A stretch of DNA of 63,827 nucleotides, counting the filler, from Reticulomyxa filosa (lineage: Eukaryota > Protista > Foraminifera), in the NCBI GenBank assembly GCA_000512085.1. It is 20 parts of 20 records of this genome, joined end to end, with 100 filler letters (N's around TTAATTAATTAA, not from the genome) between each part and the next. Parts side by side here need not be neighbours in the genome. Positions count along the whole stretch, not along the records: positions 54,868 to 59,852 come from ASPP01024389.1; 19 more parts are not named here. The stretch is one strand, 5' to 3'. The notes below the pieces were generated by a model that worked only from the letters and a program-made list of their open reading frames with translations, ran no database searches and was not told the DNA's origin. Both the position numbers and the translations under genes were made by a program. Below are positions 1 to 63,827 of the stretch, piece by piece (position 1 is the first letter of the stretch; every line of letters begins with the position of its first letter).

Positions 1-183
1 ACTCCAATTCTTTATTTTAAACATTAATGAAATTATTTGAGTTTATTTAATTTTAATTTAGATTTTCATTTATCCTTTTAAAAGTGATTTACAACTCATT
101 TTTAAAAACAAAATTAAATTTCTTTTTTTTTTTAAGAACCTTCAAAGGGATCATCTCACCCCTTTTTTTAACTTCTTCATAGC

Positions 184-428
184 ATGAGTAATCAAAACAC
201 AGCTCTTTTTCAAACTTCTCCCTTTCAAAGCTTGAAGGAATTGCACATTTTATTTAAACAGTTCAATGTGTGCTCCTCATTTGTGGAGGTTACTGTCATT
301 CTTATCATACTCTTAAAAACGAATACAAGTTGATCTGTGAATATCCAAGTGATGTTCATTTAGATAGGTACTGTGTAATGAACCTGGTAGATAGCAACAA
401 TAACAGCAATGAAATCACTTTCTTTTAA
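184..428 (+). pseudogene. Decayed Kelch-like beta-propeller gene remnant
   Basis: Frameshifted reading MSNQNTALFQTSPFQSLKEL..LICGG..CHSYHTLKNEYKLICEYPSDV; the hydrophobic-GG Kelch-type blade ends in a premature stop. Confidence 0.5.
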
Positions 429-1099
429 TGGAGATACATATGATTTATTTTTTTTTCTGTCAAGAACGATGAATGAGGTTCAATATGCAAAATGGAGTTA
501 AAAATACATATGATTTCTTTTCAATGAAGACAAAAAATCAATGATATATTTGTGGTCTTTTTCAAAAGAACAAATGAATAGATACATTGATAAAAAATGA
601 ATGATAATTTGGATTAGATAATACAACAATATGAAACAACATCCAATTTTAAATTGTATGAAAATAAATATCAATTTTAAATAAATCATGCCAAGAATAG
701 TATGTAATCTCACAATCGATTATTTAGTAATATAACAACTTGTCGTTGTATGTATTTTTACAAAAAAAAAATCTACCAAGATGTAATTCAAAGTATTTTT
801 TAAAAGTGTCCTTCATTCAATTTGAAAAAAAAGAGTTTAACCATGTTTTATATGTATGGATTATTCAGATTGTGATTGTCTGTGAGAGGAAGTATTACAA
901 AGCAAAATAATCGGAAAAAACAAATTAATGAATTGAATATCATATGTGAGGAAATTTCAAAAATGAATAAATAATTACAATCTAATGTTAAAACAACAAT
1001 TGGTATGTTTTATTTTTTTATTTTCAATTTTAAAATCACTTGAATACAAAAAGTATGTGGAATTGCATATTTTCAATAGATATGAGGAATGTGTTTGAT

Positions 1100-1180
1100 G
1101 TGGTGGGGGGGATACAATATTATCTGGATCAAATGATTTCAGTGTTCATTTGTGGGATATTCGATCAAACAAGAAGTAGA
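1100..1180 (+). pseudogene. WD40 repeat remnant
   Basis: Reads GGDTILSGSNDFSVHLWDIRSNKK*, closely matching a repeat of the WD40 gene at 4021-5265. Confidence 0.6.
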
Positions 1181-1737
1181 GTGAGTTAAATGGAATAAAT
1201 GTCTTTCCCAATCAAGTGATATAATATATACTTCAAAAACAGTGTAACACTTTTTTTAATTAAAAGTTACTACTGTTATTGATAAATAAACAATTGATAA
1301 TTTTTTTTTTGTTTATTCCTACGCCTCTTTCGCATTAAAACAATATGGATATTCAAATTGAAAAATTAATAAGATATCTCAAAGATAAAAAATAAAAAAT
1401 AAAAAAAAGAAACAAATGGATGACTTTTATAAAATGAATATATTTTTTTTTTTTTTTATTTATTATTATTATTTGTTATATTTACAGAAATAAGTTGTTA
1501 TTATAAATATCAAAATAGTTTTTGTTTTTATTTTCATCAGATTGCTATCATTGGTATTCTCAAGGCTCTTCAAGACAGCAAAGCAGCAAAAAAAAAAAAA
1601 AACAACTTGAATAAACAAAAGTCAAATTTTGAAACATAAAATCAAAATCAAAGTGATATTTAAAACAACACAAGCTGCATATATTTAAAGAAAATGAAGA
1701 CATTTCATTTACAAAAGGATCAGATGAAAAACAAATT

Positions 1738-1837
1738 NNNNNNNNNNNNNNNNNNNNNNNNNNNNNNNNNNNNNNNNNNNNTTAATTAATTAANNNNNNN
1801 NNNNNNNNNNNNNNNNNNNNNNNNNNNNNNNNNNNNN
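1738..1837. other. Artificial contig linker (N44-TTAATTAATTAA-N44), first of 19
   Basis: The same 100-bp spacer starts at about 1738, 3891, 16097, 17653, 19977, 22010, 25645, 26820, 28203, 32024, 38895, 43580, 44961, 48000, 53396, 54768, 59853, 61365 and 62609. TTAATTAATTAA gives stops in all six frames. Confidence 0.98.
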
Positions 1838-1896
1838 TATACACATACATATACATATATATGTATAATTTTTTTGTCGAAATGCAAAAAAAAAAG

Positions 1897-2581
1897 ATGC
1901 ACTCACGGTCGAGGAAATGCTGCAACGCTTGCGACTAACTTTCAATCAATGGTTTTGTGATTGCGCATTTTTGTTTCCATTGTATGGGTGTGGCGATTTG
2001 GCTCAAGGATTTTGTCGTTCCAGCGCTGTGAAGAAAGTAGTGTTTATATTGAACTGGACTGTGCAAGGCATTGTGGCGCAACCAAGTCTGCAAGTGGAAG
2101 AAAAAGAAAAAGAAAAATATAATAATGACAATAACAAGAATGAATCGAAATCCGATGTCATGTATTAATTCACAAGCATTGTGACTCCAGCGAAACAACT
2201 TTTGAAATCCAACTTCCTCGTGTGCTCGTTGGACTATTTGAGTGGATTCATCGATCATGCCATCAGAAAGTATGTACGAATGACCGTGATTGCCGATGGG
2301 CCCTTGCAAGACACTCTGTGTGAGATACCTGACCCTTTTCTCCAAAATGAGTATTGTGGAAAAAAAACATGGGAGCAACAACGGAGTCATTCATGTCCCC
2401 CATATGACCTCCAAATTTCAAAACCCTTTTTCCATTCAAATCATTCAATTGGATCACACTTCTTGTGTTGTACCTGATGGACTACGTTATTTTTTTTTAT
2501 TTTATTTTTTGTATTTATTATGATATGTGTATATGTACATATATGTTACATAATATACTTGGCGTACATGTGGACATTGTG
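1897..2581 (+). pseudogene. Rab escort protein (REP/GDI family), disrupted partial copy
   Basis: FLFPLYGCGDLAQGFCRSSAV matches the REP/GDI motif FLFPLYGxGE(I/L)PQGFCR. Downstream RMTVIADGPL and IQIIQLDHTSCVVPDG follow REP order. It has an in-frame TAA at 2166-2168, a frameshift at or before the A-run near 2360, and no clear AG acceptor for the next exon. Confidence 0.7.
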
Positions 2582-3130
2582 ATGATGCCTCACTCTGCGA
2601 TGACGTACCCGTTTTCATTGTCACTTTGTCGTCGCGTGGACTTGCGCAAACTCACCGATCCTGATAGTCTGTTGCAATCCAAACACAAACATTCCCACAG
2701 ACGAATGTGTCGCTCCAAAAGTACTAGTACTTCCACTAATCAATCCACTCCTATTTTGCAACAACGCTCTCGCTTCTATAATAGGGCACGCACGAGGATG
2801 AGTCAAGTTTAAACTCCTTCCCTTTTTTTCTTTTTTCTTTCATTAAAAAAAAACAAAACAAAAAATGTCTTGCTTGTTTTTGTTTATTATCAATACTACT
2901 ATCACCGCACGTAGTCCTCGGATGGTGCTTTTGAATTCTGAGAAGTGATCCTTTGAATACAAGTACTCTATATATAAATATGTATATGTACATATTTAAA
3001 TACTTTTATAAATTTACACGTTTTATTGTGCACAATACACACGCACAAATTCATAGTATACGTATACATGTGGTTACAAAATTGATACTTAATCTTCTCA
3101 TCCAAAATAAAATTTCAAAGCAATAGACAA

Positions 3131-3890
3131 TCAAAATAAGTGCTGCATCCGTAAAAATCCCCCTTGGCAACAATGAACGTAATTCAACCACCAACCTTGC
3201 CCATCGCAAACGGCAAATACGAACGCTATCGACAATAGCGTCAACGCCGTCCCATAGTAGAATGTTGACAGTATTTGGAGACTTGAATTTGCGATATCAC
3301 CCTTCCGCCAGTGGTAGTAATAGTATAAAACGCCTAGTATGCCGTTATCAATCACTGTTTCAACCACTTTGTCACTTTTTTTTTCAGGGCTTCCTTTCGT
3401 TCGTGCGCCACTCACAGAAACGCTGCTGGTCTTTTCCAACGTTTCAGTCACTGTTATCATTGTGTTGCCTATTTCCTCTATCTCTTCATCGCTACAAATC
3501 ACTAGCTTGTTCAACCGACGTTTTTCTATCCCATTGTTCAAACTCTGTTTGCTTACATGTTTTGTCATATTCCGGTTTTCTTTCTTGTTTTGGGAACACA
3601 AACTTTTTGGTGGTTCTATTAAGTCTTCATTTCTCTGCTCTTTTACTGCACTATTGCACTGCATACTCTTTATTCATTTAGCATTACTTAGATATTGCTG
3701 AATATCCATCGATGGCGTTCTACTCAACATTTTTGGGGGTCCCCAAACTTTTCTGTACAACGTTAAAGTATCACACTCTACAATGCTTAAACACATTTTT
3801 TTAGAAGCTGTCAAAGTCTTGTATAAAATTCTTTCAGAGGTTACACTCATACCTTTCAAATGTGCATCTTGCGTTGTCATATTGCATCTC
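3131..3890 (-). pseudogene. Hypothetical membrane protein fragment with in-frame TGA
   Basis: ORFs 3674-3880 and 3131-3664 share a frame and are separated by one TGA (3674-3676); the C-terminal part has a hydrophobic segment. Confidence 0.35.
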
Positions 3891-4020
3891 NNNNNNNNNN
3901 NNNNNNNNNNNNNNNNNNNNNNNNNNNNNNNNNNTTAATTAATTAANNNNNNNNNNNNNNNNNNNNNNNNNNNNNNNNNNNNNNNNNNNNTTACTCAAAC
4001 TTCGTGCTGATATTGAAATT

Positions 4021-5265
4021 ATGAAAAAAGATTTTATTGAAAAAGAAAAATATTATAATCAATCCATCAAATCATTACAAGAAAAAAATGATCAACTTTC
4101 CAACAAAGAAGAAAGAAAAGATAATGACAATATCTCATCTTCTAATGTCAAATATTCTTCCACTTTTTCTTTTGATTTGTTTTGTTCATCATCCAAACTA
4201 CTCAAAACATTCAGTGGACATACCAATCCTGTGCGGAGTATTGATTATTTGACACTCAATGACTGTCAGTATCTTTGCTCTGGATCAGATGATAAAATAG
4301 TTTACATATGGGATGTAGAAATAGCCAAACAAATCCGATTATTCAAAGGACATTCAAAGCATGTACATTGTGCAAAATTTTCACCATATCATCAACATTA
4401 TCATGGAATGAATAATCGTCGTCCCATTGTTTGTTCTTCATCACAAGACAAAACTATTCGTTTTTGGGATTTTGAAACATCGAAAGAATTTCAAATATTC
4501 AATGGACATACTGAAGGAGTCGCTGGTATTGTATTTTCACCGTTCAATAATGGTCGATATTTATGTTCTGGATCTGATGACAAAACTATTCGTTTATGGG
4601 ATATTGAAACGTCTAAATTATTACATGTTTTCAATGGACATACAAGTTCTGTTTGGTGTATGGAATTTTCATCATTGCAAAGTAATAACAATAACAGCAA
4701 TAAAATGAATAGTGTTGGTATGATTGGTGGTAGTGGATATTCAATTTGTTCTGGATCATATGATTGCACTGTTCGTTTGTGGGATGTTGAAACAACCAAA
4801 GAATTAACTATTTTTAAAGGACATGAAAATTATGTAAGGAGCGTAAAATATTCACCATATGAAACAAATACAATATGTTCTGGATCAAACGATAAAAGTG
4901 TTCGTTTGTGGGATATTCGATCAAATAAGGAAATTTATATATTTAAGGGACATACGAGTACTATATTGGCTATAGAATATTTACCATTTTTGAACAATAA
5001 CAATGGAGATGGAACATCAATTATTAATTCGAATATAATATGTTCTGGATCAAATGATGATACAATTCGTTTTTGGGACATTCGAAAAAATAAACAGTTG
5101 CATGTGATCAAAGGAAATGGAAATGAAGATGGTGGAATATATTCTCTTCAATTTTTACCATTGAAAAATAAAGAAAAAGGCAGCAAAAAAACTGATAACA
5201 GTGTTTGCAGCGTCAATTTGTGTTACGGTTCATATAAAGGCCCCATCCGTATTTTGGGATATTAA
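4021..5265 (+). CDS. WD40-repeat protein with N-terminal coiled coil (5' end probably truncated by contig edge)
   Basis: 414-aa ORF with about 7 repeats of GH...CSGSxDxTIRxWD. Confidence 0.93.
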   Translation: MKKDFIEKEKYYNQSIKSLQEKNDQLSNKEERKDNDNISSSNVKYSSTFSFDLFCSSSKLLKTFSGHTNPVRSIDYLTLNDCQYLCSGSDDKIVYIWDVEIAKQIRLFKGHSKHVHCAKFSPYHQHYHGMNNRRPIVCSSSQDKTIRFWDFETSKEFQIFNGHTEGVAGIVFSPFNNGRYLCSGSDDKTIRLWDIETSKLLHVFNGHTSSVWCMEFSSLQSNNNNSNKMNSVGMIGGSGYSICSGSYDCTVRLWDVETTKELTIFKGHENYVRSVKYSPYETNTICSGSNDKSVRLWDIRSNKEIYIFKGHTSTILAIEYLPFLNNNNGDGTSIINSNIICSGSNDDTIRFWDIRKNKQLHVIKGNGNEDGGIYSLQFLPLKNKEKGSKKTDNSVCSVNLCYGSYKGPIRILGY

Positions 5266-8200
5266 CAAACATATTCGTAGATTCTTTTTTAATTTAATCA
5301 AATGAAGTGTTCAAGGGTTGGTGATGAAACACTCAATTATTTTCTCAATTTATAGATATTTATAAGATGTTCATGTTCTCCTTTTCTAATGGGAACTTAA
5401 AATTGTTGATTCGAACTTTTTGAAAAAATTTTATTTGATTACAAAAGAGACTTTAAAATTAAATTTTGAAAATTATGAAACTTTTTGAAATCATAATGTC
5501 TGCATTAAAATAAATAAAAAAAGAATTACAACACATGTTACATGTAAATAAAATCTTCTCACTTTTTGCAAAGTCTATTATAGCATATAAAAATGCCCTT
5601 ATTAATCATCAGCACAAAAAAAAAACATAAATAAATAACTTTTAATTTTTACTTGCACTTTATTTATCGCAAAAACGCAACATCTATGTTAATTGATATT
5701 TAAAAAAAAGTCAAATTTTCATTTATCATGCTTTACACGTTATGTTGTTTTCTTCAAAAAAAAAATTCAGTGCAAATGTAACGTCATTTTAATCAGTCTA
5801 ACATGTGCCAAGTTTAGTCATCACGTAAAAACAAACAAAAAGAAAAAATCTTTACATACCATTTAGCAAAAAAAAAGGAATATCGTTTTGATGAAAGAAA
5901 GACTAAGAAATGTTTTTAACTCTTTTTTTTTTTTAGTTGTCACCTCTTCAGTACAACTCAAATTATTATTTTTTAAAAAGTTAAACATTAATAATTTCTT
6001 CTATTTCTTTGATATTGAATACAAAAGACAATTTTCCAAGAATAAATTATTATAAGGAAAAAATTAAACGAGAAATGTTAGGAGCATCTAAACAGTGCTG
6101 TTAGTTCTAAATCCAATAATGTGAAAAAAAACGAATTAAAAGTTCGAAGCAAGCTTTTATTGTGACGTTTCTCTAATATTTGAGCATGCTTGACATCCCT
6201 CTTAACGACGAAAAAGACGTCAACAAGCCAAGTCTTATCAAAATTGACAAGTTCTGTCTTCCAGAAAAGTTTTCTTCTTAAACAGCTCTAGTAATCGATG
6301 ATAAGACTGTAATTTTTTTGAAAGCGACACGATTCGCATCTTCAACGTGATAACTCATGACTTTGTCTCAGCTCCTTATGAATTAACGATTATATATTTT
6401 CTTACGAATCTTATGTAAGTACCATTTCACTTCGTTACCTCCTAATAACTGCAGTTTAAACTTTTTCTAACAACAACAAAAATTTAATTTCTGTCCCCTT
6501 TATACAAACGAGAACACTTCTGTCCTAAGTACAGGAGAAGTTCCATATGAATGAGGGAATCCTTTTTTTCTTCAACAACCTTCACTGTCTTTCTTCTTTC
6601 ACTTTTTTGTTTTCTTATTTCTTTATCAGTGAGTTGTTTATCTCTTTAGTATTTAACCACTTTTATTTTCCTTTTCGAAAACTCTTGCAGTAATTACTTT
6701 CGTATTACACTTAGTGTTATCTCTAAATCTTCCTACACTCCTTTAAGTAGTATTGCTTTGGTTCGGGACGATGATGACTACAGATTGGTAACATAAACAA
6801 TTTTAAAGATATGGTGCTGCTCTTATTTATTCATTTTGTCAACAAGAATGGAATAGTACAAAATTCCTTTTGCAAGAAGAATATTTTACACAAGTATTTT
6901 TTATGGACATCCCGACGAAATGTGGACATATACGGAACAATCACTCAATTGTTGAAGGAACACGAAAAGAATATGTTCTGTGAATATTTGGATGAAATTA
7001 ATTTAGGAATTTCCGAAGAATATACCAATCAAATTATCCAAATTTTTTATGAATATCTTGAAAGCGTCTTAGAAAAACTTCAGTGTTGTGGATTAAAAGA
7101 TGTTTCAGATATTATCATAGAGATGCTTGATTTTAAAATGGATTTGTTGATGCCAGAAATTTAATAAATTTTTGGCTAATGATAACTTTTGTTTAATGAA
7201 ACAAACTTGTACGTTTTTAGGATTGTGCAATGAACGATAATTTTTTAAAATCAAAAGTTGATTATTCCTTGTTAAATGTTTAAAATGAAAGAAGAACATC
7301 CATGACAAAAAATTGTGTCATATAAAAATGTAACATAGTGTTCAACAGGTTCCGTTTTGAGGACACTAATTTTTCATTTTTTGAAAGTGAATGTTTGCTT
7401 AGCACAAAATGAAATGGATTGTGTTTTTTTTGTTAATAGATTGCTGATCATTAATCAAAATTTGATGTTTTTTTGTTTACAAAAATTGAGTTTAGCCGCG
7501 ATTTTGTTCATAACAGTAATCAAAATAGGATTGCTTTAAAGTTAATCATGTTGATGGGCGACAATTTCCATTTCTTCTTCGATTGTAAGATCTGTCATGA
7601 TTTGAAATTGGTCAGCTCTCTTTCTTTTAATGAGCTACCAATAACTGGCAAAAGTAATAAACGCCAATATGTCAATTACTCAAGTACTAACTGTGAAACC
7701 ACTCCAAAAAATTGACAGTAGTATCGGAATAATCATACATCAAAGTTTGCAGATTGTCATCCATTTGTAGTGGAAGTTCTTTTTGTGCATCATTCATATT
7801 ATTATTCTTATCAGATATACTAATTCCATTTAAGAATCACTGAAACAGAACATAAACGCAGGCATTGACAAAAACAAATTTCTTCTATTCTTGAAATCAT
7901 TCTGCCATTTCACCAAGTACATGCCAGGACTGGAAGAACTGCATGATATTTCCGAGAATATTGAATGGAATTACAAGCAACAATTAAATCATTTAATCCA
8001 CTAAACACAAGTATGTAAATATCGCTATTCGTTAAAATGCTGACATAATTTTATTTTGATCATAGCCATTCCAACAACTCAAATTCAATTTCATATATTT
8101 ACAGTCCAAGTTAACATGAAACGCGTTCCAAACCTTGGGTTAATGGAGATATTCGACTATATATTTACTATTGCAAGAAGGATAAGGATGAGCATAAATC

Positions 8201-8654
8201 TTTCAACAAACTGTGTAATAAGTAACACAATATACTTTGGTTACAACAACGTATTAGAACAGAGCAAAATTTCGATACCCTTCTTCCACCAACTAAATTT
8301 TGAAACAAGCTTTATTTTATATAAAACGAGGAATTTCTTTGAAAAAATATAAAATAATAATGTTATGTTGTATATTTAGTAAGTACTTCCCAGATAAACA
8401 ATATAATGATTGTCACGAATTGCGGACTGTTTTTGTAATTTGTTTAGTATAATCGTTATTTGTAAATTCTTTTTTCTCACAAACTAATTAAAATAGACTT
8501 TCTTAAAAAAATTTAATATTTATTTGCAATACGCTTTCATGGTACTAGTTTTTTGTATATTTGGCATCGCTTTTAATGATAACATATAATAAAAATTGTT
8601 TTCATTATTAAAACCAGTTTTTGTGATTTCATTTTAACGTCAAAAAGGTAAATT

Positions 8655-8804
8655 ATAGACGAAAAGGATTCACAAGCAGTGATTGTCGACAATGTTAGTG
8701 ATATGATGAAAGCTTGTTTCAGTGATGACGGTGCTCCACTAGCAGTATTTACTAGCATTGTTGGAAGACCAAAACACGAAGATACAGTGATCGTAATGGT
8801 TTAG
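8655..8804 (+). pseudogene. Actin N-terminal pseudogene fragment
   Basis: Reads DEKDSQAVIVDNVSDMMKACFSDDGAPLAVFTSIVGRPKHEDTVIVMV*, versus actin [34 protein letters not shown]. The start position is ATA, P-loop glycines are lost and a TAG follows at 8802-8804. Confidence 0.85.
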
Positions 8805-8905
8805 CGCAAAAAAATTTTGAATATTTAAAAAAAAAACATTAAAATTTGTTCTTTTAATCAAACTTTTCAAACAAAAATAATTTCATTTATTGTTCAACAA
8901 AAAAG

Positions 8906-9570
8906 TCAATAAATATGAATTGAACCGTCAGTTGAACCATAATACAAATTCCATTCACATGCATTATCCTTTTTCTTTTTCAATTCAATAAATTTCATAC
9001 ATATTATTTCATACCTTTTTTTATTATCTCCATTATCTACATTATCTCCATTATCTCCATTATCTCTATTATCTCCATTATCTCCATTATCTCCTTTGAT
9101 CATATGATCCAGAACAAAGGAATTGACAATCATCAAATGTCATATGATCAATGCTATGTACATTGCTTGTATGTCCAGTTAACGGACTGATTAATTTGGC
9201 TGATGCACAAAATAATTTACAATCATCAAATGCAATATGATCGATGCTATGTACATAGCTTGCACGTCCAGTTAACGGACTTATTAATTTGGCTGATGCA
9301 CAAAATAATTCAAATATGAATAAATCGTAATCTATATTAAATTAATATTTTACTGTTTATTTTATTTTTAAAAGAAAGAACAAAATAACATAATTAACAA
9401 CGAGTTTGTCAAACTAAATTTAATGTTCAATATCCTGATCCAATGTGTAATACTACTTTAACTTTTTTTTCTTTAATCTATGTAACCACAAATTATGTAC
9501 AATAAACAAAATAATAAAAAATACAACTATTTTCTGAAAGCATACCTCATTTTCGAAAGTTGTCATTTTA
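8906..9570 (-). pseudogene. Collapsed WD40-family pseudogene
   Basis: C-terminal NLYYGSTDGSIHIY* resembles the end of the 4021-5265 gene. A ~90-bp first-repeat segment is duplicated (about 9128-9218 and 9220-9310). The 5' part resembles the WD40 start at 22110-22541. Confidence 0.6.
9022..9093. repeat. 9-bp minisatellite (TTATCTCCA)n, about 8 copies
   Basis: Directly visible; reads GDN repeats on the minus strand. Confidence 0.85.
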
Positions 9571-10232
9571 AATTTTTTCTTTTTTTCTTAAGAGAGTTTT
9601 TTATATATTAAATTTTTTCTTTCAAGAGTAAAGGGGTTTTCAAAAATATTTTTTGCAATATAAAATATGATTTTGACAGTATATATAATTTTTTTTCAAA
9701 AAAAGAATTTAGTATATCTCAAGTTATTTTCAAAAGATTTCAACATAAACTTTGAGAATAAAAAAAAAATTTGATCAATCTATTTTCTATGAAATACACT
9801 ATACAATTATCCAATTTTGCAAAAAAGTTGTCATTGCATATTCAAAAAAAACAAATGCGATAATTATATTTCTGTAAGTGAAAGAAATGTATTAATATAT
9901 GTATTATATTGACAAGATAATGCATTGTAAGATTTGTCAATAATGCTATAAGTTATAAGGCAACATTGCTAGATTGAAGTTGAAATTTTTTAACTGGATT
10001 TTAAGATGGAAAACCAAAGCCCATTGATGATGTACAAAAAGTGATTAGCTTGATTTCCGCAAAAGTGAAAAATTCATTATGCAATTAAGGAACCTTTTTG
10101 GGGCGGAAAGGTTATTCACAACTTGCAAAAAGAAAAACAAAAAAAATCAACAGCACACCACAAATGGTGTCCCACAAGATCAACACATACAAGTTGAGTA
10201 TTTTTGTTTTTTTTATTTCGTTTCGTTTGATA

Positions 10233-12202
10233 TTAATAGGATTGCTTAATATTCCAATGTAATACACGCCCGTCCACTGAAGAAGTAGTGAATTTGCCAT
10301 CCGCATAAACCACGATATCACTAAATTAAACAAAATAACACAAAAACAAATAGATTTAATTGTCACACCACAAAGAAAATAAATAAATAGAAACTTGATA
10401 ATATTTTGATGACGGAAAGGTAAGGCAATGTCATCTCCTGCGGTTGCTTTTCCTAATTTGGATGTATCTATATAAAAAATAAGCATATGATTATTTACTA
10501 ATTAATAATGATCTTTTTGATAAGTGAGAAAATATTTTTATGCAAACGAAACTTTCAAATTTTCCCAAAGAGCCTTCAAAGGCTGTTTTTGAGACGGCTT
10601 TTCCAGTAGTTTTTCCTTTGTCCAAAGGTCCAGTCTCTTCCCATCGTCCTTTGTATTCATAAACAATGGGAACATTGTCATATCCTCCACCAACTGCCGA
10701 ATTGTCATTTAAAAATGTAATTGCGCGAACTGGCAAATCACGTCGCAAAATGGTTTGAACGTCCACTTTTCCATCTTTTATTTCTCCAAAATGGACCGTA
10801 GAGTCGTGTCCTTTGATTATTTTATTTTTTTTTTTTAATTCGAAAGAGATTTTTGGTGTGTGATTGAGAAAAACAAAAACATTGATATTGAAACTGTATA
10901 AAAAATAGATCAATATAGATTTATCAAACCAGCAAATGCGAATCTCATTCCGGATTGAGAAAATCGACAAGCCTCAATCCATCCTCGACTTTGATCAAAT
11001 TCGGCCAACACTGTACCGAAATCAGTGCACTTGTCTTTTCCCCAGATTTGGGAGTAGTTTTCATCAATACTTGTACTGACACATCACAACAAACATAAGG
11101 CAATTATATATGTCACCACAAATCAAACAAGCAAAAAAAAATTAACTCAGAATCTACTTCAGGAATGTACCCTGAAAATATGCGACACTTAAAATCACAG
11201 CCTCCTGCAATTATAAACTATTTCAACAAATCATTTTTTTTTTTTAAAGATGCCCCCTTCCAAAAAAAACATATACGTAGGGTTTTTTTCCTCCTCCCCT
11301 GGCCCGATAAAAAATTAAAAGTTGGAAAAAAAAAAAAAAGTAAACAAAACGGCATTGTTTGGAGACCAATCAACACACAAAATGGTGGATTTGGGGCCTT
11401 TTTTAACCATTTTGGCAACCCACAAGTTTTGGCTTGCCTCATAATGACACACTGGAATTTGTTTTGAACCAGAACCGACAGCAAACTTTTTGCCGTTTGG
11501 AGACCACTTGATACACGTGGCTGCTCTTCCAATTCTATTTCAAGTGTTTATGTAAATTTATGTGTTATATATTATGAAGAGATTTTGCAAGTGTTCAAAA
11601 CTATTTGTTTCACCCCTCCCTTTCTTAAGCATTGTGCAACATTTCAAAAAAAAAAAAAAAAAAATTATTTATTTTCTTGTTTGGGTTTGCCCCCCCCCCC
11701 TCAATAACAAAAACAAAACAAACTAAAAGTTTTTTTTTTTTTTTTTTGTATGTTGCATTTTTAGGTTACAAAATGTGTAAAAGTGATTTTATACGTAACC
11801 GAAGAATGACCAATGTTGGCTTCCATTCATTTTGCTCATATTTCCAGACATAAGCATTTCTGTCCTGTCCGCTTGTTGCGATCAAGTTGTTTGTGTGATT
11901 CCAATCAATTCCTGTCACTGTCATGAAATGATCTTTCAATTGGAATTTCTTCTCCCATGTCTTTGGGTCCTCTCCTTTTGCCTGTTTGTTTCAGTTCACA
12001 TACACACGCAACACAAATGAATGCTTTCTACTACGAGTTCTTTTTTTGGGACAAAAATTGGAACAACTAATAATTTTGAACAATGATTAACTTCATAAAT
12101 GTACACGACGCTGGAATTTGGGCACAACGCCACTTGGGTGTGATCAGCATTCCAAGAGTGAGCGGTTATGCTGGTAAGAAAGACTGGCTCAGGTGCTGCC
12201 AT
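10233..12202 (-). CDS. ARPC1: Arp2/3 complex subunit 1 (p41), multi-exon
   Basis: MAAPEPVFLTSITAHSWNADHTQVALCPNS start; later exons RAATCIKWSPNGKKFAVGSGS, GGCDFKCRIFS, GHDSTV, GGGYDNVP, HQNII and FTTSSVDGRVLHW; GT-AG introns. Confidence 0.92.
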
Positions 12203-12614
12203 TTGGATGGTTCAAGTCCTAAAAACACCGATGAAACGATTATAAGGTAAAAAAAAAGGTATGAACGACAAAAGTCGTTTTGTTTGCTAATATTTTTTGT
12301 CTTCGGTGGCTATTTTATTCGGAATACTTCACATTTGAGCGTTTATTTAATTTCTTTTCAAATTAAGATAATACTTTTTTATTGTTAGCTTCCACAAACA
12401 AAGGCAAAATTATCGAGGAAACGCAACAAGTCAGCTCGCGTTTGCACAACAAGTGACAAAAGGGGTACCAAAAACTGCAAGTAAGTCGTTGTACACTACC
12501 ACAGGGTAGGTAACACAAGTACGTGCTACCTTTGCCCCAAAAAAAAGGGTCGATTTTTTAGTGTTTTCCGTTTTGAAGTATCTTGTTATAAATTTGTGAT
12601 TTACAAAGAAAAAA

Positions 12615-13396
12615 ATGGGCTGCGCACTGGCGAAGGGCTGTTGCTGTTATTCCTGTTTCTTGGACTCGGTAAAGAAAAAAAGGGGAAACAAAGGGAGAGA
12701 AAAGTACGTGCTAATTAAACCAAATTTTAGTGATGACCGTGTCAACGAGAGATGAAAATAATGTTGTTTGAACAAAATAAAAATAGTATCTCCACCTGTA
12801 TGTGCGCGACATTAAAAATTTCAATGTGAAAAGTGATCTAAACATCGCAGGGACTAATGGTTAAAAAAAAAATTAGCCACTTATAAATTTGTGTGAAACA
12901 TATTATTTCAATGTATTACACACTCAAAATTTAAATTTAAAATTCAAATGTGTTTGTGTTATCAAAGATTTGTACGTACGAATAATCTATCAGGGGATTA
13001 TTCAAGATACAAAAGTATTGAACGGTGAGAAAAATACAGCGGCATTCGATGAGCCAATTATATTGGAAAATGCGGTGCCAAATACGACTGAAAGTTAAAA
13101 TAAAATAAAAAAATAAAAAAATAAAAAATATAATAAATAAATGAATAAAAAAATAAAAAATAGAATTGCATTTAACAATATTCGACCGAGACACTGCAAC
13201 AGCAGATGATGTATTAGCATCAGCGGAAGTAACACTCCCCGGTGACTACGGCCAAAATCAAGGAGAAACACAAATTCCTTTGATGCGAAATGGCAGTCAA
13301 TGTGGCACAATCACTTTGGACCAAGTCCACTTCATCAAACAAAAATTAATTCGCTATACTGGTCCTTGTAAATGCTGTTGTTGCTGTCTAGGATAA
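12615..13396 (+). CDS. Single C2-domain protein with Cys-rich N- and C-termini, 4 exons
   Basis: Spliced reading MGCALAKGCCCYSCFLDS/YLHLYVRDIKNFNVKSDLNIAGTN/DLYVRI..TKVLNGEKNTAAFDE../LHLTIFDRDTATADDVLASA..CKCCCCCLG*. Confidence 0.8.
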
Positions 13397-14370
13397 TTTG
13401 AGGTCTTAACACGTGTATGTACAAATTGTGAAATAAAAAAGTTTTTTAACATAACTTTTGAAAGTTTCTTCATAGAAAATCTGTATCTTAAAAATTTTTT
13501 AAAGGCAGATCGCTCTCAAATCGAAAAATAATGGAAACTTCTATTATTTTCCTTTTTTTAATCCAAATTTTTAAATAAAAATTTGTAAACATTTTTTAGA
13601 ATGGAATAAAAACATGTTGAATTATTATATTAGATACAAATCCAATTATTGAAATAACATTATTCGTAAAGTTTTAACAATTTGCTGCTACATCGTATTT
13701 AAAAGATATTATAAAATTAAAAAAAATATATTTGGGGTTGTGCTGAGGAGTAAAAAGGACTATATTCAAAAAGTGTAAAGCGAAAAACTTTAGTTCTTCT
13801 TTTTTTCATCCACTAAGTTGCCATAATCCAAAATGACAAACCTTTTCTGGCAAAAATGATGGACTTTCTTGAAAAGGTAAAACTTTTTGTGTTTTTATGT
13901 TTTTACTTTGTGTGGTAGTAACACGATTGAACTGAAGAAAATTATATAGTTTTTACACTGAATTTTTTAAAAAATAATAATGCAATATGTAAAGCATGAT
14001 GATCGAAGATTTTGATGTTTTTTAATATAAATAAAAATAGGTTGTGAGTTTTTGCGTATGAAAAAAGTGAATTTTCTTTTTTTTTCAGAAAAGAAAGTAT
14101 GAATTTTTTTGTACTTGGAGGGTGTGGACTAAAGAGAATCTTTATGTGTATGTTATAAATAGATTTTTGCAAAAGTTGATCATTTACACTATAGCATCCA
14201 AATCCAAACATATCAGTTCTTTGTTACTTGATTAAAATTTTTTTTATAAAAAAATCAATCCTCCAATGAATTCTTTTGAGAGGGATACATGTTATTGAGT
14301 TTGTGATAAAAAGTTCAGTTATCTTAAGAAAAACAAAAGCACAAAAAACACACAATTTATTTTGATTCAA

Positions 14371-16040
14371 TTAAAAAGAAATTTCAGTTTCAATGTATTC
14401 AACCAAATTTTTTCTGTATTGTGCAGATGTACGTGTATAATGAATCACTTCCTGCCTAGTTTTGTTATCACCTAATTTGTCAAGATCAAAATCTAATTTT
14501 GATTGTAAACCATTACAAAAGTTTTCTAAAGTTCCTTGTTGTTCTTTAAATAATTGTAAATTTGTTTTTTCATCCATATAATATGCAATTGGATATGTCC
14601 AAGATAATACACGCCAGCATTCGACTGCTTCTTCAACTGCTTCTAATATGAAATTTGCTTCATTTAATCTCCATTGAAACTTTTGTGACAGTTCATGCAT
14701 TCGTTCGTGTGTGCGGGTTAACTGTATTAATATTTAATAATATTATATATACATATATAAATATATAATATGCATTATATATCATAACCTCTTTCTTTGC
14801 ATGATTTGATGATTTCATATGTGAATCAAAGCGTGTCCAATGAAACTCATATCTTGCCAATTCATTTGCGGCATGTTCATTACCTTTTTCTTCTTCACTT
14901 TGTTTTCCTTCAGCTTTTTGTTTCTCATAAATGTTACATTGATAATAACCGCCCGTGTTACTTCCATGTTCTTTCCAATCCCCTTTACATAACCAACAAA
15001 ATTCGTGTCCACATCCACCTACACCTTTATTGCACTTTTTGAATTATTTTCACATCAAAACCATTTGAGATATTGTAAATAATTCAATTTCATTACATAG
15101 TCTGTGTCCATATGATAATATATACTTAATAACTGTCATATGATTGCATCCTTGATTTTTTTCAATAGGAACACGACATTTTGGACATTTTTTTGTTTTG
15201 GCTAAAATCCATTGTAAATTTTCCGCCTCATCACTATTTTTTGTATTCCATTTTCTGGTTACTTCACAAGAAGCTGGAAAATGAGCTTCTTGTTTACAAG
15301 CCCAACAAAATGTTAATCCACATTTTTTGCATTCCACTTCTTTCGCAATTCCTGCACTTGATGTGTATATCATATCACAATTTTTTCCTGGGCAAAATGC
15401 AAAATCTTTGTTGCACTCGACAAAGCTTTCTCGACAAAATTTTTGGTATCTCTCCCAGATCAACGGATGTTGCTCAGCCAAAAATTTTTGCCAATATTCT
15501 TCTCGAATTACAACATTGCATTTATATGCCGGACAAGGAAGACTCACACATTCTTTGCTACGGACACCATCCTTTAAGTAGTCTACCCAACATGGTTTGC
15601 ATGTTGTCTATTCGGTACATACACATTTTAACATATAATATATACTATGTGATATATATATATGTATATATTTTAATAATTTGTTGTTGGACATGTTCTC
15701 ATATGTCCCAACAACTCTTACGTATTCCTTTTTTTTTTTTTTTTTTTTTTTGCAAACAACACAAATGAAGCATTGATAAAGACGACGAATAAACTTGGTG
15801 ACCACATTCTAGACTAAATACATTGCGAATGTCCACGTTTTCCATGCACACTTGACATTCAATGCTACCTGACTTTAATTTCGGTGGTTTCGGCTCCAAG
15901 CATATCCCCGCTTCTAATTGGATTTTCGTTGGATCAGTAAAATACACGTCCATCACTTGTGTAATGCTCCATTTGAATTTTCTCAACAACAATAAGCACT
16001 CATTGTCTATGTCAACCAAACATTTCATATGCTCTCTCTC
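14371..16040 (-). CDS. Ariadne-family RBR E3 ubiquitin ligase (5' truncated, multi-exon)
   Basis: RING1 CQVC..CGH, IBR CPGKNC..CKKC..FCWAC..H..C, RING2 TKKCPKCRVPIEKNQGCNHMT, Ariadne domain ECWRVLSWTYPIAYY. Confidence 0.92.
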
Positions 16041-17075
16041 TTCAAAAAAAAAAAAAAAAAAAATTGCAAGTGGTTACATTTTTTTTTTTTTTTTTTNNNN
16101 NNNNNNNNNNNNNNNNNNNNNNNNNNNNNNNNNNNNNNNNTTAATTAATTAANNNNNNNNNNNNNNNNNNNNNNNNNNNNNNNNNNNNNNNNNNNNACTA
16201 TTGAAAAAAAAATGGACAAATGATCCATCTACTTATTTACTTCTTTTTGCATTTAGAGAAATTTGTTTTCCGCAATCATGAGATAATCTATTGAAAATTA
16301 TCTAGTTTAAAATAGTGCTTAGAGTTTTTTATTTTATCATCTCCATTATTGTTTGTTTCGATACAGTTCTAAGACTATTTCTCCAAACTTTTTAAGTTCA
16401 TTGAAGCAAATGTTACTTCATGCATCTTTTTTCAAGGCAAATAAAAGCATTCCCAGTTGTTACGAAAAAAATTTGAAAACGTTCTTTGTCTCACCCCAGT
16501 TTTTTTTTACAAATCTTTTCCAATATTTTTATGTTATTTTAAAATTGTAATGTTTTGCGCAAGTCAAAAATTTTTTTTTATCTGAGAGATATCACGATCA
16601 AACAACAAAATGCGTCTGTATTCATGATATTGAATATTTGTGTTCTGTTTTTTGCATTTCGTAAAAATGAAAAAAGCATCTTACTCCAATTCGCACCAAG
16701 TTTTTTTTTTGCACACAAAATTTTTGTTGATTAGTTTTTGCCATAAAAATTCATCAACTTTTTTGGCCAGTTAAATGATTTCCTCGAATGCCTTATATTG
16801 ACAGACTTCAAAAAATTGGAGTATCTTTTTATACTTTCAACTAAAAGCAGATTGAAAAAAAACCTTAATAGAAATATATTTTCTTCTTGATTGAATATGT
16901 AATGTCTCTTGAATGAATTAAGTAGAAGTAATCTAATATGAAATGATATTACAAAAGCTGTTTTTTTTGTTCTTTTTATCATGTTCTTTCTAAACTTGTT
17001 TGGGATAAAATGAAAATATTGTTTAGGAAAAAATTTTGGATAATTTTATCGTGTTTATTCATTAAAAACTCAAAC

Positions 17076-17215
17076 TAGCTTTTTTGGAGTCACTAGAATA
17101 ATGCAGAGTTTTTTTGGAATTACTCCAATTAAAGCAGAGTTTTTTGGGGAATCATTCCAATTAATGTAGAGTTTCTTGCAGTCACTCCAATTAATGTAGA
17201 GTTTTTTTTTTGGAG
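17076..17215. repeat. Degenerate ~31-33-bp tandem repeat, about 4 copies
   Basis: Units resemble TTTTTGGAGTCACTCCAATTAATGTAGAG and are contiguous, with no unique spacers. Confidence 0.7.
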
Positions 17216-17752
17216 AAGAAATAAATCACATACGTGATTATCAAATTTTTTTGGTAAAGAAATGCATTTATATTGTAAAACTGTTTTAGTTTCAATGCTG
17301 TTTCATTTTGAAGATTAATGAAAAGATTGAGTAAAATACTTATGCATGGATTCAAACGAATAAAAATGAAATGTATCATAGATTTATAATTGACATCTTT
17401 TAAAAAAACATGGATGGAATAAATTATTTTTTTCACAATTGAAGAAACTGCATTTAGGAAAGAATATTTATGTTTACTTTTGTTTTTTTAAAATGTCATT
17501 TCTTCTAGACTCTTCTAATCTGGTATTATCTTTTTTTCGTTCACCCTTTTTAAAAAAAACTACTTTGTTAAAACAGCTTTTTTTTTGTTTTTCCGTTGCA
17601 ACTCGAATTTGCTTTAGCATTTCTGTTACATTCCTCGCAAGACATGTATATGNNNNNNNNNNNNNNNNNNNNNNNNNNNNNNNNNNNNNNNNNNNNTTAA
17701 TTAATTAANNNNNNNNNNNNNNNNNNNNNNNNNNNNNNNNNNNNNNNNNNNN

Positions 17753-18279
17753 CACCAGCTCCTTGCTGTTGCCGCCGTGCAGGATCAACGGCTGGCTGTA
17801 GCTTTGCGCCGCCATGTAGTCGTGGAAGGCCGGCTGGCGCACTAGGTTCAGGATCTGGCTGCCGATGTCGGTCTTGCGGTTCAGGCCCAGGTGCTCCACC
17901 GCCATCGGGTTGATCCACTCGATGTGGTCGTACTCGTCCAGCACCACCACGCCATCGGGCATGGCTTCACCGGCGTTGACGAAGCGGTCCAGCACACCGG
18001 CCAGGCGCTTCTTGCTTTGCTTCTGTTTGCGCGCCTGGCGGTACAGCGTCATGAAATGCCATGCCAGGCACCAAAACCGTCCGGTACCCGGCCGGGCACC
18101 GGGTTGTTCAGCCAGCGCACCAGCAGGGCGATGTGATACAGGTGGAAAGACAGCCACAGCAGCAGCATGGCCAGCAGCAGGCCAAGGCCGACGATGTCGC
18201 CGAAAATCAGCCCGAAGGCCAGCGACACTACGGTCATGGCAATCAGCCAGCCCAGTGTGCGCTTGAAGAATTCAGCCAA
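17753..18279 (-). CDS. phoR: Phosphate regulon sensor kinase PhoR, N-terminal part (truncated; 1-bp frameshift near 18055)
   Basis: Immediately downstream of phoB. Two TM helices are followed by PAS AMPDGVVVLDEYDHIEWINPMA..G. Adding one T in a T-run restores GIFMTLYRQ. Confidence 0.9.
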
Positions 18280-18282
18280 AAC

Positions 18283-18972
18283 CTACCCCTGGGCAGAGAA
18301 ACGGTAGCCGGTACCACGCACGGTCTGGATCAGGCTGTCGTGCCCGGTGGGTTCCAGCGCGCTGCGCAGGCGGCGGATGTGCACGTCCACGGTGCGCTCT
18401 TCCACAAACACGTGGTCGCCCCATACCTGGTCCAGCAGCTGGGTGCGCGAATGTACGCGTTCGGCGTGGGTCATGAAGAAATGCAGCAGGCGGAATTCGG
18501 TCGGCCCCAGGTCCACATTGGTACCGTTGCCCTGTACGCGGTGCGTAACCGGGTCCAGGCGCAGGCCTTTCACTTCCACCGCGTCGTCGGTCATCTGCGG
18601 CGCCCGGCGGCGCAGCACGGCCTTGATGCGCGCCAGCAGCTCGCGCGGCGAGAACGGCTTGGTGATGTAGTCGTCGGCACCGGCTTCCAGGCCTTGTACC
18701 TTGTCCTGCTCTTCGGAGCGGGCGGTCAGCATGATGATGGGGATCTGGCGGGTACGCTCGTCGGCGCGCAGCTTGCGGGCGATTTCAACGCCGGAAGCGC
18801 CGGGCAGCATCCAGTCCAGCAGGATGAGGTCCGGCAGCGCGTTCTTCACCAGGGTCAGTGCCACCTCGGCAGTACTGGCGCGCAGTACGTGGTGGCCAGC
18901 CTGGACCAGATTGAACGCAATCAGCTCCTGGATGGCGGGTTCGTCTTCAACAAGCAGAATATTGGCGGGCAT
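18283..18972 (-). CDS. phoB: Phosphate regulon response regulator PhoB
   Basis: MPANILLVEDEPAIQELI..LLDWMLPG..GPTEFRLLHFFMTHAERVHSRTQLLDQVWG..RTVDVHIRRLR..TVRGTGYRFS. Confidence 0.97.
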   Translation of the reverse strand: MPANILLVEDEPAIQELIAFNLVQAGHHVLRASTAEVALTLVKNALPDLILLDWMLPGASGVEIARKLRADERTRQIPIIMLTARSEEQDKVQGLEAGADDYITKPFSPRELLARIKAVLRRRAPQMTDDAVEVKGLRLDPVTHRVQGNGTNVDLGPTEFRLLHFFMTHAERVHSRTQLLDQVWGDHVFVEERTVDVHIRRLRSALEPTGHDSLIQTVRGTGYRFSAQG

Positions 18973-19020
18973 GGGGCGGAATCCTTCCATCTACGATTAT
19001 GGCAAGGATGAAAAAAAGCG

Positions 19021-19038
19021 GTTACAGAAATATGACAC
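19021..19038 (-). promoter_or_regulatory. Pho box upstream of phoB (autoregulatory)
   Basis: Minus strand GTGTCAT-ATTT-CTGTAAC matches the consensus CTGTCAT-N4-CTGTCA(C/T), about 50 bp upstream of the phoB ATG. Confidence 0.85.
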
Positions 19039-19405
19039 TTCACGCTGCTTTCGATAGCACTTGCCAAAATTTGCCGGCAGTGTAGCAGCAATGACAGTTT
19101 ATGCCCGCCAAATCGGCATAAATGCACGCCAATAGCGGCATTTTGCCAGCGGGCGCAGCCTTGTTGCGCCGTATTCACACGGGTTTTATTTTTCTACAAA
19201 ACTATTTTGCGTTATACTGCGGCTTTCCGTTCCGGCCTGGCCGCCACCGCGCAACGCACGCCACCCTCCTCCCCTGCGGCCAACCTGGAACCCCTGCCCA
19301 CCTTCAGGGCTGCCCAAGACCCTGCCCGCGCCGGCGGCTTTGCCAGCGCACGCCGGCAGTACCACACGTCAGACGGCAGTACCCGACGACCAAGAAAGGG
19401 AAAGC

Positions 19406-19976
19406 ATGGCCTCCGTCCGTTCCTTCCGCACTACCCTCAGCTGGCCGGTATTCGTGCCCGGCCTGCTGCTGATCGGCCTGATCCTGGCCTGGGCCACACT
19501 GGCCCCGGCATCGGCCGAAGCCTTGCTGGGCGCCGCCCAGCGCACCGTCAGCCAGCAATTCGGCTGGTTTTACATCCTGGCGGTCGCCGTGTTCCTGCTG
19601 ACGCTGCTGGGCATTGCCGTCAGCCGCTACGGCGACATCAAACTGGGGCCGGATGACGCCACGCCGGCATTCAGCCTGCCATCGTGGCTGGCCATGCTGT
19701 TTGCCGCCGGCATGGGCATCGGCCTGATGTACTTCGGCGTCGGCGAACCGCTGCAGCATTATCTGGCGCCACCGTTGGCCGCGGCCAACCCGCAAGCGGC
19801 CGCGCAGCAGGCGATGAACCTCACCTTCCACCACTGGGGCCTGCACGCGTGGGCCATTTACGGTGTGGTGGGGCTGGTGCTGGCCTACTTCGGCTTTCGT
19901 TACCGGCTGCCACTGACGCTGCGCGCCGGCTTGTACCCGATTCTGGGTGAGCGCATCCACGGGCCGTGGGGCCACG
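19406..19976 (+). CDS. betT: BCCT-family (betaine/choline/carnitine) transporter, 3' truncated
   Basis: YGDIKLG, SWLAMLFAAGMGIGLMYFGVGEPL and FHHWGLHAWAIY signatures; purine-rich RBS before ATG 19406. Confidence 0.9.
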
Positions 19977-20328
19977 NNNNNNNNNNNNNNNNNNNNNNNN
20001 NNNNNNNNNNNNNNNNNNNNTTAATTAATTAANNNNNNNNNNNNNNNNNNNNNNNNNNNNNNNNNNNNNNNNNNNNTAATTTTAATAAAAGTGCAAATGA
20101 TACTCATTCTCGCAGAATTTCAAAAATCATTTGAAAGAATGTTGATTTCATCCAACAAAAAAAAAAGTTATTAAAAAACCAATATCATATTTAAAAACTA
20201 CAAGATTTGTAGATATTTTTTTTAAAAAATAAGTCTAAATGTTGATTTTTCATTGAGAAAATCAATTATCATCATATGATATCGTTTTAGGCGTTCAGCT
20301 TTCTTTGCAACATACTGTATTTGTTATG

Positions 20329-20523
20329 TTTCAAGTTTTGAACGTTTCCTAACCCTGATGATCAACTGGACAACAACCAAGTTGCCGAACAATGGAAGAC
20401 GAACATTAAACTGGCACATGCTACAGGTACAAAAATGTTTTTAGCTTCATTCCATTTGTATGAATGTTTTGTTGTTTTTTTTTCCAAGCACGACAATGGA
20501 CAAAGGATTATGCAAGCCATTAA
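20329..20523 (+). pseudogene. UBC13-like E2 ubiquitin-conjugating enzyme C-terminal remnant
   Basis: [26 protein letters not shown]/(intron)/ARQWTKDYASH*, versus Ubc13 [34 protein letters not shown]; frameshifted upstream and the N-terminal part is absent. Confidence 0.7.
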
Positions 20524-21098
20524 AAAGATTTCTTTGTGTCCTTTTTGTGTTGATATAGGGGTTTTTTTTTCATTTGTATATGTTTAATCATTCATTTTGT
20601 ATCGCGGTAACATTACTCTCAAATTTCATACTAGGCAAAAAAATTTTTAAATCTAGTAAATGAAAGAAAAATAAATGACTGTAAATTCTCATGCATTACA
20701 CTTTTTTTTTTCCCCAAAATTGGTTAGAAAATTAAATCATTGTCGTTTTTATTTTATTGGTTCTATGTCACTTTTGGGGTTAGTGCATTCACCTTGGAGA
20801 ATTACTGTTTCTTTAAAAAAATATTTGTTTGATTATAATTAGAACGATAAGAATTTGTTTTTTTATTGAAGATAGAGTAACACTCCATCTGCAAACTTTT
20901 ATTTTTTATTTTAAAAAGATTAAATACGAATGAAAAACATTAATTCACATTTTCTGCAAACGAGTAGAAAACAAAGCAGAACTTTGTCTTTTTTTGGGAA
21001 AATCCATAAATATGTGAACTTTGGATGTTACTTGTTATTTGAATCATATTAAACAAATTTTGGAAATAATTTTGTCCAAAAGTAATTGAATTCAACAA

Positions 21099-21934
21099 AT
21101 GTCCGTCGGGCGTGAAGTAATCTCAGGTACATTTTGTACTTGGAAAAATATAAGTTGGAAGTTTGAGTGAAGAAAGATGTCAACAAACTAACAAAACATA
21201 TTGCAGTTCACTTTGGACAAGCAGGATGTCAAATGGGCACAACAACATGGGAGCAATACTGTAAAGAGCATCGCATCGATTTGGACGGGACATTGAAGTC
21301 TCGGCGTATCCGATCAGTGGAGCGATTTAAAACAAACACGGAAAAGCAACCAGAAGAAAAAAAAGACGACAAAGATAATAAAGACAGCAAAGACAATGGC
21401 AAAGAGAAAGCGAAAGAGACAGACAAAGATAAAGCACAGCCATCACCAGAGGTATATTTTCAATGAGACAAGTTTTCTATACGTATAAACATATATACAC
21501 AAATGGATACATATATCTGTGGTGTATATGTACTCATACAAATATATACGTTTTTATCATTAAAACTTTAAGTCATGATCTCTTGACCATTTTTGATGTT
21601 TGAGGGTAGCACAAGCGATCCGAAGTGGTGGAAGCACAGGTATTTTTCCAACAATTGGAAAAGAATGACAAGTTTGTGCCCCGAAGTGTGATGGTTGACT
21701 TGGAACCCAATGTGATCGATGCCATCAAGTCGAGCGCATTTGGCGCATTGTTCAACTTGAACACGTTGATCAACGGCAAGGAAGACGCCGCGAACAACTA
21801 CGCTCGAGGCCATTATACCATTGGCCAAGCCATTGCCCCACAGGTCATGGAGGCCTTGCGAAAGCAAGTCGAGTGTTGTGACCATTGCCAAGGTTTTCTT
21901 TTCAATTTTGCTGTCGGTGGAGGTACCGGTTCAG
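21099..21934 (+). CDS. Divergent alpha-tubulin with a large H1-S2 loop insertion (3' truncated)
   Basis: Exons 21099-21126, 21207-21451 and 21610-21934 give MSVGREVISVHFGQAGCQMG..EH..PRSVMVDLEP..GKEDAANNYARGHYTIG..GGGTGSG. GKEDAANNYARGHY is alpha-tubulin-specific. Confidence 0.9.
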
Positions 21935-22109
21935 GTGCGGATTTTTTTTAAAAAAAAAGGGGTATATAAATGTTTTTTTTTAAAAAAAAAAAAGAAAAAA
22001 ACATATCCGNNNNNNNNNNNNNNNNNNNNNNNNNNNNNNNNNNNNNNNNNNNNTTAATTAATTAANNNNNNNNNNNNNNNNNNNNNNNNNNNNNNNNNNN
22101 NNNNNNNNN

Positions 22110-22541
22110 AAATGAATTGACAATCATCAAATGTTGAATAATCAATACTCCACACATTGTTTGTATGTCCAGTGAATGTATTGATTAATTTGGATGATGA
22201 ATGATATGTATCAAACACAAAGTAAGTAGTTGCCTGTGTTAACAATATTATGAAAAATAACAAATTTTTATTTCAATTAAATGAAAAACAAAATAAATAA
22301 AACGTAACATAATTTACGATTAGTTTATCGAAATTATTTATCCATCCAAATTTAATATGCAATATTCGAATCCAATGCTGGACAATGATTTGGATCTCAT
22401 TTTCCTCTGGCTAATCCAATAACAAGCAACGCACAATAAATACAATAAAAACTTAAAGACATCAATTTTTTAAAAATTTAGAATAAAACTTACCACTACT
22501 AGTTGAGTTAAAGTTTGCTTATCATTGATAAGAGTTGTCAT
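22110..22541 (-). CDS. WD40-family gene, 5' portion (truncated by contig edge)
   Basis: MTTLINDKQTLTQL / EENEIQIIVQHWIRILHIKFGWINNFDKLIVNY / SSKLINTFTGHTNNVWSIDYSTFDDCQF. Confidence 0.75.
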
Positions 22542-25500
22542 TTTGCAACTGCTTTTATTTTTTTTGCTTGGATCGTCTTCGATGATGTAAAATGGAAAAT
22601 GTTTAACTTTTTTTTTTAAGTTCAATGAAGGGACTTTAAAAATAGAATTCTGCAATGTCTATGTTTTTTCTTAATGAAGGAAAAAAAAAAGAAAATGAAT
22701 TATAACTTTTTATAACTATATTAAGAACAATAAATTATTTTTTTGCTATTCAGTATATATAATAATATAATGCTCACGATTAAAATGAAAATGCGAATAT
22801 TTTTATTATAAAAATTGTTAAAGCCAGACAAAATTCAATTATGTGTTCAAACAGAAAAAAATTTATTATAATCCAATAAATTAATTACCTTCAACGAAAT
22901 AAACAAACCAAAGCAAAGAAAGAAATATGAGTAAAGTCGAAGACAAAAACTAGAAAGAAAAACAAAGATTTGTTAAAAACTAAAGTACCTCCAGTTCCTT
23001 TTGGTCAACAATGCTGTTTTGTTTGATGGCTATTTTGAAGCATTTAAGGAGTTAAAATTTTTTTTTGCAAGTGCACACAAAGAAGAGCCTTTTGAGCACT
23101 TGAGTTCTTAGCAAAAAAAAAAAAAAAAGAAAAAAAACTGGAAGAAGTTGTCCCCTATGACTTCAGAATTGAGAGCTTTTGACATGTGATTAAAGTTGCC
23201 AAATGTCACGACTGAGATGTATTGACATAAAACTGCTACCACTTGTTTCATCTTTCAAAAAAATTGTCTAAGGAGTTAACATCAGATTAAAGACTTAATG
23301 TGTTCCTAATAACAGACTTTCTATACAAACTTATTGTCATGTATACGTCATACGTGTGATTTAAATAACATCACTCAATGAAGAAAGAATTGAGAAAAGA
23401 TGTGATTGAAATAGCAAAGCAATGGTGGAGGCTAAAGAATAAAAGTTTTTTAACTGTCTTTGAGAAATCAAATTTGAACAACAAATACTCAATGTAATTA
23501 TCTTTGTAATGTGGATTATTTCTTGTTTATATAACAACAGCAAAGTATTGCACGTTGATCTTTCAGTATTGTTTTTATTTTATTTTTTTTGTTTTCTCTA
23601 TGACAAAACCGGATCATTGAAAAGAATGTCAATAAAGGAGACAGTTCCTTTTATTTTGTTTTTGTCAAAGAAAAAACACAAACGGTGTCAAAAAGATTGC
23701 AGCATTCGTTTTCTCTACAAGAGTTTTCAAAATTTAATCACACAGTTGTACAACTATTTATGTGTTTGCTCATTTACAATTTCTATTTACATGAACAAAA
23801 CAGGATCATTTTTAAAAATATGTTCAAAAACATTAAATATTCGTTGATGTCAAAAGTTATCCGTTTTGTTATTTTTTTTGTAAAAATAGTTGCTGTGAAG
23901 TTTGGTCAATAATTGATTATTGTGATCTTATCATCATTTTTTTATTTGTTTTCATACAATGCATACGTCATCCAATAAAAAAGGTGAAAAAGCTCCTTTT
24001 TGAAAACTGTCGATCAAAAATTGCTCGATAAAAAAAATTGTGAGTTTTATATATTGATTGTTTTGTGCACATCTTAAACACAAAAACATGATATCCGATT
24101 GTTGAATATTCGTATTGAGTACATGAAATTCAAAAATTTGCGTGATTCACATTATTTCACTTTGAGTAATACAACAATACATATGAGCAAAATTGGGCGA
24201 TCCTTTTTCTGAACCTTTCATTCAACCTATTTTTTATTTTTTTGGGCAGTGAAATAATTTTGTTAACAAGTATGAATATAATTGATTGAAATATTTTTGA
24301 TTAAAATTGGGACTCTGAAGGTAACTTCAGTTCAATTCTTTCTTGTGTTTCTCAATAAAAACCTGAAGACAGGCCGAATTAAAAAAGCTGCACATGTAGA
24401 AAAACAAAAGAAAGTACTGTGGTATGTGATGTAGAACATTGGGCCTGACATGTGTATCCATGTTTTATTTAACAATCACTCATCTGATAGACAAAACATT
24501 CTTACACAATTAGATTGGCGAGTTTATTTGCTGACTACTTAAAAACTCGTTTTTTTTCTTTCTAGAAAAATCTACTCCAGAATAAAAAAAGATAAGATTG
24601 CTCTAGAATTTTTTGAGTAGTTTATTTTTAAAAAAATTAGGCATGACCCTTTTTGAAAAAACAAAGGCGACAATACATTATTCAAACAAAACTTTTGTAA
24701 TATATAAAAACAACAAATTCAAGCTTCAATTGACGCCTTTTTTTGTTTTTTTGTGAGGAAGACAAAGGTGTGTGTATTTGTTTACTTGCTCAATAAAGAA
24801 AAACGAACACCTGTCTTGAAACATTTTATTTTATTTTTCCCATGCTTTCATAATACATCGTAGTAAAGGAAAATATAATTATGCATATTGCTTTGAGAAA
24901 AAGCTGTAACTGGCATTATACAGTTATGAAACAATTTTAATTGCAATTTCAGTTGCTTGTTTTTCTTTTATTTTTTTCAATGAGACAGATCATATTGATA
25001 TTAGAATAAGGTAAATGCAATAATTTCTTTGACTAGTTTCAAAATCTTTAAAAATATTATTTTTCCATGCAATTTTACAACTTTCTTTTTAAAATTAATT
25101 GGTTCAAAAAACAAAAACAGTCATTAAAAAATGTGTCATGAATGTGCTTCACTTTAAACTTGCATTCATTCTTAATGAATTATATATTCATTGTGAATAA
25201 AAAAAAGGATAGTTTTGCTGTAATTAACAACATATTATTCAAAATAAGAAAACAAAGATTTTTAAAGAGTTATGTGTAATATGTTCATAAGGATGATCAG
25301 TTTTTTATTTCTTTTTGTATTATTTGTAGGTTTACAGAATAATGGGACAACAAAAACACATTCAATTATCAATTTGCCGTTTAAAAAAACTAATTTGCAA
25401 TTTTTGGATATGTTAATTTTAATTTTTAACATGTTATCTAATGTAGTGACAACAATTCTTATTTTTAATCTTTTCCTTCATATAATAAACTGTTATTCAA

Positions 25501-25744
25501 TTATGTGTTCGTATTAATTTAATTAAAACTATGTTCGATAGCAACAATTTATTGCTAAATTACCAAATATTTACAAGTGTTCTTTCAAATTAAAATAAAT
25601 TGAAAAAAATAGGCCTTATTGTTCTGTCTTATATTTTACAAAATNNNNNNNNNNNNNNNNNNNNNNNNNNNNNNNNNNNNNNNNNNNNTTAATTAATTAA
25701 NNNNNNNNNNNNNNNNNNNNNNNNNNNNNNNNNNNNNNNNNNNN

Positions 25745-26183
25745 TCATGGTGATTGACATGGGTGGAGGCACCGTCGATATCGCATGCCACGAAATTGTC
25801 GACGACTACAAGGTGAAAGAGCTGCTGGCGCCATCGGGAGGCGCTTGGGGGAGTACGTACATCGACAAGAACCTGGTGCACTTTTTGTACCAAATCTTTG
25901 GTGAGACAGAGATGCGGAAGTTCCACTCCACCCATCCGGACAAATTTGCCATCTTCGAAAACAACATCGAATCCGCGAAAATCAATTTCTGTGCCACCCG
26001 AGTTTATCGTCCCCAATTTTACGGCATCGATGTACCCCCTACCTTCACCGACTTTATGCTGGATACGTATACCACACAGGCCCCCTCCGGCGATGATAAC
26101 TCTGTCTTTCAATTTTTGCAAGCCAAAGTAAAGAGCTACTCTTTCAATAACACTTCCGGGTATTATATATACATATATGTATA

Positions 26184-26215
<32 letters not shown>

Positions 26216-26759
26216 CGTATATGTACATATATATATGTATATGTTATTAGATTATTCGACTACGATGGACGCTATTTGAACATATCCACCAAAGTTTTGG
26301 AACAATTTGTTTGATTCGAATCTCAAAGAAATTTTTGGACAGATTGAAAAACTACTTATTTCTGAAGTATTCAAAAAACAGCCTCTAAAATATATGTTTT
26401 TGGCCGGAGGCTTTGCGTGCTCCAAGTACGTGCAAGAACAGTTCAAAATACATTTTAAAGATTGCTCGTTTCGAATTATCATCCCGCAGTATCCTCTGCT
26501 ATCCGTTGTCGATGGTGCCGCTCAACTAGGCAAACGCGCCATCTCCATCGAAAAACAGGCTGCATTTGTCACCAGCCACATCATGCCGAGGACGTATGGC
26601 ATACGCACGTGCTGGGGGGTCGATAGGGCTCTTGCCCATCCCAAAGTCAAATCCTTTGTCAAACAGAACACATTCTTTTCCGACGTCAGCAATGAAATGC
26701 TTGTCAAAAATTGCTTTTCGGTGTTTGTCAAGCAAGGCGAATCGGTCTCGATTGACAAG
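25745..26759 (+). CDS. HSPA12-like atypical Hsp70 (internal fragment, one intron about 26160-26250)
   Basis: VIDMGGGTVDIACH, PSGGAWGSTYID, FLAGGFACSKY, LSVVDGAA, RTYGI. Confidence 0.85.
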
Positions 26760-26989
26760 GTTAAGTTTATGGTAGGGGAGGGAAAAAAAAAAAATTGGAA
26801 GGATTTTTTTTTTTTTTTTNNNNNNNNNNNNNNNNNNNNNNNNNNNNNNNNNNNNNNNNNNNNTTAATTAATTAANNNNNNNNNNNNNNNNNNNNNNNNN
26901 NNNNNNNNNNNNNNNNNNNGGGGGGGGGGGGGGACTAATGTTGAATTTTAAACACTGCAAAACTCTTTTTTTTTTTTTTTTTTAAAAAA

Positions 26990-28160
26990 AAAAGAAAAAC
27001 TGCTGACGACTGGACTGAGTCGGTTCTTCATGCTGTTCCATTGGGTAACCACCATAGTGGTTTTGCAGGAACTGATAGTGGCCAATGAGGTGATATGGTC
27101 GCTAGTGATGTTCACGTCGATGCTGGCACCCTTCATCGTGGTATGGAGCGCGGGCTTGCGCTGGGTGAGCGATCGGCAATTGCCCGCGTGGATCAAACCC
27201 ATCTATGCCTTTCCCTTCACCGGTGTGGCCATGCTCATCCTGTTCAATGGCTATTTGATTGTTGAGGCCTTTGTCATCAATCCCATCTTGTATATCGTGC
27301 GTCGTGGCCGCATTTTGGAATTTACCGAGTCGTCAGAAATGCACTCCTTTCTCAGGCTCAAAGCTGTGGCTGAGTTGTTTGTACAAAGTATTCCACAATT
27401 ATTCATGCAAGTTTTGTTTTTGTTTTTTTTTTTAAACAATGCATATGTACATGAGTACATTTTTTTTATTTTTATTTTTTCATCGGACTATGATAATATA
27501 CATACATGCATATATATATATATATATACATATATGTATGTATGTATACGTTATGTGTATTGCATGTAATAGTTGTATATCTATTTTAATGGAGCTGGTG
27601 TAAATCTAGGACTGACGTTCCGATCAATCGCGAGTGCAATTGCCTCTGCGGTGTTGAACATTGTGTTCATAACCTTCATTTTGAATAAAGAAGCTATGGA
27701 CAATGAACAATCCTTTTTCGATTATGCAATTCTGACTTTGCAGGTTTCATACTGATGTTGACTTATGTTAAAATGGGAAGAAACAACAACATACCTTTTT
27801 TCTTTTTTTTATTAAAAAAAAAAAAAAAAGGGAACGATTCGGCTATACCCCTTTTGTGGATTCCATTGCGAAAGGTCGAACCCGCTACGTGGACTACATG
27901 GCGTTCAACCAAGGGCAGCTACGATTCAATGCAGATGCAATTCGAAAGTTGATTGGAGCACTCAACTCGAAGCACGCTCAAGTCGGAATCATACGCATGG
28001 GCAACACATGTGTGGATTTGGGAAGAAATGCAGATGACATGCTAATTTTGTGGCGTTTGAGAGACATGTGCTCCAGGAAATTCATTCAATTTCAAGAAGA
28101 CCTCACTGATGTTTCGACCCGATTATATACACAAACAGACAATAAAATATGTAGTGTTTA
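26990..28160 (+). CDS. Multi-pass membrane protein, XK-related-like (fragment, multi-exon)
   Basis: Several TM helices plus AELFVQSIPQLFMQ, resembling the XK motif ExxxESxPQLxLQ. Confidence 0.5.
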
Positions 28161-28304
28161 TTACTCTTCCTCAAGCTTTATAACTGACATATATATATAT
28201 ATNNNNNNNNNNNNNNNNNNNNNNNNNNNNNNNNNNNNNNNNNNNNTTAATTAATTAANNNNNNNNNNNNNNNNNNNNNNNNNNNNNNNNNNNNNNNNNN
28301 NNAT

Positions 28305-29208
28305 CCCAATACGTACAAACAATTAGCAGAAGAATTGAGTGAAAAGGCTTTTAAAAAAGCATTCCCTCCAGAATATTTTAATATTAAGGCTGCAAAAGAA
28401 GGATCCCTTATCCTCTTTGTGGAATTGGGAGCGGGAATAGGAGCAGGAATAGGAGCGGGAGTGGGAGCGCTTTTCGCAGTCGTAGGAGTAGTGCCAGGAA
28501 TAGCGATATGAGCATGGATAGGAGCAGGAGCAGTGATATGGCTGATTAGCAAACTAATACTGTCGAAGCTCCAAGCGTGGGAGCCGTCCATATTAATATG
28601 GTACAAGCTGCAAACAATGCTGTAAACGGCAATGCTTTAAATGGCAATGTTGCAAACAATAATGCTGCAAACGGTAATGCTGCAAATGGTAATGCTGCAA
28701 ATGGTAATGCTTTAAATGGCAATGCTTTAAATGGCAATGTTGCAAACAATAATGCTGCAAACGGTAATGCTGCAAACGGCAATGCTGCAAACGGCAATGC
28801 TTTAAATGGCAATGTTGCAAACAATAATGTTGCAAACGACAATGCTGTAAACAATAATGCCGCAAACCACAATGCTGTAAACAGCTCTATAAACAACAGG
28901 CCTGAATGGAAAGTAAGTCAGCCTGTGCTTGTGAATGGGCAACCAGGCAAAATTACCACTGTACATACCACTGACTCTGAGGTTTAGTATATTTTTTCAA
29001 TATGTTAAACAGGATAAAAAAGTGTTTTAAAAGATGGCTGTTTTTGTACATAGGCTACTGGACCATATATTGTAGTTAAATGCGGCGATCCGCCAGAATA
29101 CAAAACCTTCCCTTATGGCACTTCTAATGTGTGTGTTGTGCAGCCAGAGGTAGCATTCGACATGACAACAGGTGATGATTTTCATAATCCTTCGTTTTGC
29201 ATAAATTA
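28305..29208 (+). pseudogene. Glycine-zipper plus Asn-rich pentapeptide-repeat protein, disrupted
   Basis: GAGIGAGIGAGVGALFAVVGVVPGIAI*AWIGAG with TGA at 28509-28511 at a Gly position, then a frameshift into (NAANG/NALNG/NVANN)n. Confidence 0.55.
28616..28882 (+). repeat. 15-bp coding minisatellite (AATGCTGCAAACGGC-type), about 18 copies
   Basis: Directly visible, with higher-order NALNG-NVANN-NAANG blocks. Confidence 0.9.
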
Positions 29209-30157
29209 AAAGATTGTATATGAAGAAAAGTAAATAACAGAAATTTAATTTTCAATTAGTGTGTAGATACAATTATTTTCTTTACATCGATTATTGCAAA
29301 AAAGCTTTATTTTTCCAATGAAATAGAATTGATTCAAATAAGGAAGGTATTGATAAAATACCAAAATATCCGAAAAGTATTGGACAGCTGAATTTGCCAT
29401 TGACCAAATTTCTGATACTAATGTTACTTATTTCAAATAAACTATAAACATTTGCTATGAACTAATCTTTAATTTATACATTTTTGACTGTAGATATCAT
29501 TTTAAAAATTTCGTAAATAAATTGCAAGAATTTAGATGTTCGCTTTAGGTGTTTTTTTGCGGACTGTGAATTAACACATTAAAATGCCAAATTAAGCCAA
29601 TTATATTTTGTCAAGAAACCAATTTAATTTGTATTTAGTTTTTTTCTACTGATAAAGGAAATCTATCGGGAAAATGCCAAGTTAAGCCACTACCAAAGGC
29701 AATACATATCATTACTTGATTTTAAGCAAAAAACTTTTTTCAGGAATATACAATTAACACTAAAAAAAGATTCCTTAAAATGAATCCCTATGGGCATTCA
29801 TGAATAGACACATAAATTTGTTGAAAATTTAAAAAGAAATTATAAAAAAGCGATAGTTGACATAATCAACTGCATCCTAATAATTTCAACTATCTCTCTC
29901 GCAAAAACAATAATGAAAAAGATAACGGAAGTAAAAAAAAAATTGAAAAGCGTTTAAACTATGAACAAAAAGACACATATCAAAAATAAAAACAGAAACA
30001 TAAAAAATCAAGAAGGATTTCTATAGGATAAGAAGAATATCGATTACTAGTTTCAATAATCATTTGATTGAAATATAATAACATACCTTTTTGTCAACTA
30101 AACACTGTAAAATGTACTTCTTCACGTATTAAGTAATTTTTAAAACAAACTTAAAAC

Positions 30158-30392
30158 TAGTGTAGAGTGTGTAAAGGCAGCACTAAATGTAATACGAAAA
30201 GTGGTTATTGATTAAATGTCAGAAAAAAAAACAAAAAGTTTTACATAACTAAAAAACAATCTTCACTTTTTAACTTTTTTGTGTGTTAGTCGTTTTTTAG
30301 TTATGTAAAACTTTTTGTTTTCTTTTCTGACATTTAATCAATAACCACTTTTCGTATTACATTTAGTGCTGCCTTTAACACTTCCTACACTA
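30158..30392. repeat. Long inverted repeat (86-bp core arms, 1 mismatch, 34-nt loop)
   Basis: 30172-30257 is the reverse complement of 30292-30377; pairing extends imperfectly to 30158 and 30392. Confidence 0.92.
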
Positions 30393-31067
30393 TGTGTAAA
30401 ATATCTAATAATGGTTATGATACACGGGCTCTCTTGTCTGAAGATAGAAAAGTCTTTTTAAAAACTGAAAAAGAAATTTGAATAGAAATGTAACAGGAAT
30501 AACTAATTCTATTTTTTAAAAAAGTTCATAAACATATCCGCAAAAAAAATGAATATGTTTGTTTGAAGAAAGATAGGAAGTTTAAGAATGTATTCTCACG
30601 ATATCTGATAAGATAAGAGCAAGTTCAATAATAACTTTGGAAAAATCCGCATTGATGAACAAAATACTTTCTCTTTTTGTAAATTAATCCAACAAACAAT
30701 CACCATCTAAAAAAGGATCAATTTTTATCCCAATAAGAAAGGTTTAATCAGTCACCTTTGTAAAAAGAGCTCAGTTGGTGTTTTTATGAGCATATTGAGC
30801 CAGTCCTGTTTTTTTTTGAGGTGAAAGCAACACATGCAGTAACAACTTTGGCGGCAACCCTCCCAAAAGGCGAGCAACAAGAGTAGACAAAAGATGAAAA
30901 CGTAAATAAGTGAAAGACATACAAGGGAAATCAATTATTCTCATAAACAAGTGATCGGATGTTTAGAGATAAATGGATTGAGTTTCTTTCTAATGAGTGG
31001 CGTCGGTTCTTTTCTTGTTGTTTAAATTACAAAAAAAAAAAGAAGAAAAGAGAAAAATGTGTTGTTA

Positions 31068-32023
31068 TCAATTGAAGCTACCGTAATTCGTTACAGCACG
31101 ATTCAAAGAACTCCTATGAAAGTGACCCCCCAAAAAAATTACAATTTAGACTAATTTTCAAAAAGGTACCCCCCCCAAAAAAAAAAACCAAGTAAAATAA
31201 CAAATAAACCCAACAAACTTGATATTTGCTTGCAAAATGCGATGGATAATTTTCCAAATTAAATGAACGAATAAGCCAAAGGAAACCATAAGAACAAAGA
31301 AGCCCAAGCGCAAGGTACGATTAGTGGGTGTGGACAACGAGAGATACAAATACATGGCGATAAAAAGCAAGGGACACAGAGCGCAAACGATGCATCCAAA
31401 AAGGCCTCCAGGGATTTTAAAAGGTCTTGGCTCCTCCGGTTTGTTTTTTCGCACCCACAAAAACGATAAAATCATGCAAATGGTATTGGCACTCGCGATA
31501 ATCATATCCACTTCGATGATCATTTCAAAATCGGCCACAAAGAAGATGGTAGTGGCAACCAGCAAATTGAGCAACACGTAAATGCGCCTTTGCGCCATTA
31601 TGTCGGCGACATGGTTAATTCCGTCTTGCAAGTTCTCAATAAAGTTGACCGAGTCAATCATCGGATGTCGCGTTTGATTGCGGCGGGTCTCTTCTGTCGG
31701 CATGGGGTCGGTCATACATGGAATAACGGGCAGACGTGTCACCGGCTCTCCTCTCTCGCCTCCGCTCTCACTGCAAGATGTCGAATCGTACACATTGTCG
31801 TCCGTCGGATATTCAAACGTGGCTGGGCGGGCCAACGAGGTGGGTAATTGAATCACGCTGTAGTTGTTGCTGCTTTGTCTTTTAGTTAAGCCTTGTCCGG
31901 TGTTCACGTTCACATATTTCTTGTTTTCCAAGTTCTCGGGCCACACCACCACGGTGGGAAGGGGAGTGGAGGACGATCGTTTCATTCCTGTGTCTCTACT
32001 CGTTTTCAAAACCAAACATATGC
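31068..32023 (-). CDS. APC-superfamily amino acid/polyamine permease, C-terminal part
   Basis: VRKNKPEEPRPFKIPGG motif flanked by TM helices; a probable last exon ends KSSLNRAVTNYGSFN*. Confidence 0.7.
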
Positions 32024-32789
32024 NNNNNNNNNNNNNNNNNNNNNNNNNNNNNNNNNNNNNNNNNNNNTTAATTAATTAANNNNNNNNNNNNNNNNNNNNN
32101 NNNNNNNNNNNNNNNNNNNNNNNATTGTTTAAGAATTGAAAATGAAGTACGTCGACAAGCACACAAACTCAAAGAATGGACCATTGGAATTTATGTGAGA
32201 ACGTCGCTCTTGCTAAATAGTCGGCGTGTGCACGAAATTTGACGTGAAATGTGGTTGTGTGTGAGCGTACCAAATTGAAACGCCGACTGTGGGTTGAAAA
32301 AAACTCTCATTCGAGCTGATTTAGTTGCCGTCATGTGAAGTGTTTGTTACTTTTCTAAAAAAAACTTGGGTTAGTGTTGAGTGAACCGTTTGTTTGATTT
32401 TTAAAATTTTATTAATTCTCCAATTGTTTGATATTTAAAAATTTTCTGCAAGTTCAAATCTTAAAATATTAAAATAAAAATACTTTTTGTAATTACATCA
32501 ATCAATAGATAATTTTCTTCAGATGTTGTTGCTAGCATCAGGATTCCACTTGAAAAATGATTTGGTTTATAACAGAGAAAGAAAGAAAACACTAAGTGTT
32601 TTAAGTTTTTTCCAAGTTATGCGAAAATGTCTTTGGTGATTAAGTAAAAATTCTTTCTATTTATTATTTAAAAAATTCAAAATACAAAATTCTTTTTCGA
32701 TCATCAACAGATCAGAAGAGAATTAGATCTAACCAAATATCTCTTAATACATCTAAATAAAAGAGCCCCTTTTCAAAACGAAAAAAAAT

Positions 32790-34041
32790 CGAAAACTGGT
32801 AAATGGTTACGAAAAAACTGAGGCAAAAGTGTAAAGTGTATTTGATCTGAGCGACGCCTGGCCGCGCACAAATTCCTGTTCGAACTCACTCTTCCGCGGG
32901 GAGTTTTGAAAACAAGGACCGTCACCACTGTTGGCTCTTTCAAATGAGGCAATAGCTGTTTGGCCAATGAACCCTTTCTTTTTCTTGTGTCGCTGTGTGT
33001 TTCTTTCTGCCCCTTTGTCACTGTATACGTTTCGTCCGATGGATTCATTACTGATACTATGTGGTAGTCAACTCTGTTTTATACATGCACATATACATTT
33101 TTTTAAAAAAAAACAAGTGTTAAATAAAGAATACGTACATTTGATTGAAACGTGGACACCATCGTTCCACTCCTTTCTTCTCCTTCATTGCTTTCATTTT
33201 CAATGACGACGAGAGTGAGAGATATACTGGAACTTGGAGTCAGTTGCGCAGGATGCTATGTGAGGTGCGATCACTGCTGCCGACGAAGCGCGGAGAGTGA
33301 CATTGAATATGACATTGGCTGACATTGTTGGACTCAAACATTGCATCGGTACAATTTTTTTGGAAACCATTTGGAGAAAACATTAATGTATCAAAAGTTA
33401 TGCCTTTATATATTTGTGTATTTATATATGTTTATATTGATGTGCTTTTTAAAAAAAAAAAAAAACAACGACAAATAGCATGTACATGCATAAAAGTATA
33501 TGGTGTGACAAAAATGCACGTTGGTTGAGCAGAAACAATACTGCTTATACATATGTTTAGTATTATAACTTGAAAACATCGTTTTATTCCTTTTTTTTTT
33601 TTGTTTGACTGGGAGCGCCCTTGGAAAACTCACTTCAAACACCAAGTGGTGGATGTACTCTCAATCCATTGCTACTGCCATTCGTGGCATCTCCGTGCTC
33701 ATGGACCAACACAGGGCTGTTGCATCCAATCAAAGACCGTCGCGCCACACTCCGACCGCGAGGTCCTGTCATTCACAGTTTTTATTTCCTCTGTTGTTGT
33801 TGAAAAATAGAGGTACCCTCCTATTGCTTTTTGTGCTGTTGTGTTCTTGTCTTGTTTCCAAAACTTTGCGCTTGTGCATTTTGCAGGAGTCAGTTATATT
33901 CATTTCTTCATCCTCCGGCACTTGGTATTCCGACGCGTCAAGTATATGAACCTCTTTTTCTGAAGCTGCATCTCGATTACTCAAAGCTTCAAAAGACAAA
34001 ATAGTCGCTGATTTTTGTTTGTTAAATATATTCTCGGACAT
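32790..34041 (-). pseudogene. Unidentified multi-exon hypothetical gene or pseudogene
   Basis: GC-richer exon-like blocks alternate with AT-rich intron-like blocks; there are internal stops and no recognisable domain. Confidence 0.3.
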
Positions 34042-35310
34042 TGCAAATAGACGGAGTGAAGGGAGTTGAGTTATGGTAAAAATGTTCGAGCATTTTTTTT
34101 TTCCTTAACCTGTTAGCCTTGTTTCAAAGGCTTCTCTGTAGATATCTAATTACACAATCTCCTATGGTACATAAACATGTTTTTCATTACTATCTATCAA
34201 AATTTGGCAGCTTTATATAAGAAATAAACCGTTTTCAATTTTTTTAAAACATTATCTACAAATGCTCAAGCGCATCAGTGTTTGTTGACAAACAATTCAG
34301 TATTTTCTTACTATTTTTTATTAAACAAAGTTTAATAAATAAAATTGTTATTACCCCAAATCAACAATCATTCCCTTAAGGTATTATTATTAACACCAAA
34401 GTTCATCTTAAACACAATCATTTATAGCAGAAAGAAAAAAATACTAACTATAGCGAACTTTTTACATAATACGTGTATGTAAATTATCTTAGTGCACCAT
34501 CAAAAAAAATATAACCAAACAAAAAAAAGGGTCGTTCAATTTTTCTTAATTTTCATTTTTGTAATCGTTATCTGCATCAACATGTCAACTGATACCTACA
34601 GTTGCGAAAACAGCCACCAAATATGCGATAGTACGTCAGCAAAAGGAATGTGCTTCTCTTGTCCAATGATTAATATCATAGCAAGGATGACAGTCCATTA
34701 TTAGATATATCATTGCCATTATTCAAAAAAATGCGCTTCACTGCATTAATATTCACACTGAAATATTTTCCAAATCACTTAGTTCAACTCTTTGCCATCG
34801 TTTTTTATCATTTAAAGTCACTAGCCAAAATAAAATAAAAGGGATGTTATCTCCTTTTTCTTTTATCGCTTGTGGATTCGGTATTACGTTCTGCACTGTG
34901 TTGTGTTTCGGTTTTTCAAATCTGCCATTTTGCTTTTTTTGGACTATTTATTTCACAATGAAAAAATGTTAATTAAAAAAAAAGTTAGGTATTGAGCTCT
35001 TGTGCGGTGTTTTTGTTGCAATAAAGTTGCAAACTAAAACATAACAAAACTTAAAAAGTTACAAACGGCAAGGGACAATAACCCGATACTAGCTTTCATT
35101 ATAAAGATCTTGTTCATGTTTAGAGCTTTTAGAGGTTTTAGATCTTTCTTAAAAAAACCTTTTTTAGTCTCGAATTTTTTTTTTTAATATTTGAAATAAA
35201 AAAAAATGATAAATATCTTGATAAAATGTGTGATAAAAGCAATTTTTGATGAAATCTGTTAACTAAAATCCAAATTACAAATCTTTCTATAAAAGTTGTG
35301 CGGTTGGCTA

Positions 35311-38300
35311 GTTGTCATGCTTTTTCCTTTTTTTTTTTTTGGCGAGGTTCGGAGTCATATGCGTACATATGTCACATCGTTTCGCTTGTGCTCCAAAATG
35401 CACACATTGCGCTCAACTCCGTATTCTATTTCCGAATTATCGAGTGCCAATTTGCAAAATGCACTATACTATTGGCGGCCTCCAAGTCAGCACATTTCAG
35501 CATCAGACAGGCACTACAGCCATGACAACAACATCACTTACAATCACCACATCATCATTTACCATCACCGCATCACTTATAATCACAACGTCATCACGCC
35601 AGCCGCGAATATCAATTCGACCTCCGACTTGTAAACACTCCAGTTACTTTTGATATACTTCTTTAATTAAGAAAACAAAAAAAAGAGTCAGATAATTGAA
35701 GAAACAACTTTGATAAAAATAACAATAGTGTATGTCAATTTTACGTATACGTATATGTGTATAAAATATAATAGACAGGCGATCGGACGTCCATGTGGAA
35801 GTATATTGGCGTTGAAAGCACCAAAAATGTCAGTGGATGGACATCAAAAGCCACACTTCCAACAGTGCTATTATTTGTGACAATATTGTGGCTCATTACT
35901 TTGCAACTGCCTTCCACCTCTCCCATTAGTGGCTGTATGCCCGTCATGGGGTTCAAATTATGTGGTAGTGGAGGCCAATCATCAACACACAATGAACCGC
36001 ACATGGCAGATGATATGTGATGTTCATGCCATTTGTTCATTGGAGCGCAAGTCGCACAATGCTGATGGATATCTCATGTGTAATTTATTGATACATGTAC
36101 ATATTATATACGTATAACTCTATATCTATAAACAATTATGATAGACAAAATTTTTCTCTTTAATAAATGTTGTGATGGTCCTTTTTCAATTGACAATCAT
36201 TTCCCTTTTGATTTTTATTATGTAATGAATATATAGAGTGAGCAGAGTGGGAAAAAGGCATTCGATGACAGACGACAGTGGCAACATTGATGCCATCAAT
36301 TGCGAGAAAGCCAGCAGTTGGAGTGTTGATGCATAAAAAAAAGTTATTTTTTCATTTAAAAAACACAAAAACGCATTACATTAAATATAATGTTTGATAT
36401 TTGAAATTACCAATAGGTACAATTGTGGAGGCGCACTTGAACAGCGCGGCAAAAAGATGGAAACAAGTATTGCTAAATTTCGTGATGGAAACACGCAATT
36501 GAAGATCTGGTATTTGAGTTTGAGAGAACCCGCCAGCAAATGGCCGTCGACAACTTATCTCCATCGCTCTCGCTCACAATGTCGTCGTCAAGTTGAAGAG
36601 ACAACTTATATTTCTCAGGTACAATGATCTTTTTTTTTTGTAAGTATTTTATGTTTATTTGAATACTTATATACATACATAAACAAAAGTTTGTACATAC
36701 TTTTTTTTTCATAGACATAGTACTAGTGTAATGAAAAAAGAAAATAAGGGGTAGAAGCCAACCCCGTCTCCGAAAGGAGTTGAAAAGGTTTGTATTCATT
36801 TTTTTTAAAAAAAAATATTCAAATGTTGTGTGTATGTGTAATAGGAGTTCCCCGTCACCAGCCGTTAATTTGTGCAATCTCCATTCCACACAAAAAAAAA
36901 ATGGGGTAGAAGGCCACTCCGTCTCCGAAAGGAGGACAAGTGGTATGTTATGTTTTATATATATATTTTTTATTAAATGATATAATTGTGTGTATGTTTG
37001 TGTAACAATAGTAATATAATAGGAATTCCCCCGCATAAAGAAAAAAATTTTTATTTATTTTTTTATATCCTCCCCCATATATTTAAACAAAAAAAAAAAT
37101 GTTGTTGAGTGTTTTTTTCACAGGGAAAAAAAAAAGCGAGTGAGCTCGAGCTCCACATAATGGGTATATATATTGTTGTTCTTTTAAAAAAATATATAAT
37201 TTGTTTGTGTTACATATATGTACCAGATACCAACAAGATCCAGATCCAAAGGTAGTTATTTTAAAAAAAGTTGCAAAAGGGTATTGATGATGGGGGAAAA
37301 AAAGGGGATGTAAAAAAAAAGCGAATAATAATGTAAAAAATGGGGGAAATTAGAAAAAGTTTTATTATAATTATTGAAGAAAAAAAGAAAGAAAATAAAA
37401 AAGATTAAAGAAAAAAAATATGAATGATAAAAAAGAAAAAAAGAAAAAAAAAAGGAATGATAAAAAAGAAAAAAAGAAAGAAAAGAATAAAAAAGAAAAA
37501 GAAAAAAGTATAAATTATTTAATGTGGAGCTATATCTCCAAAATATTTTTGTTCCGGCGAATGCCGACATTTCCAATGACGCAAAGAGCGTGCTTGTCCA
37601 GCTTTATGATGTCCCACATGAAAGCACGCAGAATCGTTTATCATCATCCAATGGCTATTGAACGTTGACAATACGAAACATCAATGGATATTATAGAATT
37701 GTGTATTATCAATTTGACACTTGCAAAAGGAGACATCAGTGGAATGGTATGTATACTGTTTGGAGGGGGCGAAGTGAATACTAATTGACTAGCACCACAA
37801 TGGAAATTTCAAATGCACGCGCCACCTACCTTTAATTGTAATATCATCTTGTCATTTTATTAGTCAATGAAATCACATTATTAAAGCATGTATGGATAAC
37901 TACAACTTGAGTTGCCACAATAATACGAACACTCTGGGATATGTTCCTACAATTGTGTTCACTCGCGTTCTCATCCTATCTCTCCCACAAAGCTCCCATC
38001 TTTGCCCATCAACACCACATACCGGAAGTCACTTTAAGATCCAGCGCAGTCCAAGTCTCTACCTATACGACCACATGCAAAACATCCTTCATATGAATCT
38101 ATTTCGCCTCAAATGCAATCTTGTCGTATTCTCCAACCTCGCCCAACTTTTTTTCCAAATTTATATGATGTGAAAACACTGTAGCTCCTGTTATCCATCG
38201 TGCCCGAGCTGACGCTACTCGAATACCAGTTTTAATAGAGTGGACTTGCATTGATCTTCTATTTGCGTTATCTCGTGCCCAAATTTCAGCGCAAATACTG

Positions 38301-38865
38301 TGAAAGATATATATATTATGTGTTATATGGCCTTCAACCTTCGTCTCTTGCGCTTTATTGTATTGTGATACCCAATCCAGCCGAGACATGTACGTTCATG
38401 CCATTGAGAAGTAGTAAAGATGTTTCGAGCAATTATTATTTCTCTTGCGCGATTGCAGTTCAATGTGCAAACTTTTATTGCAACGTAGGAATATTCCGAA
38501 TACCACTGCGACAATCCCTCCCACACAAATTGGCTCAACTACATCCCAAAATTATATCAATCCATTGTTCATCGCATTTCCCGACAAGGACATAAACTTT
38601 GATGTCAACACAAAACCAAACAGTATACCTCTATCTCTTGATATTCCCGGAGGAGGAGGTGGGGGGGGGGGGGGGTTCCTACAATGTCTCCACACGCCTT
38701 TACACTACAGTTGTGACGACGACGGTGTGTATTGTGATAGTAACTATAGTTGTTACAAAGCCGTCTCAAACTATGAATTGTTTTTTGGATTGTGCAGGCC
38801 GGATTAATTGTATTGATAGTGAAAAGCAAGGATGTGTCTGTATTACAAGTTGCTTTAAGTTCTGA
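35311..38865 (+). pseudogene. Large Cys-rich/Thr-rich surface-protein-like gene, multi-exon, apparently disrupted
   Basis: Thr/Ser-rich segment (TTAMTTTSLTITTSS), Cys-rich blocks (CDDDGVYCDSNYSC) and GT-AG-bounded AT-rich introns; several stops and frameshifts. Confidence 0.35.
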
Positions 38866-38994
38866 ATATGGTGACGCAGCGACAAAGACCACTTNNNNNN
38901 NNNNNNNNNNNNNNNNNNNNNNNNNNNNNNNNNNNNNNTTAATTAATTAANNNNNNNNNNNNNNNNNNNNNNNNNNNNNNNNNNNNNNNNNNNN

Positions 38995-39098
38995 CCAAGC
39001 TGCGCTATTTCATTCTTTCATCACATTACAAACACAAACAATATTTCCTCTTTGCTTTTTCAAAAGGTGTAATGCTTAAAAACAAAAAAAAAAAAAAT

Positions 39099-39132
<34 letters not shown>

Positions 39133-40035
39133 TAACTTGAAGATGATGAAGTGTGGATGGAGGAAACACAAAGCCGAGTTTGAATAACGAGATATCTCGA
39201 AAGACAGCATTCACATCGATAGTGTCCGATTCTTGCTTGTACTGCAAAATGCGCGACGCACGATCTTTCAAGGCACGAAAATCGCAAGATTGCTTCAAAA
39301 GGGAATGCGCGCTCACCTTCAAGTGTCGCGCACATTTCAACTGGTTCGACAAAAGGTCCGTTCTTGCTTGCAGCTTGCTTTCCGTGTTTTTTTTCTGCTC
39401 ATCCCACGCGGATAATAGCGTCTCTTTTCGTTTTGTTATTTCGCTTATCAAATTCGACATTGTCAATTCGATCTGTTGTTTACAATAACTCGCGTTTTCA
39501 CCCCATTGTTTTGCCAACTCATCCAATTTTAACAACCCGTTTTCAATTTCTTTCTCCTTGTTCTCCATTTCTATCATTGCATCTCTTTCCACTGAATCTA
39601 CCATCACCTGCAGAAGAAGAAGAAAAAAAAATAATAATTGACTGACTCAGTCCAGATCTTGCATTTGTATTAACGTACAAGTTATAATCATTTCATACAA
39701 CTGAATCATTTGGAAAGACTTGCTCTGTAGATCGATTCGAACTTATCTGACGCCATAGTTGAAGCCTCTTTCCAGTTGACAGGTTTTTATTTTTGCACAC
39801 TTCGTCTATGTCCTTTCTTTCCAAGTGGAGCAATGTATCACTTTTTTTTTTTTTTTGTTCGTGTTGTTTTGTGTGTGTTCTTTGCCTTTTTTTTATTATT
39901 ATTTGTTGCTACTTACACGTCCAAAATGTCCGCTGAAACTAAAGCGTCATACAAACTTTCCAAATTCCTTTGTTTTAGCCATTTCCACAGTTCTGAATTG
40001 CTCTCACCTTCAGTTTTTGCTGCTAAAAACGACAT
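38995..40035 (-). CDS. N-terminal SAM domain plus coiled-coil protein (3' truncated)
   Basis: ELWKWLKQRNLESLYDALVSADILD / DTLLHLERKDIDEV..LSTGKRLQLWRQI follows the SAM pattern; long heptad region at 39104-39607. Confidence 0.7.
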
Positions 40036-40583
40036 GCCACTATCGAAAGGAGGAGAAGGGAAAAAAAAACTTCGTATTAAAAAAAAAACGGTACAGTCTT
40101 TTTGGTAAAAAAGGCTTATTTTATTCATCTTGTCATTCTCAGTCTTTCACTCTGGAATTATAAAATGTTAGTGGGAATAAGGTTTTCAATAACATTAAGC
40201 AGTGATTTTGTCTAAAAACTGACTGTAATACAAAGAAAAGAAGCTATTTTGGATGAATTGTGGTTTCAAAGTGATTTTCATTTTCATTTGAAAGTCGAAA
40301 GACGGAGAACATTTGGCAAGTCTTTGCGTTTTTTTAAAAAAAGGACAGCAAAGCAGGCCTTTCAGTAGTTGTTACAGTAAAATTGGACTAAATTGACCTT
40401 TGTCTCAAGTATTTTATTATTGTTGTTTATTTAACCTTTGAATTCCAAGGTATTTTTGTAAATGTTGTACGTGTGTTTTTATTTTCTTTCGCCAAAGGCC
40501 TAACTTTGAGGAAAAAAAAAAAAGTAATATTAAATGTGTATATGGTGTGTATGGATAATGGTGTAAAGAGGAAAAAAAAAGAG

Positions 40584-41975
40584 ATGCAAACCACGCAGCA
40601 AATAATAATGGAAAAAGATGAAGAGACAAATGCAAGAGACGAAAAAATGAGTCGTGAAAAAAAGTTGGCAAGCGTTGCAAATTTGAAAAACATGGACAAA
40701 AACGCGACAGAGGGAACAAACAGCCAATTGTCCGACGCGATAGTGGAAAGCGAGAAGGCAAGTAAACAAAAAAAACATAAGATATTGATATTGGACTGGG
40801 ACAACACGATATTGCCGAGTGACAGTTTGGAGCGAATGGGATACAAATTGGACAATGAAAAAGAGAATTTGCCACAAGAGTTGTTGTTATTGGAAAGCAA
40901 AGTATGCGAGTTTTTGACATTGGCTATTGACGAGTTGTCATGTGACAATGTAATTGTGATTACCAATGCTCAAAAGGGCTGGGTGGAATTGAGCGCTTTA
41001 CGCTTCTTGCCCCAATGTGTACGTTTGCTGAAGCGCTTGCACATACTGTCGGCACGGTCTATGTTTGAACAAAAGTACTCCCAAGCCTATCAATGGAAAC
41101 ATCGCTGCATGCATTTCATTATGCAAAAGTGCTGGGGAGCCACGCTGCCCCATCTCGACACAGAAAGTTTAAAGCATGTTATGAAGACACACATGCAATC
41201 CTATCTCGTCCGTTTTCAATCGCTTTCGGTTATTGCATCTCTCAGCACTTTATATATATATATACATATATACATATGCACATATATGTTAACATTTTAA
41301 ATGATTAGCGAAATAAATTACATGCCAATTTCAATTTTAATTTCATTTTTTTTTTTTTTTTTTTTTATGGGGGTTTGGATTGTGCATGTTGAAATGGCTG
41401 AGACAGAAAACGGACGAAAACAGGAACGTCATTGGGGAGCATCGGGGCGTTCTGAGAACAATCACCGAAAACGGGAAAGACAATTTGTCCTTGGCAGCAA
41501 ATGTCAAAGCGGACGCCGCAAAAAAAAAAGCACTGCCATCCACAGCATCAGCTCGATTTCTTTGCAACGTGCAAAACAAACAGAAGAGTTGAGATCACAA
41601 AAGGAGTTGTATGTGGTGTGTGTGTGTGTGTGTGTGTAATGCCATTGGAGGAGGAAGAGACTGGAGATGTTCTACCTTTTTTTTTTTTTTTTTTTTTATT
41701 TCAAATAGAGAGAAACAAAAAGAAAAAGAAAAGAATAAGGAGAATGTGGAAACAAGCGAGACAAACGCTATCACATAATATCGGTCGGAGATTCGTGGAC
41801 GGAGCGAAACGCTTGTTTAGTATTTGGTGACATATTGTCGAATGTATTTGTCAAATCGATTAAATTGAAGGAAAGTCCCTCTATTGCCCAAGTCATTTTG
41901 CAAATACAGCTGCTGATACAAATCCTACCTCTTGTCATTGCGCGGCAGTCCAACGTAGATTACTTTATACCTTAG
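40584..41975 (+). CDS. HAD-superfamily hydrolase-like protein (protist DWDxT family), multi-exon
   Basis: Motif I ILDWDNTILPS, motif II VITNAQKGWVELS, ILSARS, QWK, motif IV IISVGDSWTER, VKSIKL; TAG at 41973-41975. Confidence 0.8.
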
Positions 41976-43540
41976 GCCTCGTTTCTTTGTATCCACGTGT
42001 TGGCACTGTTCACTTTTTTTTTTTTTGTTTTTTGTTTTGCCGCGTTGCAATTCACATCGGGTGATGATGCATGCAACGCTAAAAGTACTAGAGAAAAAAA
42101 AAGAAGAACAAAAGATGACGAAACCAAACAAAGTAATATGAGATTATTTATTTATTTCTTTTTTTAAAAATTGTTAATTCGTGTACCTTTTCTAGTTCTT
42201 CCCTCCTCTTTTCCTCCCTCCCACTCTATTCTTTTTTTTTTTGTTCTTTGAAAGTGTGAAACTATTATCTATGTACATAAAGACATTACATCAAGTAAAC
42301 ATTGCCAATGCTTTGAAGTGCATTGTTAGCTTAAGCATTTTTTTCGGAGTGACGTCTTTTTTTTTGTTTTGTTTTCTTTTAACTTTGTCGCTTCGTATTT
42401 TGTTTTTTTGTTTTGCTTTGTTTTGTTTTTTCCCATCGCAAAAAAAAATACAAATGTGCTCAATGGACTTGGACATTAAAAAAAAAAAAAAATCAACAAA
42501 AAAGATATTTTTTGTTGAATTGATTTGTTAAATTTTTTTTAATCAAGTCCTAAGTTGGACGTGTTTGTACTTGCTGTGGGAAGTGTTCTTTTGCGCAATA
42601 CATTTGTGCTATGGGACACTTTTTTTTAATAAAAAGAAATGAATGTATCTTGGCGATTGACGTGCTTGCTTAAAAACTTGTTTTTTTTTTTGTTACATTT
42701 TGATGTAGTTACTTTGCGTGAATCGAGAAAAAAATTAGTTTCATAAATAAGCCAAGTACTAGAGATGTTTTTAATATTTGAATTTTTTTAATTGTTATTG
42801 TTAAGTAGTTTGGGCGAAGTTCTGGTGGGAAACAAGAGGGCGGACTGTTAGGTAATGTGTTGTTCACTATCATAATATTTGTTTTTTGTTTTTCTCAAAA
42901 ATTTCTTGTTTAAAATAAAATTCATTGACTGGACTTGTAATTTTGAAAACTCGATGTCGCTGTTGCTTCATCTTTTTTTTTGTTTGTTTTTTGTTTGTTT
43001 TTTTTTCTTTTTGCTTAATATTGTAATTAATGAAAACACCAGAATGGTTTGTTCCAAATTAAATTTTTGTAAAAAGTAAGAATATTGTAACGAAGAAATA
43101 CCAAATACTTTTCTTTTTGACTATTTGGATGATTGCAGTGTCATCAAAATCGTGGTTTCGCTTGCAAAACAAAAACACCGATACTTATAATGTTTTATTT
43201 AGAACTACTGTTTGTTTTCCCATCCAGCAAACAGTTTTTAATTCAAAGTGCTTATCGATCGGACTGGTGCACCCAAAGAACATTCCATTATATGCACTAA
43301 ACTAGTAAGCGAATTGTGATAACAACAATTTTCTTTTGATGAAAACGGTTTTTAAAAATAGCAATTTTCAATGAAACAATGACGGAAACACTTTATGGTA
43401 TCTTTTTTTTCTTTTTTTTTTAAATAAATTAGGTAAGAAAAAAAAAAAGAAAAAAAAGCAACAATCACAAACAGATTGAGAAATGTGCATTTGCCTCACT
43501 GGAAATATGGTTGTTTTTTTCTCTTCCTTCTCCTCCCTTT

Positions 43541-43579
<39 letters not shown>

Positions 43580-43679
43580 NNNNNNNNNNNNNNNNNNNNN
43601 NNNNNNNNNNNNNNNNNNNNNNNTTAATTAATTAANNNNNNNNNNNNNNNNNNNNNNNNNNNNNNNNNNNNNNNNNNNN

Positions 43680-43876
43680 TATAATTGCAGCAAAAGAGAG
43701 TATTCGACACTTTGATGAATGGATTAAGAGATAAAAATAATTATGTTTGTATGTCATGTGCAAAATTAATTGGAGTAATTTCAACGAAGTTGACCGATAA
43801 ACAACTGAAAAAAGTTTTCAATGCTTTGCCATATGAACGGGGACCCTCTTACTTCGATTTCTTTCAGAGTTTTTAA
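43680..43876 (+). pseudogene. HEAT-repeat gene 3' remnant
   Basis: VFDTLMNGLRDKNNYVCMSCAKLIGVI fits a HEAT/PBS-lyase repeat pattern. Confidence 0.5.
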
Positions 43877-45795
43877 AACCAAAATTTTGTCAAGTTGGGT
43901 GCTTAACTTATTATTTTGGGATTGGTTTTCACTTGATCCATATGGACTAATATTACATCTTTCAAACAAGCGACTGTAGAAGAAAAAATATATTTGGAAT
44001 GTCGCAGTTATGTTTTTTTGTAGATTAGAGTGGTATCAGTGTATCCACTTAATTTTGAAATGATAACAAAATACTGCGACTTGTTATGCCTTTAAAAGAA
44101 AGGAAAAGCCCCTTTTGGATCGAAGTATAATTTTATTTATCAAGATCGTGCTTCTAGCTGAAAAGAATTACTTTTTATTGAATTTGAGATCTGCTATTTA
44201 CTTGAAATACATCAACATTGCAATAGGAGAAGTGAAAAATATCAAATGATTATTGCTTCTACTTACTTATGTATTTCATTGTTAATTGTGATTTTTTTTT
44301 GACAAATTAAATTTAGTTTGTTCAAGTCATTTTTAAAAATTCTTTCACACCAATGTAATATCTGCAACATTTACTTCAAACAAATTTTTTCTTTATCTCA
44401 ATAATTGCATCAATCTTATGTTTAGTAATGATACAATTTTTATTCTTAGATAATTTTGAGCAAAAGATAATATTGTTGTCTTGAAAAAATAAAATCAATT
44501 ATTTTAATTTTGTTTAATGATTTTTTGAGGGTACATAATCGAGAGTAGTTGCTCCTTTATTTTCTTATCCATGTTCACCACGGCCAAGAGAAAGGATCTT
44601 TTTTTTGCAAGTCAAGGTTTATCGAATGTGCTTTATCTTTATTTTTCCTCCAAGAAAAAAAATACAGTTATCAAAGTAATAATTTTTTTTCTTTGGGTGA
44701 GATAAGTATCATCGACAAACGCATGTCTGTCTGGATTCGAAGATGAAGTAGAATAAAAAAAAATTTTGATTCAGAAAATAACCTCGTTTGTTTTTACTGA
44801 TTTGTCGAGGCTGAGATTTTTCATTTTCCGTTGTGGCGGTATTTGCTTCTTGTTCATTGTTGCTTTCATTAGAAAATATTCATCCCTTCTTTTTTATTCC
44901 TTTTAGTTTATCTTTATTTTCATCTGGAAAAGTATAAATGTTGCCATATTAGTTCAGCTCNNNNNNNNNNNNNNNNNNNNNNNNNNNNNNNNNNNNNNNN
45001 NNNNTTAATTAATTAANNNNNNNNNNNNNNNNNNNNNNNNNNNNNNNNNNNNNNNNNNNNAAAACTACACGATTACGTAGATATTTTTAAATAAAAAATT
45101 TGATTAATGTTGTTTTTCATTGAAGAAACACAATCATCTTTATAAGGTGGCATTTTAGGTGTCAACTTTCTTTTTTATCTTACTGTATTATTAATTTCAG
45201 ACTAGTTAAATTGATATAATGTGATTTACTTGATGGGAAAATCTTGCATGCGAACAGAATTACTTGACTATCAATTATAAACGACCTGACTAGTACCATT
45301 TATTTCTCCATCGACGTGTTGAAATATTTAATATTCTGGACATGCAGCAATACTTGAAGGAATAACCTACACAGAAATGATGAAGTTATTAACATGAAAC
45401 CCTAAGTTCAGGTGACCAGTCTGGTATTGGATGAAATGCAAATATTGTAGAAAGTAATGGAAAAAACAAATTTATCATATATTATACAAATGTCAAGCGA
45501 TGTCTGGAAGAAACAAAGAATGAACAACTAAATAACAACAAAAAGTTATATTGAATGTGATTGCAGTACGATACGATCAATAAGATATTTTGAAGAATCA
45601 TTTAGAAAAAGCACCTTTATATAAAGACAGAAGATGAAGAAAGCACCTCGCCATGAAAAACAATTTTTAAAAAACTTGAATATTGCAAGTGTTAAACAAT
45701 AATTGAAAAATAATTGTATTTTAACCTTGTTTGAGTCAAACGGGGAAAACGAGTGCCAAAAAGTTTTTTTTTCCACGGCAAACAAACCAGCAAAT

Positions 45796-47039
45796 ATGGG
45801 TGACTATGCCAATCGTGAGATTCCATTGAAAGTGCTTTTAGTAAGCAAACAGCAAAAAAAGCAAAAAAAGCAAAAAAAAAAAGAAAAAAAGTTATTATCA
45901 TTTTTTGTGTGACTGTTGTAAGGTGGGTGATGCTGCCGTCGGAAAAACGTGCTTGCTGGTACTGTAATATGTGCGCCGTAGGGACCACAAAAACAAAAAC
46001 AACAAAAAAATAAGTATATGCAAGTGTTCAAAGCCTCCTTTCCCTCCTCGCAAATGTATTTATGTCTCTGTCAACAAACAAACACAGCACTCGTTTGCGT
46101 CAGGTACTTTTGATGACTGTGAGAAGTCGACGGTAGGAATGGACGTAAAAATGATCAGAAAAGTGATGCGAAACAAGAAAATCAAACTGAACCTGTGGGA
46201 TACAGGAGGACAAGAGAGATATAGATCTCTCACAAGGCTAAGTTTTTTTTTTTTTTGTGTTTGACACCGTTATGTGTCCCGGGATTCACGTTGTTTGTTT
46301 ATTTGCTTGTTTGGTTTTGTATCCAATGCAGTGTGTGTTACAGGGGAGCGCAAGGCATAATATTAGGTACAAGTTATTTTCGTTGTTGTTTTTTTCCCTT
46401 ACACGTCAAATTATCTGGATGTATATATGCATATGCAAACGGTTGAAAAGAGTCGATTTTAGATGTAAAGTGTCAAAAGTGTATTTGAATATTGGGATAG
46501 CCTTTGAAACACATTGTCTGTTTATTTTCATCTTTGTTTGTTTCATAGTGTACGATGTGACAAATGTAAACACTTTCAAAAACCTTCGGAGATGGCTTCG
46601 AGAAGTGAAACTGTTTGCCACTGAAAATGTCATCAAAGTTAGGGCAAGCACGTACATATGCATAACATATGATATATATATGTATATGTATATTTATTTT
46701 TATAAGCATATATGTATATGAAAGGGGAAAATGCAATAAACAAACAAAAATTAATTTTTTTTTTTTGGACTGTAAACAAAAATAATAAAGGTGTTAGTTG
46801 GAAATAAAATCGATTTGGAGCAGAATCGTGAAGTGACACGTAAAATTGGAAGTAGTTTTGCCCGAGAGCATGGCATGCTGTTTTTTGAAGCGTCAGCGAA
46901 GACGTATCAAGGTGTACAAGACGCATTCGACGAATTGGTTGAAAAGCTCTTGGACACATCCATTGGCTGCCCCAGCTCGATAAACATTGCCAACAAGGAA
47001 AGATTTAAAGCCAAAGACGGGTGTTGTCTACTGATTTGA
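45796..47039 (+). CDS. Rab GTPase (Rab18-like), 6 exons
   Basis: GDAAVGKT, STVGMD, WDTGGQE, YRGAQG, GNKID, EASAK and C-terminal CCLLI prenylation signal. Confidence 0.92.
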
Positions 47040-48119
47040 ATACCTTACTCGATTTTGTTTTTTCTTTTTTTCATATATAACGTTACGTTACAATTTTTTT
47101 ATTATTCCCTCGTTTTGTGGCTTGTTCCAATGGGTTGAAAAAATAAAAATGATAGCACTTGGTTGTCTCTTGAAAACAGAAACAACAGTCAACATCATGG
47201 TAACGGAGTGTAGTAATTTTTTCCTTTTTTTGGATGGTCTTGTTTGAAAAATTTTTGTTGTTTTTTTGGGTTGTTTTTTTCTTTTCTAAATAAACGCATT
47301 GTGGAACGCATCTTTCCCAGTGTTATTTTTTCATCTTTTTGTTTGCTCCTTTTTTTTCTTGGTTTTTTGTTGGTTTGTTTACGGCTCAAGTTCATCAAAA
47401 ACAATACAAAATACATTTTCGTTAAATGGATGAAACTTTTTATGGATTTGCTTGGCACTTTAAGAAATACTAGCCTCTATCAGGCAAAACTGACTTCGAG
47501 AATGCAATAAACCCGGAGTAGTTCAACAAAGGCTCAAAAGATAACGATATTCAATATTTCTTAGCGAATAAATCTTTTACAAAAAAAAGGAAAGAAGAGC
47601 ACTTTTTTTTGCGTAGTAATAAGCTACTACGCATATTCAAAAATCGATTATTTTTTAAAGCTATTTAGCAAAATCGAACATATTACAAACATACGATAAA
47701 TTAGCTTTCGATCAAAAAAGTATGACAATTGAAGCATTGAAAATAAAAAAGAAGTGCAAAGACACAAACACGCTTTGTTTTGCAAGACTACAGTGTTACA
47801 AATTAAGTGCGATCAGACAGCTTAATGCCATATGAAATTTGTACTGCACTTTATTTTTCATTGAAAGCAATACAACAAATATGTGTTTGAGCAAAGAGAT
47901 TGACAAACTTCATTGTTTGTTTAGCCATCTCTCTTTGTCTTTCTTAACAAATGGCAAGCCTCTCAAGATAATAAATAATGTCGCAAATTCAATGGGTTTN
48001 NNNNNNNNNNNNNNNNNNNNNNNNNNNNNNNNNNNNNNNNNNNTTAATTAATTAANNNNNNNNNNNNNNNNNNNNNNNNNNNNNNNNNNNNNNNNNNNNC
48101 CCTCCTCCTTTCCCCTTCC

Positions 48120-48613
48120 CAAACAAATGAGTCAATATTTTGTGCATGTGTGGAATATATCAAACATAAGGAAAAAGAATGTCTTGAGAATGGTGGACAA
48201 GTATTACGGTCGAAAGAAGGCGAACAATTTGTAAATATACAAGCAGACTATTTCGGATTGGAAAAAAAAAAAGAGTGGCAGGATGACAAACCCAAACTGA
48301 TGAGGGTGATATGGATGTGTCTCACTCTCACAGGTCCACACATTTGAAAAACACCACTGCTAATGCCACTACATCGTCGATTCGACACGATATCAAACCT
48401 GTTCTTCCGTCCGAATCCATTCCACGCAATCTTGCACACAGTGATAATAATAATAACACCTACCCAAACAAACCCAACTCGACTGCTTCTACTACTTTGT
48501 CGCATAAAAATGGCTCCACTTCTCAAACTATCAAACATCTCAAACTCACACAACAACAACAACACACTTTTACCTCCACAAAAGATCAAAGTTCAGAAAC
48601 GGACTCGTCGTGA
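48120..48613 (+). CDS. 3' fragment of a hypothetical protein with a Ser/Thr-rich tail
   Basis: QADYFGL weakly resembles the end of a BTB/KCTD domain, followed by a low-complexity ORF at 48311-48613. Confidence 0.3.
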
Positions 48614-49168
48614 CATGGGAAAAATTTTCATTTTTATCTAAAACGAAATTTTAAAAAAAAAATAGAGGAGGAAAATCAAAAAATAATAAAATTAATGACT
48701 ATAAATAGTGATTGTAGTTTTGGATCCTCTTTGTTATTTTTGTTCAATTGCATAAGGCGAATGTTATTTGATTGTTGTTTTTTTTTGCCTTTTCCTCATT
48801 GACAAATCAAGCAATAATAATGAGAAAAAAAAAAACTAAACGTATATCTTCCAATTGTACGTCTTTGTTCAACTTTATGCATTGTTCCAACGATTATAGA
48901 CTTGGATCTTTTTGTGGTCAGTTTTTAGTATCTTGCTTTTTATCAGTCCATAAGTTGTCTAGAGATTTTCTTGTTTAAGTTGTTCTGAGACAAGCTACCG
49001 AATAAATGAAAAAAATTACGTAGCGAAAGAAATAGATCTAACATCGACATGATCAAAGACGTCACTGCAAAGTGTCAACAATAGGCAAAAACAGTGAACT
49101 TTTTTTTTTAATCCCTACATCTGGCATTTTTAGAAAATTTTTGCTTTAAAAAACAAACACTGGTAAAT

Positions 49169-50003
49169 ATGTCTCAATATGGCAGTTCTCTTTCCATTGG
49201 TAGAGGGGATATCAATGACGATGGAGATTTTACAGCCGATCAAATTGCGGAGTTGCGCGAAGTGTTTAACTACTTTGACAAAGACAAAGACGGACTATTG
49301 ACTCGCAACGAAGTCGGGGATGCAATGAGAGCATTAGGAGAAAACCCCACTGAAGTTTGTAATTTGTACTTTTGTGGAAATAAATAATTTTTTTAAAAAA
49401 AAAAAGACATGGAATGATAGGCAGAACTTACACAGCTGATGAAACAATTGAGCTCGAGCAACAACCCACATTTCCATGACATATCAATGGACTTATCGCC
49501 ATCCTATGGCTTAGCACAAACAAAAGCGAAAAGAAAAGAGTCGTTATCAGGAGCGGAAGAGAAAAAAGACGATGCAAGCAGTGATGTGGAAAGTAATGGA
49601 AAAAGCATTGGCAGTGTCGACTTTAGTCATTTCTTAATAATGATGGCACACAAAATGAGTAACCCAGCGGACCTTGTCTATCTCAAGGAAGCCTTTGAAC
49701 TGTTTTTGAAAGACAAAAGCTTCTCGTCGTCCTCCGAATCCAAAGACATTGTTGACGTTCCCAAATTAATACGTCTCTTGACACAATGCGGCGAGTGTTT
49801 GGAAGAAAAAGACATCCAATGGTTACTTCAAAATGTCGATAAAAATCAGACTGGAGTGGTTGATTACCATGGTTGTTTTTTTTTTATGTGAGTTTATTCT
49901 ATATTTATATATACACATATGTATAACATATATTAATCACAAACAATATACACTCTAACACATACACACAGAGTTTATCAACTTCATGCTTCCGAACATG
50001 TGA
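49169..50003 (+). CDS. Calmodulin-like EF-hand protein with loop insertions, 3 exons
   Basis: TADQIAELREVFNYFDKDKDG..MRALGENPTE/AEL..GSVDFSHFLIMMAHKM..LKEAF..CGECL..VDKNQTGVVDYH/EFINFM is collinear with calmodulin. Confidence 0.88.
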
Positions 50004-50536
50004 TCATATTACACATTATTTAAAACCAAAAACGAGACAAACAATACACTTGATGTGATGGTTGATTCTCACAGCAGAAACAATTCTCAATTTTTTTAAC
50101 TCTTGAAACCTTTTTTCTTTCACATTTCTAATTGTGTAGATAATATCACCGAATGTTCAGGTTGAATCCCAATTGGGTTTTTACTTTTTTTGTTGCTTTA
50201 CGCCTAGATGTTTGGTTTTTTTTGGTGGAAGTATATTTAATTCACATTAACAAACTTCATGAACAAATTCCTTTCTCTTTTTGGGATACATATCCTTCAC
50301 CATGAAACCTTTGAAATTCAACTATAATCAAATTTGTACGAATAAAAGCGTACAGGCTTTCTTTGTCATCTTACAGAGTACTTCAAATACCTTAACAAGA
50401 TGTTTTTTGAAAACAGTCCGCTTGAACGTTCAGCTAAAGCAAGGGAAAAGCCAAAAAAAAGTAAAATTTTTAAGGTAACAAGGGGGCATTGCATTTTCTT
50501 TTTACGACCCAAGAAAAGTTGAATGTTCAAAAAAAA

Positions 50537-52746
50537 ATGTGGTCTCGAGTTTTGAAAACATCATTGAGCGGATTATTGCTGTCGATTCTTTTTTTTGCTT
50601 TCTTTATCGCAGCAAAGTGGGAGACCCTTTTTTCGGAAGGAGGCCAGAAACCTTTAGTGCTGGTTGGGTGAGTGTGTAATACATGTTGAAGGGCAAAGAT
50701 AGTTTGTTTGTTTTTTTGTGATGGACACATTGGATTTTCCATCTCAAAACGATATCAAAGCTGACTCCCTTGTCAAGGGAGTTATATGTATACATATACG
50801 TGCAAACCATCGACAAATATGCATAAAGTCGGAGAGCGAAACAGCCAAGCGTAGTGATCGGATACTGTTGCGACAACGAAACGGAGTGGGTGAAATGCCC
50901 TCCTCAAGAGTTTGTGATAGCGTTGAGTGAAGGTACATTTCCGAAACATAACCTAATTTATCAGCAATGTACGAGACAAGGTTGGCCGCCATTTTGGACA
51001 GTGAACTACACGAACTACTCACTTCCGTCAGATGAGCGCGCATTACAAAAGCGCAAAGCGCAACATGCATCTCCCGAGGAGCAATGGTTAATGCCAGACA
51101 TATATTTTTGCCAGGGTTTTTTCTATCACAAAGAGCTCGTCGATACTCGACGCAATGCGAACATATCTCTGCATATTCCTTTGACACCCGAGTTGCGTCA
51201 ATGGGCCACCGTCCATGGCATTCGACATCAAAAAATTCATCACATTTATCACCACACCAAACAAAGACCTTTTCTGACCACTTACAACTCGGGTATTACA
51301 TATTACATATATATGTAATATTTGTCTTGTTATCATTGTAAATGTACCCCTTTCCAAACATGGTCAGCAATTATTTTTTTTTTTTCATGTACCACCCATC
51401 TTTGTACCTATTTCGATCCTTTTTAAAACTTCCTTTTTCTTTTTTAACAAAATTAAAAAAAAGAGCCTTGGGGAGATGGCGGAAGTTGTGGTGAGCGCTA
51501 TGATATGATAATGGATAGCAGTATCTATCGCGAATGGCAGGAGTGCCCGAGCATGCATGTGCCTCCGTCGTTTTGGTTTGAATACCAACGCGTGCTGAAT
51601 AACACAAACCACTTAATCCATCCGTATTATCCGCCTCCACCGCAAATGAACTCACGGTTTGAGGAGGAGAGAAACCGCTATCTGGACAAAATAGTCGCGC
51701 AAAAACAAGAGTTTGCGCTGTTTATGGTTCGGGACTGCTTTATTCGCTACTATCGTCAGGACACTTTGGTTCGTGTTGTTTTCTTCCTGCTGCTCTCCAA
51801 ACACTACAAACAGGTCACCGCCTTGGGCGGTTGCAAACGCAATGTCGAAAAACACGCACAATTGGGTCTCGATTATTGTCCAAAGAACGCAAAAAACGGT
51901 TGGTTTTTAGGCAAGAAATATAACTGCGTTGGTTTTGGATACACCGGTTAAATTTTATTTATTTATTTATTTATTTTTTTTTTTGAGTGGTGAGATAAAT
52001 AAGAAAACTTTTTTTCCTTTCTTCCTCCTCTCTTTTTCAATTTGATAGATGGAGTGGTACAAATGTTATATCCGTACAAGTTCTACTTGGCAATGGAAAA
52101 TTCTCGAAGACCAGGTCTTTTTTTTTATACGTAGGTTTTAAAAAATTTTCTTTGCTACAAATCTCATCCCTTATTTATTTAAAAAAAAAAAAAAGGTATT
52201 CAACTGAAAAGATTATGAATGCTTTTTATGCTCGTGCTATTCCGTTTTGTTTTTATTACTTTTCTGTGTGTTCTTTTTTCTTGTCGTCCATATTTGTGCT
52301 TCTGTGTACGTACTCTGACTCCATTGTTTCGAGGAAAGGGACAAAGATTGCAAAAAAGATTTGTCAATTGCTAATACAGAATCTATTTTGGTGATGACGA
52401 AGTCACTAGATATATAAATCCCAAAGCATTTATTCACTGCAAGATCACGGATGACCAGCTGAAATCTCTGCTGCGATTAAATACGTCAGTCAAATATGAC
52501 GATTTGGAAAGAAACGCAATGGACATTGTAAAAGACGAATTGCTCAAGTGTGTTGATTTGGTCAAACGAGTTGACACTAATATCACTTTGTATCGCCAAA
52601 TGTTGAGCGAACCTGTCTTTGTCAATAACCATTGGAAAGGTACGTTATTAGACCCTGCTGTCATTGGAAAAAGTATTCGAAACGTCTTGCGTTGGCACAA
52701 ATCACACTTGATTACCGAATCTTATGATGATGATTTTTTAGTGTAA
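50537..52746 (+). CDS. GT10 alpha-1,3/4-fucosyltransferase-like type II membrane protein, multi-exon
   Basis: N-terminal TM helix; YKFYLAMENS..YSTEKIMNAFYARAIP is the GT10 signature; INPKAFIH. Confidence 0.85.
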
Positions 52747-53542
52747 CCATAAATTCCTTTTTTGAGGATGCCATTCAATTTTTTTCTTTGACCATTTCAA
52801 AAGCACTGTCATTGCTTTTTCTTGCAAATGGACGATTTATGAATGTTTACAGAAGATTACTTTTTTGATGAATTATTCAAATGTGTACTCTTTTTCCTCT
52901 CACTCCACTATAGTTTTGATTTATATAAAAAATGCAACGTTCGGTGGAGGTTTTGATTTCTATCTAGCTCAGGCTGCAACAATAATGCTTCGTATTCCAA
53001 TTCATGAAGTTCTCTTTTGAAAAGCTCAAAATAAGATAAATATAAACAATATATTTTTTTTTCTTGAACTAATTAATTAACAATGATTTTGGTCCAAGAA
53101 AATAACATCTCTTAAAACAAATTTCTTCGTTATAGTGGAAAACTTGTAAGTAATATTCCTTTCAAATCAAAGAAATCTTCAGCTGGATCAAACTAAAACC
53201 AGTTCGCTTGCTTAAAACAATTATCAGTGATTTTTTGGAAATCGTTTGAAGCTGTTGAAACATCTGCTTTTGGTATAATTGATTCATGACTGTCGTCATA
53301 AAATGCAAACAGTTGAAATAGACTAAGTTCGTTTGAAATTCGTTCAAGTAAAGTAGAATACAAAGTAAAGTTGACACCTAAAACGGCACCTTATANNNNN
53401 NNNNNNNNNNNNNNNNNNNNNNNNNNNNNNNNNNNNNNNTTAATTAATTAANNNNNNNNNNNNNNNNNNNNNNNNNNNNNNNNNNNNNNNNNNNNGAACT
53501 CTGTTTAACCCTTTTTGAATTGAATTACGTCAAGAAAAGATC

Positions 53543-54767
53543 ATGTTACATTTGAATGTCAAAAGTGAAGAAAAAAAGCTAGAAAATCAAACAGAAATGT
53601 TTTCTCTTTCTGGATGCTTCAAGAAAGAATGGCTTTCGTTGACAAATGACTCACAAAGACTGGACACTTTAATTTGCTGCATTTGCAATCAAATTGCAAA
53701 CGATGCAATGGAATTGCATTGTGATGAACATGAGAATGCAGATCAAGTTTATTTGGTCGGAGAACAATTTTTACAAAAGTATTTGAAACAAAGTAATGGA
53801 AAATATCTAATTCAACAACATGATCATTGCGAATTTTCGCAAAGTAAAACTGTGAGAAAATCCGTGTGTGAGTTATTGGTACTTTGTCCTCGACAATTTA
53901 ATTTGAAAAAGGAACAAATAAAAATTGGAGAAGATGGAGAAAATTGGAGTGAATCAAATCCAAATTCAAAAAATAATTGCAATTTCAAAGGAAAAATAAA
54001 AGATTTGAAAGATCATTTGGATAAATCATGCAATTCGATTTCGAACAAACAAAATATTCCATCAGGAATTGTCAATGAATTGAATGTGGTGAGTGGACAA
54101 ACTAAAGAATTACAAAATGTGGTTAAGGGTTTACAATTGCAACTGCAAGCTGAAAAAGTACAAACATGTTATATTTTCTATGTTTGAAAAAAAGGAAAAG
54201 TTGAAATATTTAAAAGCTGAATCATTGAAGAAAGATGAACAAATATTTGAACTAACAAAAGATGTCCGACAATTGAAAGCAGAGATTTTGATTTAAAACA
54301 ACAACACAATGAACAAATTGACAATTTAAAACATGAATTACAAAAAAAAGATCAAACAATAACAACACTAACAAAGAACATTCAACAATTAAACATAGAT
54401 AATATCGAGTCCAAAAAACAATTGGAGCAATATCAAAACAAAAAAATATCGAAAATAAGGTAGAAAATCAAACTCTAAATATTCAAAAACTTCAACTTCA
54501 AATTGAAGAAAAGAAAAAGAAAAAGATAAAAATTGTGAGAATATGTTGTTATTCATTCAAAGTTCGAATTTGCAAAATGGAGTGGATTTTTTATTGGTAA
54601 CTGAAAATGATCGACAAATAAAATTAAAAAACAATAAATGGAATAACTATAATTTTGGGATATTTTTACTTGGAGAGAATATCACTTTAACTCTTAATTG
54701 TAATAGAGAGAAAAAAAACAAAGAATTTGGACATCTAAAAATCAAAACAAGTCATTTGTGGATTAAA
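53543..54767 (+). pseudogene. Degenerate RING/TRAF zinc-finger coiled-coil family member
   Basis: LICCICNQIA..C..H, VLCPRQF and CNFKGKIKDLKDHLDKSC, then a coiled coil with frameshifts; several RING cysteines are lost. Confidence 0.65.
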
Positions 54768-54867
54768 NNNNNNNNNNNNNNNNNNNNNNNNNNNNNNNNN
54801 NNNNNNNNNNNTTAATTAATTAANNNNNNNNNNNNNNNNNNNNNNNNNNNNNNNNNNNNNNNNNNNN

Positions 54868-55065
54868 GATAATACAATTCGATTTTGGGATATCCGATCA
54901 AATAAGAATGAATTGTATATGATCAAAGGAGATGATAATGAAGATTATGGAATATATTGTCTTACATTTATTGGATTGAAAAAGAAAAAGGAGACAAATA
55001 ATGTCAAATATGATTTGAATTTGTGTTATGGTTCATGGAAAGGTCCCATTCGTATTTGGGGATAA
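54868..55065 (+). CDS. WD40-family gene, 3' end
   Basis: DNTIRFWDIRSNKNELYMIKG..NLCYGSWKGPIRIWG*, paralogous to the C-terminus of 4021-5265. Confidence 0.85.
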   Translation, partial: DNTIRFWDIRSNKNELYMIKGDDNEDYGIYCLTFIGLKKKKETNNVKYDLNLCYGSWKGPIRIWG

Positions 55066-57339
55066 TTTCCTTTTTTGTTGAACAAAAAATGAAAATGTTT
55101 TTGTTTGAAAAGTTTAATTAAAAGAAAAGTATAAACTTGTTTGATTTAATTGATGCAAGCATTGAAAGATGTGTTCTATCTTATTTTGTTTAAAAAAATG
55201 AAAAAGTTTCTTCGTGTTTTTTAAAGAATTCAAAAGCATAATAAATGAATAAATTGCAAGATATTTCAAGATGTAATTTGAAATGAATCATATTGTCCTT
55301 TATAAAAGTTTACCCAAACTAACAGTGAATCATTGCAGATTGAACATCGATAATATAAGAATATTATTAAAAGATAGCGATTTTATGACTTTGATAAAAT
55401 GATTTCTAAATATGTTAAGTTCTTTGACAATATAATATTTAACTTAGTCTAAAGCATTTAAAGAAACGAAAGTCCGTAATTATATAATAAAAGAATGTAT
55501 GTTGATCATAACAACAGAGTTGATAATTTTTCATTTGATATTTGAAATAATTATTCAAAATAGAGTTCGAAGATTGATGATAAAATAAAGCAAAACAATT
55601 CAATTTTGACATAATAAAGTACAATACATTCAATTCTTTTATTTTTAAATAAATATATTGATACATCTTAGGAATAAGCACATTAACAAAAATATTTTTC
55701 AATAAATTTTTACCTATTGAAATGTCTCATAGTTGTCAAAATTATGCATTGAATGATTGGAAAGTATTTTTTTATTTTTATAAACACAAATTATGAGCTT
55801 AGCTTTGTTGTACACCAAATAAAGAACAAATCAGTAATTTGTTTTTAAGAATATATTGAAAATTGTGCAACTATGAAGAAATATTAGTAAATGTCTCACT
55901 CTTCTATACTCAGCTCTTTTCTGTCACTTGCTTTGTTTCCGCAATGACATAATAAGCAAAGTATGACTTGCGTACAACATTAAATGCACTTTCAAATATC
56001 TTAAATGTACACTCCATTGAGAATAATTTTAATCAATTTTTCTTTTCGAAAACACGAAAAACTGGATATTATGTCTTTGCTGAATAAGAAGCCAATCTGA
56101 AACCTCGTTCCTTGTGTCCTCATTAGACAACTTCTTCATATCAAATTAAATTTGATGAATAGTGTCAAAACAAAAAAAATTAAATGTCCTAATTCAATCA
56201 ATTGAATTATCGAAATTATGCAAATGAAATATATTCTTCCAGATATCGTATTTTACAAAGTGTAAATCATTTCAAGATCCTTAATAACAGATTTTATTGT
56301 CATTTTTAAAAAAAGTTAATTCAAAAAGAAAGGTACAACATCCATGTTTTCGATACTTCCATTATTTCAAAAAGAACACACCCGTCACAAACAATGTTTG
56401 ACAAATGGTATTACTTTTTACTGAAAATTCTCAATACAATAGTTCAACCTTTCATGCATTTCAATTTTCATTACTCAAATTATGTGCAATTTTTTTATTT
56501 CATTAATCAAATCAAAAATGTCAATGTAAAATATTTTTGTTTTCTCAAAAAGGGTCAGGTCACAGCCCCTTTTTCTAAAAAAAACTTCTTTGAGAATTAA
56601 TAGGAACGCTTTTACTGCGAAATTCACTATCAGTAAACCCATTTTCTCTTTTGCTAATGAAGCCAGGATGTTCACCGAAATTTTCCAGAAACGAAGGAAA
56701 TAAATCAATTTCCGACAGGCTTTTTCCCATGCAGGTACGTGAAATGCAGAAAATACTTTCTCTTTCAAGATAAGCATTTGTGCAGCGGTAGGTTTTGGTA
56801 TTAATATTTTTATTTTTGGAATGATAAATTGTATTAGTTTTAAATCCTAGCTTTTTTGTTTAATAAAGTCAAATATTGCGCTAAAATTTCTTTGATATTG
56901 TTTATGCCCAACATCTTCACGAGAAATTTTTGCGAAATTAATTTTTCCAAATTCTTTCGAAATGGCGATGTTAATGGGTATGCCTTTATATGATATAACA
57001 CGTTCGATTTCATTTAATTCTTTTTGAAATGTACAATAGTTTTTTGTTTCTTCTTGAATCTTTTTTTCCATATCTTCTTTTTGCTTAAAACATATCTTTG
57101 GAGAAATATTTTTTCTCTCTTGATTTTTTCAAGAATATCGAGCATACTTAAATAAAGAGTTATATATTGCACAATCATGTATAAACATATTTGCACAGAA
57201 TATGCTTTTACTTGAACGTTTTCAATAACTTTATCTAAATTTTTTAATGATTCCAAATTTTCTTGCTCAGTCTTTATTACAACATTCAAATTTTCACGAT
57301 ATGCATTGTCTTTTTCATCATTTTTCTTCTGCGAGTTGA

Positions 57340-58448
57340 TTAAAGATACTTGATGCTGGTTGGATAGGTGAACTCGTAAAAATATTCCAGAGCATGTAAT
57401 ATGGTGGAATGTCGTATTTCATTGTAGAAATCTTTGATATCAACAACGATAAAATAATGATTTTTTTCCAAGCTCTTTAGATAATTTACAACATCCAATG
57501 AGTTTTTAATACATGTATTGTATTGCTTAGGAATTTCTTTGAGAATTTCTTGTAATATAAGGTTATTAAAGGACGCGAATGGATATTTAACGGTATTATA
57601 TGAAGAAATAATAGGACGAAATGACGTGGGCACTTTTTCTATACTTTTTAGGATAGGAGATACTTTTGCAAGCTTGAGATTGTAATGATTTTCAGGAAAT
57701 TGAGAGGCGTTTTCTTTTGGAAGTTTCTGTTTTAGATAGAATCGAATCGCTTTTTGTTCTGCAATAATTTCAGCATTAGTTTTAGTTGTTTCCTTGAGCA
57801 TGGGTAGAGACACCATTTTTGCCCAAAGTTTTTCATATAATGCATACGAAATAAATGCAAGACCTTCATTATGATCGGTTATAAATATTAAGAACTTATT
57901 TGTTTTACACCACATTTCAATTTTCTTTTTTGAAGTCAGGCTATTTATGTATCGAGGTTTTTGCCCAAGAATGTCGATGTTGGTAATACTTTCAATATCC
58001 TTTTTTATCGTTTGTTTTTCCTTATAACTTATTAGTTTTAGAAACTCACTATGTATTTCTTTCATGGATGCATCTTTTTCTTTCTTCTTTTTGATTAAGT
58101 AGGAAATTTTATTATTAAATTGTTGAATAGCATTTTCGACAATATTAATATTACGTTTACTAAGCCTTTTTTTCTAAAGGCAAACTGGAATCCGTAATAA
58201 AGAAATTGTGGAATTTCTGCAGGAATATTGTAATTGATACTTTTTCCGGAATCATCGATGAGAACGTGAATATGTAATTTTAGGGCAAATAACACAATTT
58301 GTTTTAAAAATTCTTTTGGTTCTTCTTTTCGTTTTTTAAGAAACTGTTGATAGTATTCACAATTCTGCAGATATAACTTATTTTGTATGTTTATTCTTCT
58401 TGCATTAAAGAAATTACTATTATTTTTATATTTATTTATATAAGGCAA
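57340..58448 (-). pseudogene. Penelope-like reverse transcriptase, N-terminal half
   Basis: FLYYGFQFAF (LxxGLxF-like), FITDHNEGLAF (TDKNLG/ADKG-like), KVPTSFRPIISS, CIKNSLDVV and VVDIKDFYNEI; ends before any YxDD motif. Confidence 0.8.
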
Positions 58449-58479
58449 TTTTGAGATTAATATTCGCTTGATTCTTCCT

Positions 58480-59852
58480 TCATATGTGTACTGCCAAAGG
58501 GTTCGGAAGGATTACCATGTTTGCTTTTTCTCCATCCTTTCTTGTATGGCCGTGAGGATGATGCCTTTTTTTCCGATACATTGCTTGTTTCGTCGGAGGA
58601 CTGGACGTCATCCCAGTATACACATATCCTTCTATACCAAACCGTTTCATGTATCTTCTGACAAACGAGATGGAGGTGTTCACGGGAACAAATTCCTCGT
58701 TTGGTGGATCTGATGGATGCGAGTACATACATGAGAATTGATGCCAATATGGACATTGGTCGCCATGTCGACATTTTGCTTTGTTTTTGGGAATCATAAT
58801 AGTGGAAGACGCTTTCTTCGAAGAAGTTGATTCTTTTTTGTCTTTTTTTCCAGGTTTTACTTTTTCTCGGGAAGTATAATCCGAAGGGTTTCCCGAATCA
58901 ACTTTTTTTATTGCAAGTTTTTGTGATTTTATAGATTCAATTGCGGAATCTTGTTGTCTTTGTTTTGCTTCAATTTTTTTCAATTGCTGCAAAATAATGT
59001 CCAATTTACTATTTGTTTCATGTTCAACTTCTCTTTCTGGTCTTTCACGTCGAGGAGCATGTTCCGAATCACTTTCTTCATTCTCTGAGGAATCGTCTTC
59101 AGATTCTTTTTGTTCCATTTCTTTTTTTAATCGATCAGCAAGATAAGCGCCATAATGTGATATACTCACAAATTTTCCATGACGTTTTTTTGATAGCTCG
59201 TTTACTTGCTGGTTTGTAAGATTTTGTTTTACATAGTTTTCGTCAAGTTCAAAAAAACTTTTCAAGAACCATATAACAAGACCAGTTCTATGGATGCCGG
59301 CAGTACAGTAACATAAATATTTTTTCCATTTTTACACAATTTTTGAATTACATCAAGCAACTTTTTTGCATGAGCAACTTTCCAGGATGTCCAAGAGGAT
59401 GCAACAATGTTGAAATGTTTTACACATTGCTTTTTGCAATTTGCTCAGATTGTACACAACTTTCCGAAGCAAGATTAATTATTGCATCAAAAGGACAACT
59501 TTCACTTCTTTTAAAATCTCTTTTTGGTAATGCGCCAAAGAATATTTTTCCAAAGCCTTCTTGGATTTCAATATTTGCGTTTTCTTTGGTTTTATTATTA
59601 CTAGGACAGAGATTTTGATGATGATTTTTTCCGCATATTTTACATGTTATGGTAGGACAATCAATGAGAAAATGCATTTGGCAACAGTTTCTGCACATTG
59701 ATTTTGAGATTGCTTTTGGGATTCTTGCATGGCAATTTTCAATTATGTGATTGACTTCTTCACAACGAATGCATTTGGCAAATAATCCCATTTGAATTGC
59801 ATCTTTCCGCAATTAGTTTTTTATAGTATAACAGACGATTATTCAAACGCTC
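58480..59852 (-). pseudogene. Element ORF1: 3 CCHC zinc knuckles, PTP/DSP phosphatase, coiled coil, CCCH finger (frameshifted)
   Basis: CIRCEEVNHIIENC, CRNCCQMHFLIDC, CKICGKNHHQNLC; KIFFGALP..DAIINL; KNGKNIYV[H]CTAGIHRTG (CTAGIHRTG at 59281-59307); CRHGDQCPYWHQFSCMYSH. Confidence 0.75.
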
Positions 59853-60139
59853 NNNNNNNNNNNNNNNNNNNNNNNNNNNNNNNNNNNNNNNNNNNNTTAA
59901 TTAATTAANNNNNNNNNNNNNNNNNNNNNNNNNNNNNNNNNNNNNNNNNNNNATCCTCATACATTTACAAATAAAGTCAAGAAGACACCAAAGCCCGTCA
60001 AACGTAGTATAAAAAAGAAATATCTACACATACTACTTTGCCATTAGTTTGTTTACAATTATGGTTATCAAGATTGCATTTTACAAAAATGTGATTGGTA
60101 ATGTTATAAAAAGACAACCAAGACAAAGTTAAGCCAAGT

Positions 60140-60900
60140 TAAAAATGGTATATGATATGTTTATTCGCCATCGTAAATGCATGTCCTAATCCATCCAAAC
60201 AGTAACGTGATAAAAAAATCATTGATTCCGAACATGAGGACGTAGAACAATTGGCTGACTTGAGTGAGCAAGACCCCAAGCAAGCCAATACATCAAATGC
60301 AAATTCCACCAGTGAGGTATATTTTTCAGAACAAACATTAAAAAAATGATAGCAATGTCCACCAAAAGTTTGCTGGCATTTCCAATCAAAACAATAATGC
60401 ATGCACTGTGAAAGTGTTTGACAAAATGAGGCGCAGGTTTGTATTGAATGGATGCTTTGGCCTCATAAAAATTGAAAACGCGCCGCTTGATCTGTACATC
60501 CTCAGAGGCATGGATTTTTGGTAGCGATGTAGTGTTTGTGTCATTGATATTCAAGTGTTGAGTTTTGTCCTTCCTGATTGAGCTCAGTACAACAGCTGTA
60601 GTAGCTTTCGAGATGTAGAGTTTTTACCACTTGGACCATCTTTTTTAAAAAAAATTATACCACACTCTTGTTAGTTTGTCAAAACTGTGGTATCCTCCAA
60701 TTGGAAAGGAACCACAAACAACCATGCTACCAGTCCATAGATTATGGCCAGTATCTCACTCAATGAATAGGATCTATTTTCCTCACTGTTTATATTCAAG
60801 TTTTGAGCGTTACTAACCACCAAACTCAGTGCAACAAAGACTGTGGGCAAAATTATGCGTATTTTAACAAAAATGCCCAAAGTGATCCAAAGGTGCTCCT
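60140..60900 (-). pseudogene. Possible decayed multi-pass membrane protein
   Basis: Hydrophobic helices interrupted by many stops; no family recognised. Confidence 0.25.
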
Positions 60901-61465
60901 TTCTGTTTCTTAATAGAAAATTTTCTTAAAAACAACCCAGCGTGTAAGTGGTTGATCAACTTACGAACCTTTGACGAAAAGGGGTATAGACGTTAGAAAG
61001 TTCAATTGTTGTAAGGTTTTTCGATTGACAAATCTTTGGATTGTTTGGCGACAAATTTTTATTATAAAGATGATAAACTATATTCATACAACTTTCCTAC
61101 AATTAAATTCGGTCGCATAATTTACTGTTGTTTTTTTTTCCTTTATAACACAAAGCTTTTTTTTATTTCAAATCAACACCACTTAAAAGACTATCATGCG
61201 AAGTTTATTGTTGATTGGAAATATTGTTTGTGTTCGTGACTGTTTCTCCATGCAGTGTAATCACCAGCCCAAGCCCGCAGACGATCCGTCAAGTTCTGAC
61301 ACCAGTTGAGTACTGTCATTGATAACAATCATGCGCTCCGGTGGACAAGATTCGAGAATATCAANNNNNNNNNNNNNNNNNNNNNNNNNNNNNNNNNNNN
61401 NNNNNNNNTTAATTAATTAANNNNNNNNNNNNNNNNNNNNNNNNNNNNNNNNNNNNNNNNNNNNG

Positions 61466-61555
61466 GAAGACGGCCGCACCTTGAGCGACTACAACATTCA
61501 AAAGGAAAGCACTCTGCATTTTGTCTTGCGTTTGAGAGGTGGATGTTTTTTTTAA
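61466..61555 (+). CDS. Ubiquitin C-terminal fragment (probably the last unit of a polyubiquitin)
   Basis: EDGRTLSDYNIQKESTLHFVLRLRGG-CFF*. Confidence 0.92.
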   Translation, partial: EDGRTLSDYNIQKESTLHFVLRLRGGCFF

Positions 61556-63120
61556 TGCAATACAAATACTCTGATCAAATTGTATCACAATTTGTCAACA
61601 TTTCTGATATTGTGAATTTTTCATGCTATCGCAATAAATAAAAAAAAGACTCACTTATTTTGATTTTGTTCAATATAAACATAAGAAAGCACTTTAATAC
61701 AATTTGTTCCATTGTTTTTTAAAAAGTTGTTTTAAAAAATTGTTCTTTATACAAAACCTTTTAAAAACAGCGTAAAAGGTGATCAGTTCCAAAAAAATTC
61801 GTACGAAAGATTTTTCTTTAATTGCAAAGACAAAGGAATATAGAACGATAATAAAGAATAGTTTCCTTGTTAGAACTTGTAAGACAACATTTTCTGGCTG
61901 GGACACATCGTTGACACGTCAAGATACAAACACGAATCATAATAACACAGAAACAAAAACTGATTTAAAAAATTCTGGGATTACCATCTGCACATGAACA
62001 TGTACCATGTTCGTTTGTAATCATGCACCGATAATGATTTTTTGCTAACTCAACAGTGTTAAATGCATTGTAAAATACTTTTCAAGCAAACAAATGTACC
62101 TCGACCACGAGTAAATTATTGCCTGTTAATTGTAACAAACCAAAAAAACAACTGATTGATCACGGCCACGAACAAAATGATACTTCAAATAAAAATGGAT
62201 TGTTGCTGATTAATCGCAACAAACCAAAAAAACGATTCCTGATTGATCACGGCCACAGGCAAAATGATAATTCGAGTACAAGTGCCTTGTCAGCGCATTT
62301 GCAAAATAATGTTGTATGTGCTCATAATAGTGTCCTTTTAATATATAATTGTGGCAAACAACCACATCATACTATATGCCGCAAGTGCAACACATCAATA
62401 ATACACGGTAAAATGACTAGTGCAAATGCACATGAAAAAATCGAATTCTGTAACAAAATAGACTATAAATACCAATATGGTGGGTATATGGATGTTGTAG
62501 TTAAATTAGATTGTTCAATCACAAAACTTGAATGCATAAACCAACTCCAAGCACTTAACCTTCATAAACAAGTGCGAGTGCATTCTAACTCCAAAATGAT
62601 AATTATGANNNNNNNNNNNNNNNNNNNNNNNNNNNNNNNNNNNNNNNNNNNNTTAATTAATTAANNNNNNNNNNNNNNNNNNNNNNNNNNNNNNNNNNNN
62701 NNNNNNNNCCAGTAAAGGAGTTACTATCTCAATTACCAGGAGTTTGCACCTCAGTACACTTAAGGCTTACACATCTCACGGTCACACAACACCCAAGATG
62801 CAGAACCGACGACAATAGCCCCCAAAAATGAATTGCAACAAAAACTTTGCCAAATGGTGAAAAGGTTAAAACCACACAATACTAACAATATCACAAAAAT
62901 CCAACTGCTATAAAAAAAATTTTTAATCCATATAAAAATTAATTTTACTAGTTAAAAAAAAAATTTTCGGACTTTGACTTGAGGATTCTTGTTGGTTGAA
63001 ACGACTTGACTTTTCCGACGGTTTTGAGATATATCGATATATCTACTTTTTCTATAATCTTGACGATTTTTCACTATGATCGTTAATTATGATAATATAG
63101 ATTTATTTTTATTTTTTTAC

Positions 63121-63659
63121 CCAAGCAAACACAAATGTGTATTATGCCGAAAGCAGCACCCAAGCGATTCATTGCAATGTGATGTGATTCGCAAAGCAAG
63201 AGAAAAGCTTATTATTAAATTGACAAGAAAAGAAGATGCATTCCTGAAGAAGAATGCATCTCAACCCATTCCAATTAAATCAAATTTGCAGCGACAACCA
63301 AAGAATTATTCTTATACTGATGCTGCCAAAGGACAACAAGTGTCAAATGGAAATGAAAGCAAGGATGACCAATAGAAAGAAGAATAATAAAGATCAAAGG
63401 CTGCAGAATAAGAAATCTGATGCTGATGAACTCTCATTGCTAAGACGTAAATTAGTAGATATTAAGTCAGCATTCCAGCAATTACAATCCTTATTGCAAT
63501 CAATTAACCCGACGTTGATAAGATGAGGATTGGAAATCGATCAAGAGATGAAATCGACATTGCGAATACCAATATGCAAGCAAATCAATGATTGGCAGTC
63601 TATTGGCATTCCAGAATAACATCAACGGATTTTATTCCAAGGCCCAAACATTAGAATAA
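63121..63659 (+). mobile_element. Non-LTR retrotransposon remnant (ORF1 zinc knuckle plus start of APE endonuclease)
   Basis: CVLCRKQHPSDSLQC knuckle, then SYTDAAKG, then MIGSLLAFQNNINGFYSK (63588-63659), which resembles the APE start motif QxNxNG. Confidence 0.55.
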
Positions 63660-63827
63660 AATTTGTATCATATTTTATTTTTTTTTTAGCAAGAATGAGA
63701 TCTTATCCAAGTTAAAATGAGCACCTCGTCACAAAAGGAATACAGTACTCTAATGAAGACAAACAAAAAAAAGGAAAAGAATAAAAAACTCACACAATCA
63801 ACACAATAAGTGAAAAAAAAATTTAAG

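What the first reader, a model, noticed from the sequence alone, without database searches (positions are those of the whole stretch)
57340..59852. Penelope-like retroelement whose ORF1 fuses zinc knuckles, a CX5R phosphatase and a CCCH finger
Seen in the sequence, minus strand, in order: three CCHC knuckles; a DSP-like N-terminal segment (KIFFGALP..DAIINL); a phosphatase P-loop; an acidic/coiled-coil region; a C-x5-C-x7-C-x3-H finger; then PLE-type RT motifs (GFQF, TDHNEG, RPIISS, IKNS, DIKDFY). Established: RPIIS/IKNS/DxxxLY motifs typify Penelope-like RTs, and endonuclease-lacking PLEs (Athena, Coprina) carry accessory upstream ORFs. Inference: I do not know of a PLE or other retroelement described with an embedded PTP/DSP domain. 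This may be an undescribed family that carries its own RNA-end-processing or host-signalling phosphatase. This copy is dead (frameshifts, stops, RT cut before YxDD, 5' end lost at the contig edge).
Basis: partly seen in the sequence, partly recalled or inferred. Interest (0 to 1): 0.85.

Follow-up and report, generated by a model that had tools for sequence, protein, structure and literature searches.

The report
Foraminiferan retroelement carrying a phosphatase
This is a decayed copy of a Penelope-like retrotransposon in the foraminifer Reticulomyxa filosa whose Gag-like first protein contains a small cysteine phosphatase between zinc fingers; a second, diverged copy with an intact first ORF shows the combination is conserved, and I found no retroelement described with it.

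Summary
The piece is a whole 4,985-bp Reticulomyxa filosa contig.

On the minus strand it encodes, in order:
- three CCHC knuckles;
- a DSP-type cysteine phosphatase, broken by two frameshifts;
- an acidic coiled-coil stretch;
- a C-x5-C-x7-C-x3-H finger;
- the N-terminal half of a reverse transcriptase (RT) with Penelope-like N-terminal motifs.

The RT ends after motif A. No later RT motif is detectable in the remaining 2.5 kb.

A second R. filosa contig (L001) has the same order:
- Its ORF1 is an intact 1,305-codon ORF with knuckles, phosphatase (IHCISGIHRTG) and CCCH finger. The phosphatase scores Pfam Tc-R-P 1e-6 and archaeal Tk-PTP 2e-9.
- The same RT family follows, at 47% identity.

Codon-position identities (pos2 0.71 > pos1 0.55 > pos3 0.44) show long purifying selection on both ORF1 and the RT.

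The three nearest RT relatives come from metagenomes. They have ORF1s without zinc fingers or a phosphatase.

No GIY-YIG, hammerhead ribozyme, telomeric repeat or terminal repeat was found. Assignment to Penelope-like elements (PLEs) rests on motifs and nearest relatives, not on a phylogeny. Only two copies could be examined, and both RTs are damaged.

Verdict: a real new variant of an endonuclease-less PLE-like element. The phosphatase's substrate is unknown.

The parts
59606..59773 (-). Three CCHC-type zinc knuckles at the start of the readable ORF1. Knuckle 1 is canonical (C-x2-C-x4-H-x4-C). Knuckles 2 and 3 are C-x2-C-x3-H-x4-C.
   Evidence: Read directly. All Cys and His positions are conserved in L001 ORF1 residues 759-818. 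Pfam gives only a weak zf-CCHC_5 hit.
59191..59557 (-). DSP-type cysteine phosphatase domain, broken by two frameshifts. The first is near 59423-59440. The second is a 1-nt shift just 5' of the Cys codon, near 59308. The P-loop CTAGIHRTG lies at 59281-59307.
   Evidence: The domain is colinear with the intact domain of L001 ORF1, residues 831-975. That domain scores Pfam Tc-R-P 1.1e-6 (above cut-off) and DSPc 3.6e-6. Against PDB it scores 2e-9 to 9e-9 for Tk-PTP and ShufPTP, and Foldseek gives the same top hits. The P-loop is the best-conserved DNA stretch between the two copies, 79% over 58 nt.
58903..59106 (-). Acidic run (ESEDDSSENEESDSEH) followed by a coiled-coil-like linker.
   Evidence: Read directly. 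L001 has a longer acidic, Lys/Glu-rich linker at the same place.
58717..58773 (-). CCCH-type finger with C-x5-C-x7-C-x3-H spacing.
   Evidence: Read directly. The same spacing occurs in L001 (CRYGDACRNWDKYACVFSH). The DNA is 74% identical over 84 nt. Pfam gives only weak zf-CCCH hits.
58480..58482 (-). Stop codon of ORF1. The next frame is open from 58511, so the two frames overlap by about 30 nt.
58098..58511 (-). N-terminal region of the RT protein in a different frame from ORF1. It contains a GxKF/Y-like motif, YGFQF, at 58176-58196.
   Evidence: The stretch is open for 138 codons in DNA where about 1 codon in 12 is a stop by composition. L001 has FGWKF at the matching place. GxKF/Y is a PLE N-terminal motif (PMC8557442).
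58165..58175 (-). A8 run (AGAAAAAAAGG) where the RT reading frame shifts by -1.
   Evidence: There is no stable RNA structure downstream (z = +0.84). A mutation or a homopolymer miscall is more likely than programmed frameshifting.
57343..58173 (-). RT from the DKG-like motif to just past motif A. It contains TDHNEG (57847-57882), FRPIISS (57601-57621), CIKNS (57499-57513) and VVDIKDFY (57415-57447). A stop follows at 57340-57342.
   Evidence: Pfam RVT_1 E=1e-4, profile positions 3-94 of 205. It is 47% identical to R. filosa P0002 (E=4e-37). It matches P0003 at 32%, P0004 at 28% and P0005 at 25% identity; all three are RT proteins.
54868..57339 (.). The rest of the contig. No RT motif B-E or thumb is detectable. 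The minus strand carries open stretches of 134, 93 and 123 codons (56478-57418) with no homologues.
   Evidence: tblastn and tblastx with the L001 RT and P0003-5 found nothing. Pfam found nothing.

Best explanation
The region is a dead, 3'-truncated copy of an endonuclease-less, Penelope-like retroelement of Reticulomyxa filosa.

The family has two coding parts.
- ORF1 is a Gag-like nucleic-acid-binding protein. Three CCHC knuckles and a CCCH finger flank a small atypical cysteine phosphatase of the DSP fold. This phosphatase is closest to archaeal Tk-PTP-type and PFA-DSP-type enzymes.
- ORF2 is an RT with PLE-type N-terminal motifs.

The phosphatase is an integral, long-conserved part of ORF1. 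It is not a neighbouring host gene.

Inferred mechanism, not shown: ORF1 coats the element's RNA through its zinc fingers. That places the phosphatase on the ribonucleoprotein. My preferred guess, at about 35-40%, is that it trims phosphates on a nucleic-acid end or a phosphoanhydride. Examples are an RNA 5' tri- or diphosphate, or a 3' phosphate that blocks priming at a free DNA end. An element without an endonuclease depends on such free ends. The alternative, at about 30%, is that it dephosphorylates ORF1 itself or a host protein.
For: Organism:
- The piece is a whole R. filosa contig, and P0001 is its GenBank gene model.

Linkage:
- L001 is R. filosa contig ASPP01026434.1. It carries knuckles, DSP and CCCH in one uninterrupted 1,305-codon ORF. 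The chance of that is about 1e-60 at 0.10 stops per codon.
- The same RT family follows that ORF.
- The window is colinear with L001 2290-5001 at 45-56% amino-acid identity.

Selection:
- Identity by codon position is 0.55 / 0.71 / 0.44 over 389 aligned codons. The same pattern appears in the knuckle+DSP, P-loop, CCCH and RT segments.
- The P-loop is the best-conserved DNA segment between the copies.

Phosphatase identity:
- Pfam Tc-R-P 1.1e-6 and DSPc 3.6e-6.
- All top Atlas clusters are DSP-PTPases.
- PDB hits: Tk-PTP and ShufPTP at 2e-9, AtPFA-DSP1 at 2e-3. Foldseek agrees.

RT type:
- RVT_1 hits.
- GxKF-like and DKG-like motifs are present.
- L001 adds motif B, YLDD, FLDICI and an R(F/Y)INP thumb-like motif.
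- The relatives P0004 and P0005 carry TDKNLG, RPI(V/I)G, YIDD and a YQKP...HP thumb. Their precomputed Pfam families are DUF8422, RVT_1 and HTH_animal.
- The PLE hallmarks are taken from PMC8557442.

Substrate hint:
- In the HMMER alignment, the Asp in the IPDF motif of Tk-PTP aligns to Ser in L001 (ISSW), and the window has ASSW at the matching place. I recall this Asp as the general acid.
- The P-loop G-x-HRTG matches PFA-DSP. From memory, PFA-DSPs cleave phosphoanhydrides.
Against: - Only two copies could be examined, and both have damaged RTs.
- In L001 the RT N-terminus is riddled with stops, and the 3' half has two frameshifts and an in-frame TGA, while ORF1 is intact. That fits domestication of ORF1 as well as it fits a recently active element.
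- No hammerhead ribozyme, GIY-YIG, telomeric repeat, pseudo-LTR or target-site duplication was found. The element's ends and its mobility are therefore not shown.
- No RT phylogeny was run.
- The DKG motif is degenerate: DHNEG in the window and NDNDG in L001.
- The nearest non-Reticulomyxa relatives lack the phosphatase.
- No RNA or read evidence exists, because no sequencing run was listed.
- The substrate inference rests on an alignment of two sequences and on a 64.6-pLDDT model.
Confidence: 0.7

Rival explanations
1. The knuckle-DSP-CCCH gene is now a host gene derived from retroelement ORF1. It is kept by selection for a cellular role. The adjoining RT sequences are decaying relics rather than parts of a currently mobile element.
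For: In L001, ORF1 has 0 stops in 1,305 codons. The 522 bp between ORF1 and the RT core carry 12-15 stops in every frame. The RT 3' half has two frameshifts and one in-frame stop. Only two RT-bearing R. filosa proteins were found among 1.84 billion representatives, so copy number may be low.
Against: The window copy has its frameshifts inside the phosphatase itself. The RT cores keep 253- and 277-codon open frames and show the same codon-position signature of selection as ORF1. Both loci keep ORF1 and RT adjacent, although the proteins have diverged to under 50% identity. The assembly is fragmentary, so copy number is unknown.
Confidence: 0.2
2. The adjacency is chance. An RT fragment inserted next to an unrelated host zinc-finger phosphatase gene.
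For: GenBank annotates the two ORF1 products as ordinary proteins ('RING zinc finger-containing protein', 'Kid domain containing protein'). The window RT is truncated.
Against: The same order, orientation and spacing occur in two loci whose proteins are only about 47% identical. Both parts were under purifying selection over that divergence. Chance insertion twice in the same relation is implausible. A segmental duplication of a dead RT would not preserve RT motifs and long open frames.
Confidence: 0.03
3. The RT belongs to a separate, undescribed RT lineage that only resembles PLEs in a few N-terminal motifs. Examples would be a sister group of PLEs or a domesticated rvt-like gene.
For: Only 5 hits appeared in 1.84 billion proteins, the non-Reticulomyxa ones at 25-32% identity. 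The DKG motif is degenerate. No HHR, pseudo-LTR, GIY-YIG or telomeric repeats were found. A profile of the family hits prokaryotic and group II RTs ahead of TERT in PDB.
Against: The GxKF-like and DKG-like motifs lie at the right spacing before RT motif 1. P0003 has ADKG. P0004 has a YQKP...Y...S.HP thumb and HTH_animal and DUF8422 families. The ORF1+RT layout without an endonuclease matches Athena and Coprina. The L002 contig ends overlap, as in tandem PLE copies.
Confidence: 0.15
4. Same element, different mechanism. The phosphatase acts on proteins, either ORF1 itself or a host regulator. This would resemble the virion-packaged VH1 phosphatase of poxviruses. It would not act on nucleic-acid ends.
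For: The best sequence and fold matches are protein-tyrosine phosphatases of archaea, Tk-PTP and SsoPTP. MAP-kinase phosphatases follow.
Against: The Asp in the IPDF motif of Tk-PTP, which I recall as the general acid, aligns to Ser in L001, and the window has Ser at the matching place. The P-loop G-x-HRTG and the overall alignment also match PFA-DSP. The domain is flanked on both sides by zinc fingers of RNA-binding types. None of this is decisive.
Confidence: 0.3

Closest known systems
Endonuclease-less Penelope-like elements (Athena, Coprina; Gladyshev & Arkhipova 2007, as summarised in PMC8557442)
   Same: The RT has N-terminal GxKF/Y- and DKG-type motifs and no GIY-YIG endonuclease. A separate upstream ORF1 with a coiled-coil region lies in a different frame from the RT. 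The hosts are protists.
   Different: ORF1 here carries three CCHC knuckles, a DSP phosphatase and a CCCH finger. No hammerhead ribozyme, reverse-complement telomeric repeats or pseudo-LTRs were found. The DKG motif is degenerate. Placement within PLEs has not been tested by phylogeny.
Metagenomic relatives P0003, P0004 and P0005 (loci L002-L004)
   Same: They belong to the same RT family: the alignment runs from the DKG motif region onwards, with YxDD and the later motifs shared with L001 (25-32% identity to the window RT). They have no endonuclease and an upstream ORF1. The ends of contig L002 overlap, so it is tandem or circular.
   Different: Their ORF1s are basic or coiled-coil proteins without knuckles, phosphatase or CCCH finger.
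Non-LTR retrotransposon ORF1 proteins with an accessory enzyme (the esterase of CR1/L2-type ORF1p, PMC3905857)
   Same: A Gag-like ORF1 combines nucleic-acid-binding modules, sometimes zinc knuckles, with a hydrolase domain of unknown role in retrotransposition.
   Different: The retroelement class and the enzyme differ. There it is an SGNH esterase. Here it is a cysteine phosphatase.
Small archaeal PTPs (Tk-PTP 5Z59, 5Z5A, 5Z5B; SsoPTP) and plant/fungal atypical DSPs (AtPFA-DSP1, Siw14)
   Same: A roughly 150-residue DSP fold with an HCx5R(S/T) P-loop. PDB scores are 2e-9 (Tk-PTP type) and 2e-3 (PFA-DSP1). The G-x-HRTG loop matches PFA-DSPs.
   Different: Those are stand-alone cellular enzymes. 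Here the domain is embedded in a 1,300-residue zinc-finger protein linked to an RT. The Asp of the Tk-PTP IPDF motif is not conserved.
Virus-encoded DSPs (baculovirus RNA 5'-phosphatase BVP 1YN9; poxvirus VH1)
   Same: A mobile genetic parasite carries its own cysteine phosphatase. BVP acts on RNA 5' ends. BVP appears among the fold matches (E about 6e-4).
   Different: The similarity is only distant. No HCTHGxNRTG signature is present. This is an analogy of role, not membership.

Membership tests
Penelope-like elements (PLE) | N-terminal GxKF/Y motif upstream of the RT core | tested here: met
   Window YGFQF (58176-58196), L001 FGWKF, P0004 LGSKF, P0005 LGPKF. The motif definition comes from PMC8557442.
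Penelope-like elements (PLE) | DKG motif (variants DKA, DKT and DK are accepted in known clades) | tested here: inconclusive
   At the aligned position the window has TDHNEG, L001 has NDNDG, P0003 has ADKG, and P0004 and P0005 have TDKNLG. The two Reticulomyxa copies lack the Lys.
Penelope-like elements (PLE) | Complete RT core (motifs 1-7) plus PLE-type thumb | tested here: not met
   The window has only motifs 1 to A, and nothing later is detectable. The family does have them. L001 shows QGDNDSP, YLDD, FLDICI and RFINP across frameshifts. P0004 shows YIDD and YQKP...HP.
Penelope-like elements (PLE) | GIY-YIG endonuclease (EN+ clades only) | tested here: not met
   No GIY...YIG pattern occurs in any frame of the window, L001 or L002-L004. 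This is consistent with an EN-minus type.
Penelope-like elements (PLE) | Hammerhead ribozyme motifs and pseudo-LTR or tandem structure | tested here: not met
   Rfam at E<=1 gave no hammerhead in the window or in L001-L004. No long direct or inverted repeats occur in the window or L001. Only the metagenomic L002 has overlapping ends. The contigs may not reach the element termini.
Penelope-like elements (PLE) | Short reverse-complement telomeric repeats at the 3' end (EN-minus clades) | tested here: not met
   No runs of common telomeric units occur in the window or L001. I do not know the R. filosa telomere repeat, so the test is weak.
Penelope-like elements (PLE) | RT groups with PLEs, as sister of TERT, in a phylogeny | not testable with these tools
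   No reference PLE or TERT sequences could be obtained. A profile against PDB hit generic RTs. The AF2 model of P0003 was too poor to search (pLDDT 42).
Cysteine phosphatases of the DSP/PTP fold | HCx5R(S/T) P-loop | tested here: met
   L001 has IHCISGIHRTG. The window has CTAGIHRTG, with a frameshift where the His codon should be.
Cysteine phosphatases of the DSP/PTP fold | Significant profile or sequence match over the whole domain | tested here: met
   Tc-R-P 29.5 bits (cut-off 27) and DSPc 3.6e-6. Tk-PTP and ShufPTP 2e-9 over residues 7-114 of 158. Foldseek gives probability 1.00, TM 0.54-0.61.
Cysteine phosphatases of the DSP/PTP fold | General-acid Asp on the loop preceding the P-loop | tested here: inconclusive
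   In the HMMER alignment the Asp of Tk-PTP IPDF falls on Ser in L001 (ISSW), and the window has ASSW at the matching place. An Asp five residues upstream in L001 is Asn in the window. Only two sequences and a medium-confidence model are available.
Retroviral-type CCHC zinc knuckle | C-x2-C-x4-H-x4-C spacing | tested here: met
   Knuckle 1 fits exactly. Knuckles 2 and 3 are C-x2-C-x3-H-x4-C. All three are conserved in L001. Pfam support is weak.

The most novel reading that the evidence does not exclude
Foraminifera may host an active lineage of endonuclease-less PLE-like retrotransposons whose Gag-like protein carries a catalytically active phosphatase. That phosphatase would work on the element's own RNA or on the DNA end used for priming, and would be required for retrotransposition. 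It would be the first retroelement-encoded phosphatase and a new step in the retrotransposition cycle.
Probability: 0.3. Interest if true: 0.75.

Novelty: new variant of a known kind. Interest (0 to 1): 0.6.

Why it matters
- Retroelement ORF1 proteins are poorly understood, and their accessory enzymes are rare. The esterase of CR1/L2 ORF1p is the known example.
- A conserved cysteine phosphatase set between zinc fingers of RNA-binding types in ORF1 would point to a phosphate-removal step in retrotransposition that has not been described. Elements without an endonuclease must use pre-existing DNA ends, so such a step would matter especially for them.
- The finding also extends PLE-like elements to Rhizaria. 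The 2021 survey of PLE diversity (PMC8557442) does not mention that group.
- It corrects two GenBank names: 'RING zinc finger-containing protein' and 'Kid domain containing protein'.
- The intact L001 domain is small, about 150 residues, and can be assayed directly.

Tried and rejected
- The search for homologous proteins with the RT piece, with L001 ORF1 region 780-1200 and with the knuckle+DSP piece gave nothing or only the query itself. The first search missed P0002, which HMMER later found. These blanks therefore say little.
- Metagenome scans with the ORF1 alignment found nothing. With the RT alignment they found only the already known L002 contig.
- Viral-contig scans found nothing.
- The look-up of sequencing runs listed no run, so read laying was not used and no read or RNA evidence exists.
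- Rfam found no hammerhead or other family apart from one sub-threshold snoRNA hit in L003.
- Repeat and tandem-repeat searches in the window and L001 found only low-complexity matches.
- Programmed -1 frameshifting at the A8 run is not supported. There is no downstream structure, and L001 shifts in the other direction at the matching place.
- The search for the missing RT half in 54868-57340 found nothing with relaxed tblastn.
- The AF2 model of P0003, from a 7-sequence alignment, reached pLDDT 42 and was not used for a fold search.
- PDB sequence searches with the window's own broken pieces were uninformative.
- I did not search with any joined or read-through version of the broken window ORFs or with the spliced GenBank model.
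Full report
**What the sequence is.** The piece 54868-59852 has 29% G+C and contains no N. A search of the RT fragment against 1.84 billion representative proteins returned five hits. The best was P0001, 97% identical over residues 427-664. P0001 is GenBank ETO09072.1, 'RING zinc finger-containing protein' of Reticulomyxa filosa, and its only contig is 4,985 bp long. The piece is therefore one whole contig of the R. filosa draft assembly. P0001 is a spliced gene model of this same locus. It bridges the frame breaks with small introns, and it is not independent evidence. I did not search with that joined model or with any read-through of the broken frames. All pieces were searched apart, by reference.

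- Three CCHC knuckles lie at 59732-59773, 59657-59695 and 59606-59644.
- The phosphatase N-terminus reads GFGKIFFGALPK...CPFDAIINL (59471-59557).
- A frame break lies near 59423-59440.
- The middle of the domain is in another frame (VKHFNIVASSW...NGKNIYV, 59310-59423).
- A second, 1-nt break lies directly before the catalytic Cys.
- The P-loop CTAGIHRTG is at 59281-59307.
- An acidic run and a coiled-coil-like stretch occupy 58903-59106.
- A C-x5-C-x7-C-x3-H finger lies at 58717-58773.
- ORF1 stops at 58480-58482.
- The RT follows, first for 138 codons in another frame (58511-58098, with YGFQF).
- After a -1 shift on an A8 run (58165-58175), the RT continues for 277 codons (58173-57343). These carry TDHNEG, FRPIISS, CIKNS and VVDIKDFY, and end at a stop at 57340-57342.

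Pfam gives RVT_1 at E=1e-4, covering profile positions 3-94 of 205. It gives only faint phosphatase and zinc-finger hits on the broken pieces.

No later RT motif can be found in the remaining 2.5 kb, even with relaxed tblastn.

Loss of the 5' end at the contig edge is not shown. A stop lies 11 codons upstream of the first knuckle.

**The co-occurrence test.** The second hit, P0002 (ETO07158.1, R. filosa, 47% identity, E=4e-37), lies on a different contig of 8,275 bp, ASPP01026434.1 (L001).

Immediately upstream of its RT, L001 carries an uninterrupted ORF of 1,305 codons that runs to the contig edge. By composition, 0.10 of codons would be stops, so the chance of such an ORF is about 1e-60.

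Residues 759-1180 of that ORF contain the same modules in the same order:

- three knuckles;
- ESFGKIFFSGLPK...SCPFDAIICL...NGKNILIHCISGIHRTGLV;
- an acidic, Lys/Glu-rich linker;
- CRYGDACRNWDKYACVFSH.

The window aligns colinearly with L001 2290-5001 at 45-56% amino-acid identity.

Over 389 aligned codons, nucleotide identity is 0.55, 0.71 and 0.44 at codon positions 1, 2 and 3. The same order appears separately in the knuckle+phosphatase, P-loop, CCCH and RT segments. This is the signature of long purifying selection on all parts while the two lineages diverged.

At the DNA level the best-conserved stretch is the P-loop, 79% over 58 nt.

Chance adjacency of an RT fragment and a host gene is therefore very unlikely. 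A duplicated dead RT would not have kept its motifs or its open frames of 253 and 277 codons.

**The phosphatase.** The intact L001 domain was tested in four ways.

- Pfam Tc-R-P scores 1.1e-6, at 29.5 bits against a cut-off of 27. DSPc scores 3.6e-6.
- Its language-model neighbours are all DSP-PTPase clusters: PTP-SAK, Tc-R-P and DSPc.
- phmmer against PDB gives the Thermococcus Tk-PTP and the related ShufPTP at 2e-9 to 9e-9 over nearly the whole domain. The plant atypical DSP AtPFA-DSP1 follows at 2e-3.
- A single-sequence AF2 model (pLDDT 64.6, pTM 0.61) finds the same structures first with Foldseek. SsoPTP, MKP5, PFA-DSP1 and baculovirus RNA 5'-phosphatase come next.

It is a genuine small cysteine phosphatase.

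In the HMMER alignments, the Asp in the IPDF motif of Tk-PTP falls on Ser in L001 (ISSW). I recall this Asp as the general acid. The window has ASSW at the matching place. The G-x-HRTG loop is the PFA-DSP form. From memory, cysteine phosphatases that lack the general acid tend to cleave phosphoanhydrides. Examples are the RNA 5'-triphosphatases BVP, PIR1 and Mce1, and the PFA-DSPs, which act on inositol pyrophosphates. This is a hint, not a result.

**The reverse transcriptase.** The family is very sparsely represented. Beyond the two R. filosa proteins, only three metagenomic proteins matched, at 25-32% identity.

Aligned together, they share these motifs:

- a DKG-type motif: P0003 ADKG, P0004 and P0005 TDKNLG, window TDHNEG, L001 NDNDG;
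- K-x-HK-x-P-x2-RPI(I/V)(S/G);
- (I/L)K(N/D)(S/T);
- D-x4-Y;
- in the complete members, Q/MG-x3-A/SP, Y(L/I)DD and FLD.

P0004 also has a YQKP...Y...S.HP thumb and precomputed Pfam families DUF8422, RVT_1 and HTH_animal.

Upstream, the window has YGFQF and L001 has FGWKF, where P0004 and P0005 have LG(S/P)KF. Craig et al. 2021 (PMC8557442) name GxKF/Y and DKG, the RT core and the thumb as the diagnostic PLE regions. They describe EN-minus PLEs (Athena, Coprina) as lacking GIY-YIG. Their Fig. 1 legend also notes that an ORF1 can be separated by a frameshift and marks coiled-coil regions among the PLE architectures.

The Reticulomyxa elements fit that description, and no GIY-YIG pattern exists in any locus. 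Other PLE hallmarks were tested and not met:

- no hammerhead ribozyme;
- no terminal or tandem repeats in the window or L001;
- no runs of common telomeric units.

The contigs may simply not reach the element ends.

A family profile against PDB only confirmed 'an RT'. The AF2 model of P0003 was too poor to use. I therefore call the element PLE-like. Membership is probable but not demonstrated.

**Is the phosphatase typical of the wider group?** It is not. The metagenomic relatives have upstream ORFs that are basic or coiled-coil proteins without knuckles, phosphatase or CCCH finger. L002 is notable because its two ends overlap: the last 40 residues of its 3' ORF repeat the first 40 of the contig. 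That fits a tandem or circular arrangement, ORF1-RT-ORF1. On present evidence the knuckle-DSP-CCCH ORF1 is specific to the Reticulomyxa lineage. Scans of metagenome and viral contigs for more examples found none.

**State of the two copies.** The window copy is dead. It has two frame breaks inside the phosphatase, neither on a long homopolymer. It has one break on an A8 run in the RT, and the RT is truncated after motif A. The A8 site resembles a -1 slippery heptamer. However, there is no downstream structure (z = +0.84), and L001 shifts the other way at the matching place. I read it as a mutation or a homopolymer miscall.

In L001 the picture is asymmetric. ORF1 is perfect. The 522 bp before the RT core have 12-15 stops in every frame. 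The RT 3' half has two frameshifts and an in-frame TGA. That asymmetry is the main support for the rival reading, that ORF1 has been domesticated or is kept for its own sake.

**Most likely working.** This part is inferred. ORF1 is a Gag-like chaperone that binds the element's RNA through its knuckles and CCCH finger, so it carries the phosphatase into the ribonucleoprotein. I favour, at roughly 35-40%, a nucleic-acid-end or phosphoanhydride substrate. Candidates are the 5' tri- or diphosphate of the RNA, or a 3' phosphate on the DNA end that an endonuclease-less element must use as primer. A protein substrate, ORF1 itself or a host factor as with poxvirus VH1, is nearly as likely, at about 30%. 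Nothing here measures activity.

**Novelty.** Full-text searches found no retroelement described with a phosphatase domain. They combined Penelope-like or retrotransposon with phosphatase, ORF1, accessory domain or Reticulomyxa. The PLE survey mentions neither Rhizaria nor Foraminifera. The library is incomplete, and Repbase and Dfam were not available.

I rate the finding as a new variant of a known kind: an EN-minus PLE-like element with a new ORF1 architecture. Interest is 0.6. It would be higher if a genome-wide survey shows an active family and the enzyme proves to act on nucleic-acid ends.

Noticed in passing
window 56478-57418, minus strand: Three successive open stretches of 134, 93 and 123 codons lie just downstream of the truncated RT. 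Each of the two longest is expected less than 0.01 times by chance at about 0.09 stops per codon. They have no Pfam hit and no similarity to the L001 RT 3' half, L001 ORF1, or the relatives' ORFs. The GenBank model P0001 uses two of them as terminal exons. Their origin is unexplained.
   Followed up: partly
window about 58473-58637, minus strand: The GenBank model joins ORF1 (…RYMKRFG) to the RT frame (RIKRILISK…) by removing a GT..AG interval of about 165 nt. If that intron is real, ORF1 and the RT would be one fusion protein. PLEs are known to retain introns (PMC8557442). There is no RNA evidence.
   Followed up: no
window 58165-58175, minus strand: The -1 frame change inside the RT N-terminus falls exactly on AGAAAAAAAGG, a slippery-type A AAA AAA heptamer. 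No stable downstream RNA structure exists. It may be a homopolymer sequencing error in this draft assembly.
   Followed up: yes
L001 13-2286: L001 ORF1 has a further 758 residues upstream of the knuckles. They are Lys/Glu-rich, acidic and coiled-coil-like, with no Pfam family. The window copy has a stop 11 codons before its first knuckle, so the two lineages may differ in ORF1 length.
   Followed up: partly
L001 3931-5815: ORF1 is intact, but the RT is broken. The 522 bp before the RT core have near-random stop density. The RT 3' half has two frameshifts and an in-frame TGA at 5543-5545. This asymmetry suggests selection on ORF1 independent of the RT.
   Followed up: partly
L002 (JGI metagenome 3300021855, contig Ga0213854_1148992) 1-4929: The contig ends overlap by at least 120 nt: the same 40 residues are encoded at both ends. 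The ORF1+RT element of about 4.8 kb was therefore assembled as a tandem or circular unit. It is the closest non-Reticulomyxa relative, and its ORF1 has no zinc fingers or phosphatase.
   Followed up: partly
GenBank ETO09072.1 (P0001) and the L001 product P0010: The public names 'RING zinc finger-containing protein' and 'Kid domain containing protein, partial' miss the retroelement nature of these loci. The ETO09072.1 model splices out the phosphatase P-loop.
   Followed up: yes
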